DNA of 64,000 nt from an uncultured Nitrospiraceae bacterium (GTDB taxonomy: Bacteria; Nitrospirota; Nitrospiria; Nitrospirales; Nitrospiraceae). The stretch covers positions 32,001 through 96,000 of the forward strand of contig CAVPLT010000004.1 in assembly GCA_963706325.1 (NCBI GenBank), in the 5' to 3' direction. The position numbers were made by a program, and so were the translations under genes. Positions 1 through 64,000 of this stretch are shown piece by piece; the first letter of the stretch is position 1; each line of letters starts with the position of its first letter. The notes below the pieces were generated by a model, which was given only the letters and a program-made list of their open reading frames with translations, was not told the DNA's origin and did not search any database.

Positions 1-1190
1 AATTCGGCCACAGGAGCCACGAGCCCATAGGGCGCAAGGGGGCCTGCCTGTTTTAGAACACGCTCCTCTGCCGGAAGGTTGACGATACGGCTGACGACTA
101 GATCCGCGACGTCCTGACGGACCTTCTCTGTCGGCTGATCCTCGAGCACCCACTCGTTATGTTGATGAATGAGGACGTAGCGCTCATCGCGTGTCTTGAT
201 CGACAACAAGGCGATATCGCCAATGTCCACGCCGAGTAAGCGTTTATCCTGCAGTGTGAAAAGGTCCCTAGTGAGATCCTTGATGGCCGAGGGACTAATT
301 TTGTATATCGGGCCGTCGGGGATCGTCTGGGCATAGGCCTCGCCGCTGGCCGGGTCCGGCTGGAAGAGCCGCACGACTTGGTCAGCGCCTGCGGCATGCA
401 GAGTGATTTTAACTTTGGGCTTGGTAAGCAGTGGCGCAAGCTTATCCCGTTCCGGTCCTGGGTCAACGATGGCCAACGCCTTAAGATCTTCCAGGCGGAA
501 AAGCAGCGCTTGCACTTGGGTTCGGTCGCCCTCGGCCTCGATGGGATACCGAATCTTCCATTTCTTTTTGGGCCTTTCGTCGACTGCGTTGAGCACGATT
601 TCCGTTGTGGGATAAGTAAGGCGAAGTCGCTCCACATCTTGTTGGGCGAATGGCAGCACTTCCTTGCGGCGGAATGATAGTAAGGTTTTGTTGAGGAAGT
701 CCTTGGGCGCCAGGTCCGTCAAGAGCACTGCCTGGTCCGAGGCCCGCAACACATACAAACTGGAAGATAGGGGTCCTGCATCGCCGATGGATAGTGTTTC
801 CTGCCGACTCCCGGTCCCCACTGTGACGACCGTGGAAGCATGGTCCAGACCGAATGGGGTGAGCGAAACCGGATGCGCCTCGACAAGCCTCGAAACGTTT
901 CCTGTCACAAGAGCGCGGAGGAGCGCCTGCACCTGCCTCTGATCAGCGTCGGTATGAATTGGTTGGGAAATCGTCCACGACTGCCCGGGACCTTGAGTGA
1001 GAGCCACTTCTCCGGACTGACTCCGAACTGTCAACGTGGTAATGTCCGCCTCATTGAAGGGCAATATCCGCTTGGCCTGAGTGGCGGTCGTTTCTTCATG
1101 GCGTTGTTCGGGAAGTTCTATGAGATAGAGATACAGTCCAAGAGCTGCAAAGACGCTCGCCATCAGTAAGGTCGGCCAGTAGCGCCTCAT
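1..1190 (-). CDS. DUF4340-like membrane-anchored protein of the Gld-type ABC operon; 3' end runs off the window start
   Basis: Not in the ORF track. Manual translation from ATG at 1190 gives MRRYWPTLLMASVFAALGLYLYLIELPEQR..., open to base 1. It has an N-terminal TM anchor and repeated W-x-I-x-x-P...(F/Y)GL units, and starts 4 nt after the GldG-like stop. Confidence 0.8.
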   Translation of the reverse strand, partial: MRRYWPTLLMASVFAALGLYLYLIELPEQRHEETTATQAKRILPFNEADITTLTVRSQSGEVALTQGPGQSWTISQPIHTDADQRQVQALLRALVTGNVSRLVEAHPVSLTPFGLDHASTVVTVGTGSRQETLSIGDAGPLSSSLYVLRASDQAVLLTDLAPKDFLNKTLLSFRRKEVLPFAQQDVERLRLTYPTTEIVLNAVDERPKKKWKIRYPIEAEGDRTQVQALLFRLEDLKALAIVDPGPERDKLAPLLTKPKVKITLHAAGADQVVRLFQPDPASGEAYAQTIPDGPIYKISPSAIKDLTRDLFTLQDKRLLGVDIGDIALLSIKTRDERYVLIHQHNEWVLEDQPTEKVRQDVADLVVSRIVNLPAEERVLKQAGPLAPYGLVAPVAE

Positions 1191-1194
1191 GTGG

Positions 1195-2724
1195 TTATAA
1201 GCGCCGCCTTTTGCGCCAAACCAGAATGCCGCAGAGGATGGTCATGGCGGGGAGGAAAATGACCTGGAGATACAGCAGAATACGTTCCTGGAGCGGGTTG
1301 GGAGTAAATGGTCGCATTGCGGAGTCTTTGGGGGTGAGGGAAATGAGATCGCCCTCCTCCGTGAGCCATCCGATCGTCCGTTGAAAGAAATCGCTGTTGC
1401 CGACGAAGTTGATAAATCCATTACTGGCAAACGACGAGTTGCCGACGACTATCAAAGCAGGACGGGGTTTGCCTTCCTCGGGAGCCTGTTTTGGAGTCAA
1501 GGCTGCTGCCAATGCCAGGGGACCCTGGATGTCCTCCTTTGCGTCGTAGCTCACGACCCGACCCTTCATGTCGGTCTCGGCCCAACTACGTGGCGATGTT
1601 CTGGCCAGAGGGACATAGTCCCAGTCTTTCCCCTTGTCCTCATGGAAGATGAGATGGCGGGTAAGGGGGAATAAGACCGCGGCGGTCAGTTCATGGGTAA
1701 TTTCATGGTCGGTAAACGTGCGGACCAGGAGGGCAGTTAAATCGCCTTGGGCGAGTCTGTCTTGCAGGTCGACCAACACGCCGCGTCCCAACTCCATGCC
1801 CCAGGTATTCAATAAGTCATCCATGTCGGCCTGTGTATCAGGATCGACCAGCACGAGGAGACGTCCACCTTTGGCGACATACGCGCGAATGCGGTCCTTC
1901 TCTTCCTTGGTTACCGCTCGACGCGGTCCCGCGATGATCAACACCGCGGTATTTTCCGGTACCGCCGCTTCCTGCAGCAAAGAGAGGGTGCCGATGTCGT
2001 AGCCCTGTTTTTCCAATACTTCTTTGGTCAACGCCAATCCGCCACGGTCTCGATCGTCCAGGCTCCGCTCCCCATGACCTTCAAGAAATACGAGCCGTTT
2101 CTTAGTGTCTTTGGACACACGAAGCAGGGCGCCTGTAATTTCGACCTCAGCGGGAGAGGTAATTCGAACCGACTGGGGACCACTTTCGAAGATCGCAATG
2201 TCGGTTCTGGTGATGCCGTAATTCTGGGCCACCTTCGGTTGACGTTCGGGATCGATGAATTGAACGGTCAATTTGGGACTCGCTTGCCTGTAACTATCGA
2301 ACCGCTCTTTATAGGCCTGATAGCCGGGATCTTTTTCCCGGGTAAAGACCGTGATGCTGACATCTCTGGTCAGGCCACGAAGGACGCGATAAGTTTCCGG
2401 CGCGAGCGTGTAGTTCTGATTTTCGGAGAAATCCCACCGGATCGAATGCCGGGCTCCGAGGAAATTCACAATGGCTAAAATGGCGATAAAGAGCGCCACC
2501 ATGAGTGCGCTGTTGACCCCCATGCGGGTGGAGCGTTGGGCGATGAGGGTCTTCAGGCGGTCGAAATGGTTCGCGAAAAACCAGATAAGGCAGACCAGGG
2601 CCAGCGCTTCAAGGAGGGTGACGAGCCAGAGCGTTTCAGACATCAAGGAATAGGCGATCAAGCCGGCCACGGCCAAGCCGATACCGAGGGCGCCCACAGG
2701 AATGGTGCGGCGCGTTATTTCCAT
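1195..2724 (-). CDS. GldG-family ABC transporter auxiliary component
   Basis: Motifs RWDFSENQNYTL, FIDPE, FLEGHGE, LIIAGP and GNSDFF, with N- and C-terminal TM helices. Confidence 0.85.
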   Translation of the reverse strand: MEITRRTIPVGALGIGLAVAGLIAYSLMSETLWLVTLLEALALVCLIWFFANHFDRLKTLIAQRSTRMGVNSALMVALFIAILAIVNFLGARHSIRWDFSENQNYTLAPETYRVLRGLTRDVSITVFTREKDPGYQAYKERFDSYRQASPKLTVQFIDPERQPKVAQNYGITRTDIAIFESGPQSVRITSPAEVEITGALLRVSKDTKKRLVFLEGHGERSLDDRDRGGLALTKEVLEKQGYDIGTLSLLQEAAVPENTAVLIIAGPRRAVTKEEKDRIRAYVAKGGRLLVLVDPDTQADMDDLLNTWGMELGRGVLVDLQDRLAQGDLTALLVRTFTDHEITHELTAAVLFPLTRHLIFHEDKGKDWDYVPLARTSPRSWAETDMKGRVVSYDAKEDIQGPLALAAALTPKQAPEEGKPRPALIVVGNSSFASNGFINFVGNSDFFQRTIGWLTEEGDLISLTPKDSAMRPFTPNPLQERILLYLQVIFLPAMTILCGILVWRKRRRL

Positions 2725-3485
2725 CGTGAGGAATCCACAACCCGGTGCGCTAAGAACAGCATGAGGACGGTGCCGCTGACGTAATAAATGAGATCTTTGG
2801 TGTCGATCAAGCCACGGACCAGGTGGTCGAAGTGTTCCATGAACGAGAGATACGAGACGACATGGCCCACTGACGTATCACCCAGGAGCGATCCGAGCCC
2901 GGCGAGGAGCCAGCACATTAGGAGCAGCCCGAAGCTCGTAAAGGCCGCCACGATTTGGTTTTCGGTAATGGACGACGCAAAGAGGCCCACCGCAAGAAAC
3001 AACCCTCCGAGTAGCGTCAAGCCGAGATAACCAGTCAGGACAGGATACCAGTCGAAATCGCTAAAGAGCGCCAGAGTCAGCGGGACGAGCGTGGTCATGA
3101 GTAGCATCCCGATAAATACGAGAGCCACGCTCACGAATTTCCCCACAATGATGTCGCTGATTCGCACTGGAGCCGTCATCAAAAACTCGAAGGTGCGGAG
3201 TTTGCGTTCTTCGGCCAGCAGTCGCATCGTGAGGATAGGCAATATCAGCAGCAGGACGAATCGCATGCTGGTGAAAAGGTTGCGAAAGACCAAGTCGTTC
3301 AGATTGATCTGTGCCGTACCGCCCTGCATTTGCATCAACTGAATGGCTTGGGCTCCGGTAAAGACAATGTATAGGTAGGCCAGAAAGCCAAAGGTCAATA
3401 GGAATACCCCTCCGACCACGTAGACAATCGGCGAGACGAAGTACGTCCGTAGTTCCTTTGCGATAATTGCTTGAACGGGTGTCAT
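2715..3485 (-). CDS. ABC-2 type permease (GldF-like)
   Basis: KELRTYFVSPIVY, TMRLLAEERK..TFEFLMTAP and six hydrophobic segments. Confidence 0.9.
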   Translation of the reverse strand: MTPVQAIIAKELRTYFVSPIVYVVGGVFLLTFGFLAYLYIVFTGAQAIQLMQMQGGTAQINLNDLVFRNLFTSMRFVLLLILPILTMRLLAEERKLRTFEFLMTAPVRISDIIVGKFVSVALVFIGMLLMTTLVPLTLALFSDFDWYPVLTGYLGLTLLGGLFLAVGLFASSITENQIVAAFTSFGLLLMCWLLAGLGSLLGDTSVGHVVSYLSFMEHFDHLVRGLIDTKDLIYYVSGTVLMLFLAHRVVDSSRWK

Positions 3486-4453
3486 CAGTGTTGATTGATC
3501 TCGGTGCTGGAATCCGGCCTCGGCATGCCGTCTTCATGTTGAGTGAGTTGCAGGAACACGTCTTCCAAAGTCATGGAGATCGGTTTCATTTCAAGCAGCC
3601 CCCATTCGTTTGTGACGGCGAAGCGCGCCACCTCTTCTCGGATGTCCTTGCCCAGCGCACATTCGATGAGGATGGTGTGCGGATCGGGGGTTGCCAGCAC
3701 ATGCTCCACTCCGGTGACCTCATGGAATCGTTCGAGCGCGTTGAGCGGCGGGGCCTTCAGGGTGATGCTGATCTTTTCCGAACGTCGTAATCTGGCCGAG
3801 AGCTGGTTCGGGGTATCTTCGGCGACGATTCGACCACCATTGATGATGACCACGCGTTGGCAGACGGCGGTCGCTTCTGGAAGAATGTGTGTGCTCAAGA
3901 TGACCGAGTGTGAGCCGGTCAGACTCTTGATCAGTTCTCTGATTTCAATGATTTGTTTCGGATCGAGGCCGACGGTAGGCTCGTCCAAAATCAACACCGG
4001 TGGATCGTGGATCAGCGCTTGCGCCAGACCAACGCGCTGCCGGTACCCACGCGACAGGTTGGCGATGAGCCGGCGTCGGACCGAACCCAAAGACAGTCGC
4101 TCCATCACGCGATCCATTGCCGTGGTCAGGCCGACACCGCTGAGGCCGCGGAGTTTGCCCACGAAGGAGAGATATTCGCAGACGGTCAGCTCCTGATACA
4201 CCGGCGGTGTTTCAGGCAAGTAGCCGATTCGTTTCTTGACCTCTTCGGCTTGGTCCGCACAGTCGAAGCCGGCGACGTGCGCCGACCCTTCTGTTGCCGG
4301 CATGAAGCAGGTAAGAATGCGCATGGTCGTGGTTTTTCCCGCGCCATTCGGGCCCAAGAATGCCAGCACCTCACCTTTTTCGACGCGAAAGGTCACCCGG
4401 TCGATTGCGGTGAGGTTTCCGTACCGTTTTGTAATATCGCGAACTTCGATCAT
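3485..4453 (-). CDS. ABC transporter ATP-binding protein (GldA-like)
   Basis: Walker [10 protein letters not shown], signature LSRGYRQR, Walker B LILDEPT. Confidence 0.95.
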   Translation of the reverse strand: MIEVRDITKRYGNLTAIDRVTFRVEKGEVLAFLGPNGAGKTTTMRILTCFMPATEGSAHVAGFDCADQAEEVKKRIGYLPETPPVYQELTVCEYLSFVGKLRGLSGVGLTTAMDRVMERLSLGSVRRRLIANLSRGYRQRVGLAQALIHDPPVLILDEPTVGLDPKQIIEIRELIKSLTGSHSVILSTHILPEATAVCQRVVIINGGRIVAEDTPNQLSARLRRSEKISITLKAPPLNALERFHEVTGVEHVLATPDPHTILIECALGKDIREEVARFAVTNEWGLLEMKPISMTLEDVFLQLTQHEDGMPRPDSSTEINQH

Positions 4454-4531
4454 GCAGTCGGCATAAGCGGCTGGATGGGTCTGCTGTCTGTTGATTGCTG
4501 ATACAAAGCGTGGTGTGGCAAATCGGGGCTG

Positions 4532-4560
4532 ATCTTAACGACCGCCTTCGATGCAGTCAA
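4532..4560 (-). promoter_or_regulatory. Putative sigma70 promoter of the ABC operon
   Basis: TTGACT-N17-TAAGAT on the minus strand. Confidence 0.6.
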
Positions 4561-4612
4561 GGGAGGCACGCAGATCCCTTTTGATAGCGGAGTAAAAAAG
4601 GCGTCATCTGGC

Positions 4613-4641
4613 TTTACAGCCTGAGTCGTAACTGCTACAGT
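4613..4641 (+). promoter_or_regulatory. Putative sigma70 promoter, divergent from the ABC operon
   Basis: TTTACA-N17-TACAGT with an extended -10 TG. Confidence 0.5.
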
Positions 4642-4688
4642 TCCGCGAATTTATGTGACGTTGCACCGCACGACGGACGAGGTGAGGG

Positions 4689-5054
4689 ATGAAGCAGCCG
4701 CGACCGAGCTTGTTAGGTGTGTTGGTGATTGGGGCATTACTCTGTGTGGCATTCGCAGGCCTCGGTAGCCTCTTGAATTCAGTTTATGCCGCAAATAGCA
4801 CCGTGCATGAAATTAGAGGGACGGTCCAATCCGTCACTCCCGGGGATACGCCTCCTGTCGTTGTGATAAGGGGGCTTCATGGGCACAAGGAAGAAATCGT
4901 CGTTGGGGCGATGGTTCAGCAAGGTGCCACCGTTCTGCGTGGGAAAAGAAAGATTGGTCTCGATCAGATTCATGTGGGAGATGACGTGACATTAAAGTAC
5001 GTCAAAACGCGTGAGGGACTCGCCGTTCGTTCGATAGTGCTCCACCGTAAGTAA
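4689..5054 (+). CDS. Exported hypothetical protein, beta-rich (OB-fold-like)
   Basis: SD-like GAGGTGAGGG, signal peptide, and GTVQSV...IHVGDDVTLKY pattern. Confidence 0.7.
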   Translation: MKQPRPSLLGVLVIGALLCVAFAGLGSLLNSVYAANSTVHEIRGTVQSVTPGDTPPVVVIRGLHGHKEEIVVGAMVQQGATVLRGKRKIGLDQIHVGDDVTLKYVKTREGLAVRSIVLHRK

Positions 5055-5108
5055 GAAAATGCATGGCATGATGGCGGTGTCTCGTTCATAAGGAGGAAGA
5101 GAAATTCT

Positions 5109-5768
5109 ATGATTCGACAGCATGGGGTGCGGGGGATGTCTGCGCCGGTGACCGTCGGGTTGTTGCTACTGCTGGGCTGTTCGGGAAAGGGCGATGTCAT
5201 TCCGATGAACCTGAATCCGAAGCCGCTGACAGAGAGCAATGCTGCCAGCCGGGCAGCGAAGTTGATGCCTGGCCCTCGAGTGATGGTGATCCCGTTCGAC
5301 GATCAACGGGGGGACCGAACCAACGTCGGGGGCCGGAGTTCGATGTGGGGCGGCGAAAGCCATTTCAGTGTGTCGAATGGCACCGCAGGAGAAGCTACAG
5401 CTCAGGCATTTGCCGACTATTTGAAGGGTAAGGGTTGGCAAGCTCAATACGCGAAAAGCGAGCCAGCGGAATCTGAAAACGGCCCGGACATTGTATTGAC
5501 CGGCAAAATTCTCGATTTAGTCGTTCATGCTAAGAAGGGTTTTTTCCTCACGGATATTGAAGCGAAAAGTAAGCTTATTATTCAGGCAAGCAACCGTCAA
5601 GATACCAGCTCGCTTACAAGAACAGACGCGCACTCAGGCAGCCATGACAACGTGTTGTGGTTTGAGCCGGAGGATGGCGAGCAGATCCTCGCTGAAGTGC
5701 TGGAAAAGAATTTTGAACGGTTTCTCAGCAATACCAAGGTTGAGGGTCGGGCCATACGGTTTCGCTAG
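5109..5768 (+). CDS. Putative lipoprotein
   Basis: SD AGGAGG and lipobox LLLLLGC; start could be 5136. Confidence 0.75.
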   Translation: MIRQHGVRGMSAPVTVGLLLLLGCSGKGDVIPMNLNPKPLTESNAASRAAKLMPGPRVMVIPFDDQRGDRTNVGGRSSMWGGESHFSVSNGTAGEATAQAFADYLKGKGWQAQYAKSEPAESENGPDIVLTGKILDLVVHAKKGFFLTDIEAKSKLIIQASNRQDTSSLTRTDAHSGSHDNVLWFEPEDGEQILAEVLEKNFERFLSNTKVEGRAIRFR

Positions 5769-5965
5769 TTGGCTTGAGTCTGCGGGTTCACCGACCAGGT
5801 GTGAATGATGTGAGATTCGTGGAGTAATGGACTTTCAATCATTGGTAGGGGAGTCTTCCTACCCTAACGGTATTGTTGCGAACAAGAATCCCCAGTAGTC
5901 TGAAGCCATGGTGCGCGAGGGTGACAAGCACCTTGTGAGATTCAAGTTTCACATGAGGTACATCC

Positions 5966-6625
5966 ATGGATAAGCCATTCCGGAATGCTTTGCATCGCAA
6001 AGCTGGGTATGCCGCGGTTCCATTGGCCGGGTACCTGTTGTTTAGTGCCTGTTCTTTCTTGCCTAAAGGTGAACTCCATCTTGATCTTGGCATAAAAGAT
6101 CGCGGAGTCGCCTCATGGTACGGAAAGGAATTTCATGGGAAACTCGCCGCAAATGGGGAAGTCTTCGATATGACAGCGTTTACGGCTGCTCATCGCAAAT
6201 TGCCGCTAGGCAGTATAGTCCGTGTAATTAACCTAGAAAATGGGAAATTCGTTCAAGTTCGAATCAACGATCGAGGCCCTTACGTGATCGGCCGAATGTT
6301 GGATCTATCTCATGCAGCGGCTCGTGAGCTTGGTATGATAGAGGCCGGCACAACAGCCGTACAAATTGAGGTGATCGGCAACCATCGTCCGGTCGCGCCT
6401 GTCCCGGTAGGGAAAACCTCTACTGTCGCAGGACTACTGTTAACTAGTGATACCAGTCTGGTGAGACAGCGCGGTCGGCAGCAAGTAGGATTTGAGGTGC
6501 CCTCTCTTCCTGTGAGAATGAATCCAGGTGAAGCTTTATACGTGCGACGTGAACGCCGTATTGGTAGCATACTTGCCGCCGACCATACGGCTCACAATAC
6601 AGTTCCAGTGCTAATCGTTTCCTAA
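5966..6625 (+). CDS. rlpA: Septal ring lytic transglycosylase RlpA-family lipoprotein
   Basis: [44 protein letters not shown]; lipobox LFSAC. Confidence 0.9.
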
Positions 6626-6650
6626 CTCTTCGCCTACTGCGTTCCATCAG

Positions 6651-6680
6651 TTGACACTCCCGTATACACTTGATTAGACT
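6651..6680 (+). promoter_or_regulatory. Putative sigma70 promoter
   Basis: TTGACA-N18-TAGACT upstream of the small basic ORF. Confidence 0.55.
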
Positions 6681-6753
6681 GCCTGCTGCACGTGACGTAG
6701 GTTTGCATCGTCACTCCTATTCTCGATTTTAATTGTTGGAGGTTAAGGGCTGC

Positions 6754-6957
6754 ATGGCAAAGAAACCGACCGATGAATCAGATGAAACCAGGCTCAAAAA
6801 GAAAATCGCGGTGCGAGTGAAAGAGGAAAAGAAGCTTTCGGGAGATCCTGCGGCGCGTTCTTTACGCAAACGACTCAAGCGCGTGCAACGAAAACGCCGT
6901 GCTCTTTCGTTAAGAAAGAAACATGCAGCTGGAAAGCAACCAGAAACTAAATCTTAG
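6754..6957 (+). CDS. Small highly basic hypothetical protein (67 aa)
   Basis: GGAGG at 6738-6742, ATG at 6754; 25 of 67 residues are K/R. Confidence 0.7.
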   Translation: MAKKPTDESDETRLKKKIAVRVKEEKKLSGDPAARSLRKRLKRVQRKRRALSLRKKHAAGKQPETKS

Positions 6958-7017
6958 CAGGCTTCTGACGAGGGGCTGATCGTTACCTTCATTCTGTGCG
7001 CAACAAGGAAGATTGCT

Positions 7018-7848
7018 ATGGAACAAGCTGGTGAAAAAACAGAACAGGCCCAGGCTGCTTCCCCTGCTGGCCAGGTCACGGACGAGACCCTGACAGATCA
7101 GCTTTCAGACCAACTTGCCACCTCGTTGGATTCTACGAATGAGGGGCAGGACATCACTGATCCTATTCAGGAAGTAGCACTTGAAGAAGAACAAGTGAAG
7201 GATGAGATCGATATCCAAATCGATCTTCTCAAGGATCCTGACTGGGTGGTAAGGCGAGAGGCTGCGATTACGCTGGGAGAAATGGGTGACGAGCGTTGTG
7301 TGGAACCACTCGCCGCTGCGCTGCGAGATGGTGATTGGCAGGTTCGAGAGGTCGTGGTTGAAGGCCTCGGGCAGATCGGTTCTCCAGCGGTTGATGTATT
7401 GCTCAAGCTACTTCGCGATTGGGATGTGCGCAAATCTGCCATTATCGCATTAGGCAAGATTCGTGACGAACGGGTCCTGGAACCGTTGATGCAGCAGCTT
7501 CGTAATGATGAATTCATGGAGGATGCCACGGATGCGTTAGTCAATCTTGGTGAACCATCGTTGCCAGGTTTGATCAAGGCATTGAAGGACAAGGAAGAGT
7601 TGGTTCGAAAACAAGCAGTGATTGCGCTGGGTCGGATTAAGTCACCGGAAGCAATCGATCCGTTGATTGAAATGTTGCAAAACAAGGACTGGTTTACTCG
7701 CTTAACGGCTGCTGCCGCACTTGAGGCTATCGGCCATGAACGGGGTCGCGAGGCGATCAAGCCCCTCCTAAAAGACAGCGATATGGTGGTCAAAATGAGA
7801 GTTGAGCGGATTCTCGCCAAGTGGAAAAAGCAACCGGCCACTGTGTAA
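7018..7848 (+). CDS. HEAT-repeat (PBS lyase-like) protein with acidic N-terminus
   Basis: Repeats such as L.D.DW.VRR.AA..LGE.GD.R.VEPL. Confidence 0.9.
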   Translation: MEQAGEKTEQAQAASPAGQVTDETLTDQLSDQLATSLDSTNEGQDITDPIQEVALEEEQVKDEIDIQIDLLKDPDWVVRREAAITLGEMGDERCVEPLAAALRDGDWQVREVVVEGLGQIGSPAVDVLLKLLRDWDVRKSAIIALGKIRDERVLEPLMQQLRNDEFMEDATDALVNLGEPSLPGLIKALKDKEELVRKQAVIALGRIKSPEAIDPLIEMLQNKDWFTRLTAAAALEAIGHERGREAIKPLLKDSDMVVKMRVERILAKWKKQPATV

Positions 7849-7856
7849 AACGAGCA

Positions 7857-8291
7857 TCATTTACGTAGGAGTCCATCCAGTTCCCTTTGAATCTCATCTA
7901 GTTTAGTGGGAGATACCTTCTTACCGAGAGAGAGCTCAAGCCGAAGTTCCCTTATTTTACCCATCAGCTCTCTGATTTGAGTCTCAGGATAGATCTGTTT
8001 TGCTCCTCTCGTAATCGTCTCCAGTGAGATCACCGCCTCGCCTAATTCCGTTGAAGCTTCGGTCGTATTTTTATTGAACAGTTCGGCTTTCGCCTGTATG
8101 ACTCGACCTTTTGCCTCTACAAGGCTTTGACGTCGGTGGAAGTCCCGCTCGATCCCAAGGGTGGTGTCCACCATATTTCGAGAAAAATCCTTCACTGTTT
8201 GCTCAAGGTTATTCGTGGGCGATGTGCCCCAGAGATAGCCGAACCAAAATGCCAGGGCGAGGAGGACCACTAGGCCAATAAACCTGAGCAT
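7857..8291 (-). CDS. Membrane-anchored helical hypothetical protein
   Basis: N-terminal TM helix followed by an amphipathic helical body; fills the gap between convergent genes. Confidence 0.7.
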   Translation of the reverse strand: MLRFIGLVVLLALAFWFGYLWGTSPTNNLEQTVKDFSRNMVDTTLGIERDFHRRQSLVEAKGRVIQAKAELFNKNTTEASTELGEAVISLETITRGAKQIYPETQIRELMGKIRELRLELSLGKKVSPTKLDEIQRELDGLLRK

Positions 8292-8305
8292 TGCTGTTGT
8301 CAGCC

Positions 8306-9712
8306 CTAGCGGGCGCTCCCTTGTGCATCATTTCGCGACAGCACCTGAAATAGGCTTCCGGCAGAAGCGATACGCACGGCGGCATCCGAATCCTGGAGCC
8401 CCGTTTTGAGGGAAGCGATCACTGACGGCAGCCGTGATCTGCCCAGCGCGCGGGCGGCCAGAAGGCGAGGAAGTGGTTGTTGATCTTTGAGCAAGCTCTC
8501 AAGGATCGGCAGTGCATTGGGGGTCGTGGCGGCTGCCAAGGCTTGCGCCGTCCCTCCTCGAATTGACGGGTCAGGATGTCGGGCAAGATCCGCTGCATGT
8601 AGAATCGCGCCGGCGTCACCCAAGCGCAACAGAGCTTCTACTGCGCTGATACGCACATGTTCGTCTGGGTCTCGTAACAAAGGTTGGATGACGGCGCGCG
8701 TATCAGCACCTCCCAGCCGCCCAAGACTTGATGCTGCGACCGCTCGAACGCGTGGATTATCATCACCCACGGAATGTGTTAAGGGAGCGATCCCGTCGAC
8801 GCTGCCGAATTCTCCCAACGCCCCGGCTGCGAAAGCGCGAACAGCCGGATGAGGGTCATATACAGCTTGACTGAGGACCGAGATGCTTCGAGGGCGGCGC
8901 AGACGACCTAATATCCCTACTGCTGCCATTCGCACTTCAGGGTCCGGTAGCGTGACGGCGTTGGAGATATCCGTCAGTACATCCGTGCGCCCGAGTTTGT
9001 ATAGGCCGGCCAAGGCAAAAATGGATTCGGGCCCTTCATCGACTCGCGCAATTTCAGTGAGCTGATCAACAATACTGGATACTTTGGCATCACCGAGCGC
9101 ATTAATTGCGGCAATACGCACGCCGGGTGCTTCATCGCGCAGTGCCCGCTTCAGGGCCGAGGACTGTGCTGCCATGCCGCTCCGCCCAATTGCCTCACCG
9201 GCGCGGGCACGTACCAAGGCTGATGAATCCAGCAGGCCGTCCTCAAGAATCGGCAACGTGTCGCTCGCGCCCATGTCCGCCAGGGCTGTATAGGCGGCAA
9301 TGCGGATATGCTCCTGGGGATCGCGGACGCGGGCGACAACAAAACTCCGCGCGAGATCACGTAACAGTCTGACGTCGTCTGGACGGTTGGTCACGACGTG
9401 TCGAGAGTACAGTTTCCAAGCTTCCTCAGGTTTCCCCAGCTTCAAAAGGCTCATGACGGCATAACGAACCAACTCCCGGCTTGGTTCTTCGTCGGCTGGA
9501 AGGCTTTGGAGGAGCTGTAACACGCCGTCATACTCTCCGGCCTGATACCGTTTCGACGCCTGTCGCTCGAATGGGACGTGGGAAGATTTCGGCGAACTCG
9601 AGGCTCCAGTTGCCGGAACGGGAAGAATCCACGAAAGTAGAAGCAACCCGATGGGAACAGTCCATTTAGTGAAATGAGGGTGTCGCCAAGCTACGTATCC
9701 CCGGTAGATCAC
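8306..9712 (-). CDS. Exported HEAT-repeat protein with TPR-like N-terminus (start uncertain)
   Basis: About ten repeats of D...VR..AA..LG; signal-like segment; GTG at 9712 directly after the glgP stop. Confidence 0.85.
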   Translation of the reverse strand: MIYRGYVAWRHPHFTKWTVPIGLLLLSWILPVPATGASSSPKSSHVPFERQASKRYQAGEYDGVLQLLQSLPADEEPSRELVRYAVMSLLKLGKPEEAWKLYSRHVVTNRPDDVRLLRDLARSFVVARVRDPQEHIRIAAYTALADMGASDTLPILEDGLLDSSALVRARAGEAIGRSGMAAQSSALKRALRDEAPGVRIAAINALGDAKVSSIVDQLTEIARVDEGPESIFALAGLYKLGRTDVLTDISNAVTLPDPEVRMAAVGILGRLRRPRSISVLSQAVYDPHPAVRAFAAGALGEFGSVDGIAPLTHSVGDDNPRVRAVAASSLGRLGGADTRAVIQPLLRDPDEHVRISAVEALLRLGDAGAILHAADLARHPDPSIRGGTAQALAAATTPNALPILESLLKDQQPLPRLLAARALGRSRLPSVIASLKTGLQDSDAAVRIASAGSLFQVLSRNDAQGSAR

Positions 9713-9713
9713 A

Positions 9714-11873
9714 TTACCATTTGTTCGGGGTACGCGTGGTGGCCGGTGCATACAGTTGCCTCATGTATTCTTTGACCATCCGCTTAGTGCAGAACCGGGG
9801 AGCGATAGTCTTGATGCTTTCTTTGACGATGTGAAGCCAGCCGCGGGGAATGCCATCAAGGTCGCGTTGGTAAAACAAGGGCACGACTTCCTGTTCTAAT
9901 AGGCGGAACAATTGTTCCGCATCATGAGAGTCCTGCGCCTGCGTGTCTGATTCCTCTGCGAGGGGCTGAATGCCCCACCCATTAGCGCCGTTATACCCTT
10001 CTTGCCACCATCCATCTAAGACGCTGAGGTTTATGACCCCATTAAGCGCAGCTTTTTGACCGCTGGTTCCACTGGCCTCAAGTGGAGCCCTGGGTGTATT
10101 GAGCCAAATATCAACACCTTGGACAAGGTATTTGGCCATATGCATATCGTAGTCTTCGAGGAACGCGACATGTCCTCCGATCTTGTGATCATTGCAGTAA
10201 TTCAGGACCTCGTGGATAAAGTAACGGCCTGGTTCATCGGCCGGGTGCGCTTTCCCGGCAAACACAATTTGGACTGGGCGCCACCGATTATGGAGCAGCT
10301 GTTTGAGCCGTTCGAGGTCGCGAAACAACAGGGTTGCGCGCTTGTAGGTCGCAAACCGTCTGGCAAAACCGATGGTGAGTGCTTCTGGGTCCAGCAGGGT
10401 TCCTCTGGCGATGGCCTGCATGGGTTGAAGCTGGCCACGAATCCATCCATCGCGCGCGCGCTCGCGGATAAAGCGCATGAGTTTTCGTCTGCTGGTTTGG
10501 CGAACAGCCCACAATTCATGGTCCGGCAGGTCCGTGACGCGCTGCCAGATCGTGGGATCGTCGATTCGTTCGGCCCATTCAGGGCTGAGATATTTGGCGT
10601 AAAGGGAATTTGCCTCCGGGGAGATCCACGTCGGCGCATGAATGCCGTTCGTCACGTGCCTGATAGGAACGAGCTCCTCCGCCAAGCCGGGCCATAAGTG
10701 TTGCCACATATGGCGAGATACTCGTCCATGCTCCCGGCTGACACCATTGACATGAGCAGAAAGACGCATGGCAAGGGCTGTCATGTTGAAGCCGTGACCC
10801 GTGCTTTCTGGTGTCTCGCCGAGACGCAAAAATTCTTCCCTGGACAAGCCGATTTGACCCCAATAGTTCGCGAAATAACGGTCCATGAGGTGGAATGGAA
10901 AGATATCGTGTCCGGCGGGGACCGGGGTGTGCGTGGTGAAGACGGTGCTCTGTCGAACCAGGTCACTTGCTTCGGCATGGCTATGACCGGCGGTGACGAA
11001 TTCGCGGATTCGTTCCATCGTCAGGAAGGCTGCATGGCCTTCATTGCAGTGCCAGACAGACGGATTGATACCGAGAGCGCGGAGAACACGTACGCCGCCG
11101 ATGCCTAACAGAAACTCCTGACAGAGTCTCGTCTCTTGGTCCCCACCGTATAACCGCGCGGAGAGAGCGCGATCCTCGGGCGTATTTTCTGGCACGTCCG
11201 TATCAATGAGGAACAGTGACATGCGACCAGCGCGAACCTGCCACACGAGTACCGTGACTTGGCGATGACCGATCTCGACCTTAAAGGAGCAGGACATGCC
11301 AGCCGGCGTGATGGCATGCTGGATAGGTGAATCATGGCGATTGAAGGGTGCGTAAGTGGCTTCCTGCCAGCCCTCAGGGTTGATACGTTGCTTAAAGTAA
11401 CCCTGAGGGTACATGAACCCAATGCCGATGAGGGGGATCCCTAGATCGCTGGCTTCTTTGCAATGGTCTCCGGCCAGAATGCCAAGGCCTCCGCTGTAGA
11501 TCGGAATCGAGATATGCAATCCGAATTCTGCCGAGAAGTAAGCGATGGGAGAATTTTGAAGCGCAGGAAACTCCGTCGCTGCCCATGTTTTTTTATCGCT
11601 CAGATATTCGTCGAAGGTACGCAAAACGGCCGAATACCGACGCACAAAACTCGGATCACCGGCCAAGGTGGCGAGCCGTTCTGGTTTGACACTAGAAAGT
11701 AGCTGAACGGGATTGTGGTGAGTGAGAAACCACAGCGTGGGGTCGATGGATTCAAACAGCTGCCTTGCCGTTGGGGTCCAGCTCCACCACAAATTGCGGG
11801 CTAATTCATCCAGTCGGTGTAAATTGTGTGGAACCGTATCATGAGCGGCCTGTCCTTGATCGGGTGCTTGCAC
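9714..11873 (-). CDS. glgP: Alpha-glucan (glycogen) phosphorylase
   Basis: AYFSAEFG, YSGGLG, ARRFATYKR, EASGTSGQK; SD GGAGG before GTG. Confidence 0.95.
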   Translation of the reverse strand: MQAPDQGQAAHDTVPHNLHRLDELARNLWWSWTPTARQLFESIDPTLWFLTHHNPVQLLSSVKPERLATLAGDPSFVRRYSAVLRTFDEYLSDKKTWAATEFPALQNSPIAYFSAEFGLHISIPIYSGGLGILAGDHCKEASDLGIPLIGIGFMYPQGYFKQRINPEGWQEATYAPFNRHDSPIQHAITPAGMSCSFKVEIGHRQVTVLVWQVRAGRMSLFLIDTDVPENTPEDRALSARLYGGDQETRLCQEFLLGIGGVRVLRALGINPSVWHCNEGHAAFLTMERIREFVTAGHSHAEASDLVRQSTVFTTHTPVPAGHDIFPFHLMDRYFANYWGQIGLSREEFLRLGETPESTGHGFNMTALAMRLSAHVNGVSREHGRVSRHMWQHLWPGLAEELVPIRHVTNGIHAPTWISPEANSLYAKYLSPEWAERIDDPTIWQRVTDLPDHELWAVRQTSRRKLMRFIRERARDGWIRGQLQPMQAIARGTLLDPEALTIGFARRFATYKRATLLFRDLERLKQLLHNRWRPVQIVFAGKAHPADEPGRYFIHEVLNYCNDHKIGGHVAFLEDYDMHMAKYLVQGVDIWLNTPRAPLEASGTSGQKAALNGVINLSVLDGWWQEGYNGANGWGIQPLAEESDTQAQDSHDAEQLFRLLEQEVVPLFYQRDLDGIPRGWLHIVKESIKTIAPRFCTKRMVKEYMRQLYAPATTRTPNKW

Positions 11874-11941
11874 GACGCCTCCGTGGAAAATGGTCGATGG
11901 CTGAAGAAGCAGACTGGGGGGTCGTGCTTCCGAATGTTGCG

Positions 11942-12778
11942 TCAGGCATGTCCGGCTTTATGCCAGGATACCCACTGGTCAGAAAAAGCGACGGCGGCGT
12001 AGCGTTCTCCGAGGATTTTGGCGACACGATTCATGGTCGTCGTGAGTTGTTTCGCCTCCTCTTGCGTAAGGTCCTGACGAAACCGAGGATGAAGTCCCCA
12101 TCGCGTCTCGACCTCTTCTCCCTTGACACTCGACATGACACTGACGAGTTTAATATCGGTGCCGGTCGCACCCCGAGGGGCCTGGCTGGCGGAGGCTCCA
12201 CTAGGGCTCGCCGATGAGTCAGTCGCGGCCGGCGGCGCCTGCCCTTCAAAAATACCGGTAAGAGCCGGAATGACGGCGCTGATACAGAGCGTGGCGGCGG
12301 CAGTTACGGCCGGATTGCCGGTAGCTCCGACTAAGCGGGCAATGCGATCGCTGAAATCGCGATACATGTCATTCTTGGCCGGACTGTCTTCAGTGACTAG
12401 GAAACGGTAGCGCTCATAGGTCTGACGGCTTTCCGCTACCGCCGCCCCGATGGTGAGTACGATCTCTGTCTGGTCGCTGCCGACTCCGAAGGCTGGTTCC
12501 AGCGCTTTCTTGAGTAGATCGATCACTGCGTCTGTCAGTTCATCCATGAACTGAGGCTGTTCCTTGAGCGGAATGTGCAGCGTCGACACGCGATCCGCCA
12601 GGTTGAACATGACGCGTAAAAATTCCAGATAGATGGTCCACTCATCCTGGCGTTTCAGTTTTAGCGCCTGTTCCGGCACGGCACGTTTGAGCACCGATAC
12701 GGATTCACCTGCCACCGCGAGCATGAGCTCCGCGACAATTTGCAGCTGTTGAGCGAACGAAGTGTGTCTGATTGTCAT
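11942..12778 (-). CDS. Hypothetical protein
   Basis: 278-aa ORF with SD-like AGGGGA and its own promoter. Confidence 0.75.
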   Translation of the reverse strand: MTIRHTSFAQQLQIVAELMLAVAGESVSVLKRAVPEQALKLKRQDEWTIYLEFLRVMFNLADRVSTLHIPLKEQPQFMDELTDAVIDLLKKALEPAFGVGSDQTEIVLTIGAAVAESRQTYERYRFLVTEDSPAKNDMYRDFSDRIARLVGATGNPAVTAAATLCISAVIPALTGIFEGQAPPAATDSSASPSGASASQAPRGATGTDIKLVSVMSSVKGEEVETRWGLHPRFRQDLTQEEAKQLTTTMNRVAKILGERYAAVAFSDQWVSWHKAGHA

Positions 12779-12799
12779 ACAGGTCCCCTACGTGCCGGC

Positions 12800-12828
12800 A
12801 TTATATACAACTCGATTTCAAGGTCCAA
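12800..12828 (-). promoter_or_regulatory. Putative sigma70 promoter
   Basis: TTGGAC-N17-TATAAT on the minus strand. Confidence 0.5.
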
Positions 12829-12954
12829 GTGCTGATCTTTCCTGACGCAGTTAGGAGGAGCGGCGAACAGCCTCTGTCGTTGCAAGGGATGCAGTGGTAT
12901 GTTATACAGCGCGCCTCTCCCGTCATGCGCGTCACTCCAAAGACGGATGCTATC

Positions 12955-14982
12955 ATGGACCGAGACGTTATACCTTACATTCTGAAACGGACCGCGGATC
13001 AGGACATTACCCCCAAGCTCTCGCTTGATTACGCCAGAGCGCTCAACCCGCAGCAGTTTGCGGCGGTGACGGCGGGTGACGGCCCTGCGCTCGTGATCGC
13101 CGGAGCCGGCAGCGGTAAGACCCGCACACTGGTCCATCGCGTTGCCTATTTGATCGATTCCGGCGTCGATCCATCTCACATTCTTTTGCTGACCTTTACG
13201 CGGAAGTCCTCCGAGGAGATGTTGGAGCGTGTGGGGGCCTTGATTGGTTCTCGTAGTCAGCGGGTCTGCGGGGGTACGTTTCACTCGGTTGCCAATATGT
13301 TGCTCCGGCGCCATGGGCGCGTGCTCGGGATCGAGCCGGCGTTTACCATCATGGATCGTGGCGATGCAGAAGATCTTATCGCCCTGTTACGCGCCCAAAT
13401 GGGACTCAATGAAAAAGATAAGCGGTTCCCTCGCAAGGGCACTATCGCTGAAATCTACAGCAAATGCGAAAATACGTTACGCGGATTAGAGGATATTGTT
13501 CTCGAAGAGTTTTCGCATTTTGCCGACCACCTCGATGATCTTGGGAAACTGCAGCGAGCCTATCACGCGGCGAAGCGTCAACGGCAACTGCTCGACTATG
13601 ATGACTTACTCGTCCTACTGCGGGACCTGCTGACCAAAGATGAACCGACTCAGCGGGCCATTTCTCAACGATTCCGGTATATCCTCGTGGACGAATATCA
13701 GGATACCAACCGGCTGCAAGCGGAACTCATTCGAAAGTTGGCGGCCACTCACGACAATGTCATGGTGGTTGGAGATGACTCACAATCCATTTATGCGTTC
13801 CGGGGCGCGACCTTCCGGAACATTATGGAATTCCCGACTTGGTTCCCGGGCGCACACATCTATAAACTTGAAGAGAATTATCGCAGCACGCAGCCGATTC
13901 TCAGTGTGGCCAACGAAATCATTCAAGAAGCGCCGGAGAAGTATTCGAAGCATTTGTTCACACGCAAGCTGGATGGGCCATTGCCTGCACTGGTAGAAGC
14001 AGCCGGTGAAAATGCACAGTCTCGTTTTGTGGCGCAGAAAATACTCGAGTTGCGGGAAGAGGGCGTGCCGCTGAATGAAATTGCGGTGCTCTTTCGGTCC
14101 AGCTTTCACTCCTTTGATCTGGAAATCGAGCTGTCTCGCTGCGGTTTACCGTTTGTGAAGCGGGGAGGAATCAAGTTCGTCGAGGCGGCGCATGTCAAAG
14201 ATCTTCTCGCGCATTTGCGCGTAGTGGTGAATCCACAGGACGCAGTCAGCTGGCATCGTGTCCTTATGCTGGTTGAAGGTGTCGGCCCCAAGAAGGCGCA
14301 AGACTTAGTAGGAGCTATGGTGCGGACGAACGATCCGTATCAAGTATTGCGGGACAGCAGCGGCCGTTCAGGCAAAGGATTAAAGGAGCTGGCGCTGGTG
14401 CTCGAAAATCTTTCAAAGAGCGACGATCTGAGTCCGACTGAACAGGTGAACCGAATTTATGAATACTATCTCCCGATCCTGAAGGACCACCATGACGACT
14501 ATCCGAAACGGATCAGGGATCTGGACCATTTGCATACCATCGCCGAGAGTTATCCAGGCCTGACTGAGTTCCTCGCCGATCTGGCGCTGGCACCTCCCGA
14601 CGGAAGTGCGGTGGGGGTAGAGCCGTCAGGCCGAGACGATGAGCAGTTAGTGCTCTCGACGATTCATTCTGCCAAAGGGCTGGAATGGCAGTGCGTCTTT
14701 CTTCTGTGGGTTGTGGATGGGAAGTTTCCATCGGTCTTTTCGTTCAATACCGATGAGGAGTTGGAGGAGGAACGGCGGTTGTTATATGTGGCGGTAACAC
14801 GGGCCAAGCGGTACCTCTTTTTGATCTATCCAATCAATGTCTATGACAAAAGCTCGGGCATGTTGTTGTGCAAACCGTCTCGATTTCTGGACCATGTGTC
14901 TCCACGCCTGTTTGAGACCCTGGCACTGGTTGAAGAGGGCAGTTCGTACGAATGGGGAGGTGAGCGTGACCGTTTTATGTAG
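12955..14982 (+). CDS. UvrD/PcrA-family SF1 ATP-dependent DNA helicase
   Basis: AGAGSGKT, LVDEYQD, VGDDSQSIY.FRGA, ENYRS, STIHSAKGLE, EERRLLYVA.TRA; start placed at MDRDVIP. Confidence 0.95.
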   Translation: MDRDVIPYILKRTADQDITPKLSLDYARALNPQQFAAVTAGDGPALVIAGAGSGKTRTLVHRVAYLIDSGVDPSHILLLTFTRKSSEEMLERVGALIGSRSQRVCGGTFHSVANMLLRRHGRVLGIEPAFTIMDRGDAEDLIALLRAQMGLNEKDKRFPRKGTIAEIYSKCENTLRGLEDIVLEEFSHFADHLDDLGKLQRAYHAAKRQRQLLDYDDLLVLLRDLLTKDEPTQRAISQRFRYILVDEYQDTNRLQAELIRKLAATHDNVMVVGDDSQSIYAFRGATFRNIMEFPTWFPGAHIYKLEENYRSTQPILSVANEIIQEAPEKYSKHLFTRKLDGPLPALVEAAGENAQSRFVAQKILELREEGVPLNEIAVLFRSSFHSFDLEIELSRCGLPFVKRGGIKFVEAAHVKDLLAHLRVVVNPQDAVSWHRVLMLVEGVGPKKAQDLVGAMVRTNDPYQVLRDSSGRSGKGLKELALVLENLSKSDDLSPTEQVNRIYEYYLPILKDHHDDYPKRIRDLDHLHTIAESYPGLTEFLADLALAPPDGSAVGVEPSGRDDEQLVLSTIHSAKGLEWQCVFLLWVVDGKFPSVFSFNTDEELEEERRLLYVAVTRAKRYLFLIYPINVYDKSSGMLLCKPSRFLDHVSPRLFETLALVEEGSSYEWGGERDRFM

Positions 14983-15019
14983 GACGATCGCTCCCACCGC
15001 ATAGGTCAGCCCGCCTTCT

Positions 15020-15982
15020 ATGATCCGATTCCATCTTGGTAAAAAGATGCACATTGTGCATACATCTGTCGGTCGCCTGCGCGGAGTGATCGTCCTAATC
15101 GGGGCGGGAATGTTGCTGGGATTGTCGATGTCGGCTCTGGTGCAGGCTGATACACCGACAGCTGTTTCGGATGCCTCGCGAATGTGGTTGACTGTGGTGT
15201 CTGAAGCGAAATCCCTCGCACTTCCGACGCGGTTTCTTCAGCAAATTCCTCCGCAGTTTGTCACGTTTGAGTTTGAGGATTTGCAGGCATTTGCTGCGGA
15301 GTACCATCCGAAGGACCATCGAATGGTGCTGAATCGGTCCCTTTCCCTGAATGCAGCGGGGGGGACTCTACGGCCACTTGCGCGATTGACGCATAAAGAG
15401 CTGGAAACGCTCTACCACGAGCTGTTTCATGCCTACATGGATTTTCTTGAACAAGAGAGTGCGCCGCCCGAGGCGCATGCGTTGTTAATGGTGTTTGCTC
15501 GCGAACAACAACTGTGCCGGTATCAGCAGGTGCTCATCACGCCGGTGCTTCAAAAGAGAGAATTGAAAGAAGAGCGGTTTCTTAGTGAGGCAGAATCCTG
15601 GGAAGCTCTGAATGAGACATGGGCCGTGTTTGTGGGGTGGGCGGTGTGGACGCAGATGGAGTTGGGTAAGAAGCGGACCAAAGAGGTTCAGTCGGGAAGT
15701 AAGCCCCACTACATACCTGCGTGGCTCAAACGGTTGGAACTGGCGGAGCGGGATGCGGTCTTCAGGGGTTATTATGAACCTGAGGATCCAAATGAAAAGC
15801 TCATGGCGAGAAAGCGATTTTTGGCGCCTGAGTTTCGGCTATCGGCGCCTGAGCTGACTGTTCTGATGCGGGATGTGCTGGGCAGTTCTGCGGAATTAAT
15901 TCGTCAGGCGAGTCTGGTGCTGAGACATAGCAGTGTGAATTCCAGTGCTCAAACGACTTGCCCTGCTCCGGTCTCCCCCTAG
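15020..15982 (+). CDS. Exported hypothetical protein with HEXXH motif (putative zinc metallopeptidase)
   Basis: Signal peptide ending VQA; LYHELFH; downstream ALNETWA. Confidence 0.65.
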   Translation: MIRFHLGKKMHIVHTSVGRLRGVIVLIGAGMLLGLSMSALVQADTPTAVSDASRMWLTVVSEAKSLALPTRFLQQIPPQFVTFEFEDLQAFAAEYHPKDHRMVLNRSLSLNAAGGTLRPLARLTHKELETLYHELFHAYMDFLEQESAPPEAHALLMVFAREQQLCRYQQVLITPVLQKRELKEERFLSEAESWEALNETWAVFVGWAVWTQMELGKKRTKEVQSGSKPHYIPAWLKRLELAERDAVFRGYYEPEDPNEKLMARKRFLAPEFRLSAPELTVLMRDVLGSSAELIRQASLVLRHSSVNSSAQTTCPAPVSP

Positions 15983-16009
15983 AATTCTTCCTGCATAGAA
16001 CATACCCCC

Positions 16010-16038
16010 TTGACAATGGAACGTGTGGCAAATAAAAT
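16010..16038 (+). promoter_or_regulatory. sigma70 promoter of the tRNA-tuf operon
   Basis: TTGACA-N17-TAAAAT followed by GC-rich CGGCTGC. Confidence 0.85.
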
Positions 16039-16213
16039 CGGCTGCTTTCAAGGCCAGGTCAATCTTCATTTCATCAGCACCCCAGCCCTGTCGTTTTGCT
16101 GGGAAGCTGTGCGTGGTGGGGCTTACTTCATTCGCCGATTCAAAGAATGAAACCGCTTCGGTTAGAGACTTGCCTGGAAGAGAAAGTCTTGATTTGAATT
16201 GGGCTTGAGAGAC

Positions 16214-16299
16214 GGGCAGGTACCCAAGTGGACAAAGGGGGCAGACTGTAAATCTGCTGCCTTATGGCTTCCAAGGTTCGAATCCTTGCCTGCCCACCA
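16214..16299 (+). tRNA. tRNA-Tyr(GTA)
   Basis: Acceptor stem GGGCAGG/CCTGCCC, anticodon arm GCAGA-CTGTAAA-TCTGC, long variable arm, TTCGAAT, encoded CCA. Confidence 0.97.
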
Positions 16300-16424
16300 T
16301 ATTTGAACCGGATCGCATCTGCCTAGTCAGAATAATGATCGTGAAGGATGTGCTGTGGCGGGCGCGGACTTGTTCCAGGCAGGGTGGCCGGCAAGTCATG
16401 AAGTGTTGGTAGGTTCACCCGTGG

Positions 16425-16499
16425 GCGGGCGTAGCTCAGTGGTAGAGTTCCAGCCTTCCAAGCTGGCTGTCGTGGGTTCAAATCCCATCGCCCGCTCCA
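16425..16499 (+). tRNA. tRNA-Gly(TCC)
   Basis: GCGGGCG/CGCCCGC, CCAGC-CTTCCAA-GCTGG, encoded CCA. Confidence 0.97.
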
Positions 16500-16566
16500 A
16501 TTGAGCGCCTTTGAGCAGGAGTACATCTACAGGGATATGGCGAGCGGATACAGATTTGAATTGATG

Positions 16567-16642
16567 GCCCACGTAGCTCAGTTGGCAGAGCACGTCCTTG
16601 GTAAGGACGAGGTCACGCGTTCGATTCGCGTCGTGGGCTCCA
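16567..16642 (+). tRNA. tRNA-Thr(GGT)
   Basis: GCCCACG/CGTGGGC, CGTCC-TTGGTAA-GGACG, encoded CCA. Confidence 0.97.
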
Positions 16643-16739
16643 CCCCATAATTTGCCGGAGCGGGGTCGTTCTCCTCGTGAGGGAGAAGCATTCGATTATG
16701 GGTTTTGGGAAAACAGTGTCGTGAGAAAAGGAGTAAATC

Positions 16740-17945
16740 ATGGCGAAGGCGAAATTTGAGCGACGAAAGCCCCACGTGAACATCGGGACGATCGGGCACG
16801 TGGACCATGGCAAGACGACGTTGACGAGTGCCCTGACCAAGATCTGCTCGGACAAGGGCATGGCGAAGTTCATCAGCTATGACGAAGTGGCGAAGGCCTC
16901 GGAGAGCCAAGGGCGGCGCGATGCCAGCAAGATCATGACCATCGCGATCAGCCACGTGGAGTATGAGACGGCCAACCGGCACTATGCGCACGTCGATTGT
17001 CCGGGCCACGCGGATTATGTGAAGAACATGATCACCGGGGCCGCGCAAATGGACGGCGCGATTCTGGTGGTGAGCGCGGCCGACGGGCCCATGCCGCAGA
17101 CGCGAGAGCACATTTTGTTGGCGCGCCAAGTCGGCGTCCCGTACATCGTGGTGTTTCTGAACAAGGCCGACAAGGTGGATGACAAGGAATTGCTGGAGCT
17201 GGTGGAGCTGGAAGTGCGGGAGTTGCTGACCAAGTACGAGTTTCCGGGCGACAAGATTCCCATCGTGCAGGGCTCGGCGTTGAAGGCGATCGAGGGGGAT
17301 CAAGGGCCGTTGGGCGTACCGTCGATTCTGAAGTTATTGGAGGCCGTCGACACCTATATTCCGACGCCGACCCGCGCCATCGATAAGCCGTTTCTGATGC
17401 CGATCGAAGACGTCTTCACGATCAGCGGGCGCGGGACGGTCGTGACGGGGCGCTGCGAGAAGGGGATCGTGAAGGTGGGCGATGAAATCGAAATCGTCGG
17501 GTTGAAGCCGACGCAGACGACCATCGTGACCGGCGTGGAAATGTTCCGCAAGGTTCTCGACGAAGGGCAGGCGGGCGATAACATCGGCGTCTTGCTGCGC
17601 GGGACGAAGAAGGAAGATGTGGAGCGGGGCATGGTGCTGGCGAAGCCCAAGAGCATCACGCCGCATACGAAGTTCAAGGCCGAGATCTATGTGTTGACGA
17701 AGGAAGAGGGCGGGCGGCATACGCCGTTTTTCAACGGGTACCGGCCGCAGTTCTACTTCCGGACGACGGACGTGACGGGAATCGTGACGCTGACGCCGGG
17801 GGTGGAGATGGTCATGCCCGGAGACAATGTGACGGTGACCGGCGAGTTGATCAGCCCGATCGCCATGGATCAGGGGCTGCGCTTTGCGGTGCGCGAGGGT
17901 GGGAAAACCGTCGGCTCAGGCGTCGTCACTGAAATTCTAGCGTAG
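16740..17945 (+). CDS. tuf: Elongation factor Tu (copy 1)
   Basis: [35 protein letters not shown]. Confidence 0.99.
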
Positions 17946-17951
17946 GAGAGG

Positions 17952-18018
17952 GAGGCGTGAGGCGTTAGACGTTCTAAGTGAGGGAGTGACTGTTCCCCGC
18001 CTTCACGTCGCACGCTTC
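17952..18018 (+). repeat. Heptamer-repeat hairpin between tuf and rpmG
   Basis: GAGGCGT-GAGGCGT-TAGACGT; 17952-17965 pairs with ACGTCGCACGCTTC at 18005-18018. Confidence 0.55.
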
Positions 18019-18031
18019 GCGGGATTACGAC

Positions 18032-18181
18032 ATGCGAGACATTATTGATTTGGCCTGTACGGTCTGCAAGCAGCGGAATTATACGACCCGCAAGAACAAG
18101 AAAAATGACCCGGATCGTTTGGAGCGGAATAAGTTCTGTAAGTTTTGCCGGAAGCACATTGCCCATAAGGAAGTGAAGTAG
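18032..18181 (+). CDS. rpmG: 50S ribosomal protein L33 (zinc-ribbon form)
   Basis: Manual translation [49 protein letters not shown]. Confidence 0.97.
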
Positions 18182-18240
18182 GGTTTTTCGTGCTGGGTGG
18201 GGATTTTGACCTTGGCTCGGCAGCGCGCATGTTCCGAAGG

Positions 18241-18315
18241 AGGGGCATGGTGTCAACGGCAGCACATCGGTCTCCAAAACCGAGAGTCTAGGTTCAAATC
18301 CTAGTGCCCCTGCCA
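18241..18315 (+). tRNA. tRNA-Trp(CCA)
   Basis: AGGGGCA/TGCCCCT, TCGGT-CTCCAAA-ACCGA, encoded CCA; canonical position before secE. Confidence 0.97.
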
Positions 18316-18473
18316 AGCTCAACGCGTATGACCTGGTGCATGGTGGTGTCGTGGCATTGTTTCTGTGAACCACTCGTTCTATGCTGTTGAGATTGCCTTC
18401 GCGCGTGACGCGATATCAGGCCGTCGGTTCGGGTAGCTGAACTGTTGGAAAGTTCCACGAGAGGATTGTAACC

Positions 18474-18668
18474 GTGTTTCAGCGATTGACCGCTTCTATT
18501 CGGGAATTCATCGAAGGCGTTCACGGCGAACTGAAAAAGGTGTCGTTTCCGACGAGGACGGAAACGATCGGAGCCACCACAGTCGTTATTGTGTTCTGCA
18601 TCCTCATGTCCCTGTATCTTTCGATGATGGATTCCGTGCTGGGCTGGCTGATGCGCAAGGTTATCTAG
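18474..18668 (+). CDS. secE: Preprotein translocase subunit SecE
   Basis: ELKKVSFPTR.ET motif, one TM helix, synteny. Confidence 0.93.
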   Translation: MFQRLTASIREFIEGVHGELKKVSFPTRTETIGATTVVIVFCILMSLYLSMMDSVLGWLMRKVI

Positions 18669-18741
18669 ATGCGTCGTGCGGCTGGACAGGTCCGGCATTG
18701 TCCGGACGATATGATGCTGGATGTTCAGCTGAGAGGAGATG

Positions 18742-19281
18742 ATGAACAATAAGAACTGGTACGTCATCCATACCTATGCGGGGTTTGAAGGCCGCGTAAA
18801 AACCAGTCTCCTTGAGCGCGCAAATCAAATGGGGCTCACTGAGCGACTTGGGCAGGTCTTGGTGCCGACGGAAGATGTGATTGAAATCAAGGATGGCAAG
18901 CGACGGACTTCCAGACGCAAGTTTTTCCCGGGTTATGTCCTGATTGAGTTGGAATCGCCCTTGGCCGACGAAACCTTGCAGATGATCAAGGAAACTCCAA
19001 AGGTGACGGGGTTTGTCGGCGGCGGTGCCCAACCGACACCGCTTTCGCCTGAGGAAGTCGATTCGTTGTTGAAGCAGGTGGACGCCGGTGCGGCAGGTCC
19101 TCGCGAGCAGGTTCGGTTTATCAAGGGTGACAATGTCCGCATTGTGGACGGTCCGTTCCTGGGTTTTAACGGCGCCGTGGATGACGTGGATTCCGACCAT
19201 AGCCGGGTGAAAGTCTTCGTGAGTATTTTTGGCCGGTCCACGCCGGTGGAGCTAGGATTCTTGCAGGTCGAGCGTATTTGA
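18742..19281 (+). CDS. nusG: Transcription termination/antitermination factor NusG
   Basis: WYVIHTYAGFE, KFFPGYVL, KOW motif GPF.GF.G, SIFGRSTPVEL. Confidence 0.98.
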   Translation: MNNKNWYVIHTYAGFEGRVKTSLLERANQMGLTERLGQVLVPTEDVIEIKDGKRRTSRRKFFPGYVLIELESPLADETLQMIKETPKVTGFVGGGAQPTPLSPEEVDSLLKQVDAGAAGPREQVRFIKGDNVRIVDGPFLGFNGAVDDVDSDHSRVKVFVSIFGRSTPVELGFLQVERI

Positions 19282-19359
19282 GGTCACTGGATTGGCGTTG
19301 CTGGACAGGGACCCGCTCCCAGCCTGTGCGCCCGATCCGCAGTTCTCATGGAGTAACTC

Positions 19360-19782
19360 ATGGCTAAGGAAGTATCCGCACAAATTAAGTTGCAGATTCC
19401 GGCTGGCAAGGCCAACCCTGCGCCGCCTGTTGGCCCCTCGTTGGGGCAGCACGGTGTGAATATCATGGAGTTCTGCAAGCAGTTCAATGCGAAAACGCAG
19501 AAGGACGGGGATAGCATCATCCCGGTGATCATAACGGTCTACAAAGATCGTAGCTTTACCTTCATCATGAAGACCCCTCCAGCTTCGGACTTGCTGAAGA
19601 AAGCCGCCGGTATTATCAAGGGCTCCGGGGTGCCCCATAAGGATAAAGTCGGGAAGATCAGTCAGGCCCAAGTCCGGGAGATCGCCCAAAAGAAATTGTC
19701 CGACCTGAATGCGGCTGATCTGGAAGGCGCCATTAAGATCATCCAAGGGACAGCGCGCAGTATGGGCATCACCGTCCAGTAA
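19360..19782 (+). CDS. rplK: 50S ribosomal protein L11
   Basis: [33 protein letters not shown]. Confidence 0.99.
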
Positions 19783-19826
19783 GTCTCGGTAGAGTGAACC
19801 TCCGGCGGACGTGAAGGAGTAGCAGT

Positions 19827-20519
19827 ATGGGAAAGAAGTTGACCGCGGCTCAAGAAAAGATCGAGCCCAGGTTCTATGCGTTGAAAGAGGCGGTCGAGGC
19901 CGTCAAAGAGGCAGCGTTTGCCAAGTACGATGAATCCGTGGATCTAGCGATTCGCTTGGGGATTGATCCGAAGCGATCGGATCAAATGGTACGCGGTACG
20001 ACCGCGTTACCGCACGGAACCGGGAAGAAAGTCCGTGTGCTTGTCTTTGCGAAGGGCGAGAAGGAACAAGAGGCTCGGCAGGCCGGCGCCGATTTTGTCG
20101 GCTCCGATGACTTGATGGAAAAGATCAAGGGCGGGTGGATGGATTTTGATTGTGCGATTTCCACCCCAGATCTGATGGCCTCCGTCGGCAAGCTCGGAAA
20201 GGTATTGGGTCCCCGCGGTCTGATGCCGAATCCGAAAACCGGCACGGTGACCTTCGAAGTTGGCAAGGCTGTGAGCGAGATTCGTAAAGGCCGCGTCGAG
20301 TTCAAGGTCGAAAAAGCCGGGATCGTTCAAGTGCCGGTTGGGAAGGTCTCATTTGATGCCCAAAAATTGTACGACAATGCCCATGCGGTGTTGGAGTCTG
20401 TCGTCAAAGCGAAGCCGTCCTCCTGTAAAGGCCGCTATCTCAAGAGTGTGACGATGTCGAGCACCATGGGGCCGGGCGTGAAGCTGGATCCCGTGGCCTT
20501 GTCGAAGTTGTGGAGTTGA
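19827..20519 (+). CDS. rplA: 50S ribosomal protein L1
   Basis: [30 protein letters not shown]. Confidence 0.99.
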
Positions 20520-20550
20520 GAACGTAGAGGTTCTCAGTAAGGGGAAAGGC

Positions 20551-21486
20551 ATGAAGAAAGAAGAGAAGGCAACAGCGATCGCGGAATTGACGGAAAAATT
20601 CGGTCGCGCCCGCTTGGCTATTCTGACGGAGTGCGCCGGCATGCCCGTCAATCAGATGACCGAGTTGCGCAGGCAGTTACGTGGCGCCAAGGCCGAGTAT
20701 TGCGTGATCAAGAATACCCTAGCCGTCCGTGCGTCGGCCGGGACAAGTCTTGCCGATGCGAAGCCGCATTTTAAGGGACCAACGGGGTTGGTGATCGGCT
20801 ATGACGATCCGGTTCTCCCGGCGAAAATCTTGCGGGATTTTATTCAGGCTGAAAAACGCTCGGAAAAGATCAAAGTTACTGTCGGGGTACTGGAAGGCCG
20901 GTTGGTGCAAGCGGCGGATCTCAACGCCATTGCGCAGCTGCCGAAAAAGGAAGTGTTGATTGCGATGCTGCTGTCGGCCATGCAGGGTCCGATTCGCGGC
21001 GTGGTGTACGCGTTGAGCGGAGTATTGAGCAAGTTCGTGCGAGTCATTGCAGCCATTCAGGATAAAAAGAAAGGGGAGGGCGACATGTCAGCAGCAGAAG
21101 GAACCAAGTTGTCACAGGATGAATTGATCAAGGCAATCGAGAGCATGAGCGTATTGGAATTGGCGGATCTCGTGAAGGGACTGGAGACACGTTTTGGAGT
21201 GACCGCGGCGGCGCCGATGGCCATGATGGCACCGGCCGGCGGCGGAGCGGCTGCGGCACCGGCAGAGGAAAAGACATCGTTCGACGTCATTTTGGTCAGC
21301 GCGCCGGCTGACAAGAAAATCCAGGTCATCAAAGTCGTGCGCGAACTTACCAGCCTCGGACTTAAGGAAGCGAAGGACTTGGTTGAAGGCGCTCCGAAGC
21401 CCGTCAAGGCCGGCGTGACCAAGGAAGAATCCGATACTATGAAGAAAAAGCTTGAAGAGAGCGGGGCTAAAGTCGAAATCAAGTAA
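20551..21486 (+). CDS. rplJ: In-frame L10-L7/L12 fusion ORF (L10 = codons 1-178, no stop before L12)
   Basis: L10 motifs ([19 protein letters not shown]) run via QDKKKGEGD directly into L12. Confidence 0.93.
21085..21486 (+). CDS. rplL: 50S ribosomal protein L7/L12 from an internal in-frame start
   Basis: AAGGGGAGG SD then ATG 21085; [42 protein letters not shown]. Confidence 0.88.
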
Positions 21487-21567
21487 TCGCTCGGTGATCT
21501 GCGGTGCGAGTTGTCCGGTGGGATGGCGCGAGGCGTTCATCTCCTTATGAGCTTGGAGGGCTAACGA

Positions 21568-24500
21568 ATGTCGGAATCGACTCTTTCGGAGTTTGTCGAA
21601 CGCAAGGATTTTTCTCGGATTCGTACGAGCATCGACATTCCCGATCTCATTGAAATCCAAAAGCGGTCCTACGAGGAGTTCCTCCAGATGGAGGTCGAGC
21701 CGGATCGTCGCAAGGATCAAGGGTTGCAAGCGGCATTGGCCAGTGTCTTTCCCATCACGGACTACAACAACACCGCCGCGCTGGAGTTCTCCAATTACAC
21801 CTTGGGGACACCCAAATACGATGAGCGGGAATGCCTTGAGCAGGGAATGACCTATGCCGTCCCGCTGAAACTACGGGTGCGACTGATTGTCTTCGACAAG
21901 GAAGACAAGGGTCCTAAGAAGAAAGTCCTGGACGTGCGAGAGCAGGAAGTGTATGTCGGTGAACTTCCGCTTATGACGGAGCGTGGGACGTTTCTGATTA
22001 ACGGAACTGAGCGAGTGGTGGTCAGTCAGCTGCACCGCTCGCCAGGCGCGTCCTTTACTCACGACAAGGGGCGAACCCATGCCAGCGGGAAGGTGCTATT
22101 TTCCGCTCGGATCATTCCGTATCGCGGATCGTGGCTCGATTTCGAGTTCGATGCCCGGGACATCTTGTATGTTCGGATCGACCGCCGCCGGAAGATGCCG
22201 GCAACTATACTGTTGAAGGCGTTCGGGTATAGCACCGACGATTTGCTGCGCATGTATTACCCCGTGGAAGAGATTCGTGTTTCCAGAGGGAAGCTCTACA
22301 GGAAGCTCGATGCGGAGATCCATCATGGCCTGAAGTGTTCGACGGAAGTGATGGAGAAGGGCGGGAAAGATCCTCTCGTTCGCGAAGGCGCCAAACTGAC
22401 GAAAGTTTTGATTGCCAAGCTCAAGGCTGCAGGAATCAAGGAGATTCCTGTGACGCCGGCTGAGTTGGTCGGGCGCGCGGTGCTGACGGAACTCGTTGAT
22501 GCCGGCAAGAAGCAGTCGTTGGCGGAGAAGAATCAGCGTCTCACTGAAGAAATCCTTGAGAAGGTTTTGGAAAGCGACATTGCGGAATTCAAGGTCATTT
22601 ATCTCGATACGACGAATGCCACGCTGGTGATCCTCGACACCCTTGATATGGAGCGCACCGCGTCAAAAGAAGAGGCAATGGTCGAGATTTATCGTCGCCT
22701 GCGGCCAGGCGAGACGCCATCTGTTGAGACCGCGCGGGCGTTATTTGACAACTTATTTTTAAGTCCCAAGCGATATGATCTATCCCCGGTGGGACGGCTC
22801 AAGCTCAACAAAAAGCTGGGGCTCGATTTTGCGCTCGAACAGCGTACCTTAACGGCGCAAGATATCGTGGAAGTGGTGCGATACCTCGTGAATCTCAAGA
22901 TTGGTCGCGGTGAGATCGATGACATCGACCACTTGGGCAATCGTCGTGTGCGGTCTGTGGGCGAGCTTTTGGAAAACCAGTTCCGATTAGGTCTCGTGCG
23001 AATGGAGCGGAGCATCAAGGAGCGCATGAACCTCCTGGACATGGAGACCGTGCTGCCACACGACCTGATCAATGCTAAGCCCGTTGTTGCGGCGGTCAAA
23101 GAGTTTTTCAGCAGCAGCCAGCTCTCTCAGTTTATGGATCAAACGAATCCTCTGGCTGAAATCACCCATAAGCGCCGCCTGTCGGCCCTGGGCCCAGGCG
23201 GGTTAACGCGTGAGCGTGCCGGCTTTGAGGTGCGCGACGTGCATCCTTCGCATTACAGTCGCATTTGCCCGATTGAAACACCGGAAGGCCCCAACATCGG
23301 GTTAATCACATCCCTGGCCACCTATGCGCGCATCAATGAGTTTGGATTCATCGAGGCGCCGTACCGGAAGGTGCTCAAGGGCCGAGTGAGCGATGAGCTG
23401 GAGTATCTCTCGGCCATCGAGGGTGACAAGTACATCATTGCCCAGGCCAACTCAAAGGTTGATACATCGGGCAAGCTCGTATCAGAAACGGTGTCAGCCC
23501 GCTCCGGCGGAGATTTTATTACGGCCACGCCCGACAAAATCGAATACATGGACGTCTCCCCGAAGCAGGTGGTCAGCGTGGCGACGGCATTGGTGCCGTT
23601 TCTTGAGCACGATGACGCCAACCGTGCATTGATGGGCTCGAACATGCAGCGGCAAGCGGTGCCTTTGCTGAAGGCGGAGTCCCCGTTGGTCGGAACTGGG
23701 ATGGAAGCTGTGGTGGCGCGCGATTCCGGGTATGTCGTGCAGGCAAAGCGAGAAGGAGTGGTGGAGAGTGTCGATGCCACCAGGATCGTCGTTCGTGCCG
23801 ATTCGAAAGAGGGACGCAAGCGAAACGATTCGGGCCTTGATGTCTATGAAATGATCAAGTTTCAGCGGTCGAATCAAAATACCTGCATCACCCAGACGCC
23901 CGTGGTCCGGGTCGGGGAACCTGTGAAGAGAGGACAGGTCTTGGCGGATGGTCCCGCAATTGATCACGGAGAGCTGGCGCTCGGCAAAAATGTCCTCGTC
24001 GCATTCATGCCGTGGGGGGGATACAACTTCGAAGATGCGATTCTGTTGAGCGAAAAGTTGGTGCGTGAAGACGCGTTCACCTCCATTCACATTGAAGAAT
24101 TTGAGGTAGAAGCCCGCGATACGAAATTGGGCAAGGAAGATATTACGCGCGATATTCCGAACGTCGGTGAGGAAGCGCTTCGTGATTTGGACGAGAGCGG
24201 GATTATTCGGATCGGCGCGGAGGTGAAGCCCGGTGATATTCTCGTCGGAAAGGTCACCCCGAAAGGTGAAACCCAGCTGACACCGGAGGAGAAGTTGTTG
24301 CGCGCGATCTTCGGTGAGAAGGCAGGGGACGTCAAGGACACCTCACTGACGGTTCCTCCTGGCGTGGAAGGCATTGTCGTCGATGTAAAGATCTTTTCCC
24401 GCAAAGGGTTGGATAAGGACGAACGCTCGAAGAGCATCGAGAGCGAAGATCACATGAAGTTGCAGCGAGACCACCAGGAAGAGCTGCGAATCATTGAGGA

Positions 24501-25527
24501 CGAAAAAACAAAAAAAGTTCGCAAGCTGCTACTGGGGAAAGTGGTCGGACGGGATCTGATGGATCCTGAGACCGGCGACGTGATTTTAAAGAAGAAGGGC
24601 AAGTTGACCGCTGACATCTTGAAGCGCTTGCCGGATGACATGGTGCGCCATATCATTCTCAGCGATCCTGATGAGCAAAAAGAGCTGGAGGATGTCGAGC
24701 GTCGCGCCAAAGAGCAGATCGAAATTCTGCAGACGCTATATGATGAAAAAGTCGGTCGTCTGAGACGAGGGGATGAGCTTCCGCCAGGTGTGATTAAGCT
24801 CGTGAAGGTCTACATCGCGATGAAGCGTAAGATTCAGGTCGGCGACAAGATGGCCGGGCGTCACGGTAACAAAGGCGTGGTGTCGCGCGTGTTGCCGGAA
24901 GAAGACATGCCCTATATGCCGGACGGGACGCCTGTAGAGATCGTCTTGAATCCGTTGGGTGTGCCGTCTCGTATGAACGTGGGTCAGATTCTGGAGACGC
25001 ACCTGGGTTGGGCGGCGCGGGCACTGGGAATTAAGGTGGCGAGCCCGGTCTTCGACGGTGCCTCTGAAAAGGAAATCAAAGACCTTCTCAAGAAGGCTAA
25101 GCTTTCCCCCAGCGGTCAAACAGAGTTGATGGACGGGCGTACGGGCGAATCATTCGCGAGCCATGTGACGGTTGGATATATGTATGTGCTGAAGCTCCAT
25201 CACCTCGTGGATGATAAGATTCACGCCCGATCGATTGGCCCATATTCCCTGGTGACTCAGCAGCCCCTCGGAGGAAAAGCACAATTCGGCGGTCAACGAT
25301 TGGGAGAGATGGAAGTGTGGGCGCTTCAGGCGTATGGAGCCGCTTCTATACTACAAGAATTCTTGACTGTGAAATCTGACGATGTGCCGGGACGGTCGCG
25401 CATGTATGAAGCGATCGTTAAAGGGGAACCATTCCTGGAACCAGGGCTGCCGGAATCGTTCAACGTGTTAGTCAAAGAGCTGCAAAGTCTGGGGCTCGAT
25501 GTCGAGCTGGTTAAATCGAAGGACTGA
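21568..25527 (+). CDS. rpoB: RNA polymerase beta subunit
   Basis: [46 protein letters not shown]. Confidence 0.99.
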
Positions 25528-25604
25528 TTTTAGTGCTGAGTGTTCATAGAGAATTAGCTCACCACTGAGAATGCGCTCAGGCGACCGTTAAGGAGGGATC
25601 AACC

Positions 25605-28600
25605 TTGGAAGGTGTATACACATTATTCGAAAAGCCGCGTGACTCGGTGTCGTTCGACTCGATGCGGATTCGCATTGCGTCGCCCGAAAAAATCCGATCG
25701 TGGTCATATGGCGAAGTCAAGAAACCGGAAACGATCAATTACCGATCCTTCAAACCCGAAAAAGACGGATTGTTCTGCGCCAAGATTTTTGGCCCGATCA
25801 AGGACTGGGAGTGTAATTGCGGCAAATACAAACGGATGAAGCATCGCGGCATCGTGTGCGACAAGTGCGGTGTCGAAGTGATTCAGTCGAAGGTGCGCCG
25901 CGAGCGGATGGGGCACATCGAGCTGGCGGCCCCGGTTGCGCATATCTGGTTTCTCAAGGGTGTCCCCAGTCGGATTGGGACATTGCTGGACATGAGCCTC
26001 AAGCAGCTCGAAAAGATTCTTTACTTCGAAAGCTACGTCATGGTGGATCCCGGATCTACGAGCATGAGCGAGCAGGAGTTGGTGACGGAGGAAAAGCTGC
26101 GGGAGTTGCAATCTGAGTATGGTAACGGCGCGTTCAAGGTTGGGATCGGCGCTGAGGCCATCCGTGAGTTGCTACGCAAAGTCGATATCAATACCCAGTG
26201 GGACGAATTGCATGTGAAGGCCAAAGCGTCGGCGTCTGCTGCGCTGAAAAAGAAATATGCGAAACGTCTGAAGGTCCTTGAAGCGTTTCGCCGTTCGGGT
26301 AACAAGCCAGAGTGGATGATTATGGATGTTATCCCGGTGTTGCCGCCCGAACTCCGTCCATTGGTGCCCTTGGACGGAGGTCGTTTTGCGACCTCGGATC
26401 TCAATGACCTCTATCGCCGCGTGATCAACCGGAACAATCGCTTGAAGCGTCTGATCGAATTGAAGGCTCCCGGCGTCATCATCCGCAACGAAATGCGTAT
26501 GTTGCAGGAGGCCGTGGACGCCCTGTTCGATAACGGTCGTCGGGGTCGGGCCATTCGCGGACCGAACAAGCGTCCACTGAAGTCGTTGAGCGATATGCTC
26601 AAGGGAAAACAAGGACGGTTCCGCCAGAATCTCCTGGGTAAGCGCGTCGACTATTCAGGTCGGACCGTTATCGTCGTTGGGCCGGAATTGCGTCTGCATC
26701 AGTGTGGATTGCCCAAGAAAATGGCTTTGGAATTGTTCAAGCCGTTCATCTTCCACAAGCTGGAGGAACGGGGCGCGGCCACGACGATTAAGAGCGCCAA
26801 ACGATTAGTCGAAAAAGAGCGGCCTGAGGTGTGGGATGTGCTGGATGAAGTCATCCGCGAGCATCCTGTATTGCTCAATCGCGCACCGACCTTGCACCGG
26901 CTTGGCATTCAGGCCTTCGACCCTGTGTTAGTGGAAGGCAAGGCGATTCGACTTCATCCTCTTGTCTGCGCTGCGTTCAATGCCGACTTTGACGGCGATC
27001 AAATGGCCGTCCACGTGCCCTTATCCGTCGAGGCGCAGGTCGAGGCGCGCGTTCTGATGATGTCGATCAATAACATCCTTTCACCTGCCAATGGAAAGCC
27101 GATCGCCGTACCATCCCAAGATATGGTTCTTGGATGTTATTGGCTTACAAAGGAACGTGTCGGCGCGAAGGGTGAAGGTAAACTGTTTGGATCGCAGGAG
27201 GAAGCGCGGATTGCCTATGATGCGGGTGCGTTGGATGAGCATGCGCGAATTAAGGTGCGATCCAACGGGGCGATGATTCAAACCACTGCTGGGCGTGTCA
27301 TTCTCGCGGAAATTCTTCCTGCGATGATGCCGTTTGCGGATGCCAACAAACTGATGACCAAGAAGGAAATGTCGAAGCTGATCGATGCGGTCTATCGGCA
27401 GGCGGGACATCGTGAAACCGTGACGTTCCTGGACAAGATCAAGGACCTCGGCTTTCATTATGCCACCAGGGCTGGGATGTCCATTTGCATCGATAACATG
27501 CACATTCCTACCCGTAAGGAAGACCTTATTGGGAAGGCTCAGCATGAAGTCAACGAAATCGAAAAACAATATTCCGAAGGTTTGATCACCAACGGTGAGC
27601 GATACAACAAAGTCATCGACATTTGGGCGCACGTCACCGAACAGGTGGCCAACGAGATGATGAAGGAATTGGGCGCTGGCGGTGATCCGGCAAAGATCGA
27701 ATCGTTCAATCCCATTTTCATGATGGCCGATTCGGGTGCACGAGGCAGTTCGCAGCAGATCCGTCAGCTGGGCGGTATGCGCGGATTGATGGCGAAACCG
27801 TCCGGAGAAATTATCGAGACGCCGATCACGGCCAACTTCCGTGAGGGCTTGACGGTATTGCAGTACTTCATCTCAACGCACGGTGCGCGAAAAGGTTTGG
27901 CCGACACGGCACTAAAAACCGCCAATTCGGGATATCTCACCCGTAGGTTGGTTGATATTGCGCAGGATGTCATCGTGACCGAGGAGGATTGCGGCACGAC
28001 CGACGGCATCTTGGTCAGCGCCCTCCTCGAGGGTGGAGAGATCATTCAGCCATTGGAAGAGCGTCTCCTTGGGCGTCTTGCCGGGGAAGATATCCGCGAC
28101 CCAGTGACCGGAGAGATCATCGTCTCCTTCAACGAAGAAATCGACGAAGAACAGGCGAAGGCGGTCGTTGAGGCCGGTGTGGATCGGGTGAAAATCCGTT
28201 CGGTATTGACATGCCAGTCCCCACGCGGGGTATGCCGTCTTTGCTACGGCCGCGATTTGTCGCGAGGTCGACTGGTAGAAAAGGGAGAGCCGGTTGGAGT
28301 GATTGCCGCGCAATCGATCGGCGAGCCTGGCACGCAGTTGACCATGCGGACCTTTCACATCGGAGGCACCGCGAGCAAAGTGGTTGAGCAAACGGTGTTG
28401 GAAGCCAAGCACGCTGGCCAGCTGAAGTTCATGAGTTTGGATGCCAAGAAGAATGCCGACGTCCACAATGGTGGCATTGCGGTACGGAATAAAGATGGCG
28501 AATGGGTCGTCATGAATCGCAATGCGAAAATTGCGATTGTGGACGATACCGGCCGAGAGCGGGAGAAGTACCCGGTTGTGTATGGCGCCAAGATCAAGGT

Positions 28601-29792
28601 CAAGGATGGAGACCGGGTTGAGGTGGGGCAAAAGTTGGTCGAATGGGACCCCTATTCGTTGACGATCCTGACGGAGACCGGCGGGAAAGTTGCCTACGGC
28701 GACATTCTTGAAGGGGTGACCATGAAGGAAGAGTTTGACGAGGTGACCGGTCTGTCACGGAAGGTCATCATCGAGCAGAGTGGGGCTACGCTTCGCCCTC
28801 GTGTGTCGATCAAGGACGACAGCGGCAAGACGGCAAAAGTGTCTGGATCGGGCACGCCTGTGGCGCGGTATCTCCTGCCGGTGGGTGCGCATATCTTCGT
28901 CGAGAAGGGGGCTCAAGTGCATCCCGGCGACGTGCTGGCCAAAATTCCGCGAGAAACAACCAAGACCAAGGACATCACCGGCGGCCTTCCGCGAGTCGCA
29001 GAGTTGTTCGAGGCCCGCAAGCCGAAGGAGCAGGCGGTGATCAGTGAGATCGACGGCGAAGTCTCTTATGGCGGCTTTGTAAAGGGTATGCGGAAGGTGC
29101 TTGTCGACAACAAGATGGGCGATGTGAAGGAATATTTCATTCCCAAGGGTAAGCACGTCAATGTGCATGAGGGAGACTGGGTGCGGGCCGGTGAGCCACT
29201 CATGGATGGTTCAGCCAATCCTCACGACATTTTGGATGTGTTGGGGCCGAAAGAACTGCAAAAGTATCTCGTCGACGAAGTGCAGGATGTCTACCGGTTG
29301 CAAGGCGTGTCCATCAATGACAAGCACATTGAGATCATTGTCAGGCAAATGCTTCGGAAGGTCCGGATCGAAGATCCTGGGGATACCTCATTCTTGCCGG
29401 GTAGCCAAGTCAGCAAAGGCTTGTTCGATGTGGAGAATCAACGGGTCCTAGACAAGGACGGCAAGCCGGCGCTTGGAAAGCCGGTCCTCCTCGGTATTAC
29501 CAAGGCCGCGCTGACCACGGATAGCTTTATTTCGGCGGCATCCTTCCAGGAAACCACGCGCGTGCTGACCGAGGCCGCGATCAACGGTCGCGAGGATAAC
29601 CTCCTTGGCTTGAAGGAGAATGTGATCGTGGGCCGTCTCATTCCAGCCGGAAGCGGTTTTGAGGAATATCGCGAGACCTTTGTGGCGAGTGCGAGGAGTG
29701 CCGGAGATCTACCGGGAGGTCAGGCTCAACCAGTTGCCGTCGGGCAACATCCGATCGACTCACCGGCCAGTGCAACTGAAAATAATGAGTAA
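25605..29792 (+). CDS. rpoC: RNA polymerase beta' subunit (TTG start)
   Basis: NADFDGD, N-terminal zinc finger, SD AAGGAGG. Confidence 0.99.
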
Positions 29793-29807
29793 AGGAAGAG
29801 AACTTTC

Positions 29808-29836
29808 TTGACATAAGTAGTGCGGATCTCTATAAT
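29808..29836 (+). promoter_or_regulatory. Consensus sigma70 promoter of the str operon
   Basis: TTGACA-N17-TATAAT, perfect consensus. Confidence 0.9.
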
Positions 29837-29899
29837 CCGACGGCTTTGCTCATGAGCATTTTAAGTAAATGTTTGCTTGACCACGAAAGAGTATAGTGC

Positions 29900-30271
29900 A
29901 TGCCAACGATTAATCAGCTCGTGCGAAAAGGCCGCACGCTTGTAAAGCCTAAGACGAAAAGCCCGGCGCTCAAAAGTTGTCCGCAGAAGCGCGGAGTCTG
30001 TCTCCGCGTCTACACGACGACTCCCAAAAAACCAAACTCCGCTCTTCGGAAGGTGGCTCGTGTTCGGTTGACGAACGGGATGGAGGTCACCACGTACATC
30101 CCTGGTGTCGGCCATAATCTGCAGGAGCACTCCATTGTATTGGTTCGTGGTGGTCGCGTGAAGGACTTGCCTGGTGTGCGATATCACATTGTGCGAGGTT
30201 CTCTGGATGCGGTGGGGGTCGCTGATCGTAAGCAGTCCCGTTCCAAGTACGGAGCGAAGCGCCCAAAGTAG
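29900..30271 (+). CDS. rpsL: 30S ribosomal protein S12
   Basis: [21 protein letters not shown]. Confidence 0.99.
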
Positions 30272-30331
30272 CAATTGTTGTGTCATTGCGTCTGTGCGCA
30301 ATGGAAACCGATTTTACCTTATAGGATAACG

Positions 30332-30805
30332 ATGCCACGCGGACAATTTTTCGGTCATCGAGAGGCGCAGCCCGATTCGAAGTATCGCGATAAGCTTGTC
30401 GGCAAATTTCTGAACGTCCTAATGGGCGGCGGAAAGAAGAGCACGGCAGAGCGTGTATGTTACGGGGCATTCGATTTGATCCAGGAGAAAACTAGCGGCG
30501 GTGATCCGATGAAGGTCTTCAAGTCGGCCGTCGATAACGTGAAGCCGGTTGTAGAGGTGAAGTCGCGTCGGGTGGGTGGTGCTTCCTATCAGGTGCCTGT
30601 TGAGATACGACCGTCACGTCGGGTTTCATTGGCATTGCGATGGATTACCGAATACTCGCGTTCGCGGGGCGGGAAAAGCATGCAGGATCGACTTGCCGCT
30701 GAATTGCTCGATGCGTCCAATAACACGGGTGCATCGGTGAAAAAGCGCGAGGATGTCCATAGAATGGCTGAGGCCAACAAGGCCTTTGCTCATTACCGCT
30801 GGTAA
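30332..30805 (+). CDS. rpsG: 30S ribosomal protein S7
   Basis: MPR start, [27 protein letters not shown]. Confidence 0.98.
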
Positions 30806-30821
30806 TTAGTTGGTCTCGTGT

Positions 30822-30916
30822 CGTGCTGCTGTTGAGCCAGGCTGCGAAATTGCCGGATAAATTCCGGCCTCGCAGGGCAAGGTTTACGGCTCGGATGGCG
30901 GCACGTTCGTTTTTTC
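30822..30916 (+). terminator. Long nested hairpin with U-tract between rpsG and fusA
   Basis: Outer stem CGTGCTGCTGTTGAGCC/GGCTCGGATGGCGGCACG, inner stems CTGCGA/TCGCAG and GCCGGA/TCCGGC, then TTCGTTTTTT. Confidence 0.5.
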
Positions 30917-30926
30917 TGGGGGAGTT

Positions 30927-33008
30927 GTGGCCAGGCAGACACCGTTAGAGCGTACTCGAAATATCGGCATCATGGCGCATATTGATGCTGGAAAGACGAC
31001 GACCACTGAGCGAATTCTCTATTACACGGGAATGACGCATAAGATGGGAGAGGTGCATGAGGGCGCTGCGACGATGGATTGGATGGAGCAGGAGCGTGAG
31101 CGTGGCATTACCATCACCGCGGCCGCAACGACCTGCTTCTGGCGCGAGCACCGTATCAATATTATCGATACGCCTGGTCACGTAGATTTCACCATTGAGG
31201 TTGAGCGTTCGTTGCGGGTTCTTGATGGTGCCGTTGCGGCATTTGACTCGGTGCAGGGTGTCGAGCCTCAGTCTGAGACCGTGTGGCGCCAAGCTGATAA
31301 GTATGAGGTCCCTCGCATCGCTTTTATGAATAAGATGGATCGTATCGGGGCAGATTTTTACGCCAGTGTTCAGTCGATTATCGATCGTTTGGGCGCCAAT
31401 CCTGTGCCCATTCAGATCCCGATCGGGCGCGAATCGGAGTTTCGTGGCTCTGTCGATCTCATTACGATGAAGGGATACTTTTACGACGACGAAACGCTTG
31501 GGGCTAAATATAAAATCGGTGAAATTCCTGCCGATATGGTCGACCAGGCAAGCGAGTATCGGCAGAAAATGCTCGATGCGGTTGCCGAATTCGATGATCA
31601 CGTCATGGAGAAGTATATCAACGGTCAGTCGTTGAGTGAAGACGAGGTCCGGCGTGTCGTTCGTGCCGGCACTATCTCTATGAAGATCGTTCCTGTGCTT
31701 TGCGGCTCTGCCTTTAAGAATAAGGGTGTACAGCAGTTGCTGGATGGCGTTGTTGATTTCCTTCCTTCGCCGGTTGATATCCCGCCAGTGATCGGGGTGG
31801 AGCCTAACGGCGGGAAAGAAGTGCAGCGTGCGCCCTCCGATTCTGAACCATTTTCCGCGCTTGCATTTAAAATCATGACTGACCCCTTTGCTGGACAGCT
31901 GACGTTTTTTCGAGTGTATTCAGGCACCTTAAAGACCGGAACTCCGGTTCTCAACGTGACTAAGGGAACGAAGGATCGCGTCGGGCGCCTTTTGAAGATG
32001 CATGCGAATAAGCGCGAGGAAATCGACATTGTCTACGCGGGGGATATTGCCGCCGCCGTGGGACTCAAGGGGGCGACGACCGGAGACACATTGGCTGACG
32101 AGAAACAGCCGGTCCTTCTCGAGATCATGAAATTTCCAGAGCCGGTCATTGCCATGGCTATTGAGCCAAAGACCAAGCCAGACCAGGAAAAGATGGGATT
32201 CGCGCTACAGAAGTTGGCGCAGGAGGATCCTTCGTTCAGGGTTCGGACTGATGAGGAAACTGCTCAGACGATTATTGCCGGGATGGGAGAGTTGCATCTC
32301 GAAATCATTGTCGATCGCATGCTGCGCGAATTTAAGGTCGAGGCCAATGTCGGCAAGCCTGAGGTGGCGTTTCGTGAAACCATTCGCCGCAAGGCGGAGG
32401 CTGAATCGAAGTACATCAAGCAGACGGGTGGGCGTGGACAGTATGGCCACGTTGTGTTGACGGTTGAACCGTCAGAGTCGGGTAAGGGTTTGGAGTTCAT
32501 CAATAAGACCGTTGGTGGGTCAATTCCTAAGGAATATATTCCTGCGATTGAAAAGGGTGTGAAGGAGCGGATGGAGACTGGGGTCGTGGCAGGCTTTCCC
32601 TTGCGTGATGTCAAGGTGACGGTGATTGATGGTTCCTACCATGACGTTGACTCTAATGAAATGGCTTTTAAAATTGCCGGTTCCATGGGTTTTGCCGATG
32701 CGTGCAAAAGGGCCGATCCTGTTCTTCTTGAGCCGATTATGAAGGTTGAAGTCCTGGTGCCACAGGAATTTATGGGTGATGTCATCGGGAATCTGAATGG
32801 TCGTCGCGGGAAGGTGCAGGGTATGAAGGTGCGTGCCGGGGCTCAGGCCATTGAAGCAACTGTCCCGTTGATGGAAATGTTTGGTTATGCGACGGATTTG
32901 CGGTCACGGACGCAAGGGCGTGCTACGTATAGCATGGAATTTGACCGCTACGACCAAGTGCCCAAGCAAATAGCGGAAGCGATCACTGCCAAGCATCGTG
33001 GCGAATAA
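30927..33008 (+). CDS. fusA: Elongation factor G
   Basis: [31 protein letters not shown]. Confidence 0.99.
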
Positions 33009-33042
33009 GTTTGTCGATTCTGTGAATTAGGGAGGATCGGGG

Positions 33043-34248
33043 ATGGCGAAGGCGAAATTTGAGCGACGAAAGCCCCACGTGAACATCGGGACGATCGGGC
33101 ACGTGGACCATGGCAAGACGACGTTGACGAGTGCCCTGACCAAGATCTGCTCGGACAAGGGCATGGCGAAGTTCATCAGCTATGACGAAGTGGCGAAGGC
33201 CTCGGAGAGCCAAGGGCGGCGCGATGCCAGCAAGATCATGACCATCGCGATCAGCCACGTGGAGTATGAGACGGCCAACCGGCACTATGCGCACGTCGAT
33301 TGTCCGGGCCACGCGGATTATGTGAAGAACATGATCACCGGGGCCGCGCAAATGGACGGCGCGATTCTGGTGGTGAGCGCGGCCGACGGGCCCATGCCGC
33401 AGACGCGAGAGCACATTTTGTTGGCGCGCCAAGTCGGCGTCCCGTACATCGTGGTGTTTCTGAACAAGGCCGACAAGGTGGATGACAAGGAATTGCTGGA
33501 GCTGGTGGAGCTGGAAGTGCGGGAGTTGCTGACCAAGTACGAGTTTCCGGGCGACAAGATTCCCATCGTGCAGGGCTCGGCGTTGAAGGCGATCGAGGGG
33601 GATCAAGGGCCGTTGGGCGTACCGTCGATTCTGAAGTTATTGGAGGCCGTCGACACCTATATTCCGACGCCGACCCGCGCCATCGATAAGCCGTTTCTGA
33701 TGCCGATCGAAGACGTCTTCACGATCAGCGGGCGCGGGACGGTCGTGACGGGGCGCTGCGAGAAGGGGATCGTGAAGGTGGGCGATGAAATCGAAATCGT
33801 CGGGTTGAAGCCGACGCAGACGACCATCGTGACCGGCGTGGAAATGTTCCGCAAGGTTCTCGACGAAGGGCAGGCGGGCGATAACATCGGCGTCTTGCTG
33901 CGCGGGACGAAGAAGGAAGATGTGGAGCGGGGCATGGTGCTGGCGAAGCCCAAGAGCATCACGCCGCATACGAAGTTCAAGGCCGAGATCTATGTGTTGA
34001 CGAAGGAAGAGGGCGGGCGGCATACGCCGTTTTTCAACGGGTACCGGCCGCAGTTCTACTTCCGGACGACGGACGTGACGGGAATCGTGACGCTGACGCC
34101 GGGGGTGGAGATGGTCATGCCCGGAGACAATGTGACGGTGACCGGCGAGTTGATCAGCCCGATCGCCATGGATCAGGGGCTGCGCTTTGCGGTGCGCGAG
34201 GGTGGGAAAACCGTCGGCTCAGGCGTCGTCACTGAAATTCTAGCGTAG
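33043..34248 (+). CDS. tuf: Elongation factor Tu (copy 2)
   Basis: Protein identical to copy 1. Confidence 0.99.
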
Positions 34249-34288
34249 CGATGTCGCAGGCATTAGGCCGGCATGTGAGGAGTAGAGC

Positions 34289-34600
34289 GTGAAAGTCGAT
34301 CAAAGAATTCGTATCAGGTTGCGCGGATTTGACTATCGCGTGCTTGATCAGTCTGTGGTGGAAATTGTTGAGACGGTTAGGAGAAGTGGCGCGAGAGTTG
34401 TTGGTCCAATTCCCTTACCGACAAGAATCGAGAAGTTTACAGTTCTGCGGTCGACTCATGTTGACAAGAAGTCCCGCGAACAATTTGAGATCCGTACGCA
34501 CAAGCGGCTGTTGGATATCATGGAGCCCACGCCCGAGACGATGGATTCCCTGATGAAGCTAAATTTGGCAGCGGGTGTGGATGTGGAAATCAAGCTCTGA
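34289..34600 (+). CDS. rpsJ: 30S ribosomal protein S10
   Basis: [21 protein letters not shown]. Confidence 0.99.
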
Positions 34601-34641
34601 TGGTTGGTTAAGCCAACTGTAACTGAGCTGACAGGAAGATG

Positions 34642-35262
34642 ATGACAAACGGATTATTGGGTAGAAAATTAGGAATGACCCAGGTTTACGACGAAAGCGT
34701 GCTAGAGCCAGTCACAGTGATTGAGGCCGGTCCTTGTCGAGTCGTGGCGATTAGGACCAAGGAGCGAGACGGTTATGAGGCGGTGCAACTCTCTTTTGGG
34801 GAGGTGAAGGAGCGTAAGTTATCCAGCGGCGAGCTCGGTCACCTTAAAAAGCATCAGGCTCCAGCTAGTCGTTGGCTCAGAGAATTTCCCAAGGTTGGAG
34901 ATGTGACTGTCGGTGCAACCGTAAAAGTCGATATGTTCAAGAAGGGTGATTGGGTGGATGTGGTTGGGGTATCTAAGGGTAAAGGCTTCCAGGGGGTCAT
35001 GAAGCGCCATAACTACTCCGGTGGGCCGGAGTCTCACGGTTCCATGTTTCACCGCGCACCGGGTTCAATTGGTGCCAGTTCATATCCATCGCGAGTCTGG
35101 AAGAATAAGGCCCTCCCTGGGCATATGGGGGATGAGCGCGTAACTGTACAGCGCTTGAAGGTGATTGACGCTCGTCCAGATGAAAACCTGTTGTTTGTCC
35201 GCGGAGCAGTGCCAGGTGGTGTGAATGGGCTGCTGATTGTGCGGAAGTCGAAGAAGAGTTGA
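34642..35262 (+). CDS. rplC: 50S ribosomal protein L3
   Basis: [22 protein letters not shown]. Confidence 0.98.
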
Positions 35263-35265
35263 GCT

Positions 35266-35889
35266 ATGCCGACCGTTGACGTTATTGATTCGAAAAAGAA
35301 AAAAGTAGGTACGGTAGATTTGCCGAACGAAGTATTCGGCTGCAAGCCCCATGTCACTCTCGTTCACGAAGTCGTTGTGATGCAGCGAGCCTGTGATCGT
35401 CAGGGCACCGCGTCCACATTGCGTCGAGGCGAAGTGAGTGGGTCAGGCAAGAAGCCTTGGAAGCAAAAGCATACGGGGCGCGCACGTGCTGGATCGATCC
35501 GTTCTCCGGTATGGAGGCATGGAGGGACTGTGTTCGGTCCCAAGCCGAGGAGCTACGCGTTCGGAATGCCGAGAAAGAAATACCGAGCGGCATTACAAAG
35601 CGCGCTGTCGGCAAAATTGCTTGAGGGAAGTGTGGTTGTGGTGTCCGACTTAGCGATTGAGCAGGCTAAGACGAAGCTGCTTGCCAAGGCATTAACCCAG
35701 CTTGGGATTGCGGGCAGTACGTTACTTGTCATCGGCGATGCAGGTTCAAATGTGGTGCAGGCGGGAAAAAATCTCGCTCACGTCACGGTGCTCAGGCCTG
35801 AAGAGCTGAATGTGTATGACATTGTGCGCTGCAACTCCATTGTTATCCCTCAGCGTGAGTTGGACCGTGTTCGTGAGGTGTGGTCATGA
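35266..35889 (+). CDS. rplD: 50S ribosomal protein L4
   Basis: KKPWKQKHTGRARAGSIRSP. Confidence 0.98.
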   Translation: MPTVDVIDSKKKKVGTVDLPNEVFGCKPHVTLVHEVVVMQRACDRQGTASTLRRGEVSGSGKKPWKQKHTGRARAGSIRSPVWRHGGTVFGPKPRSYAFGMPRKKYRAALQSALSAKLLEGSVVVVSDLAIEQAKTKLLAKALTQLGIAGSTLLVIGDAGSNVVQAGKNLAHVTVLRPEELNVYDIVRCNSIVIPQRELDRVREVWS

Positions 35890-36179
35890 AGGGCGACCTC
35901 CATCAGGTGCTTATCCAGCCATTGTTGACTGAAAAAATTACCGCACTGCGGGAGCAAACGAATACGGTCGGGTTTTTAGTGCATCCGGATGCGAATAAAA
36001 TCCAGATTAAGCAGGCTGTCGAATCGCTACTCAAGGTTAAGGTTTCGCGCGTGAATGTGGTCAATATTCGCGGCAAGGTCAAGCGATTAGGTCGGTTTGT
36101 TGGAAAAAGATCTGATTGGAAGAAGGCATTCGTCACCTTGAAGGAAGGCGAGAAGCTGGAGCTGTACGAAGGCGTGTAG
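35886..36179 (+). CDS. rplW: 50S ribosomal protein L23
   Basis: ANKIQIKQAVE, WKKAFVTL; ATGA overlap with rplD. Confidence 0.97.
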   Translation: MKGDLHQVLIQPLLTEKITALREQTNTVGFLVHPDANKIQIKQAVESLLKVKVSRVNVVNIRGKVKRLGRFVGKRSDWKKAFVTLKEGEKLELYEGV

Positions 36180-36212
36180 CGTGCGGTCATCTCGACAGAG
36201 TGGGAATCAGCT

Positions 36213-37040
36213 ATGGCATTAAAAGTTTATAAGCCAACATCTCCGGGGCGGCGTGGAATGACCGCCATACAAGGCGAGCAGCTGACGAAGAAGAAGCCTG
36301 AAAAGGCGCTGACGGGATTCCACCTTCGCACTGGCGGAAGAAATAACGATGGTCGACAAACGATTCGTTTTCGTGGCGGTGGGCATAAGCGATTGTACCG
36401 TCAGATTGATTTCCGCCGTGACAAGGTTGGTGTTCCGGCCAAGGTGGCGGCGATTGAATATGATCCAAACCGTTCAGCGAGAATTGCGTTGCTGCATTAT
36501 GCGGATGGTGAAAAGCGATACATTTTGGCCCCGGTTGGCCTTGCGGTGGGCGATAGCGTTGAAGCTGGTGCCGGTGCGGAGGTTCGTTCAGGGAATTCGC
36601 TTCCCCTGCTCAATATCCCTCTAGGTACCACGATTCATAATATTGAATTAAAGCCAGGGAAAGGTGGTCAGCTCGTACGCAGTGCCGGAGGATCGGCCCA
36701 GGTGATGGGTCGTGATGGGTTGTATGTACAGATTCGTCTCAACTCAGGGGAAATGCGCAAGGTCTTGTCGACCTGTGTGGCCACTGTTGGGCAGGTAGGA
36801 AATGTCGACCACGAAAATGTGGTAGTTGGCAAGGCTGGACGCACGCGATGGAAGGGCAGGCGTCCCCATGTTCGTGGCGTCGTCATGAACCCGGTCGATC
36901 ACCCGCACGGCGGTGGAGAGGGGAAGTCTGGTCAGGGTAATCCCCATCCCGTGTCTCCGTGGGGCACTCCGGCCAAGGGTTACAAAACGCGCAAGAACAA
37001 GGCGACCGACAAATTCATAATCGCGCGCAGAAAGAAGTAG
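36213..37040 (+). CDS. rplB: 50S ribosomal protein L2
   Basis: [21 protein letters not shown]. Confidence 0.99.
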
Positions 37041-37050
37041 GAGCGGACTT

Positions 37051-37338
37051 ATGCCTCGTTCAGTTACAAAAGGTCCCTTTGTCGATGATCATCTGCTCAA
37101 GAAAGTAGAGCTGATGAATCAAAATAAAGACCGGAAACTTATCAAGACATGGTCGCGGCGATCAACTGTGGTTCCGGATATGATCGGGCATACGTTTGCG
37201 GTTCATAATGGGAAGAAGTTCATCCCCGTGTTCGTCACGGAAAATATGGTCGGCCATAAGCTGGGGGAATTTGCTCCGACGCGCTTCTTCAAGGGGCACG
37301 GACAGGCAAAGACTGAAAAGGCAGTGGCGCTTAAGTAA
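37051..37338 (+). CDS. rpsS: 30S ribosomal protein S19
   Basis: [18 protein letters not shown]. Confidence 0.99.
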
Positions 37339-37382
37339 TTGCGGGCTTCTTGAGAAGTCGGCAGGTTCGGATGGGGTCAGCT

Positions 37383-37724
37383 ATGGCAGAAGCAAAAGCA
37401 AATTTAAGGTTTGTGCGGGTTACGCCTCGAAAGGCGCGCGTCGTGATCGACATGATTCGAGGGCAACAAGTGCCGATGGCTCTTGCCATGCTCCGGCATA
37501 CTCCGAAGCACGCAGCACGGGTGATCGAAAAGCTGCTTAAGTCAGCGGTGGCCAATGCTGAGCAAAAGGAGTTGGGCGATACTGACGAAATGTGGATTAG
37601 TCAAGCAGTCGTCAACTGTGGGCCGATCTATAAGCGCTTTCGTGCCAGATCCATGGGACGGGCGAATTCTATTCAGAAGCGTACGAGTCATATTACGATT
37701 GCGGTTGCCGTCCCTGGGGCGTGA
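37383..37724 (+). CDS. rplV: 50S ribosomal protein L22
   Basis: PRKAR.V.D.IRG, SAVANAE, KRTSHITI. Confidence 0.97.
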   Translation: MAEAKANLRFVRVTPRKARVVIDMIRGQQVPMALAMLRHTPKHAARVIEKLLKSAVANAEQKELGDTDEMWISQAVVNCGPIYKRFRARSMGRANSIQKRTSHITIAVAVPGA

Positions 37725-37767
37725 CCGGATAACTAGCGTTTTACACTTAGACTGAGGTTGATTTTCA

Positions 37768-38436
37768 ATGGGTCAGAAGACACATCCAATTGGTTATCGC
37801 ATCGGGTATAACTACACCTGGAGCTCCCGCTGGTATGCGGACAAAGACTACGCCAGACTTCTCCATCAAGATATCAAGATACGAAAGATGGTCAAGGCTA
37901 AGCTATACCATGCTGGCGTCTCCAAGGTAGAGATCGAGCGATCAGGCGATCAGACCAGGGTGATTATCCACACCGCTCGTCCGGGCATTATTATCGGTCG
38001 CAAGGGAGCTGAAGTTGACAAGCTCAAAGCTGCACTTGAGAAGGAGTACTCCGGCCAGGCCTATATCACTGTGAAGGAAATTAAGAAACCTGAGCTGGAT
38101 GCGCAGTTGGTCAGTGAGAATGTCGCCACTCAGTTGGAAAAGCGCGTGGCGTTCCGTCGGGCGATGAAGCGCAGTGTGCAATCTGCGCTCCGTTTGGGTG
38201 CCCAGGGCATCAAAATCATGGTTGCGGGGCGATTGGGTGGAGCTGAGATTGCGAGGACCGAGTGGTACCGCGAAGGCCGCGTGCCGCTACATACGTTGCG
38301 CGCAGAGATAGATTACGGTTTTGCCGAGGCTCACACCACCATGGGCCAGATCGGGGTGAAAGCCTGGATCTACAAGGGTGAGCTTCTGCCTGCGCTCCAG
38401 CTAAAGCCAGACTCTTCATTGGGTCGACTTGGTTAA
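37768..38436 (+). CDS. rpsC: 30S ribosomal protein S3
   Basis: [19 protein letters not shown]. Confidence 0.99.
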
Positions 38437-38463
38437 AGAACTCGATAAGGAAAAGGTGGCCTT

Positions 38464-38880
38464 GTGTTAGCGCCAAAGAAAGTCAAATTTAGAAAAATGC
38501 AGAAGGGTCGGATGCGGGGGAAGGCCTACCGCGGAGGAGCCATTACGCTCGGCGAATTCGGATTGAAGGCACTGGAGCCTGGTTGGGTCACCAGCCGTCA
38601 AATCGAGGCCGCCCGTATTGCCATCACTCGATTCGTCAAGCGAGGCGGGCAGGTGTGGACTAGAATTTTTCCTGACAAGCCTATCACCAAAAAGCCGGCA
38701 GAAACCCGCATGGGTAAGGGCAAAGGGAATCCGGAGTATTGGGTAGCCGTCGTGAAGCCGGGGAGAATCATGTACGAAATGGGAGGGGTGGCTCCCGATG
38801 TTGCGAAGCAAGCATTAAAGTTAGCTGCTTATAAGCTTCCCATCGCAACCAAGTTTGTTGCGCGCGGCGAGTTTCAGTAA
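38464..38880 (+). CDS. rplP: 50S ribosomal protein L16
   Basis: [16 protein letters not shown]. Confidence 0.99.
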
Positions 38881-38908
38881 CCTGTAGCCTGTGTTGAGTG
38901 GTGATGTG

Positions 38909-39130
38909 ATGGATGTGAAAGACATGAGCGGGCTCACGATCGATGAATTATCCGACAAGGAAAAGCAGCTCCGTCAAGAGCTGTTCACCTTTCGATTTCA
39001 GCTTGGTACGGGCCGCCTCGAAAATCCGATGCAAGTCCGGAATACTAAGCGTGACATTGCCCGACTCAAAACGGTGAAACGTCAATTGGAATTGCTCCAG
39101 ACACAAGCCGGCCACCTCGGCGGCAAGTAA
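38909..39130 (+). CDS. rpmC: 50S ribosomal protein L29
   Basis: [21 protein letters not shown]. Confidence 0.95.
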
Positions 39131-39144
39131 GAGAGAAGAGGCGT

Positions 39145-39414
39145 ATGAAGGAAGGCCAACGACATCGGCGTGAGTGGTACGGTAGCGTCGTCAGTAACAA
39201 AATGAATAAGACTGTGGTAGTTGCCGTTGAGCGATCGGTGATTCACCCGGTTTATAAAAAGGTTCTTCGACGGCTCACGACGCTTAAGGCCCACGATGAG
39301 GGGAATGTGTGCAAGGTTGGAGATCGGGTGCAACTGGCCGAGACCCGTCCCATCAGCAAAGACAAGCACTGGCGTGTGGTACGTGTCATGGTAAAGGGGC
39401 AGCCTGAAAAGTAA
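39145..39414 (+). CDS. rpsQ: 30S ribosomal protein S17
   Basis: [21 protein letters not shown]. Confidence 0.98.
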
Positions 39415-39478
39415 CTCCGGATTACACTTGAAATGCCAAGGGACTATTCCTTTTTGGCAGGGTGAGTAGGGCAGGGGC

Positions 39479-39847
39479 ATGATTCAGAATTACACATACA
39501 TGGATGTAGCCGATAATTCCGGCGCGAAGCAGGTCATGTGTTTCCATGTGCTTGGGGGAACACGGCGACGATATGGATCTCTTGGTGACATTGTGGTCGT
39601 TGCAGTTAAGGAAGCAATTCCTCAGGCTGGGGTCAAGAAGGGCGATGTGAGCCGAGCCGTTATTGTGCGAACGACGAAGGAAGTTCGAAGGGACGATGGT
39701 TCCTATATTAAATTTGATCGCAACGCCTGTGTTTTGATCAATGCTCAGGGGGAGCCCGTCGGAACTCGTATCTTTGGACCCGTCGCACGGGAACTGCGCT
39801 GGAAAAAATTCATGAAAATCATCTCGCTTGCTCCGGAAGTGTTGTAG
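39479..39847 (+). CDS. rplN: 50S ribosomal protein L14
   Basis: [20 protein letters not shown]. Confidence 0.99.
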
Positions 39848-39873
39848 GTGGAAAAGGAAAGGTGTTAGCAAGG

Positions 39874-40200
39874 ATGGCGCGAATCAAAACGAAAATTCGC
39901 AAGGGCGATACCGTTGTGGTGGTCACCGGTCGTGAGCGTGGGAAGTCCGGTAAGGTCTTGTCGGTTGACACCGTGAATGCCAAGATCGTCGTGGAAAAGC
40001 TCAATATGCTCAAGCGTCACACGAAGCCGAATCAAAAGCTTCGGCAGGGTGGCATTCTTGAGCGGGAGGCACCCCTGGCCATCTCAAATGTCATGTTTTT
40101 GTGTCCAATAACGAAGAAACCAACTCGGTTGGGGATCAGGCGCAAAGACGACGGTGGCCGCGCCAGACTGAGTAAAAAATCAAAAGAAATCGTTGAATAG
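39874..40200 (+). CDS. rplX: 50S ribosomal protein L24
   Basis: [23 protein letters not shown]...SNV. Confidence 0.97.
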
Positions 40201-40220
40201 TCGGAACAGGAAAGACGTTC

Positions 40221-40874
40221 ATGGCAAAAGTTGAGAAGGGTAAGGGCGGCAAAGGGGCTAGTCCTCGGTCATCCGCAAAGAAGGAAGCTGTTGCACCTGA
40301 GTTGTCTCAGGATTCAGGGAGCGAGCATCAGTTCGCGCCTCGGCTCAGAGATACCTACCGAGATCAGGTTGTTCCAGCTCTCATGAAAGAATTCGGATAC
40401 GGTAATCTGATGCAGGTGCCACGGCTGGAGCGGATCGTATTGAATGTGGGAATGGGCGAAGCCATTCAGAATGTGAAATTACTTGAAAGTGCGTCCGCCG
40501 AATTGGGTATCATCACCGGGCAAAAGCCCATCACTACGCGGGCGAAAAAAGCGATCGCAGGATTTAAGTTGCGCCAGGGGATGCCGATTGGGGCGAAGGT
40601 TACGTTGCGCAGTCGACGCATGTGGGAATTTCTTGATCGTTTGATTTCCCTTGCACTCCCACGAATTCGTGATTTTCGCGGTGTGTCACCCAAGGCCTTC
40701 GATGGTCGTGGTAACTATACCCTTGGGTTAAAAGAGCAATTGATCTTCCCTGAAATCGAATATGACACTGTGGCCTCCATTCACGGAATGGATATCACCA
40801 TTGTCACCACCGCGCGAACAAATGATGAAGGTAAAGCATTGCTCAAACATTTGGGTATGCCATTCCGAGCTTAA
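40221..40874 (+). CDS. rplE: 50S ribosomal protein L5 with N-terminal extension
   Basis: [24 protein letters not shown]. Confidence 0.98.
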
Positions 40875-40933
40875 TGATCGGCCCAAAGTGAGCTCGGTGT
40901 TGTTTTTCGACATGTCTTAGCAAGGGGGATCGT

Positions 40934-41119
40934 GTGTCAAGATTAGCACTGAAGAATAAGGCCGCCGCAAAACCAAAATTCAGCTGTCGGGAATACCACC
41001 GATGTGGCCTTTGCGGTCGAGTACGTGGGTTTCTGCGTCGCTTTCGTATGTGCCGCATCTGCTTTCGATCCCTTAGTCTTAAGGGGGAAATTCCAGGAGT
41101 TCGAAAGTCAAGTTGGTAG
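40934..41119 (+). CDS. rpsN: 30S ribosomal protein S14, short zinc-binding form
   Basis: [25 protein letters not shown]. Confidence 0.97.
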
Positions 41120-41165
41120 ACGTTTCGGTCCCATGCTTGCTAGTGCAAGCGCAGAAGAGGATTGC

Positions 41166-41561
41166 ATGATTACTGATCCAATTGCTGATTTGTTGGTGAG
41201 ACTGGGTAACGCTGCGAGTCGCCGCCAGGATGTGGTGAAGGTTCCCGTTTCAAAGGTCAAACGCCAAATCCTCAATATTCTTGGTAAAGAGGGATTCATT
41301 CAAGGGTATGGCGAAATGCAAGTTGATGGCCACCCATTTTTCTCGGTTCAACTGCGCTATGTTGAAGAGACACGGCCTATGATCACGGGGATGCGCCGCA
41401 TCAGCAAGCCGGGGCGTCGAGTCTATGTTGGACGAGATGATGTACCGAAAGTGCGTAACGGCATCGGCGTGGCCGTCATTTCCACCTCGAAAGGTCTCAT
41501 GACCGACAGTGAATCCAGACGGTCCGGTTTAGGCGGTGAAGTTCTCTGTTCTGTCTGGTAA
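41166..41561 (+). CDS. rpsH: 30S ribosomal protein S8
   Basis: TDPIAD, RISKPGRRVY, STSKGLMTD, GGEVLC.VW. Confidence 0.98.
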   Translation: MITDPIADLLVRLGNAASRRQDVVKVPVSKVKRQILNILGKEGFIQGYGEMQVDGHPFFSVQLRYVEETRPMITGMRRISKPGRRVYVGRDDVPKVRNGIGVAVISTSKGLMTDSESRRSGLGGEVLCSVW

Positions 41562-41617
41562 ACATCGCTTGAGACACGCAGTAATATTTAGCATTGTAGT
41601 AACGTAACGGGGTTCGT

Positions 41618-42154
41618 ATGTCGCGGATAGGCAGAAAACCAATTCCAGTTCCGACCGGAGTCGATGTCAAGGTTGCTGGGCGCGTTGTTTCCATCAAGGG
41701 GCCTATGGGTAAGCTTGATTGGAATCTAACCGAAGGCATGAGCGTGGGTGTCAGTGACGGTCAACTTGTTGTGGCCAGGGCAAGCGATGCCAGAGAGTTA
41801 CGGGCTATGCACGGGTTAGTGCGCGCTGAGCTCAGTAACATAATTCAAGGAGTGACCAAGGGCTACGAAAAGGCCATGGAAATTACTGGGGTAGGCTATA
41901 AGGCACAGCTCCAGGGTAGAGAAATGAGTTTCAGCGTCGGCTACATTAATCCTGTGATCTTTACCGTTCCTCAGGGTATTGATGTGAAAGTCGATAAGCA
42001 AACGCTTATTTCCATTCGAGGTGTGGATAAGCGGCTCGTTGGTCAAGTTGCTGCAAATATCCGCTCAATCAAGCCCCCTGATGTGTATAAGCAAAAAGGA
42101 ATTCGCTACGCCGGTGAAGTCTTGCGGAAGAAGGCCGGCAAGACCGGGAAGTAG
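41618..42154 (+). CDS. rplF: 50S ribosomal protein L6
   Basis: MSRIGRKPI, GVGYKA, PPDVYK.KGIRY. Confidence 0.98.
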   Translation: MSRIGRKPIPVPTGVDVKVAGRVVSIKGPMGKLDWNLTEGMSVGVSDGQLVVARASDARELRAMHGLVRAELSNIIQGVTKGYEKAMEITGVGYKAQLQGREMSFSVGYINPVIFTVPQGIDVKVDKQTLISIRGVDKRLVGQVAANIRSIKPPDVYKQKGIRYAGEVLRKKAGKTGK

Positions 42155-42163
42155 AGGTTGCTC

Positions 42164-42529
42164 ATGAATACTCAAGAAAAAAATCGCAAGCTAGACCGTC
42201 GTAAACGTCGTGTGCGGAAGTCCGTAATTGGGACTAATGACCGACCACGATTGAATGTGTTTCGAAGCCGTTCGCATATCTACGCCCAGATCATTGATGA
42301 TCTCCGAGGGCACACGGTTGCCGCGGCGTCCACTTTGGATGAAGCCTTGAAAAAATCTGTAAAATCCACCGGTAGCATCGAAGGCGCGAAGGCTGTTGGT
42401 AAGCTCATCGCAGAGCGAGCAAAGGAAGCCAAAGTAACGATGGTGGTGTTTGATCGCGGTGGCCGCCAATATCATGGTCGCGTCAAAGCATTGGCCGAGG
42501 CGTCACGTGAAGGGGGGCTGCAATTTTAG
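42164..42529 (+). CDS. rplR: 50S ribosomal protein L18
   Basis: [31 protein letters not shown]. Confidence 0.98.
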
Positions 42530-42603
42530 TTGCAGCTTTGTCTGTGCTCCCCACCCTCTACTTGTAGTATGGCAAACGAGACGACTTAAAGGAGAATGAC
42601 GTT

Positions 42604-43107
42604 GTGCGAGTCAATCCCGAAGAATTGAGTCTTAAAGACAAGGTGGTGTTCATCAACCGCGTCGCCAAGGTTGTCAAGGGCGGAAAGCGTTTCAATTTTT
42701 GCGCCCTCGTTGTAGTCGGGGATGGGCAAGGGTATGTGGGAATTGGAAAAGGGAAGGCCGCAGAGGTTCCCGTAGCGATTTCCAAAGCGGTTGAGCAGGC
42801 CAAAAAACATCTGGTGAAGGTACCTATAAAAGGTGGAACCATCCCTCACGAAGTGCACGGACTGTTTGGCGCGGAGCACGTCCTATTAAAACCAGCGGCC
42901 GACGGAACGGGGATTATTGCGGGCGGGGCGGTTCGTGCGGTTGTGGAATTGGCTGGCGCCCATAACATCATTGCCAAGACATTGGGTCGTGGAAATCCGT
43001 TCAACACGGTGCGGGCAACTCTTAACGGACTCCAGCAACTGCGTGATCCGCAGGAAGTCATGCGGCTACGGCGAAGCCCTGGGGTCGAAGCGCAGGTACA
43101 TATCTGA
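42604..43107 (+). CDS. rpsE: 30S ribosomal protein S5
   Basis: [22 protein letters not shown]. Confidence 0.99.
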
Positions 43108-43316
43108 TGGCTATTGAAAAAAGAACGACGACTGTGGCGTCTGGTTTTAAGATTACTCTGAAACGAAGCCCCATTGGGACTCCTTATAAGCACAGGTTGG
43201 TTCTCAGAGGATTAGGTCTTCGAAAAATGCATGCGACCGTATTACGGCCAGCCAGCGATCAAGTCAAGGGCATGATTGCCAAGGTGGGTTATCTATTGGA
43301 AGTGAGTCCGCAATGA
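43107..43316 (+). CDS. rpmD: 50S ribosomal protein L30
   Basis: [24 protein letters not shown]. Confidence 0.95.
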
Positions 43317-43762
43317 AGTTACATGATCTTACTCCTTCAAAAGGGGCTAAGCACAAGCGCAAGCGAATTGGTCGCGGCCCTGGATCTGGGCACGGGAAAA
43401 CTGCCACCAAAGGTCACAAAGGACTTAAGGCGCGCTCGGGCGGTGGCAAGCGCCCAGGGTTTGAAGGCGGACAGATGCCGCTGGTTAGACGAATTCCTAA
43501 ATATGGATTTGTGAACCAATTTCGGACCGAATATACCATCGTCAATCTGAAAAGCCTGGCCGATCTGGAAACGACAGAAGCTATTACGCCCCAACTCTTG
43601 ATGAATGAAGGCCTTGTGCGACGAAAAGGACAACTGATTAAGATCCTTGCCCAGGGAGAGGTCACAAGACCCCTAGTGGTCCAGGCTCACAAGTTCAGTA
43701 AGTCTGCCGAGGCAAAGATTCAGGCAGCTGGGGGGAGGGCCGAGGTCATTCCCAGTGTTTGA
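43313..43762 (+). CDS. rplO: 50S ribosomal protein L15
   Basis: [25 protein letters not shown]. Confidence 0.98.
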
Positions 43763-45068
43763 GCGTCTCCTGACTAGTTTTCAGAACATCTTCAAGATAC
43801 CGGAGTTGCGGACCCGCGTGCTCTTTACGTTGGGGATGCTTGTCGTCTACCGGGTCGGCGCGCACATTCCAACTCCCGGGATCAACGGAGAGGCCTTATC
43901 TGAATTTCTCCAGAAGCAGGGTGGAGCGCTACTGGGATTTTTGGATATTTTTTCAGGTGGCTCGCTCTCGCGGTTGACGATATTTGCGCTGGGCATTATG
44001 CCCTACATTAGCGCGTCCATTATTCTGCAATTGCTGACAGTGGTGATCCCCCACCTTTCGAAGCTAGCGAAAGAAGGCGAGCGCGGACGAAAGAAGATCA
44101 TCCAATATACTCGATTCGGTACGATCGTCATCGCATTGATTCAGGGATTTGGGATCGCGGTTGGTCTCGAACAGATGAATCAGGGCGCCTTTGTGCTAAG
44201 CCCAGGGTGGGGATTCCGGTTAATGACCGTGATTACGCTCTGTGCGGGCACCGGGTTTCTCATGTGGTTGGGAGAACAGATTACCGAACGAGGGATTGGT
44301 AACGGAATCTCTCTGATCATCTTTGCCGGTATTGTCGCACGCTTGCCAGCAGCTGTAGCTCAGACGTTCGATTTGTACAAGGTGGGACAGCTGAGTTTTC
44401 CGCTGTTAGTAGTCCTCACCTTGGTCATGTTCGGTGTGGTTGCGGCCATTGTCTTTCTGGAAAGTGGCCGACGCAAAGTTCCTGTTCAATACGCGAAGCG
44501 TGTCATCGGACGTCGGGTGTACGGTGGGCAGAGTACGCATATTCCACTCAAAATTAATACAGCGGGCGTGATTCCGCCGATTTTCGCATCATCGATCATT
44601 GCCTTTCCGGCCACCATTGCCGGGTTTTTTGAAACGCCCTGGGTGAAGGAAATGGGTTCGCAATTGGCCCCTGGCTCCCTCCTCTACACGCTAATGTATG
44701 TGGGCCTGATTGTGTTTTTCTGTTTCTTTTATACCGCCGTCGTCATGAATCCCGTCGATATGGCGGATAATTTAAAGAAGTATGGTGGATTCGTTCCAGG
44801 CATACGTCCTGGTCAACGCACATCGGACTATATCTATTCGGTTTTAACCAAAATTACTTTTGCGGGGGCCATTTATCTGGCCATCGTCTGCGTGATTCCG
44901 GAATTTCTAATTTATAAGTTGAATATGCCGTTTTACTTTGGCGGAACCTCCCTCCTGATTGTTATCGGTGTGGGATTGGATACGGCGCAACAAATTGAGT
45001 CCCATCTCCTGAATCGCAATTATGACGGCTTCCTCCAAAAGGGGCGGCTGCGTGGTCGAACGACCTAA
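43755..45068 (+). CDS. secY: Preprotein translocase subunit SecY
   Basis: [31 protein letters not shown]. Confidence 0.99.
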
Positions 45069-45077
45069 GGCGCTTTG

Positions 45078-45734
45078 ATGCGACTCGTATTTCTCGGAGC
45101 TCCCGGGGTTGGAAAAGGTACTCAAGCTGATAGGATTACCGCGCAGTTTGGTTGGCCGAAAATTTCTACTGGCGACCTCCTGCGAGAGGCCGTCAGGAAC
45201 CAAACGTCCTTGGGTGTAGAAGCGAAGAAATGCATGGACGCGGGCAAGCTTGTACCTGATTCGGTTGTCATCAACATGGTACGCGCGAAGCTAGTGGATG
45301 CCCTTTGCCGAAATGGTTTTATTCTTGATGGGTTTCCAAGAACTGTTCCTCAAGCAGAAGAGCTGCACGAAATCCTTAATGAAAGCGGACTTACCCTTGA
45401 CCGGGTCATTAATTTTCGGGTGTCTCGTCGAGATATCGTCGAACGCCTCAGTGGGCGACGAAGTTGTCCCAAATGCCAAAGTGTTTTTCACCTAACCTTC
45501 GCGCAACCTAAGATCAGCGGTCGCTGTGACCGGTGTGGTGAAGCGCTGGTTCAGCGGAATGATGATAAGCCGGAAACGATTGAAGCGCGTTTGAAAGTTT
45601 ATGATGACCAGACGGCTCCATTGATCGCCCATTATCAGGCGAAACAGATCTTGAGCGAACTGGATGGGGCTGGCGACATGGGTGCTGTTTACGATAGGCT
45701 TGTGACCGTTCTCCGCGGGCTTCGGGCCGCATGA
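45078..45734 (+). CDS. adk: Adenylate kinase (zinc-type LID)
   Basis: GAPGVGKGTQ, LDGFPRT, CPKC...CDRC. Confidence 0.97.
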   Translation: MRLVFLGAPGVGKGTQADRITAQFGWPKISTGDLLREAVRNQTSLGVEAKKCMDAGKLVPDSVVINMVRAKLVDALCRNGFILDGFPRTVPQAEELHEILNESGLTLDRVINFRVSRRDIVERLSGRRSCPKCQSVFHLTFAQPKISGRCDRCGEALVQRNDDKPETIEARLKVYDDQTAPLIAHYQAKQILSELDGAGDMGAVYDRLVTVLRGLRAA

Positions 45735-46486
45735 TTGTGTTTAAAACGCCTGACGAAGTCGCGCTCATGGCCCAAGCGTCTCAGGTGGTCGCGGAAGTGC
45801 TGGAGCTGCTGAAGGAGAAGGTGTCCCCAGGTATCACCACCGACGATTTGGATCGCATGGCGGAAGAGGCAATTCGCGGGCGGGGTGCGATCCCTGCATT
45901 CAAGGGCTATCGGAATTATCCTAAAACGCTTTGTGCCTCAGTGAACGAGCAGGTTGTGCACGGTATCCCATCGAAACGTCGTCTCAAGGATGGGGATATC
46001 ATCGGGTTAGATCTTGGTGCAGTAGTGTCTGGATTCTACGGAGATTCTGCTGTCACCGTACCCGTGGGAACAGCAAGTAGTGAGGCAAGGCGTTTGATAC
46101 AAGTCACGGAAGAGTCGATGTACAGGGGCATCGCCGAGGCCGTGGTGGGCAATAGACTATCCGACGTGTCGCATGCCGTACAAACACATGTAGAAAAGTC
46201 TGGCTTCGCTGTAGTGACCGAATTTGTCGGACATGGTATAGGTCGGCAGCTGCATGAGGAGCCGCAGGTTCCGAACTACGGACGACCTGGGCAGGGCCCA
46301 CGATTGCAGGTTGGGATGGTGTTGGCCATCGAGCCCATGGTGAACATGGGAGCCAGCGCCATACGGATTCTGGAAGATCGCTGGACGGCCGTGACGCAAG
46401 ATGGATCCTGGTCGGCTCATTTTGAGCACACGATTGCCATTCAACCGAATGGTCCTGCGAAAATTCTCTCGCAGTTATCACATTAA
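45731..46486 (+). CDS. map: Methionine aminopeptidase type I
   Basis: [33 protein letters not shown]. Confidence 0.98.
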
Positions 46487-46506
46487 GACGGGAGGCGTAC
46501 CGATAC

Positions 46507-46725
46507 GTGCCAAAAGAAGATGTCATAGAAGTGACCGGCACGGTGGCTGAAACACTCCCAAATGCAATGTTTCGCGTGGAATTGGAACATGGGCACAGAA
46601 TTTTAGCGCACATCTCGGGGAAAATGCGGATGCATTTCATTCGCATCCTCCCCGGCGATAAGGTGACAGTCCAATTGTCGCCCTACGATCTGACAAGGGG
46701 TCGCATCACCTATCGCTTCAAGTAG
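46507..46725 (+). CDS. infA: Translation initiation factor IF-1
   Basis: [24 protein letters not shown]. Confidence 0.99.
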
Positions 46726-46742
46726 TGGAGAATGGAATTGCT

Positions 46743-46856
46743 ATGAAGGTCAAGTCGTCAGTAAAGCCGATTTGTGCAAAATGTAAAGTGGTCCGCAGGC
46801 GAGGGGTCGTGCGGGTGTTGTGCGCAAATCCCCGTCACAAGCAGCGGCAGGGTTGA
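46743..46856 (+). CDS. rpmJ: 50S ribosomal protein L36
   Basis: Manual translation [37 protein letters not shown]. Confidence 0.98.
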
Positions 46857-46946
46857 CCGATTGCTGGGCCTCTTTGATATCGGGGCATTGTCGAATCTTT
46901 TCACTCGCGCTCACGTTGCGATGAAGGGACAGAATTAGGGGGAAAT

Positions 46947-47336
46947 ATGGCACGTATCGCTGGTGTGGATTTGCCAAAGGATAAGCGGATTGATATCGGG
47001 TTGACCTATGTATTTGGGATCGGTCGTGCTGCGGCACTGGCCATTCTAAAGAAGGCCGGGGTCGACGGCTCCATTCGGGTCAAGGACGTGAGCGAAGATA
47101 AGATCGTCAAGATGCGTGAAGTCATTGAGCGAGACTATCGGGTAGAAGGTGATTTACGAAAAGAAGTGTCGATGAACATCAAGCGTCTTGTGGATACCGG
47201 AACATTTCGTGGACTCCGGCATCGCAAGGGATTGCCAGTTCGCGGACAGCGAACCAAAACAAACGCGCGTACCCGCAAAGGGAGACGTTCGGGTGTAGGG
47301 AGCAAACCGCAGAAGCCCGCTGGTTCAAGAGCATAA
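46947..47336 (+). CDS. rpsM: 30S ribosomal protein S13
   Basis: [32 protein letters not shown]. Confidence 0.99.
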
Positions 47337-47377
47337 GAGGCTAGACCGAGCAGGCGCCATGCGCTGAGGGAGATTCT

Positions 47378-47761
47378 ATGAGTGTGAAGAAGGGCAAAAA
47401 GAAAGAACGCAAGATTGTCCAGAGTGGTGTGGCTCACGTTCAGGCATCGTTCAACAATACGATCGTGACCATCACTGACATGAGCGGCAATACTGTCGTA
47501 TGGGCGAGCTCAGGCAACCAGGGCTTTAAGGGGTCACGGAAGAGCACGCCGTTTGCGGCACAGCGCGCAGGAGAGGCAGCTGCGAGGAAGGCGATGGAAA
47601 ACGGCATGCGCCAGGTGGATGTGTATGTGAATGGTCCAGGCGCCGGGCGTGAATCAGCCATTCGCTCGCTGCAAAGTGCCGGCTTGCGCATCAACCTCAT
47701 CCGTGACGTGACGCCCATTCCACATAACGGGTGTCGACCGCCGAAGCGCCGGCGCGTCTAG
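47378..47761 (+). CDS. rpsK: 30S ribosomal protein S11
   Basis: [29 protein letters not shown]. Confidence 0.99.
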
Positions 47762-47842
47762 CAGCGGTGGTGAGATGAGAGCAACAAAGTACTCGCTGAT
47801 CGAATCGTATTTGAGTCGTTGAGGTAGAGGAGGGGTAGGAGC

Positions 47843-48469
47843 GTGGCAAAATATAGTGGACCTGTCTGCCGGTTGTGTCGGAGGGAGGGCGAGAAGCTCT
47901 TTTTGAAAGGGTCTCGTTGTATGACCGAGAAGTGCGCTATTGAGCGCCGGAGTTATCCTCCCGGGCAGCACGGTCAGGCTCGCCAGCGAACCTCAGATTA
48001 CAGTCTGCAGTTACGTGAGAAGCAGAAACTGAAGAGAATTTACGGGTTGCAAGAATGCCAATTCAGAGGCATTTTTGAGCGTGCGGAACGCCAAACTGGA
48101 GTGACGGGCGATACGCTCCTCCGCTTGTTGGAATGTCGATTGGACAATGTGGTTTACCGGCTCGGCTTCGGTGCTTCGCGCAAGGAGGCTCGGCAATTGG
48201 TCAATCACGGTCACATGTTGATCAATGGACGCAAAGTGAAGGCTCCCGGCGCACTCGTAAAAGCAGGGGACGCCATAGAAGTTCGACAGAAAAGTCGTGA
48301 GATGCTTCCGATTCAGGGTGCCCTAGCGGCGGTGGACGGGCGTGGTATTCCGGAATGGCTCGAATTGGATAGGGGCGCATTCAAGGGGATGATTCGCTCG
48401 TTGCCAACGAAGGAGCATATTGTCCTCCCGGTGAACGAGCAAATGGTCGTGGAATTGTACTCGCGCTAA
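47843..48469 (+). CDS. rpsD: 30S ribosomal protein S4
   Basis: CRLCRREG.KLFLKG, RLDNVVYRLG, VELYSR. Confidence 0.99.
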   Translation: MAKYSGPVCRLCRREGEKLFLKGSRCMTEKCAIERRSYPPGQHGQARQRTSDYSLQLREKQKLKRIYGLQECQFRGIFERAERQTGVTGDTLLRLLECRLDNVVYRLGFGASRKEARQLVNHGHMLINGRKVKAPGALVKAGDAIEVRQKSREMLPIQGALAAVDGRGIPEWLELDRGAFKGMIRSLPTKEHIVLPVNEQMVVELYSR

Positions 48470-48548
48470 GCGATCATGGTGGGGAAGCGCAGGACCCGAC
48501 CGTGGCTGAACGATAGATGGGCTTACACGAGATAATGAAGGGGGAGTC

Positions 48549-49550
48549 ATGATTAAAGCGATGAAAGACTTTCAGATCCCCATGCGGGTGGAAGTCGACA
48601 AGGACAGTCTTTCCCCGACATTCGGCAGATTTACGACAGAGGCATTCGAGCGAGGGTTCGGCACCACGGTCGGGAACTCGCTACGCCGTGTGTTGTTGTC
48701 TTCCTTGACTGGGGCTGCGGTGACAACCGTCAAGATTGAAAGCGTGTTACACGAATTCTCAACGATCCCTGGCGTGACAGAGGATGTGACATCCATCATT
48801 TTGAATGTGAAAAGTCTTCGACTAGCTTTACTGGGCGACAAGCCAAAAACCATTCGGTTGAAGAAAAAGGGACCTGGGGAAGCGAAGGGATCCGATATCA
48901 CGCATGACGGTGACGTGACCATTCTGACTCCAGACTTACACATTGCGACGCTGGATAAAGATGCCGCTCTTGATATAGAGATGACCATCAAGCATGGACG
49001 CGGGTTTGTTCCCGCTGAACGAAATAAGGAAGAGGGATTGCCCATCGGTGTGATTGCCGTGGACTCCATCTTTTCACCAATCAAGCGCGTAAATTTTCAG
49101 GTTGAAAATGCCCGCGTCGGGCGCATGACCGACTACGACAAGCTGACTCTAGAAATTTGGACGGACGGAACGATTTCCCCTCGCGACGCGTTGTCCAATG
49201 CCGCAGGGATTCTCCGTGAGCACCTGGACATCTTCATCAATCCTGAGGAGCGTTCCGACGCGAAGCCGGCTGTCGGCACTGAAGATCTCTCGGACGAGGT
49301 CAACAAGAATTTGTATCGAAGCGTGAATGAATTGGAATTGTCGGTTCGCGCAGCCAACTGCCTGAAGAACGCCAATATCAAGACCATTGCCGATTTGGTG
49401 CAGAAAACTGAAGCCGAAATGTTGAAGACCAAGAATTTCGGCAAGAAATCGCTCAACGAAATCAAGGAAATCCTGACCGAAATGGGACTGAGCCTTGGAA
49501 TGAAGGTCGACGCCTTGCCGTCAGGCGACACAGGCGTGCGGTCAGAGTAA
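48549..49550 (+). CDS. rpoA: RNA polymerase alpha subunit
   Basis: [37 protein letters not shown]. Confidence 0.99.
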
Positions 49551-49568
49551 GAAAGGAACAGGACTACT

Positions 49569-50015
49569 GTGCGCCACAAAAAGAAGGGCCGACAGCTCGG
49601 ACGTCAAACAAAACATCGCTGGGCGCTGTTCCGGAGCCTCGTGACTTCGCTGCTGGAGCATGAACGGATTGAAACGACGGAGGCCAAAGCGAAAGAAATT
49701 CGTGGCTTTACCGACAGGATGATTTCCCTGGGGAAGGACGGCAGTCTGCCGGCTCGTCGCCGTGCGCTTAGTTTCTTACGGAGCAAGGCCGTGGTCTCGA
49801 AGCTCTTCAGCGATGTCGCCGCACGGTTTCGTGATCGTCCGGGGGGATACACACGCATTATCCGAACTCGCCGCCGGGTGGGTGACGCGGCGGAAATGGT
49901 GGCGATGGAGTTGGTCGCCAGACCCGCCGTGCCAGCGGTCACCGCAGCAACCGATAGTACAGTTGCACCGACGAAGGATGTTACTGGAAAAAGCTCTCTT
50001 CCTGCCGAATCTTAA
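49569..50015 (+). CDS. rplQ: 50S ribosomal protein L17
   Basis: MRH, IETTEAKAKE, RPGGYTRI. Confidence 0.98.
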   Translation: MRHKKKGRQLGRQTKHRWALFRSLVTSLLEHERIETTEAKAKEIRGFTDRMISLGKDGSLPARRRALSFLRSKAVVSKLFSDVAARFRDRPGGYTRIIRTRRRVGDAAEMVAMELVARPAVPAVTAATDSTVAPTKDVTGKSSLPAES

Positions 50016-50021
50016 ACGGAT

Positions 50022-50055
50022 AGTGCCACGACGACCGTAAGGCTGTCGTGGCACT
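50022..50055 (+). terminator. Hairpin at the end of the alpha operon (no clear U-tract)
   Basis: AGTGCCACGAC / GTCGTGGCACT perfect 11-bp stem. Confidence 0.65.
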
Positions 50056-50124
50056 GAATCGCCACTACACCTCGTCCCCGTTAGATTTCTTCGCACTTCT
50101 CGTTTATCATTGTTCTCCAGTCGG

Positions 50125-50153
50125 TTTACATGGCCTAGGTGGAATGCTACTAT
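50125..50153 (+). promoter_or_regulatory. Putative sigma70 promoter of lptCAB-rpoN
   Basis: TTTACA-N17-TACTAT with an extended -10 TG. Confidence 0.6.
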
Positions 50154-50203
50154 CGTGCCACCGGATGTAAACGAGAAAGCTCTATAACTTAGGAGCTTTG
50201 CGC

Positions 50204-50776
50204 ATGTGGGAACGTTGGATTCGTCGAGGTCTTCTGGCTCTGAGTGTGGTTCTGGCGGGTTTTCTTGGATATCTGCTCGTTACACGATCCAATCCTGGTT
50301 CTTCGTCGCGATCGGTCGCCGCAGTGGGTGCCGAATCTGCCGACGCGCATATTCAAGACTTCACCTACACGCAGACTAAAGGGGATATTGTTCAATGGAA
50401 AGTGCAGGCAGAACAGGCTCGCCTGTTTGAGAAGGACAGCCGCGCCGTTCTGAACAAGGTCCAGGTCACGCTCTACGGCACGCAAGGTCAGGAACTGACA
50501 TTATCGGGTGACGAGGGCACGCTTGATACTCAGACGAAGAATTTTCAGCTTTCCAACCGCACGACACCCATCGTAGTGGAAACACAAAGTGGATATACGA
50601 TTCACACCAATCACCTCATGTGGACAGATGCTCGGCATGAAATTCAAACCGGCGAGCACGTTACGATCAATGGGCATGGGTTGCAAGTCACAGGGACCGG
50701 TTTGCTTGGGAAAATGGACATTGAGGAATTTCAGATTCTGGACGATGTTCGCGTGGATGTGGTGCCTGCTTCTTAG
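50204..50776 (+). CDS. lptC: LPS export protein LptC
   Basis: Single N-terminal TM, W...AE.A, beta-jellyroll pattern, synteny with lptA/lptB. Confidence 0.85.
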   Translation: MWERWIRRGLLALSVVLAGFLGYLLVTRSNPGSSSRSVAAVGAESADAHIQDFTYTQTKGDIVQWKVQAEQARLFEKDSRAVLNKVQVTLYGTQGQELTLSGDEGTLDTQTKNFQLSNRTTPIVVETQSGYTIHTNHLMWTDARHEIQTGEHVTINGHGLQVTGTGLLGKMDIEEFQILDDVRVDVVPAS

Positions 50777-51350
50777 TGGTGAGGGCTGGCTGACAGGTGC
50801 ACTTGCGCGTGCTGCGGATCCGCCGGTATCAAACCAGGCGAGCGCCGGTCAGGTATCAACGACGATCACGTCCCGAACCATGACCGTCAACAATCAGGAA
50901 AATACCGCTATTTTTGACGGTTCAGTCGTCTTAACGCGTGGCCCGTTGGTGGTGTATTCTGACCACATGGTCGTCACGTTTCATGGGAGTGGCAATGGTA
51001 CGGAGCCCCGGAACCCCGCCGGCGCGCCCAAACCTCAAAACAATCTGGGCATCAATAAGCAGACTTCTCGAGGCCGCGGACCGACGCCTACGGTTTCCGA
51101 TCGTGGTATTCGTATGCTTGAGGCCACTGGGCGAGTGAAAATTCAGAAGGAAGACGGCCGAGCCACATGCCAGAAGGCCGTATACTATGAGGCCGAAAAG
51201 AAAATTGTTCTCACTGGTGACCCGGTTGCTTGGCAGAAGGGGACGCGCGTCTCCGGGAAGCGCATTATTATGTTCCTCGATGAGGATCGAAGTGTGGTGG
51301 AAGGCGACTCTCAAGTGATTATCGAAGGTGAAGCCGGAGGGAAGCGGTGA
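50745..51350 (+). CDS. lptA: LPS transport periplasmic protein LptA (start uncertain)
   Basis: [22 protein letters not shown]...Q.G..VSG..I. Confidence 0.85.
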
Positions 51351-52132
51351 TTGAGACGCCTTCCGATGTCCCGACGCGCCTTCTCCGAACGACTACCGCG
51401 CCGAAGGTGGCGGATCGACTGGCTGCAACCGGTCTGGTAAAGAGTTTCCGGAGCCGCAAAGTGGTGAAGGGCGTTTCGCTTGATGTCCGGGCTGGTGAAG
51501 TGGTGGGGTTACTGGGGCCAAACGGGGCCGGCAAAACAACAATCTTCGATATGATGGTCGGGCTCTGCCAACCAGATGAAGGGCAGATCACATTGAGCGG
51601 CCAGGACATCACGGATTTACCGATGTATAAGCGAGCGCGTCGTGGCATCGGCTATTTGCCCCAGGAATCATCGGTGTTTCGTCGTTTGTCGGTGGAACAC
51701 AATATCCTTGCGATTCTGGAGATGCTGGGCTATTCGAGAAGAGAGCGGAGTGACCGTGTCGAAACATTGCTGAAGGAACTGGACCTGGTGCATATTCGGA
51801 CAAGTAAGGCATACGCCTTGTCGGGGGGAGAACGTCGGCGTTTGGAGATTACCCGTGCGTTGGCCACCAGTCCGTTGTTTATGTTGCTCGATGAACCGTT
51901 CGCCGGCATCGATCCAATTGCCGTCGCCGATATCCAGCAGATCATCATTCGCTTGAAGCAGCGGCACATCGGCGTGTTGATTACCGATCATAATGTTCGA
52001 GAGACGCTCTCGATCACGGATCGGGCCTATATCATCAACGAGGGAACCATATTGGAAGCGGGGCCGCCGGGGGTCATTGAAAAAAGTGAAATGGCAAGAG
52101 CTGTGTATCTCGGCGAAGGTTTCCGTCTTTAG
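51347..52132 (+). CDS. lptB: LPS export ABC ATPase LptB
   Basis: [40 protein letters not shown]. Confidence 0.97.
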
Positions 52133-52153
52133 GGAGCGGGGAGTGAGCGTGCG

Positions 52154-53671
52154 ATGAAGCTACGACTGGATTTGCGGCTCAGTCAAAAACTGATTATGAC
52201 GCCGCAGTTGCAACAGGCGATCAAGTTGTTGCAACTGTCTCGGTTGGAGCTTCAGCAGAGTCTGCAGCAGCACCTGATGGAAAATCCGTTATTGGATGAG
52301 TTGGTAACGGAGACCGAAGAGAACGAGGAAGCCGCGGCGACCGATCGGGAACAGTCGGAGACGCCCATCTCCGCATCGAGCGACACGCCCAGTGATGGCG
52401 ACGACAAGCCGGCCGAGAGCGGAGAAAATGCCGAAGAGTTTTCTGCCTCCAGCTGGGAAGACTATTTTGATACGGACCTACGTCGCGGTGAAACGGAATA
52501 CAATTCCTCGTCGAAAGAGGAGTTTCCCTCCTACGAACAAACCGTCGCCAAATTCACCTCACTGGAAGATCATCTGGTCTGGCAGCTGTCCTTGTCGGGC
52601 CTTTCCGATCGGGAGAAAGCCATCGGGCGACTCATCATCGGCAATCTTGATGATGACGGATACCTTCGCATGACCTTGGAGGAACTGGTGGCGGGAACGG
52701 TATATTCCGTCTCAGAGGCGGAGTCGGTCTTGCAGGATGTCCAAGGCTTCGATCCCAATGGGGTGGCGGCGAGAGACTTGCCCGAATGCTTGCTGCTCCA
52801 ACTCAAATTTCTCGGTCGTAGCCAGATCGGGTCGTTGGGCTCCCGGCCCGGGGTGCTGAAGGGGTCGGTGCTGGAAGACATCGTGCTGCACCACCTGAAG
52901 GACCTGGAAAAGAAGCAGTACAGCCGAATTGCCAAGGCCTTAAATATTCCGATGGAGGATGTGTTTCAGGCAACCCGCATTATCGAAGGGCTAGAGCCGA
53001 AGCCGGGACGGCCCTTCTCGAATACGCAGAATTATGCGATCGTTCCAGACGTGTTCGTTGTCAAAACCGAAGGTGAGTGGGAAGTCTTGCTCAATGATGA
53101 TGGACTGCCTCGTATGCGCATCAGCCCTTACTACAAGCAGCTGATGTCCTCCGGGCAGTCAGGAACGGCAGAGACCAAGGCGTATTTGGACGATAAGTTG
53201 CGTGCGGCACAATGGGTGATCCGAAGTATCGAGCAACGCAACAAGACGATTGTAAAAGTCGTCTCGAGCATTGTGAAGTTTCAAGAAGGATTTTTCGAAC
53301 GCGGCATCCAATATTTGAAACCTTTGGTACTCAAGCAGGTTGCTGAAGATATCGGCATGCATGAATCAACCATCAGCCGAGTGACTGCCAACAAATACAT
53401 GTATTGCCCGCAGGGCATGCTGGAGTTGAAATTTTTCTTCAACGCAGGCCTCCAGCGAGCTGATCAGCCGCTGGATATGTTGTCGTCGCTGACGGTGCGC
53501 GAGATGATACGGAAGATGGTGGCCGCAGAAGACGCGCGCAAGCCGTTGAAGGACGAGGAGATTGCTGCAAAACTTCGTACCCAGCAAGTGTTGATTGCTC
53601 GCCGTACGGTGGCCAAATATCGTGCAGAGGATAATATTCCTTCTGCCACGCAACGAAAGCGGTTTTTTTAA
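52154..53671 (+). CDS. rpoN: RNA polymerase sigma-54 factor
   Basis: MTPQLQQAIKLLQLS, HESTISR, RpoN box ARRTVAKYR. Confidence 0.98.
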   Translation: MKLRLDLRLSQKLIMTPQLQQAIKLLQLSRLELQQSLQQHLMENPLLDELVTETEENEEAAATDREQSETPISASSDTPSDGDDKPAESGENAEEFSASSWEDYFDTDLRRGETEYNSSSKEEFPSYEQTVAKFTSLEDHLVWQLSLSGLSDREKAIGRLIIGNLDDDGYLRMTLEELVAGTVYSVSEAESVLQDVQGFDPNGVAARDLPECLLLQLKFLGRSQIGSLGSRPGVLKGSVLEDIVLHHLKDLEKKQYSRIAKALNIPMEDVFQATRIIEGLEPKPGRPFSNTQNYAIVPDVFVVKTEGEWEVLLNDDGLPRMRISPYYKQLMSSGQSGTAETKAYLDDKLRAAQWVIRSIEQRNKTIVKVVSSIVKFQEGFFERGIQYLKPLVLKQVAEDIGMHESTISRVTANKYMYCPQGMLELKFFFNAGLQRADQPLDMLSSLTVREMIRKMVAAEDARKPLKDEEIAAKLRTQQVLIARRTVAKYRAEDNIPSATQRKRFF

Positions 53672-53775
53672 GCGTGGACACCAGCCTTGCGGAGAAAGTT
53701 TCTCCGTAAGGCACAACAATCATCGCAACGAGCTCGATCGCCAGTGGCGTACGGAGCCCGAGAAACGAGGATGGT

Positions 53776-54333
53776 ATGCGATTGATGATCACGGGACGGC
53801 ACGTAGCGGTAACCCCCGCCTTGCGGGAGTATGTCGAAACACGCATGGAGCGACTTGATCGTTATGGACTGAAGCTGGGAACATTGCAGATTCTCCTGAG
53901 TCTGGAGAAATTTCATCATGTGGCCGAAGTGGTCGGAGTGGTCCAAGGCCGGCGTCTACAGGCTAAAACGTCTACCGAAGAAATGTATGCCTCAATCGAC
54001 GAGGTCGTGGATAAGCTCGGGGCCCAACTGCGAAAACTAAAAGAGCGGAAAACGAACCACAAATTCGGTGATCAGCCGCTTGTGCGTGCATTAGTCCGCA
54101 AGAATGTGAGTCCGGACCATAGCGAGGTGGAGGTTGTCCATCCAACGCTGGAGGCGATGACAGTCGAAGACGCCGTCGCCGCACTTCATGCTCGGCAGCA
54201 GAGTGTCCTCATGTTCATGAATGCTGTGTCGGGGGACATCCAGGTTCTCCAACGGTTGCCCAATGGGAAAGTGTCTCTCATCGATCCTGCGCCCAGCCGT
54301 GGCCGTGCTCGTGCCTCCCATGGCCGCGCTTAA
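53776..54333 (+). CDS. hpf: Ribosome hibernation promoting factor, long form
   Basis: ITGRH..VTPALREYV, MYASID, divergent C-terminal domain MTVEDAV...LIDP. Confidence 0.9.
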   Translation: MRLMITGRHVAVTPALREYVETRMERLDRYGLKLGTLQILLSLEKFHHVAEVVGVVQGRRLQAKTSTEEMYASIDEVVDKLGAQLRKLKERKTNHKFGDQPLVRALVRKNVSPDHSEVEVVHPTLEAMTVEDAVAALHARQQSVLMFMNAVSGDIQVLQRLPNGKVSLIDPAPSRGRARASHGRA

Positions 54334-55186
54334 TCTTGTGGTCATCAGCGGTCTTTCCGGATCCGGAAAGAGCCATGCCTTAAAGGCCTTTGAAGACGCG
54401 GGTTATTTCTGCGTCGACAATCTTCCTCCGGCGTTACTACCCACCTTCGTCGAATTGTGTCATCAGCAAGGCGGCGAGATTAAGAATGTCGCTCTTGGCA
54501 TCGATATTCGTGAACGGGTATTTTTTGGAGACTTAGCGAAGGTCTTGGGCGAGTTGAAGGCGCAGGGGCATGCGCTGCAGCTCGTTTTCTTGGAAGCCCG
54601 AGAGGAAGTCTTAGTTCGCCGGTTTTCAGAAAGCCGCCGTCCGCACCCTGTGCTGCCTGACCTGCCGGTAGTGGAGGGGGTGCGGTTTGAGCGCGAACGA
54701 CTCAGCGAATTACGGAAACACGCGGATCAGGTGATCGATACATCCAGCATCACCGTGCACGAATTGCGCGATTTGCTGATTCGACAATTCCGTCAAGAGA
54801 CTGCCGTCCGTCGCATGACCATTTCTCTGGTCACCTTTGGATATAAGTTCGGCGTGCCCTATGACATCGACCTTCTCTTCGATGTCCGATTTATCAGAAA
54901 TCCGTTCTTTATACCCGAGTTGAAAGCACTGACCGGTGAAGATCTTCGGGTGCAACAGTATGTATTCGGGGATCCTGCTGCGGGCCAATTTCTTGATCAT
55001 TTGGAAAAGCTGTTCGCGTTTCTCATACCGTTGTACGAGCGCGACCAACGGAGTTACCTCAGTATTGGCATCGGTTGTACCGGAGGGCGTCATCGGTCTG
55101 TCACGATCGCCTTGCGCCTCCAGGAGCGATTCGCGACGCTCGGCTACGACGTCTCCATAACCCACCGAGACCGGCAAAAATCCTAG
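54320..55186 (+). CDS. rapZ: RapZ/YvcJ-family P-loop protein
   Basis: SGLSGSGKS, CVDNLP, FGYKFG, IGCTGGRHRSV. Confidence 0.95.
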   Translation: MAALNLVVISGLSGSGKSHALKAFEDAGYFCVDNLPPALLPTFVELCHQQGGEIKNVALGIDIRERVFFGDLAKVLGELKAQGHALQLVFLEAREEVLVRRFSESRRPHPVLPDLPVVEGVRFERERLSELRKHADQVIDTSSITVHELRDLLIRQFRQETAVRRMTISLVTFGYKFGVPYDIDLLFDVRFIRNPFFIPELKALTGEDLRVQQYVFGDPAAGQFLDHLEKLFAFLIPLYERDQRSYLSIGIGCTGGRHRSVTIALRLQERFATLGYDVSITHRDRQKS

Positions 55187-55231
55187 TATTCGTATCTCCT
55201 TCGGACTGTTTGAACCCCTCATCGCACCCCG

Positions 55232-55269
55232 GTCCACTTTCTTGACAGGTGGACTATATCAACTATACT
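55232..55269 (+). promoter_or_regulatory. Promoter of HTH-pilMNOPQ with overlapping repeats
   Basis: TTGACA-N16-TATACT; GTCCAC-N11-GTGGAC straddles the -35. Confidence 0.6.
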
Positions 55270-55320
55270 TAATTTCGTGGGCTCGAATTGCGCGATCAAT
55301 AGCGGCGTTTGAGGCGGTGC

Positions 55321-55533
55321 GTGAAAAAAGTCAATGATGTTTCCAAGACGAAATTGTACAAGACCAACGAGGTCTGCGAGATGTTCGATATCTCGCGCGC
55401 CACGCTGTTTCGTTGGGAGCGAGAGGGGTTGATCTCCGGGCCGCCTCGGGATTGGCGGAACTGGCGGTGGTACACCACAGAAAATGTCGAGCAAATCAGG
55501 CAGGCAATGGAAGGTCGAAAAGAGGTTGCGTAG
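55321..55533 (+). CDS. Stand-alone MerR-type HTH protein (70 aa)
   Basis: YKTNEVCEMFDISRATLFRWEREGLI..P.RD..NWR.YT. Confidence 0.85.
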   Translation: MKKVNDVSKTKLYKTNEVCEMFDISRATLFRWEREGLISGPPRDWRNWRWYTTENVEQIRQAMEGRKEVA

Positions 55534-55545
55534 AGAGGGAACGAC

Positions 55546-56643
55546 ATGCTCGCTTCATTGAAGAATCTGACCAATCTGGACGTGCTTTCCATGTTTTCCC
55601 CGCAACGGCAACTGTTGGGCCTTGATATCGGGTCAAGCAGCATCAAGCTGGTCCAGATCAAGGAACACCGAGGGCGGTATACCTTGCAGAAGTTTGGCGT
55701 AAAGGAATTGGAGCCTGAAGTGATTGTAGATGGCACCGTCATGGACGAGGGACGAGTCGTCTCAGCCATCAAGGAATTGTTAAGTGAACACAATGTTAAA
55801 TTGAAGCAGGCAGCTATTTCCATTTCCGGTCATGCGGTCATTGTCAAAAAGATCAGTCTCCCGCCCATGCCTGATGAGGAACTCGACGGGCAGGTGAAGC
55901 TCTCGGCAGAGCAATATATTCCATTCGACATCAATGAAGTGAACCTCGACTTTCACGTATTGCCCCCGAACGAAAGTGCCGACGAGCAGGAAGAAATGTC
56001 TATCGTGTTGGTCGCGGCAAAAAAGGACAAGGTGAACGAATTAACCGAGCTGGTCAAGGCGGCTGGGTTGATTCCCATCGTGATGGATGTCGATGCCTTC
56101 GCTGTTGAAAATATGTACGGTGTGACCTCTCCTACCTCGCAAGACGACACGACGACTTTGGTGAACATCGGCGCCAGCGTGATGAATGTGAATATCGTTC
56201 GAGGGGGCGTGTCCTTGTTTACGCGCGACATACCCTTGGGAGGAAATCGGTACTCCGAAGCAGTCCAACGGGAGATGGGCGTGTCCTTCGAGGAAGCGGA
56301 AGAATTAAAGAAAAGCGACCGAGACGACGATCATACGCTTGCGGCCGTGATGGAGAGCGTCAACGCGGAGGTCGCGTCGGAGATTGCGCGCACCATCGAT
56401 TACTTCAAGACGACATCATCGGAAAGCGAGATTACGAAGGTGCTGCTGTGTGGGGGGGGGGCTAAGGTCAGGGGCTTAGCTCAACAGCTTCGCGATCGAA
56501 TGCACGTGGACGTGGAGATTGCGAATCCCTTTAACGAGATCGACACGTCCTCATGTGGTGTCGACCCCGATGTCCTGGTAGAGATGGGGCCGCTTGCGGC
56601 GGTGGGGGTAGGCCTCGCGCTTCGCACGGTGGGGGACCGATGA
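55546..56643 (+). CDS. pilM: Type IV pilus assembly protein PilM
   Basis: LGLDIGSSSIK, YIPFDI, LCGGGA, AVGVGLALR. Confidence 0.96.
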   Translation: MLASLKNLTNLDVLSMFSPQRQLLGLDIGSSSIKLVQIKEHRGRYTLQKFGVKELEPEVIVDGTVMDEGRVVSAIKELLSEHNVKLKQAAISISGHAVIVKKISLPPMPDEELDGQVKLSAEQYIPFDINEVNLDFHVLPPNESADEQEEMSIVLVAAKKDKVNELTELVKAAGLIPIVMDVDAFAVENMYGVTSPTSQDDTTTLVNIGASVMNVNIVRGGVSLFTRDIPLGGNRYSEAVQREMGVSFEEAEELKKSDRDDDHTLAAVMESVNAEVASEIARTIDYFKTTSSESEITKVLLCGGGAKVRGLAQQLRDRMHVDVEIANPFNEIDTSSCGVDPDVLVEMGPLAAVGVGLALRTVGDR

Positions 56644-57194
56644 TTAGAATCAACTTACTCGCAACTGGACCCAAGGCCAGAAAAGCTAAGCCGCAGTGGG
56701 ATGTTCGTGCGGAGGCGTTGTTGGGCGTGGGCGTACTCCTCATCACTCTCACCGGATGCTGGTATTACGCATCCTCGCTCGATGACGAAATCGAGGCGAA
56801 GCAAAACGAGAAGCAGGGCAAGGACGCACAAGTCGCGAAGCTGAAAGAGCAAGTAAAGTCGGTCGAAGACTTTGAAGCGAAGAAGAAACAGCTCGAAGCC
56901 AAGAATCGCATCATCGATGAATTGGAGAAGAGCCGAACCGGACCGGTGAAAGTGCTCGACCATGTCAGTCAGAGCCTGAATCCGCTCAAAGTCTGGCTTG
57001 TGCGAATGTCTCTGAAGGGCAACAACGTGGAACTTGAAGGGCGAGCCGTCACGAACGACGATGTCGTCGAGTTCATCAATAACCTTCGGCGTACCGAGCA
57101 GTTTGGCGCCATCAAACTGATGGAAAGCCGAGCCGGACAAGACAACAAGATGAATACCTACCAATTTAAACTTGACCTGTCGATGAAAGGCTAA
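56640..57194 (+). CDS. pilN: Type IV pilus assembly protein PilN
   Basis: MIRINLL motif, TM helix and coiled coil; ATGA overlap with pilM. Confidence 0.93.
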   Translation: MIRINLLATGPKARKAKPQWDVRAEALLGVGVLLITLTGCWYYASSLDDEIEAKQNEKQGKDAQVAKLKEQVKSVEDFEAKKKQLEAKNRIIDELEKSRTGPVKVLDHVSQSLNPLKVWLVRMSLKGNNVELEGRAVTNDDVVEFINNLRRTEQFGAIKLMESRAGQDNKMNTYQFKLDLSMKG

Positions 57195-57195
57195 C

Positions 57196-57819
57196 ATGAG
57201 CCTGAATGCCATCAGTCTAGACGGCCTACGTAATGTGCCCACGGGCCAAAAAATCGCACTCCTCGGATTGCTGGTGGCCGCGATTCTAGTTGGATTTTAT
57301 TTCTATGTGGTCGATCCTAAGAGCGCAGAATTGGTGACGGTTCAAGGGCAAGTGGCCCAATTAGATACGGAGATTCAGAATCTGACATTGAAGGTGAAGC
57401 ATCTCGACGAGCTCGTAGCGGCCAGTAAACAATTGGAGATCGAGTTGGCGGCCAAGAAAGAGCGCCTCCCGCCGGAAGAGGAAGCCGTGATGTTGCTCAA
57501 GCAGGTATCCGATCTGGGGCTTCGGTTGGGATTGGATGTTCGCCTATGGAAGCCGGGTGCCCAGGCCGAGGATCCCTCGAAATTATTCATCCGAATGCCC
57601 ATCAATGTAGAGGTGGCGGGCGGATACCATACGGCAGCCATCTTTTTCGACAGGATCAGCAAGCTATCACGCATCGTCACAGTCCAGGATGTGCGCATTG
57701 GGGCGCCCCGGGTAGATCAAGGACGCGTCGTCACGCAAACAGTGTTTGACTTGGTGGCCTATGCCGCCCCGCAGGAAAAGAAATTTGTCACGCCGGTGCC
57801 AGCGGCGAAGCCGAAGTGA
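57196..57819 (+). CDS. pilO: Type IV pilus assembly protein PilO
   Basis: TM, coiled coil, RLP, G.YH...FFD.I.KL.RIV. Confidence 0.93.
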   Translation: MSLNAISLDGLRNVPTGQKIALLGLLVAAILVGFYFYVVDPKSAELVTVQGQVAQLDTEIQNLTLKVKHLDELVAASKQLEIELAAKKERLPPEEEAVMLLKQVSDLGLRLGLDVRLWKPGAQAEDPSKLFIRMPINVEVAGGYHTAAIFFDRISKLSRIVTVQDVRIGAPRVDQGRVVTQTVFDLVAYAAPQEKKFVTPVPAAKPK

Positions 57820-57860
57820 AGCACAGAGTTCGGCTTACGTCCAACGCGAGGGGATGCATC

Positions 57861-58475
57861 GTGAAGATACGAATAGGGAGCAAAAAGTGGATGAGGGCGG
57901 CAAGCATTGGAGTGGTGGTGCTTGTGGTTGGCGCAGCAGCCTTGCCCGGCGAATCACGAAGCCTTCCCCATTTTCGGCAAGTTGCCTCCATGCGCCCGGC
58001 AGATTCGCTGAAGGTGCTGCCATTGCCTGAGGCACAGAAGTCAGTGCCGGTAGTCGAATCCCCGGCACCTCCCGTCGGCAATTCGATTTCACCACCGGGG
58101 GATTCGTTGTCGCTCGAGTTTTCCGGAGCGTCGTATGACCCATCCGGTCGTCGAGATCCCTTCTTGCCCATGTTTCAGCTTGGTCAGCAAGTTGAGCCGG
58201 ATTCCAGTCTTCCACCCCTTCAACGTGTCGGTCTTACGGAATTAAGTTTAATCGGTGTGCTTTGGGGAAACTATGGTTATACCGCCATGGTCCAAACTCC
58301 CGACGGCAAAGGGTACAGTATTCGCCGTGGAACTAGGATCGGGCCCAATAATGGTGTGGTCAGTTCAATCACCGAACGAGGCATCATCGTTCAAGAGCGG
58401 TTCACGGACGTGTATGGGAACAAACAGGAGCGGGAATATGTCAAGCTCCTGCACCCAAAAGAGGGCACAGAATGA
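57861..58475 (+). CDS. pilP: Type IV pilus assembly protein PilP (start uncertain)
   Basis: YDPSGRRDPF, PLQR, AMV..PDGKGY.I..G..IG.N.G. Confidence 0.9.
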   Translation: MKIRIGSKKWMRAASIGVVVLVVGAAALPGESRSLPHFRQVASMRPADSLKVLPLPEAQKSVPVVESPAPPVGNSISPPGDSLSLEFSGASYDPSGRRDPFLPMFQLGQQVEPDSSLPPLQRVGLTELSLIGVLWGNYGYTAMVQTPDGKGYSIRRGTRIGPNNGVVSSITERGIIVQERFTDVYGNKQEREYVKLLHPKEGTE

Positions 58476-60463
58476 AACAAACACAGGTAGGTGTTCATCC
58501 GCTGCTGAGTATGACTGTGATAGCCGGCTTGTTGGGAGTTGCCGGATATGGGCAGGCCGCCGCGCCAGGTGAGACAATTGGACTTCCCGGATTCACTCAG
58601 ACGGTCGACCAGGGAGCGACGAATCCATCAACAGGCACTGTACTTGGCACAGAGCGCGCGGCGGTCACTAGTGCGGCGGCGACCGTGCTCACGAAGGTCG
58701 AAGCCAAGCCGGAAGGAGACCGGATGGCATTGGTGTTGACGGGTAACGGCGTGATTTCGCATACGGTAAAAGTGATAGGTGATCGGCGCATGGTCCTCGA
58801 CATGCCACGTATTCAGTCGGAGGGGCACCAGTCTCAATTAAGCGTCAAGCATCCGCTGTTGTCGCGAGTTCGCTTTGGGTACCACCCGGATAAGGTTCGA
58901 TTGGTGCTTGATTTGACGCAGTCCGTTGCCCACACCATCGATTCGATCGATGGCCGCCTGATTCTGACTCTGGCGCCGAAGGTCGTGGTCCCGATGAGTG
59001 AGATGAAGGCTCCGGACAGCGAGGCGTCATCATCCGAGACACAGATGGCGTACGTAACGGCGCCGGACGAGCGGCGCTCTGCGGCCCGCTTCACGCTGGT
59101 TGCTCACAGGTCACCCAAGGCTTTGTTGCATATCCAGCCGGTTCAACTAAACGCTGAGTCGTTTCAGAAAGAGGAAAAGAAGACGGATGCGAACAATGAA
59201 GTGGTGAACGGCCCCTCACGGTTTATCGGGCGGCGCATTTCACTCGATTTCCAACAAGCCGACATCAGCAACGTGCTCCGGTTGATCGCCGAGGTCAGCG
59301 GGTTCAATATTGTGGTCGGCGAAGGTGTCAAAAACAAAGTCACCATGAAGTTGGCCAATGTGCCGTGGGACCAGGCGCTCGAAATGCTCCTCAAGATGAA
59401 TGCGCTGGGCATGATTCGGCAAGGGAATATTGTTTGGGTGGATACGCTGCAAAACATCGCCAAGCAGCAAGACGAAGAGGCGCGCGCCAAAGACTCTAAG
59501 GCGAAGGCTGAGCCGATAGTCACGCGAGTATTCTATATCCGCAATCTCAACGCGCTGGAAGTGCAAACGTCGCTTCGGCAAAATCTGAGTCCGCGCGGGA
59601 CCATGACGGTCAGCGCGGCGAGTAATGCCCTCATCATCAGCGATACGGAGTCGAAGCTGGAAGTGCTGCGACAGTTGCTTGATGGCGTGGATCTTGAGGT
59701 CCCGCAGGTGCAGATCGAAGCACGCATCGTCCAGGCGGATACGACCTATACGCGTTCGCTGGGTGTACAGTGGGGAATCGCAAACGTCAATAATATGGGG
59801 TCGAACGGAACTGCCGCCTTCAGGACCGGCACCACCGGGGCGTTCGGTGCGCAGCTCTCGGACTTCCTGATCAACCTACCGGCCAATCCCGGATTGCCTT
59901 CAGTACCGGGTGCCGGATTCTCGATTGGAAAAGCCGATGGCGCGCAGTTGGACCTCCGGCTGTCGGCCGGTGAATTGCTGGGATTAACCAAGGTCATTGC
60001 GGCGCCGAAAATAACTACCCTGGATAAAAGAGATGCCAAGATTGCGCAGGGAGAGTCGATCCCCTTCCAGACCACTTCCTTACAAGGAACGCAGACCACG
60101 TTTGTGGATGCGAACTTGGAGTTGAACGTGACACCACAAATCACGTCTCGCGATCCGAAGGAGATCGGGAAGCAGATTCTCATGAAAGTGCGGGCAACCA
60201 GAAACGCAGTCGGCGCGCGGAGCAACCCTGCCGGTCCGAGCATCGATCGCCGCGAAGCGACGACGCAGGTGCTGGTGCGTGACGGAGAAACCATGGTCCT
60301 CGGCGGTGTCTTCGTCGATACTCAATCGAACAACGTGGCCGGTATTCCTTATCTGTCGCGCATCCCGGTCCTGGGATGGCTCTTCAAGAACAAGACCGAG
60401 AACGTCTCGAAGCAGGAACTGTTGATCTTCCTGACGCCGACGATCGTTCGATCCACAACTTGA
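58472..60463 (+). CDS. pilQ: Type IV pilus secretin PilQ with AMIN-like domain
   Basis: ISLDFQ.AD, VPWDQAL, QVQIEARIV, IP.LSRIP.LGWLFK, ELLIFLTP.I. Confidence 0.96.
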   Translation: MKQTQVGVHPLLSMTVIAGLLGVAGYGQAAAPGETIGLPGFTQTVDQGATNPSTGTVLGTERAAVTSAAATVLTKVEAKPEGDRMALVLTGNGVISHTVKVIGDRRMVLDMPRIQSEGHQSQLSVKHPLLSRVRFGYHPDKVRLVLDLTQSVAHTIDSIDGRLILTLAPKVVVPMSEMKAPDSEASSSETQMAYVTAPDERRSAARFTLVAHRSPKALLHIQPVQLNAESFQKEEKKTDANNEVVNGPSRFIGRRISLDFQQADISNVLRLIAEVSGFNIVVGEGVKNKVTMKLANVPWDQALEMLLKMNALGMIRQGNIVWVDTLQNIAKQQDEEARAKDSKAKAEPIVTRVFYIRNLNALEVQTSLRQNLSPRGTMTVSAASNALIISDTESKLEVLRQLLDGVDLEVPQVQIEARIVQADTTYTRSLGVQWGIANVNNMGSNGTAAFRTGTTGAFGAQLSDFLINLPANPGLPSVPGAGFSIGKADGAQLDLRLSAGELLGLTKVIAAPKITTLDKRDAKIAQGESIPFQTTSLQGTQTTFVDANLELNVTPQITSRDPKEIGKQILMKVRATRNAVGARSNPAGPSIDRREATTQVLVRDGETMVLGGVFVDTQSNNVAGIPYLSRIPVLGWLFKNKTENVSKQELLIFLTPTIVRSTT

Positions 60464-60488
60464 CAGGTCCCGCTCGACCAGCTAATAA

Positions 60489-60529
60489 TCGCCTCCATTG
60501 ACGATGGTGCGCTGTCTCAATGGGGGCGA
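60489..60529 (+). terminator. Hairpin downstream of pilQ
   Basis: TCGCCTCCATTGA / TCAATGGGGGCGA stem. Confidence 0.55.
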
Positions 60530-60843
60530 ATCCTGCGGAACGTGTCTCCTCGTCGTGTTAGAAGGCGCTCCTTCCGGGCTTTCACTCCCTAGAGTTGACC
60601 ACATTTAGATTTAAAGCCGCCTGGCTAGACGTGGCGAACGTTTGTGCGCCGACGCACTCAGGCACCACCCTCCTCTGAGCGCATCAGAGCGGCCTGTGTC
60701 GATAGTGGGGGCGACGGCCGGGTGACCCACGGACCGGTTCAGGCCACCTCCATGGGTGATGGGTGGCCACATGTGCGCCGTGAACACTCTTCCTGTTCCC
60801 TTGCGTGAAGACGGACTATGGCCGACCTTCTCTTGCATCCCGT

Positions 60844-62001
60844 ATGACAGCCGCTTCTACAGACATGTCTCAACAAACGATTCAGGTAGAACTTGGAACC
60901 AGGAGTTACGCCATCCTCATTCGCTCCAACCTGTTGGACTCCATCGGAGAAGAACTGACGCGACTAGGATGTTCAGGCAAGGTTGGAGTGGTCACCGACA
61001 GAAATCTCGCCGCGCGGTATCTCAAACGGGTGACTCGTGTCCTGCAGAGGGCTGGATATACGGTCGTCCCGATTGTTCTAGTTCCTGGGGAGCGGACGAA
61101 AACGCTTCATTCGATTAGTACGATCATGAATGCATTGGTGGACGCCAAGTTCGAACGCGCATCGACGTTGCTAGCGCTGGGCGGTGGTGTCATCGGTGAT
61201 CTGACGGGATTTGCGGCGGCGATTTACCAGCGTGGCATTCCCTTCGTGCAGGTTCCTACCAGCTTGGTGGCGCAGGTCGATTCCAGTGTCGGCGGGAAGA
61301 CGGGTGTTGATCATCCAAAGGGAAAGAATCTCATCGGCGCATTCAATCAACCCCGAGCCGTTCTGATCGATCCGGCAACGCTGACGACACTTCCGGTTCG
61401 TGAATGGAAGGCGGGGCTTGGAGAGGTGATCAAATACGGGGTGATCGCAGACGAGACGTTCTTTGAATATGTGGAACGACACATTGAGTCTATTCTTAAG
61501 CTGGATGATGCCCCAGTCGCGCAAATTGTAAAGCGGTCGTGTGAAATCAAGGCCCAGGTCGTCTCCGAGGATGAGCGTGAAGCGGATCGGCGTCGAATTT
61601 TAAATTTTGGTCACACGATCGGCCATGCGCTGGAATCGTTGGGGGGATACCGTGGGTTGATTCACGGTGAAGCCGTGGCGATCGGGATGATATATGAAGC
61701 CGATATGGCGAGGCATCTCGGACTGTGTGATGAAGCGGTTGTCGCCCGGATCAGGGCATTGGTCAGGGCGGCTGGATTGCCGTTCTGCCTGCCACGCGTC
61801 ACGTTCAGCGCACTCTGGCGCGCCATGCAACAGGACAAAAAAGTGTCTGCGGGGACTATCTACTGCGTGGTGCCCGAACGAATCGGGTCGGTACGCATCA
61901 TTCCCTTGGAGAAGGACACAATCCGCGAATGGTTTGATGCACTGAGGGCGCGTAAAGCGCAGAGCGAGAAAGTCGTCGCCTCCACACAAGGGGCACGGTA
62001 G
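60844..62001 (+). CDS. aroB: 3-dehydroquinate synthase (start 60844 or 60865)
   Basis: ALGGGVIGDL.GFAA, QVDSSVGGKTG, LNFGHTIGHA.E, HGEAVAIG. Confidence 0.97.
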   Translation: MTAASTDMSQQTIQVELGTRSYAILIRSNLLDSIGEELTRLGCSGKVGVVTDRNLAARYLKRVTRVLQRAGYTVVPIVLVPGERTKTLHSISTIMNALVDAKFERASTLLALGGGVIGDLTGFAAAIYQRGIPFVQVPTSLVAQVDSSVGGKTGVDHPKGKNLIGAFNQPRAVLIDPATLTTLPVREWKAGLGEVIKYGVIADETFFEYVERHIESILKLDDAPVAQIVKRSCEIKAQVVSEDEREADRRRILNFGHTIGHALESLGGYRGLIHGEAVAIGMIYEADMARHLGLCDEAVVARIRALVRAAGLPFCLPRVTFSALWRAMQQDKKVSAGTIYCVVPERIGSVRIIPLEKDTIREWFDALRARKAQSEKVVASTQGAR

Positions 62002-62007
62002 GAGGGT

Positions 62008-63267
62008 ATGGCAGCCAAGCGGACGGTCACTCAATTGGAACAGGCCTTGCGCGAAAAAACACGCGAAGTGGATGTCCTGCATCGTATCAGCGAGTCGATC
62101 AACAATACCCTCGACCTTGAGTCGGTGCTTCGGCATATCGTCGATATGGTCGTAGAAGTGACCAAGGCCGATGCCTGCCTGCTTTATCTGATCTCCGACG
62201 GCAGGGACGAACTCATGCTACGAGCCTCGAAAAATCCCCATCCTAAATTGATCGGACGCATCACCATTGGGCTGGGCGAGGGGATCACCGGCTGGGTGGC
62301 CAGAGAACGGACTCGTGTGGTGATCCCGAATAACGCCAGCGATGATTCTCGGTTCAAGTTCTTTCACAACCTTCCGGAGGATCGCTACCAGGCCTTTGTC
62401 TCGGTGCCTATCACGACCAAGCTGGAGGTCGTCGGAGTCATCAATGTGCAGCACAAACGGTCGCGACGGTATCGGCCTGACGAGTTGGCATTACTCTCGA
62501 CGATCGCCACGCAGGTGGGCGGGGCCATCGAAAACGCCCGACTCTATGATCAGATGACACGCAAGGCTCTCCAGCTCGACACACTCTCACAGGTGTCGGA
62601 AACCGTGTCGTCAAACCGATTGATTGAGGATGTGTTGCAACTCATCGTCACGATGACGGCGCAAATGATGGGGTCGAAGATTTGTTCCATTATCTTGTTG
62701 GATCAGGCGACAGGCGAACTGCGAATCGCCGCCACGCAAAGTTTAAGCGAGCAGTATCGCCGCAAGCCCAATGTCAAGATCGGTCAAAGTATCAGCGGGC
62801 GGGCCGTTCAAGATCGTCGTCCGATCATCGTGCCCGACGTCACCAAAGAAAGCGCATATATGTACCCGGATATGGCGACAAAAGAAGGGCTGTGTTCGCT
62901 CCTGTGTGTGCCGATGCTGGTTCGGGAGAAAGGTATCGGGGTCATCAATACCTACACCTCTAAGCCGCATACCTTTACGGCCGAGGACGTCAAGCTCATG
63001 CAGGCCATCGCCAATCAGGCTGCAATTTCTATCGAGCATACGACGTTGCTTGAGAAGTCGTTTGAGATGCAAGAGGCGTTACAAGTCCGCAAGCTGCTCG
63101 ACCGGGCTAAAGGATACCTCATGCGGGCGAAGAGGTTGTCGGAGGAGGAGGCATTCAAGCTGATTCAGCGACAAAGCATGGACCTTCGCAAGTCCATGCG
63201 AGAAATTGCGGAAGCCATTTTGCTGGCAGGTGAAATTGAAGAGCGGGCCGACAGAAATAGAGGCTAG
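62008..63267 (+). CDS. GAF-GAF-ANTAR RNA-binding regulator
   Basis: Two GAF domains (GEGITGWVA; GQSISG.AV) and C-terminal ANTAR RKLLDRAKGYLM..LSEEEAF..IQRQSM. Confidence 0.9.
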   Translation: MAAKRTVTQLEQALREKTREVDVLHRISESINNTLDLESVLRHIVDMVVEVTKADACLLYLISDGRDELMLRASKNPHPKLIGRITIGLGEGITGWVARERTRVVIPNNASDDSRFKFFHNLPEDRYQAFVSVPITTKLEVVGVINVQHKRSRRYRPDELALLSTIATQVGGAIENARLYDQMTRKALQLDTLSQVSETVSSNRLIEDVLQLIVTMTAQMMGSKICSIILLDQATGELRIAATQSLSEQYRRKPNVKIGQSISGRAVQDRRPIIVPDVTKESAYMYPDMATKEGLCSLLCVPMLVREKGIGVINTYTSKPHTFTAEDVKLMQAIANQAAISIEHTTLLEKSFEMQEALQVRKLLDRAKGYLMRAKRLSEEEAFKLIQRQSMDLRKSMREIAEAILLAGEIEERADRNRG

Positions 63268-63271
63268 CCTG

Positions 63272-64000
63272 TTATTGAGGGCGTTCTGCTGGCCGCGCGG
63301 GAGGAGATGGTTTGGCGGGCGCGCTGCTTGGTTCGGTTTGATGCTCCCTCAGTTGCCGTCTCATATCTTGAAGTTCCTTTCGAAGTTCCTCGACCTCTGA
63401 ATCCTTCTTCTTCAAATCTTCCCGAATGTCCCGAAGGTCGGTCTCTGCCTCCGTTGGGTGAGCGAGCGGCCCCGCGGGCAATGCCTGTGTCTTCACGGCG
63501 GGCGGACTTGTGACGGCAATCGTCGGCGACGGTGGGGGCAGTCGTGCGAGGAGGTCATAATCGATGATCAGGACATTTGCCGGGTCTTCCGCAAATGTTG
63601 GTGCAAATTGATCGGAACGTAGGGCTTCCTCGGGCACGAACAATACCCGGCGATTTAGGAGGCCATGGGAAGTGGGCGTGCGGCGATTGGGCATGTTCAC
63701 GGTTTCCGGATCATCTCGCCGTTGACGGTACTCGGTCAAATAGACATAGAGTGAACGTCCGTACGCCAATACCCGGCCGCTCGTGATTTCTGGAAATGCA
63801 TGCCCAAGTGGAGGCTCCGAGGAGCCGACCGCTGCACCAACGCGTTCTCGATATCTCCCGTCATTAGTCTGTATCAGGCGAAACCCTACCTGTTGATCGG
63901 ACGCCGCCTGTTTCAAACCCTCTGCAATAGCAGGAGCCAGAAAAGCGATTTCGGTTCCTGAAAACACGGGGACGGTCGGCGTTTCGCTGGCGGTCAAGGC
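63272..64000 (-). CDS. Hypothetical protein with Pro-rich linker and C-terminal coiled coil; start probably outside the window
   Basis: Frame open to the window end; stop convergent with the ANTAR gene. Confidence 0.7.
   Translation of the reverse strand, partial: ALTASETPTVPVFSGTEIAFLAPAIAEGLKQAASDQQVGFRLIQTNDGRYRERVGAAVGSSEPPLGHAFPEITSGRVLAYGRSLYVYLTEYRQRRDDPETVNMPNRRTPTSHGLLNRRVLFVPEEALRSDQFAPTFAEDPANVLIIDYDLLARLPPPSPTIAVTSPPAVKTQALPAGPLAHPTEAETDLRDIREDLKKKDSEVEELRKELQDMRRQLREHQTEPSSAPAKPSPPARPAERPQ

Follow-up and report, generated by a model that had tools for sequence, protein, structure and literature searches.

The locus lies within a window of 64,000 nucleotides (the whole stretch of DNA that was analysed; all the features described here are on its plus strand) and consists of a single open reading frame, 20551..21486, which encodes 311 amino acids followed by a TAA stop and joins a complete ribosomal protein L10 to a complete L7/L12 through a linker of 13 residues, without an intervening stop. 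The canonical arrangement, in which rplJ ends in a stop codon of its own and rplL is a separate reading frame, is absent here: codons 1-311 are all free of stops. Searches against Pfam place Ribosomal_L10 (PF00466) at residues 1-97 of the product (E 6e-27, 94 bits, cut-off 22.8), Ribosomal_L12_N (PF16320) at residues 189-235 (E 3e-18, 65.6 bits, cut-off 25) and Ribosomal_L12 (PF00542) at residues 244-311 (E 2e-28, 98.7 bits, cut-off 25.9), in keeping with the preliminary description of this locus as L10 fused in frame to L7/L12 in one frame of 311 codons. The L10 (uL10) module comprises residues 1-175 (20551..21075) and also aligns to the solved uL10 chain 7o5b_p (E 2e-26). The L12 module has all the parts of a bL12, namely the N-terminal dimerisation and L10-binding domain (residues 189-235, 21115..21255, with model helices at 189-197 and 201-215), an Ala/Gly-rich flexible hinge (about residues 216-243, 21196..21279) and the C-terminal factor-binding domain (residues 244-311, 21280..21483), and residues 187-311 match whole solved bL12 chains (1dd3_A residues 3-128, E 6e-36; 1rqu_A residues 2-120). 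An AlphaFold2 model of the fusion (mean pLDDT 67, pTM 0.44), used only for domain limits and linker disorder, gives pLDDT values below 50 at residues 175-188, the linker, which is predicted to be disordered, and at residues 216-246, the hinge.

The three profiles have one match each in this genome (96% complete), and all three fall inside the fused frame, the sole coding sequence for L10 and L12 found in it. Given that there is no second gene for either protein, L10 would be made only as a fusion, and free L12 would need another route.

It is well known that L12 binds to L10 and that the L7/L12 stalk recruits the translational GTPases, while the reason why bacteria need several loosely bound copies of L12 is still debated. 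In the fusion, the predicted docking helix for L12 dimers is the C-terminal helix of the L10 module, alpha8 (residues 133-175 in the AlphaFold2 model, 20947..21075); in uL10 this helix carries successive sites of 10 residues, each for one L12 dimer. Residues 3-174 align to residues 5-179, of 180, of Thermotoga maritima L10 (1zav_A), and the C-terminal helix is aligned without gaps; in the same search, Escherichia coli L10 chains were matched over a stretch shorter by approximately 13 residues (query 4-171, chain 6-160). In the literature, L10 of the 1zav_A type is the three-dimer form, which carries six copies of L12. By its length, then, alpha8 matches the three-site type of T. maritima, the number of bound dimers being a prediction, and the gapless alignment up to the C-terminus agrees with the three dimer sites that had been suggested earlier from the tail of L10. 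Sections of two published studies give four or six copies of L12 per L10 (PMC1635324, PMC3299993), and a section of the second states that, in E. coli, several L12 dimers are required for efficient translation (PMC3299993).

The junction between the modules (21061-21087) reads GAT AAA AAG AAA GGG GAG GGC GAC ATG. A mistake in sequencing or assembly that deleted a stop or changed the reading frame in this one assembly was considered as an explanation; nothing was found in its favour, and its probability is practically nil. Contigs from other sequencing runs bridge the junction without inserted or deleted letters: one covers 20998-21341 and another 20850-21097, both with 0 differences, and a contig from an RNA library covers 20850-21102 with 8 substitutions and no gaps. 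These data come from four sequencing runs, all of them in the form of contigs, and they speak to the absence of indels at the junction, the RNA-library contigs being no proof of transcription. Moreover, at least 120 database proteins of 310-312 amino acids match the fusion at 93-100% identity (among the matches listed), and all 150 listed matches from the order Nitrospirales show this stop-free frame, many of them in single-contig genomes. An assembly artefact as the source of the fusion is ruled out.

The distribution of the fused frame follows the limits of the order. Among the 41 genomes sampled as relatives, 35 have a match, and all the full-length matches, which come from four families of the order, are free of stops. 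A sample of the order itself yielded matches in 241 of 251 genomes; 150 of the 150 matches listed cover residues 1-311 without stops, a figure that refers to those listed, with 101 other matches lying outside it. In a sample of the phylum (201 genomes), every listed full-length stop-free match belongs to one of two families of the order (f1 or f2), and the listed matches from other families are either split in two or interrupted by 1-6 stops. In six relatives from outside the order, rplJ and rplL are distinct genes, with TGA, TAG or TAA as the stop and spacers of 38-100 nt. Five matches of the phylum sample that lie outside the order and had large open-frame values were read individually, and all five turned out to be ordinary separate rplL genes.

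Within the order, 10 matches that were partial or in two pieces were inspected and proved to be due to contig breaks; eight of them have a stop-free piece across the junction. In five order genomes that gave no match, a search with the PF00542 profile found nothing above the cut-off (the best was a sub-threshold hit of 24.8 bits in one of them, and four had no hit at all), and two order genomes without a fusion match, G009 and G011, have no match to L1 either. The locus is not readable in the available copies of the non-matching genomes, so these do not constitute counter-examples. Judged from the genomes compared, which are kin and not independent samples, the fused gene has become fixed throughout Nitrospirales, and the lack of a stop, which the preliminary description had noticed and proposed to trace across Nitrospirota, is conserved in the order. 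The fused state is a clean synapomorphy of Nitrospirales.

Databases already contain the fusion: a protein of Nitrospira defluvii (cluster P0047), 95% identical, with 311 amino acids and the same domain order, carries the product name 'Fused 50S ribosomal proteins L10 and L7/L12 (modular protein)'. It represents the same gene from a close relative, and the entry gives no more than this name. Most other database copies of the 311-residue protein are named plain 'L7/L12' or plain 'L10', which is what had been expected of annotation pipelines that call a single product. Searches of the full-text literature found no paper that deals with the fusion, its internal start or the stalk that it would build, and the parts of the Nitrospina gracilis genome paper that mention rplJ and rplL only list them as phylogeny markers (PMC3578206). 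The fusion is flagged in databases and seems to be unstudied.

Fusions of the same two proteins are also found in other phyla, where approximately 20 cluster representatives of 297-332 amino acids, 34-46% identical, match in one stretch from within residues 1-18 through residues 310-311. Some of these clusters have several members (16 in one case), from metagenome-assembled genomes of Armatimonadota and Chloroflexota/Dehalococcoidia, and at least 9 of the 11 aligned fusions keep a Met after G/E-rich residues at the start of L12. Compared as proteins, they have different linkers and appear as independent origins. These sporadic cases are mostly singletons or small clusters, whereas the fusion of Nitrospirales is fixed in a whole order.

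The linker codons K-K-K-G-E-G-D (21064..21084) form the putative ribosome-binding region of a nested rplL. They contain the Shine-Dalgarno (SD) core GGGGAGG at 21073-21079, 5 nt upstream of an in-frame ATG at codon 179 (21085..21087), which lies in the predicted disordered linker and is the proposed internal start of free L12; the nested frame (21085..21486) encodes a complete L7/L12 of 133 amino acids plus the stop and, from residue 187 on, spans solved bL12 chains over their full length. SD duplex energies were calculated with the tail of the genome's own 16S rRNA, which ends in ...GGATCACCTCCTTTCT. The internal site has -11.6 kcal/mol, and the sites of tuf (-8.4), rplA (-8.7), rpoB (-9.8) and rplJ are all weaker, the last of these being a purine-rich, SD-like stretch, AGGGGAAAGG (20540..20549), with -7.3 kcal/mol. 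As a background, 16,476 internal in-frame ATGs were scored in 2,338 reading frames of at least 250 amino acids, a crude set that may hold a few mis-called starts; an energy of -11.5 kcal/mol or lower is attained by 41 of them (0.25%), and one of -11 or lower by 60 (0.36%). The presence of such a strong SD before an internal ATG is more than chance, which upholds the earlier remark that the linker codons double as a strong SD before the ATG at 21085.

This does not by itself reveal selection on the RNA, because the peptide KKKGEGD favours an SD: 10.6% of its synonymous encodings give an SD of -11.5 kcal/mol or lower and 72% give -8 or lower, so that SD strength within one family says little about selection at that level. 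SD strength in one family as proof was consequently dropped in favour of a comparison between families and a scan of synonymous diversity. All of the 41 distinct fused reading frames from the order retain the ATG and an SD-like core, while the linker peptide differs between families: KKGEGD/E with GGGGAGG or GGAGAAGGAG, PKEDS/TKEEP with AAGGAGG, and KGMGEM/KGTGEM. The four families keep the core despite their differing peptides; in family f4 it is weak, three sequences having -4.0 for the scored ATG and the remaining two -6.6 and -7.4. In family f1, the three Lys codons of the linker are invariant in 23 distinct sequences. Synonymous codon diversity, corrected for amino acids, is the lowest of the whole frame around codon 179, with the six lowest of 303 nine-codon windows all within codons 167-187 (an uncorrected scan was also run). 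The preliminary description had proposed looking for conservation at the nucleotide level, and this is what emerges: the core and the ATG persist as the peptide changes, and the synonymous minimum falls near codon 179. The site therefore has what a nested gene has, an SD-like sequence at a fitting distance before an in-frame start, conserved among relatives.

The predicted structure of the mRNA at the ATG is among the weakest in the frame (median percentile 3.3, range 0.7-49.5, in 41 orthologues), although 4 of the 41 lack this weakness of structure around the start (percentiles 32-50). A crude scan for sigma-70 promoters between 18000 and 22000 found no promoter-like site, with 2.1 expected by chance, and hence no sign of an internal promoter, and terminator-like sites in the same interval were at chance level. 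Codon adaptation was compared on the idea that the L12 part would be more biased if it were translated more; the two modules are not told apart (0.815 vs 0.807), a contrast with little power in this genome, where ribosomal genes have no excess bias (median 0.771 for Pfam-verified ribosomal and elongation-factor genes vs 0.787 for all long reading frames).

Taken together, these observations are best read, and with good though not complete confidence, as an ancient in-frame fusion with a nested start for L12, from which one reading frame would give both a 311-residue chain and free L12, leaving one L12 tethered. In the fusion event between rplJ and rplL, the stop of L10 and nearly all of the intergenic spacer would have been lost, and what remains of the old 5' region of rplL would now be read as the linker K-K-K-G-E-G-D while still acting as a ribosome-binding site. 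The first product, the L10-L12 chain of 311 amino acids that starts at 20551, follows directly from the sequence because there is neither a stop nor a second L10 gene. The second would be free L12 of 133 amino acids, initiated at the ATG at 21085 and probably at a higher rate; it is needed because a chain with the two proteins in a 1:1 ratio cannot fill several dimer sites per L10. The L10 part would anchor the stalk, its three-site alpha8 would bind dimers of L12 N-terminal domains, and one L12 would stay permanently tethered through a disordered linker of approximately 13 residues. The cell thus probably makes one tethered arm and several free ones. The tethered L12 might either take one of six places, next to five free copies, or add a seventh arm. 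That the number of arms is odd, with the three L10 sites filled by free dimers and the tethered L12 as the seventh arm (or paired with a free L12 as a fourth anchored dimer), is a tentative proposal to which we give rather less than even weight; either way, the stalk would be a convergent bacterial counterpart of the tail of P0. If this extra-arm reading is true, the tether would ensure that no ribosome of a slow-growing cell is left without an arm, and it could nucleate the assembly of the stalk.

The 311-residue chain could also be a polyprotein that is cut in the linker, so that mature ribosomes would have separate L10 and L12 and no tether. The linker, predicted to be disordered and exposed (pLDDT below 50, residues 175-188), would be accessible to a protease, and this keeps the proposal alive as an improbable one; cleavage alone, however, yields one L12 per L10, although the helix has three-site length, and it leaves the conserved ATG, the SD-like core and the constrained synonymous sites near codon 179 unexplained. 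Furthermore, the linker differs by family (KKGEGD, PKEDS, KGMGEM), so that no conserved cleavage motif is visible. Cleavage could nevertheless occur besides internal initiation. A stalk made with no free L12 at all, either from the tethered L12 alone or with L12 domains of surplus fusion chains, has nothing in its favour beyond the single reading frame; a full three-site helix so close to that of T. maritima L10 would be pointless with a single L12, surplus chains would leave L10 domains unanchored, and the conserved SD and ATG would again have no explanation. The published requirement for several L12 dimers in E. coli, cited above, also stands against this reading, which we regard as very unlikely.

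A programmed frameshift near AAA AAG would lead to a stop in another frame and release free L10, the fusion being a rare product. In dnaX, the slippery site is A AAA AAG and an SD-like element lies upstream of it. The GAT AAA AAG of the junction resembles this site, and the -1 frame offers the stops TAA at 21063-21065 (after an earlier slip) and TGA at 21120-21122, the latter being the escape by -1 slippage that the preliminary description had allowed for. The relatives give it no support: a zero-frame X XXY YYZ heptamer is missing from 24 of 25 distinct junctions (a single sequence has one), family f3 has no Lys run at all, and the first out-of-frame stops are scattered, from -25 to +254 nt from the ATG in the -1 frame and from -35 to +58 nt in the +1 frame. 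The SD-like element, moreover, is downstream of the Lys codons, unlike that of dnaX. Neither the conserved heptamer nor the nearby conserved stop of a dnaX-type frameshift is thus found, and there is hardly any likelihood left for this mechanism.

Returning to the nested start within an ancient fusion, its consequences extend to a whole order of bacteria. In Nitrospirales, to which the principal nitrite-oxidising bacteria of soils and wastewater plants belong, every ribosome would have to be built with one L12 covalently attached to L10. If the two-product reading is true, these bacteria offer a natural system for the role of a tethered arm in factor recruitment, stalk assembly and the control of stoichiometry; likewise, an essential protein, free L12, is missed by annotation pipelines in hundreds of genomes, and marker-gene pipelines that expect L10 and L12 to be separate should treat the clade specially.

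In its canonical form, the bacterial stalk is a non-covalent L10(L12)4 or L10(L12)6 complex, and the structures 1ZAV, 1ZAW and 1ZAX are those of T. maritima L10 with L12 N-terminal domains. The present locus resembles the canonical rplJ-rplL operon in that the same two families stand in the same order between rplK-rplA and rpoB, L12 is composed of N-terminal domain, hinge and C-terminal domain as usual, alpha8 matches 1zav_A without gaps, and the ribosome-binding site before L12 is stronger than the one before L10, as expected if L12 is made in excess. It departs from it in having neither stop nor spacer, the 38-100 nt of the relatives being reduced here to the four codons GEGD after the L10 tail, and the shared reading frame means that every L10 comes with an L12 bound to it covalently. 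As for autoregulation, the gap between rplA and rplJ is 31 nt, and an Rfam scan of 16000-22500 with E values up to 1 gave no match to L10_leader, the leader that binds L10(L12)n, but only tRNAs and one sub-threshold chance match; an undescribed regulator may lie elsewhere.

In archaea and eukaryotes, P0 (uL10) has its own C-terminal factor-binding tail, similar to that of P1/P2. The resemblance to the fusion is that the anchor carries one covalent factor-recruiting element beside the non-covalent copies, which in P0 form the composition P0(P1-P2)2 (PMC3794596). The element in P0 is a short tail, whereas the gene fusion of Nitrospirales supplies an entire bL12, from the dimerisation domain through the hinge to the globular domain. 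To our knowledge, bL12 and P1/P2 are not homologous.

The closest genetic parallels are the nested in-frame genes with an internal start of E. coli, namely infB (IF2 alpha/beta), clpB and cheA. There, as is proposed here for L12, one reading frame with an internal SD and start gives a long and a short product with a common C-terminal portion. The fused rplJ-rplL differs from these in that the short product would be a complete and ancient protein with a separate evolutionary past, needed in several-fold excess over the long one, and in that the two products would assemble with each other.

The rplJ-rplL reading frame (20551..21486, + strand) comprises 311 codons and a TAA stop, and it contains three Pfam domains, all far over their cut-offs: Ribosomal_L10 (residues 1-97), Ribosomal_L12_N (residues 189-235) and Ribosomal_L12 (residues 244-311). 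The junction reads GAT AAA AAG AAA GGG GAG GGC GAC ATG (21061-21087), in which the core of a Shine-Dalgarno-like (SD) site, GGGGAGG (21073-21079), lies 5 nt 5' of an in-frame ATG at 21085 (codon 179), and from this ATG to the stop a complete L12 of 133 aa is encoded. In all of these features the ORF and Pfam reading agrees exactly with the preliminary description. The frame occupies its usual place in the series tuf, tRNA, secE-size ORF, nusG-size ORF, rplK, rplA, fused ORF, rpoB and rpoC, of which rplK and rplA are Pfam-confirmed and the remaining neighbours are named from position and size only. The uL10 and bL12 parts are ordinary; translation from 20551 must yield an L10-linker-L12 chain. 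Since the L10, L12_N and L12 C-terminal-domain profiles have exactly one match each in the genome (96% complete), all within the fused ORF, every L10 must be made joined to an L12, unless cleavage or frameshifting intervenes. The same region carries two copies of tuf (EF-Tu; 16740-17945 and 33043-34248, + strand), one 5' of the secE-nusG-rplKAJL block and the other after fusA, and their identity at 1206 of 1206 nt suggests ongoing gene conversion.

Assembly error as the source of the fusion is ruled out by contigs from other public sequencing runs, which run across the junction free of indels. Record 10 of set X13 (20998-21341) and record 1 of set X11 (20850-21097) show 0 differences to the window, and record 17 of X15, an RNA library, differs over 20850-21102 by 8 substitutions, in an ungapped alignment; the indel table for the junction across these contigs is empty, and the four runs, being in contig form, speak to presence only. 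With an E limit of 1e-10 the protein database gave 4,423 matches, of which at least the 120 listed have 310-312 aa, 93-100% identity and the same domain string. Proteins 95-96% identical carry the source name Nitrospira, including N. defluvii, which NCBI taxonomy places in Nitrospirales, Nitrospirota. The L10-L12 fusion is not new: the proteins are known, and at least one entry, [quoted passage not shown], already flags it by name. Most other copies are labelled L7/L12 only or L10 only, much as it had been forecast that annotation would call a single product. Five other database proteins of 593-1056 aa (P0125, P0138, P0153, P0162 and P0172) have 6-8 separate L12 C-terminal-domain matches each, and are tandem arrays of this factor-binding domain.

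The T. maritima stalk is of the six-copy form, and the L10 part aligns to residues 5-179 of the 180 of T. maritima L10 (1zav_A), closely and ungapped along the long C-terminal helix (alpha8), the docking place for L12 dimers; this supports the three dimer sites previously read in the L10 tail. E. coli L10 matches from the same search cover approximately 13 fewer residues (query 4-171 vs chain 6-160). Each L10 binds four or six L12 molecules, which dock as dimers on neighbouring sites of 10 residues at its C-terminus (PMC1635324, PMC3299993). A 1:1 chain is unable to fill such a helix, and therefore free L12 needs some source.

The ATG that opens the L12 part and the SD-like purine core preceding it are present in all 41 distinct fused ORFs, which come from four families of the order (f1-f4). 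The linker peptide varies from family to family: KKGEGD in f1 (aaaGGGGAGGgcgacATG), KKGEGE in f2 (aaaGGAGAAGGAGaaATG), PKEDS or TKEEP in f3 (AAGGAGGattccATG), and KGMGEM or KGTGEM in f4, the family with the weakest core. Against the anti-SD at the 3' end of the genome's own 16S rRNA (...GGATCACCTCCTTTCT), the internal site has a duplex energy of -11.6 kcal/mol, compared with -7.3 for the rplJ start, -8.4 for tuf, -8.7 for rplA and -9.8 for rpoB, and a value of -11.5 is reached at only 41 of 16,476 in-frame ATGs internal to 2,338 long ORFs. SD strength alone is unconvincing, because 10.6% of the synonymous ways to encode the peptide KKKGEGD already produce a strong SD. In predicted mRNA structure the stretch at -25..+15 ranks near the bottom of the ORF (median 3.3rd percentile over 41 orthologues, four of them at the 32nd-50th).

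The most telling test is synonymous variation, because all codons of the gene share one tree. Synonymous codon diversity has its whole-ORF minimum around codon 179: of 303 windows of nine codons, the five with the least raw diversity fall in codons 166-180, and after correction for amino acids the bottom six fall in 167-187, whether f1 is taken alone (n=23) or together with f2 (n=31). The Lys codons AAA AAG AAA are invariant in f1, while Lys codons elsewhere vary (mean 0.54 bits). The constraint lies at the nucleotide level, and its presence at silent sites to either side of the ATG is as a translation-initiation region predicts, unlike a mere peptide linker. In the L12 of fused lineages, 9-11 residues (21088-21114 here) separate Met from the conserved acidic pair ahead of the first helix (D/E-D/E-hydrophobic; DEL here); the separate rplL genes read from the phylum have 4-6 in most cases and up to 13 in one. 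In this small sample, the longer N-terminus may represent a lengthening of the tether.

The absence of a stop is conserved within the order. Among sampled relatives, 35 of 41 genomes match, and all full-length rows, from the four families, are stop-free. In the order sample (completeness at least 80%), 241 of 251 genomes match, and all 150 among the matches listed span residues 1-311 without a stop, many in single-contig genomes, with 101 further matches beyond these. In ten partial or two-piece cases every piece reaches a contig end or sits on a separate contig, and in eight of them one piece crosses the junction stop-free. The L12 C-terminal-domain profile, searched in 5 of the 10 no-match genomes, gave nothing above the cut-off (G356 has one sub-threshold match, 24.8 bits); in two of the five, the near-complete genomes G009 and G011 of the same genus (one of them single-contig), the L1 match is missing too, so that neither L10-L12, the L12 C-terminal domain nor L1 gives a match. 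This is not countable as absence because the whole locus seems unreadable in those copies. One member of f2 (G265) is unusually large, being listed at 16 Mb in 20 contigs (98% complete, 1% contaminated) against 2-5 Mb in its relatives.

In the phylum sample 174 of 201 genomes match, and among the matches listed full-length stop-free rows come only from f1 and f2, other families giving two separate L10 and L12 matches or a read-through with 1-6 internal stops. Outside the order, five rows whose open-frame values looked too large are, on inspection, plain separate rplL genes. Six relatives outside the order have an rplJ stop (TGA, TAG or TAA), a spacer of 38-100 nt, and then the SD and ATG of rplL. 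Most simply, the ancestor of the order would have undergone one deletion that took away a few codons from the L10 end, the stop codon and the bulk of the spacer, and left the rplL ribosome-binding region in frame.

Programmed -1 slippage on the Lys codons (AAA AAG), which the preliminary description had held out as a refuting possibility, would release L10, but comparison across the order gives it no support: just 1 of 25 distinct junctions has a canonical slippery heptamer, f3 lacks the Lys codons, and in the other frames the first stops are spread over -35 to +254 nt. Cleavage within the linker may occur, but it would supply no extra L12 and would leave the silent-site constraint unexplained, and a conserved cleavage motif is not visible. 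Nor is a separate internal promoter for L12 suggested, as a crude promoter consensus scan gave no sign of one and free L12 does not need it. Codon bias is unusable for comparing the translation flux of the two halves, because the ribosomal genes of this genome show no excess bias. The nested L10-L12 fusion with an internal L12 start, as originally proposed, is the best-supported reading of the fused ORF.

Translation from 21085, through the stronger SD in an open mRNA stretch, would yield free L12 in several-fold excess, whose dimers would dock on alpha8, so that the stalk would consist either of the fusion and five free L12, or of the fusion and six free L12 with a seventh arm. An AlphaFold2 model, of coarse use only given its mean pLDDT of 67, places a confident L10 body, a helix (133-175) and a low-confidence linker (175-188) before short N-terminal-domain helices of L12 (189-197 and 201-215), a disordered hinge (216-246) and the C-terminal domain. 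With a flexible tether of approximately 13 residues, and in the geometry of the 1ZAV complex, the attached N-terminal domain should be able to extend as far as the distal site on its own helix.

What is new is a probable and apparently unstudied nested two-product design that is fixed in a whole order, and a natural, obligatory covalent L10-L12 is worth an experiment for the ribosome specialist. Full-text searches, and a look by term into PMC13001810 and PMC3578206, brought up no paper that treats the fusion, its internal L12 start or the stalk in this group; subscription journals are thinly covered there, and may mention it. The gap between the stop of rplA and the start of rplJ is only 31 nt (20520-20550), and a search of 16000-22500 for Rfam L10_leader or another cis-regulatory family, at E up to 1, gave no match. 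Similar fusions occur sporadically elsewhere (approximately 20 representatives, 34-46% identity, each aligned in one stretch from within residues 1-18 through 310-311), some of them in clusters of several members that bear the names of Armatimonadota and Chloroflexota MAGs, and most have a G/E-rich stretch and then Met at the L12 start. The single ORF differs from the canonical rplJ-rplL operon of two genes. Its closest functional analogue is P0 of archaea and eukaryotes, which bears its own factor-binding tail, and its closest analogue in expression is the in-frame nested gene, of which infB is an example.
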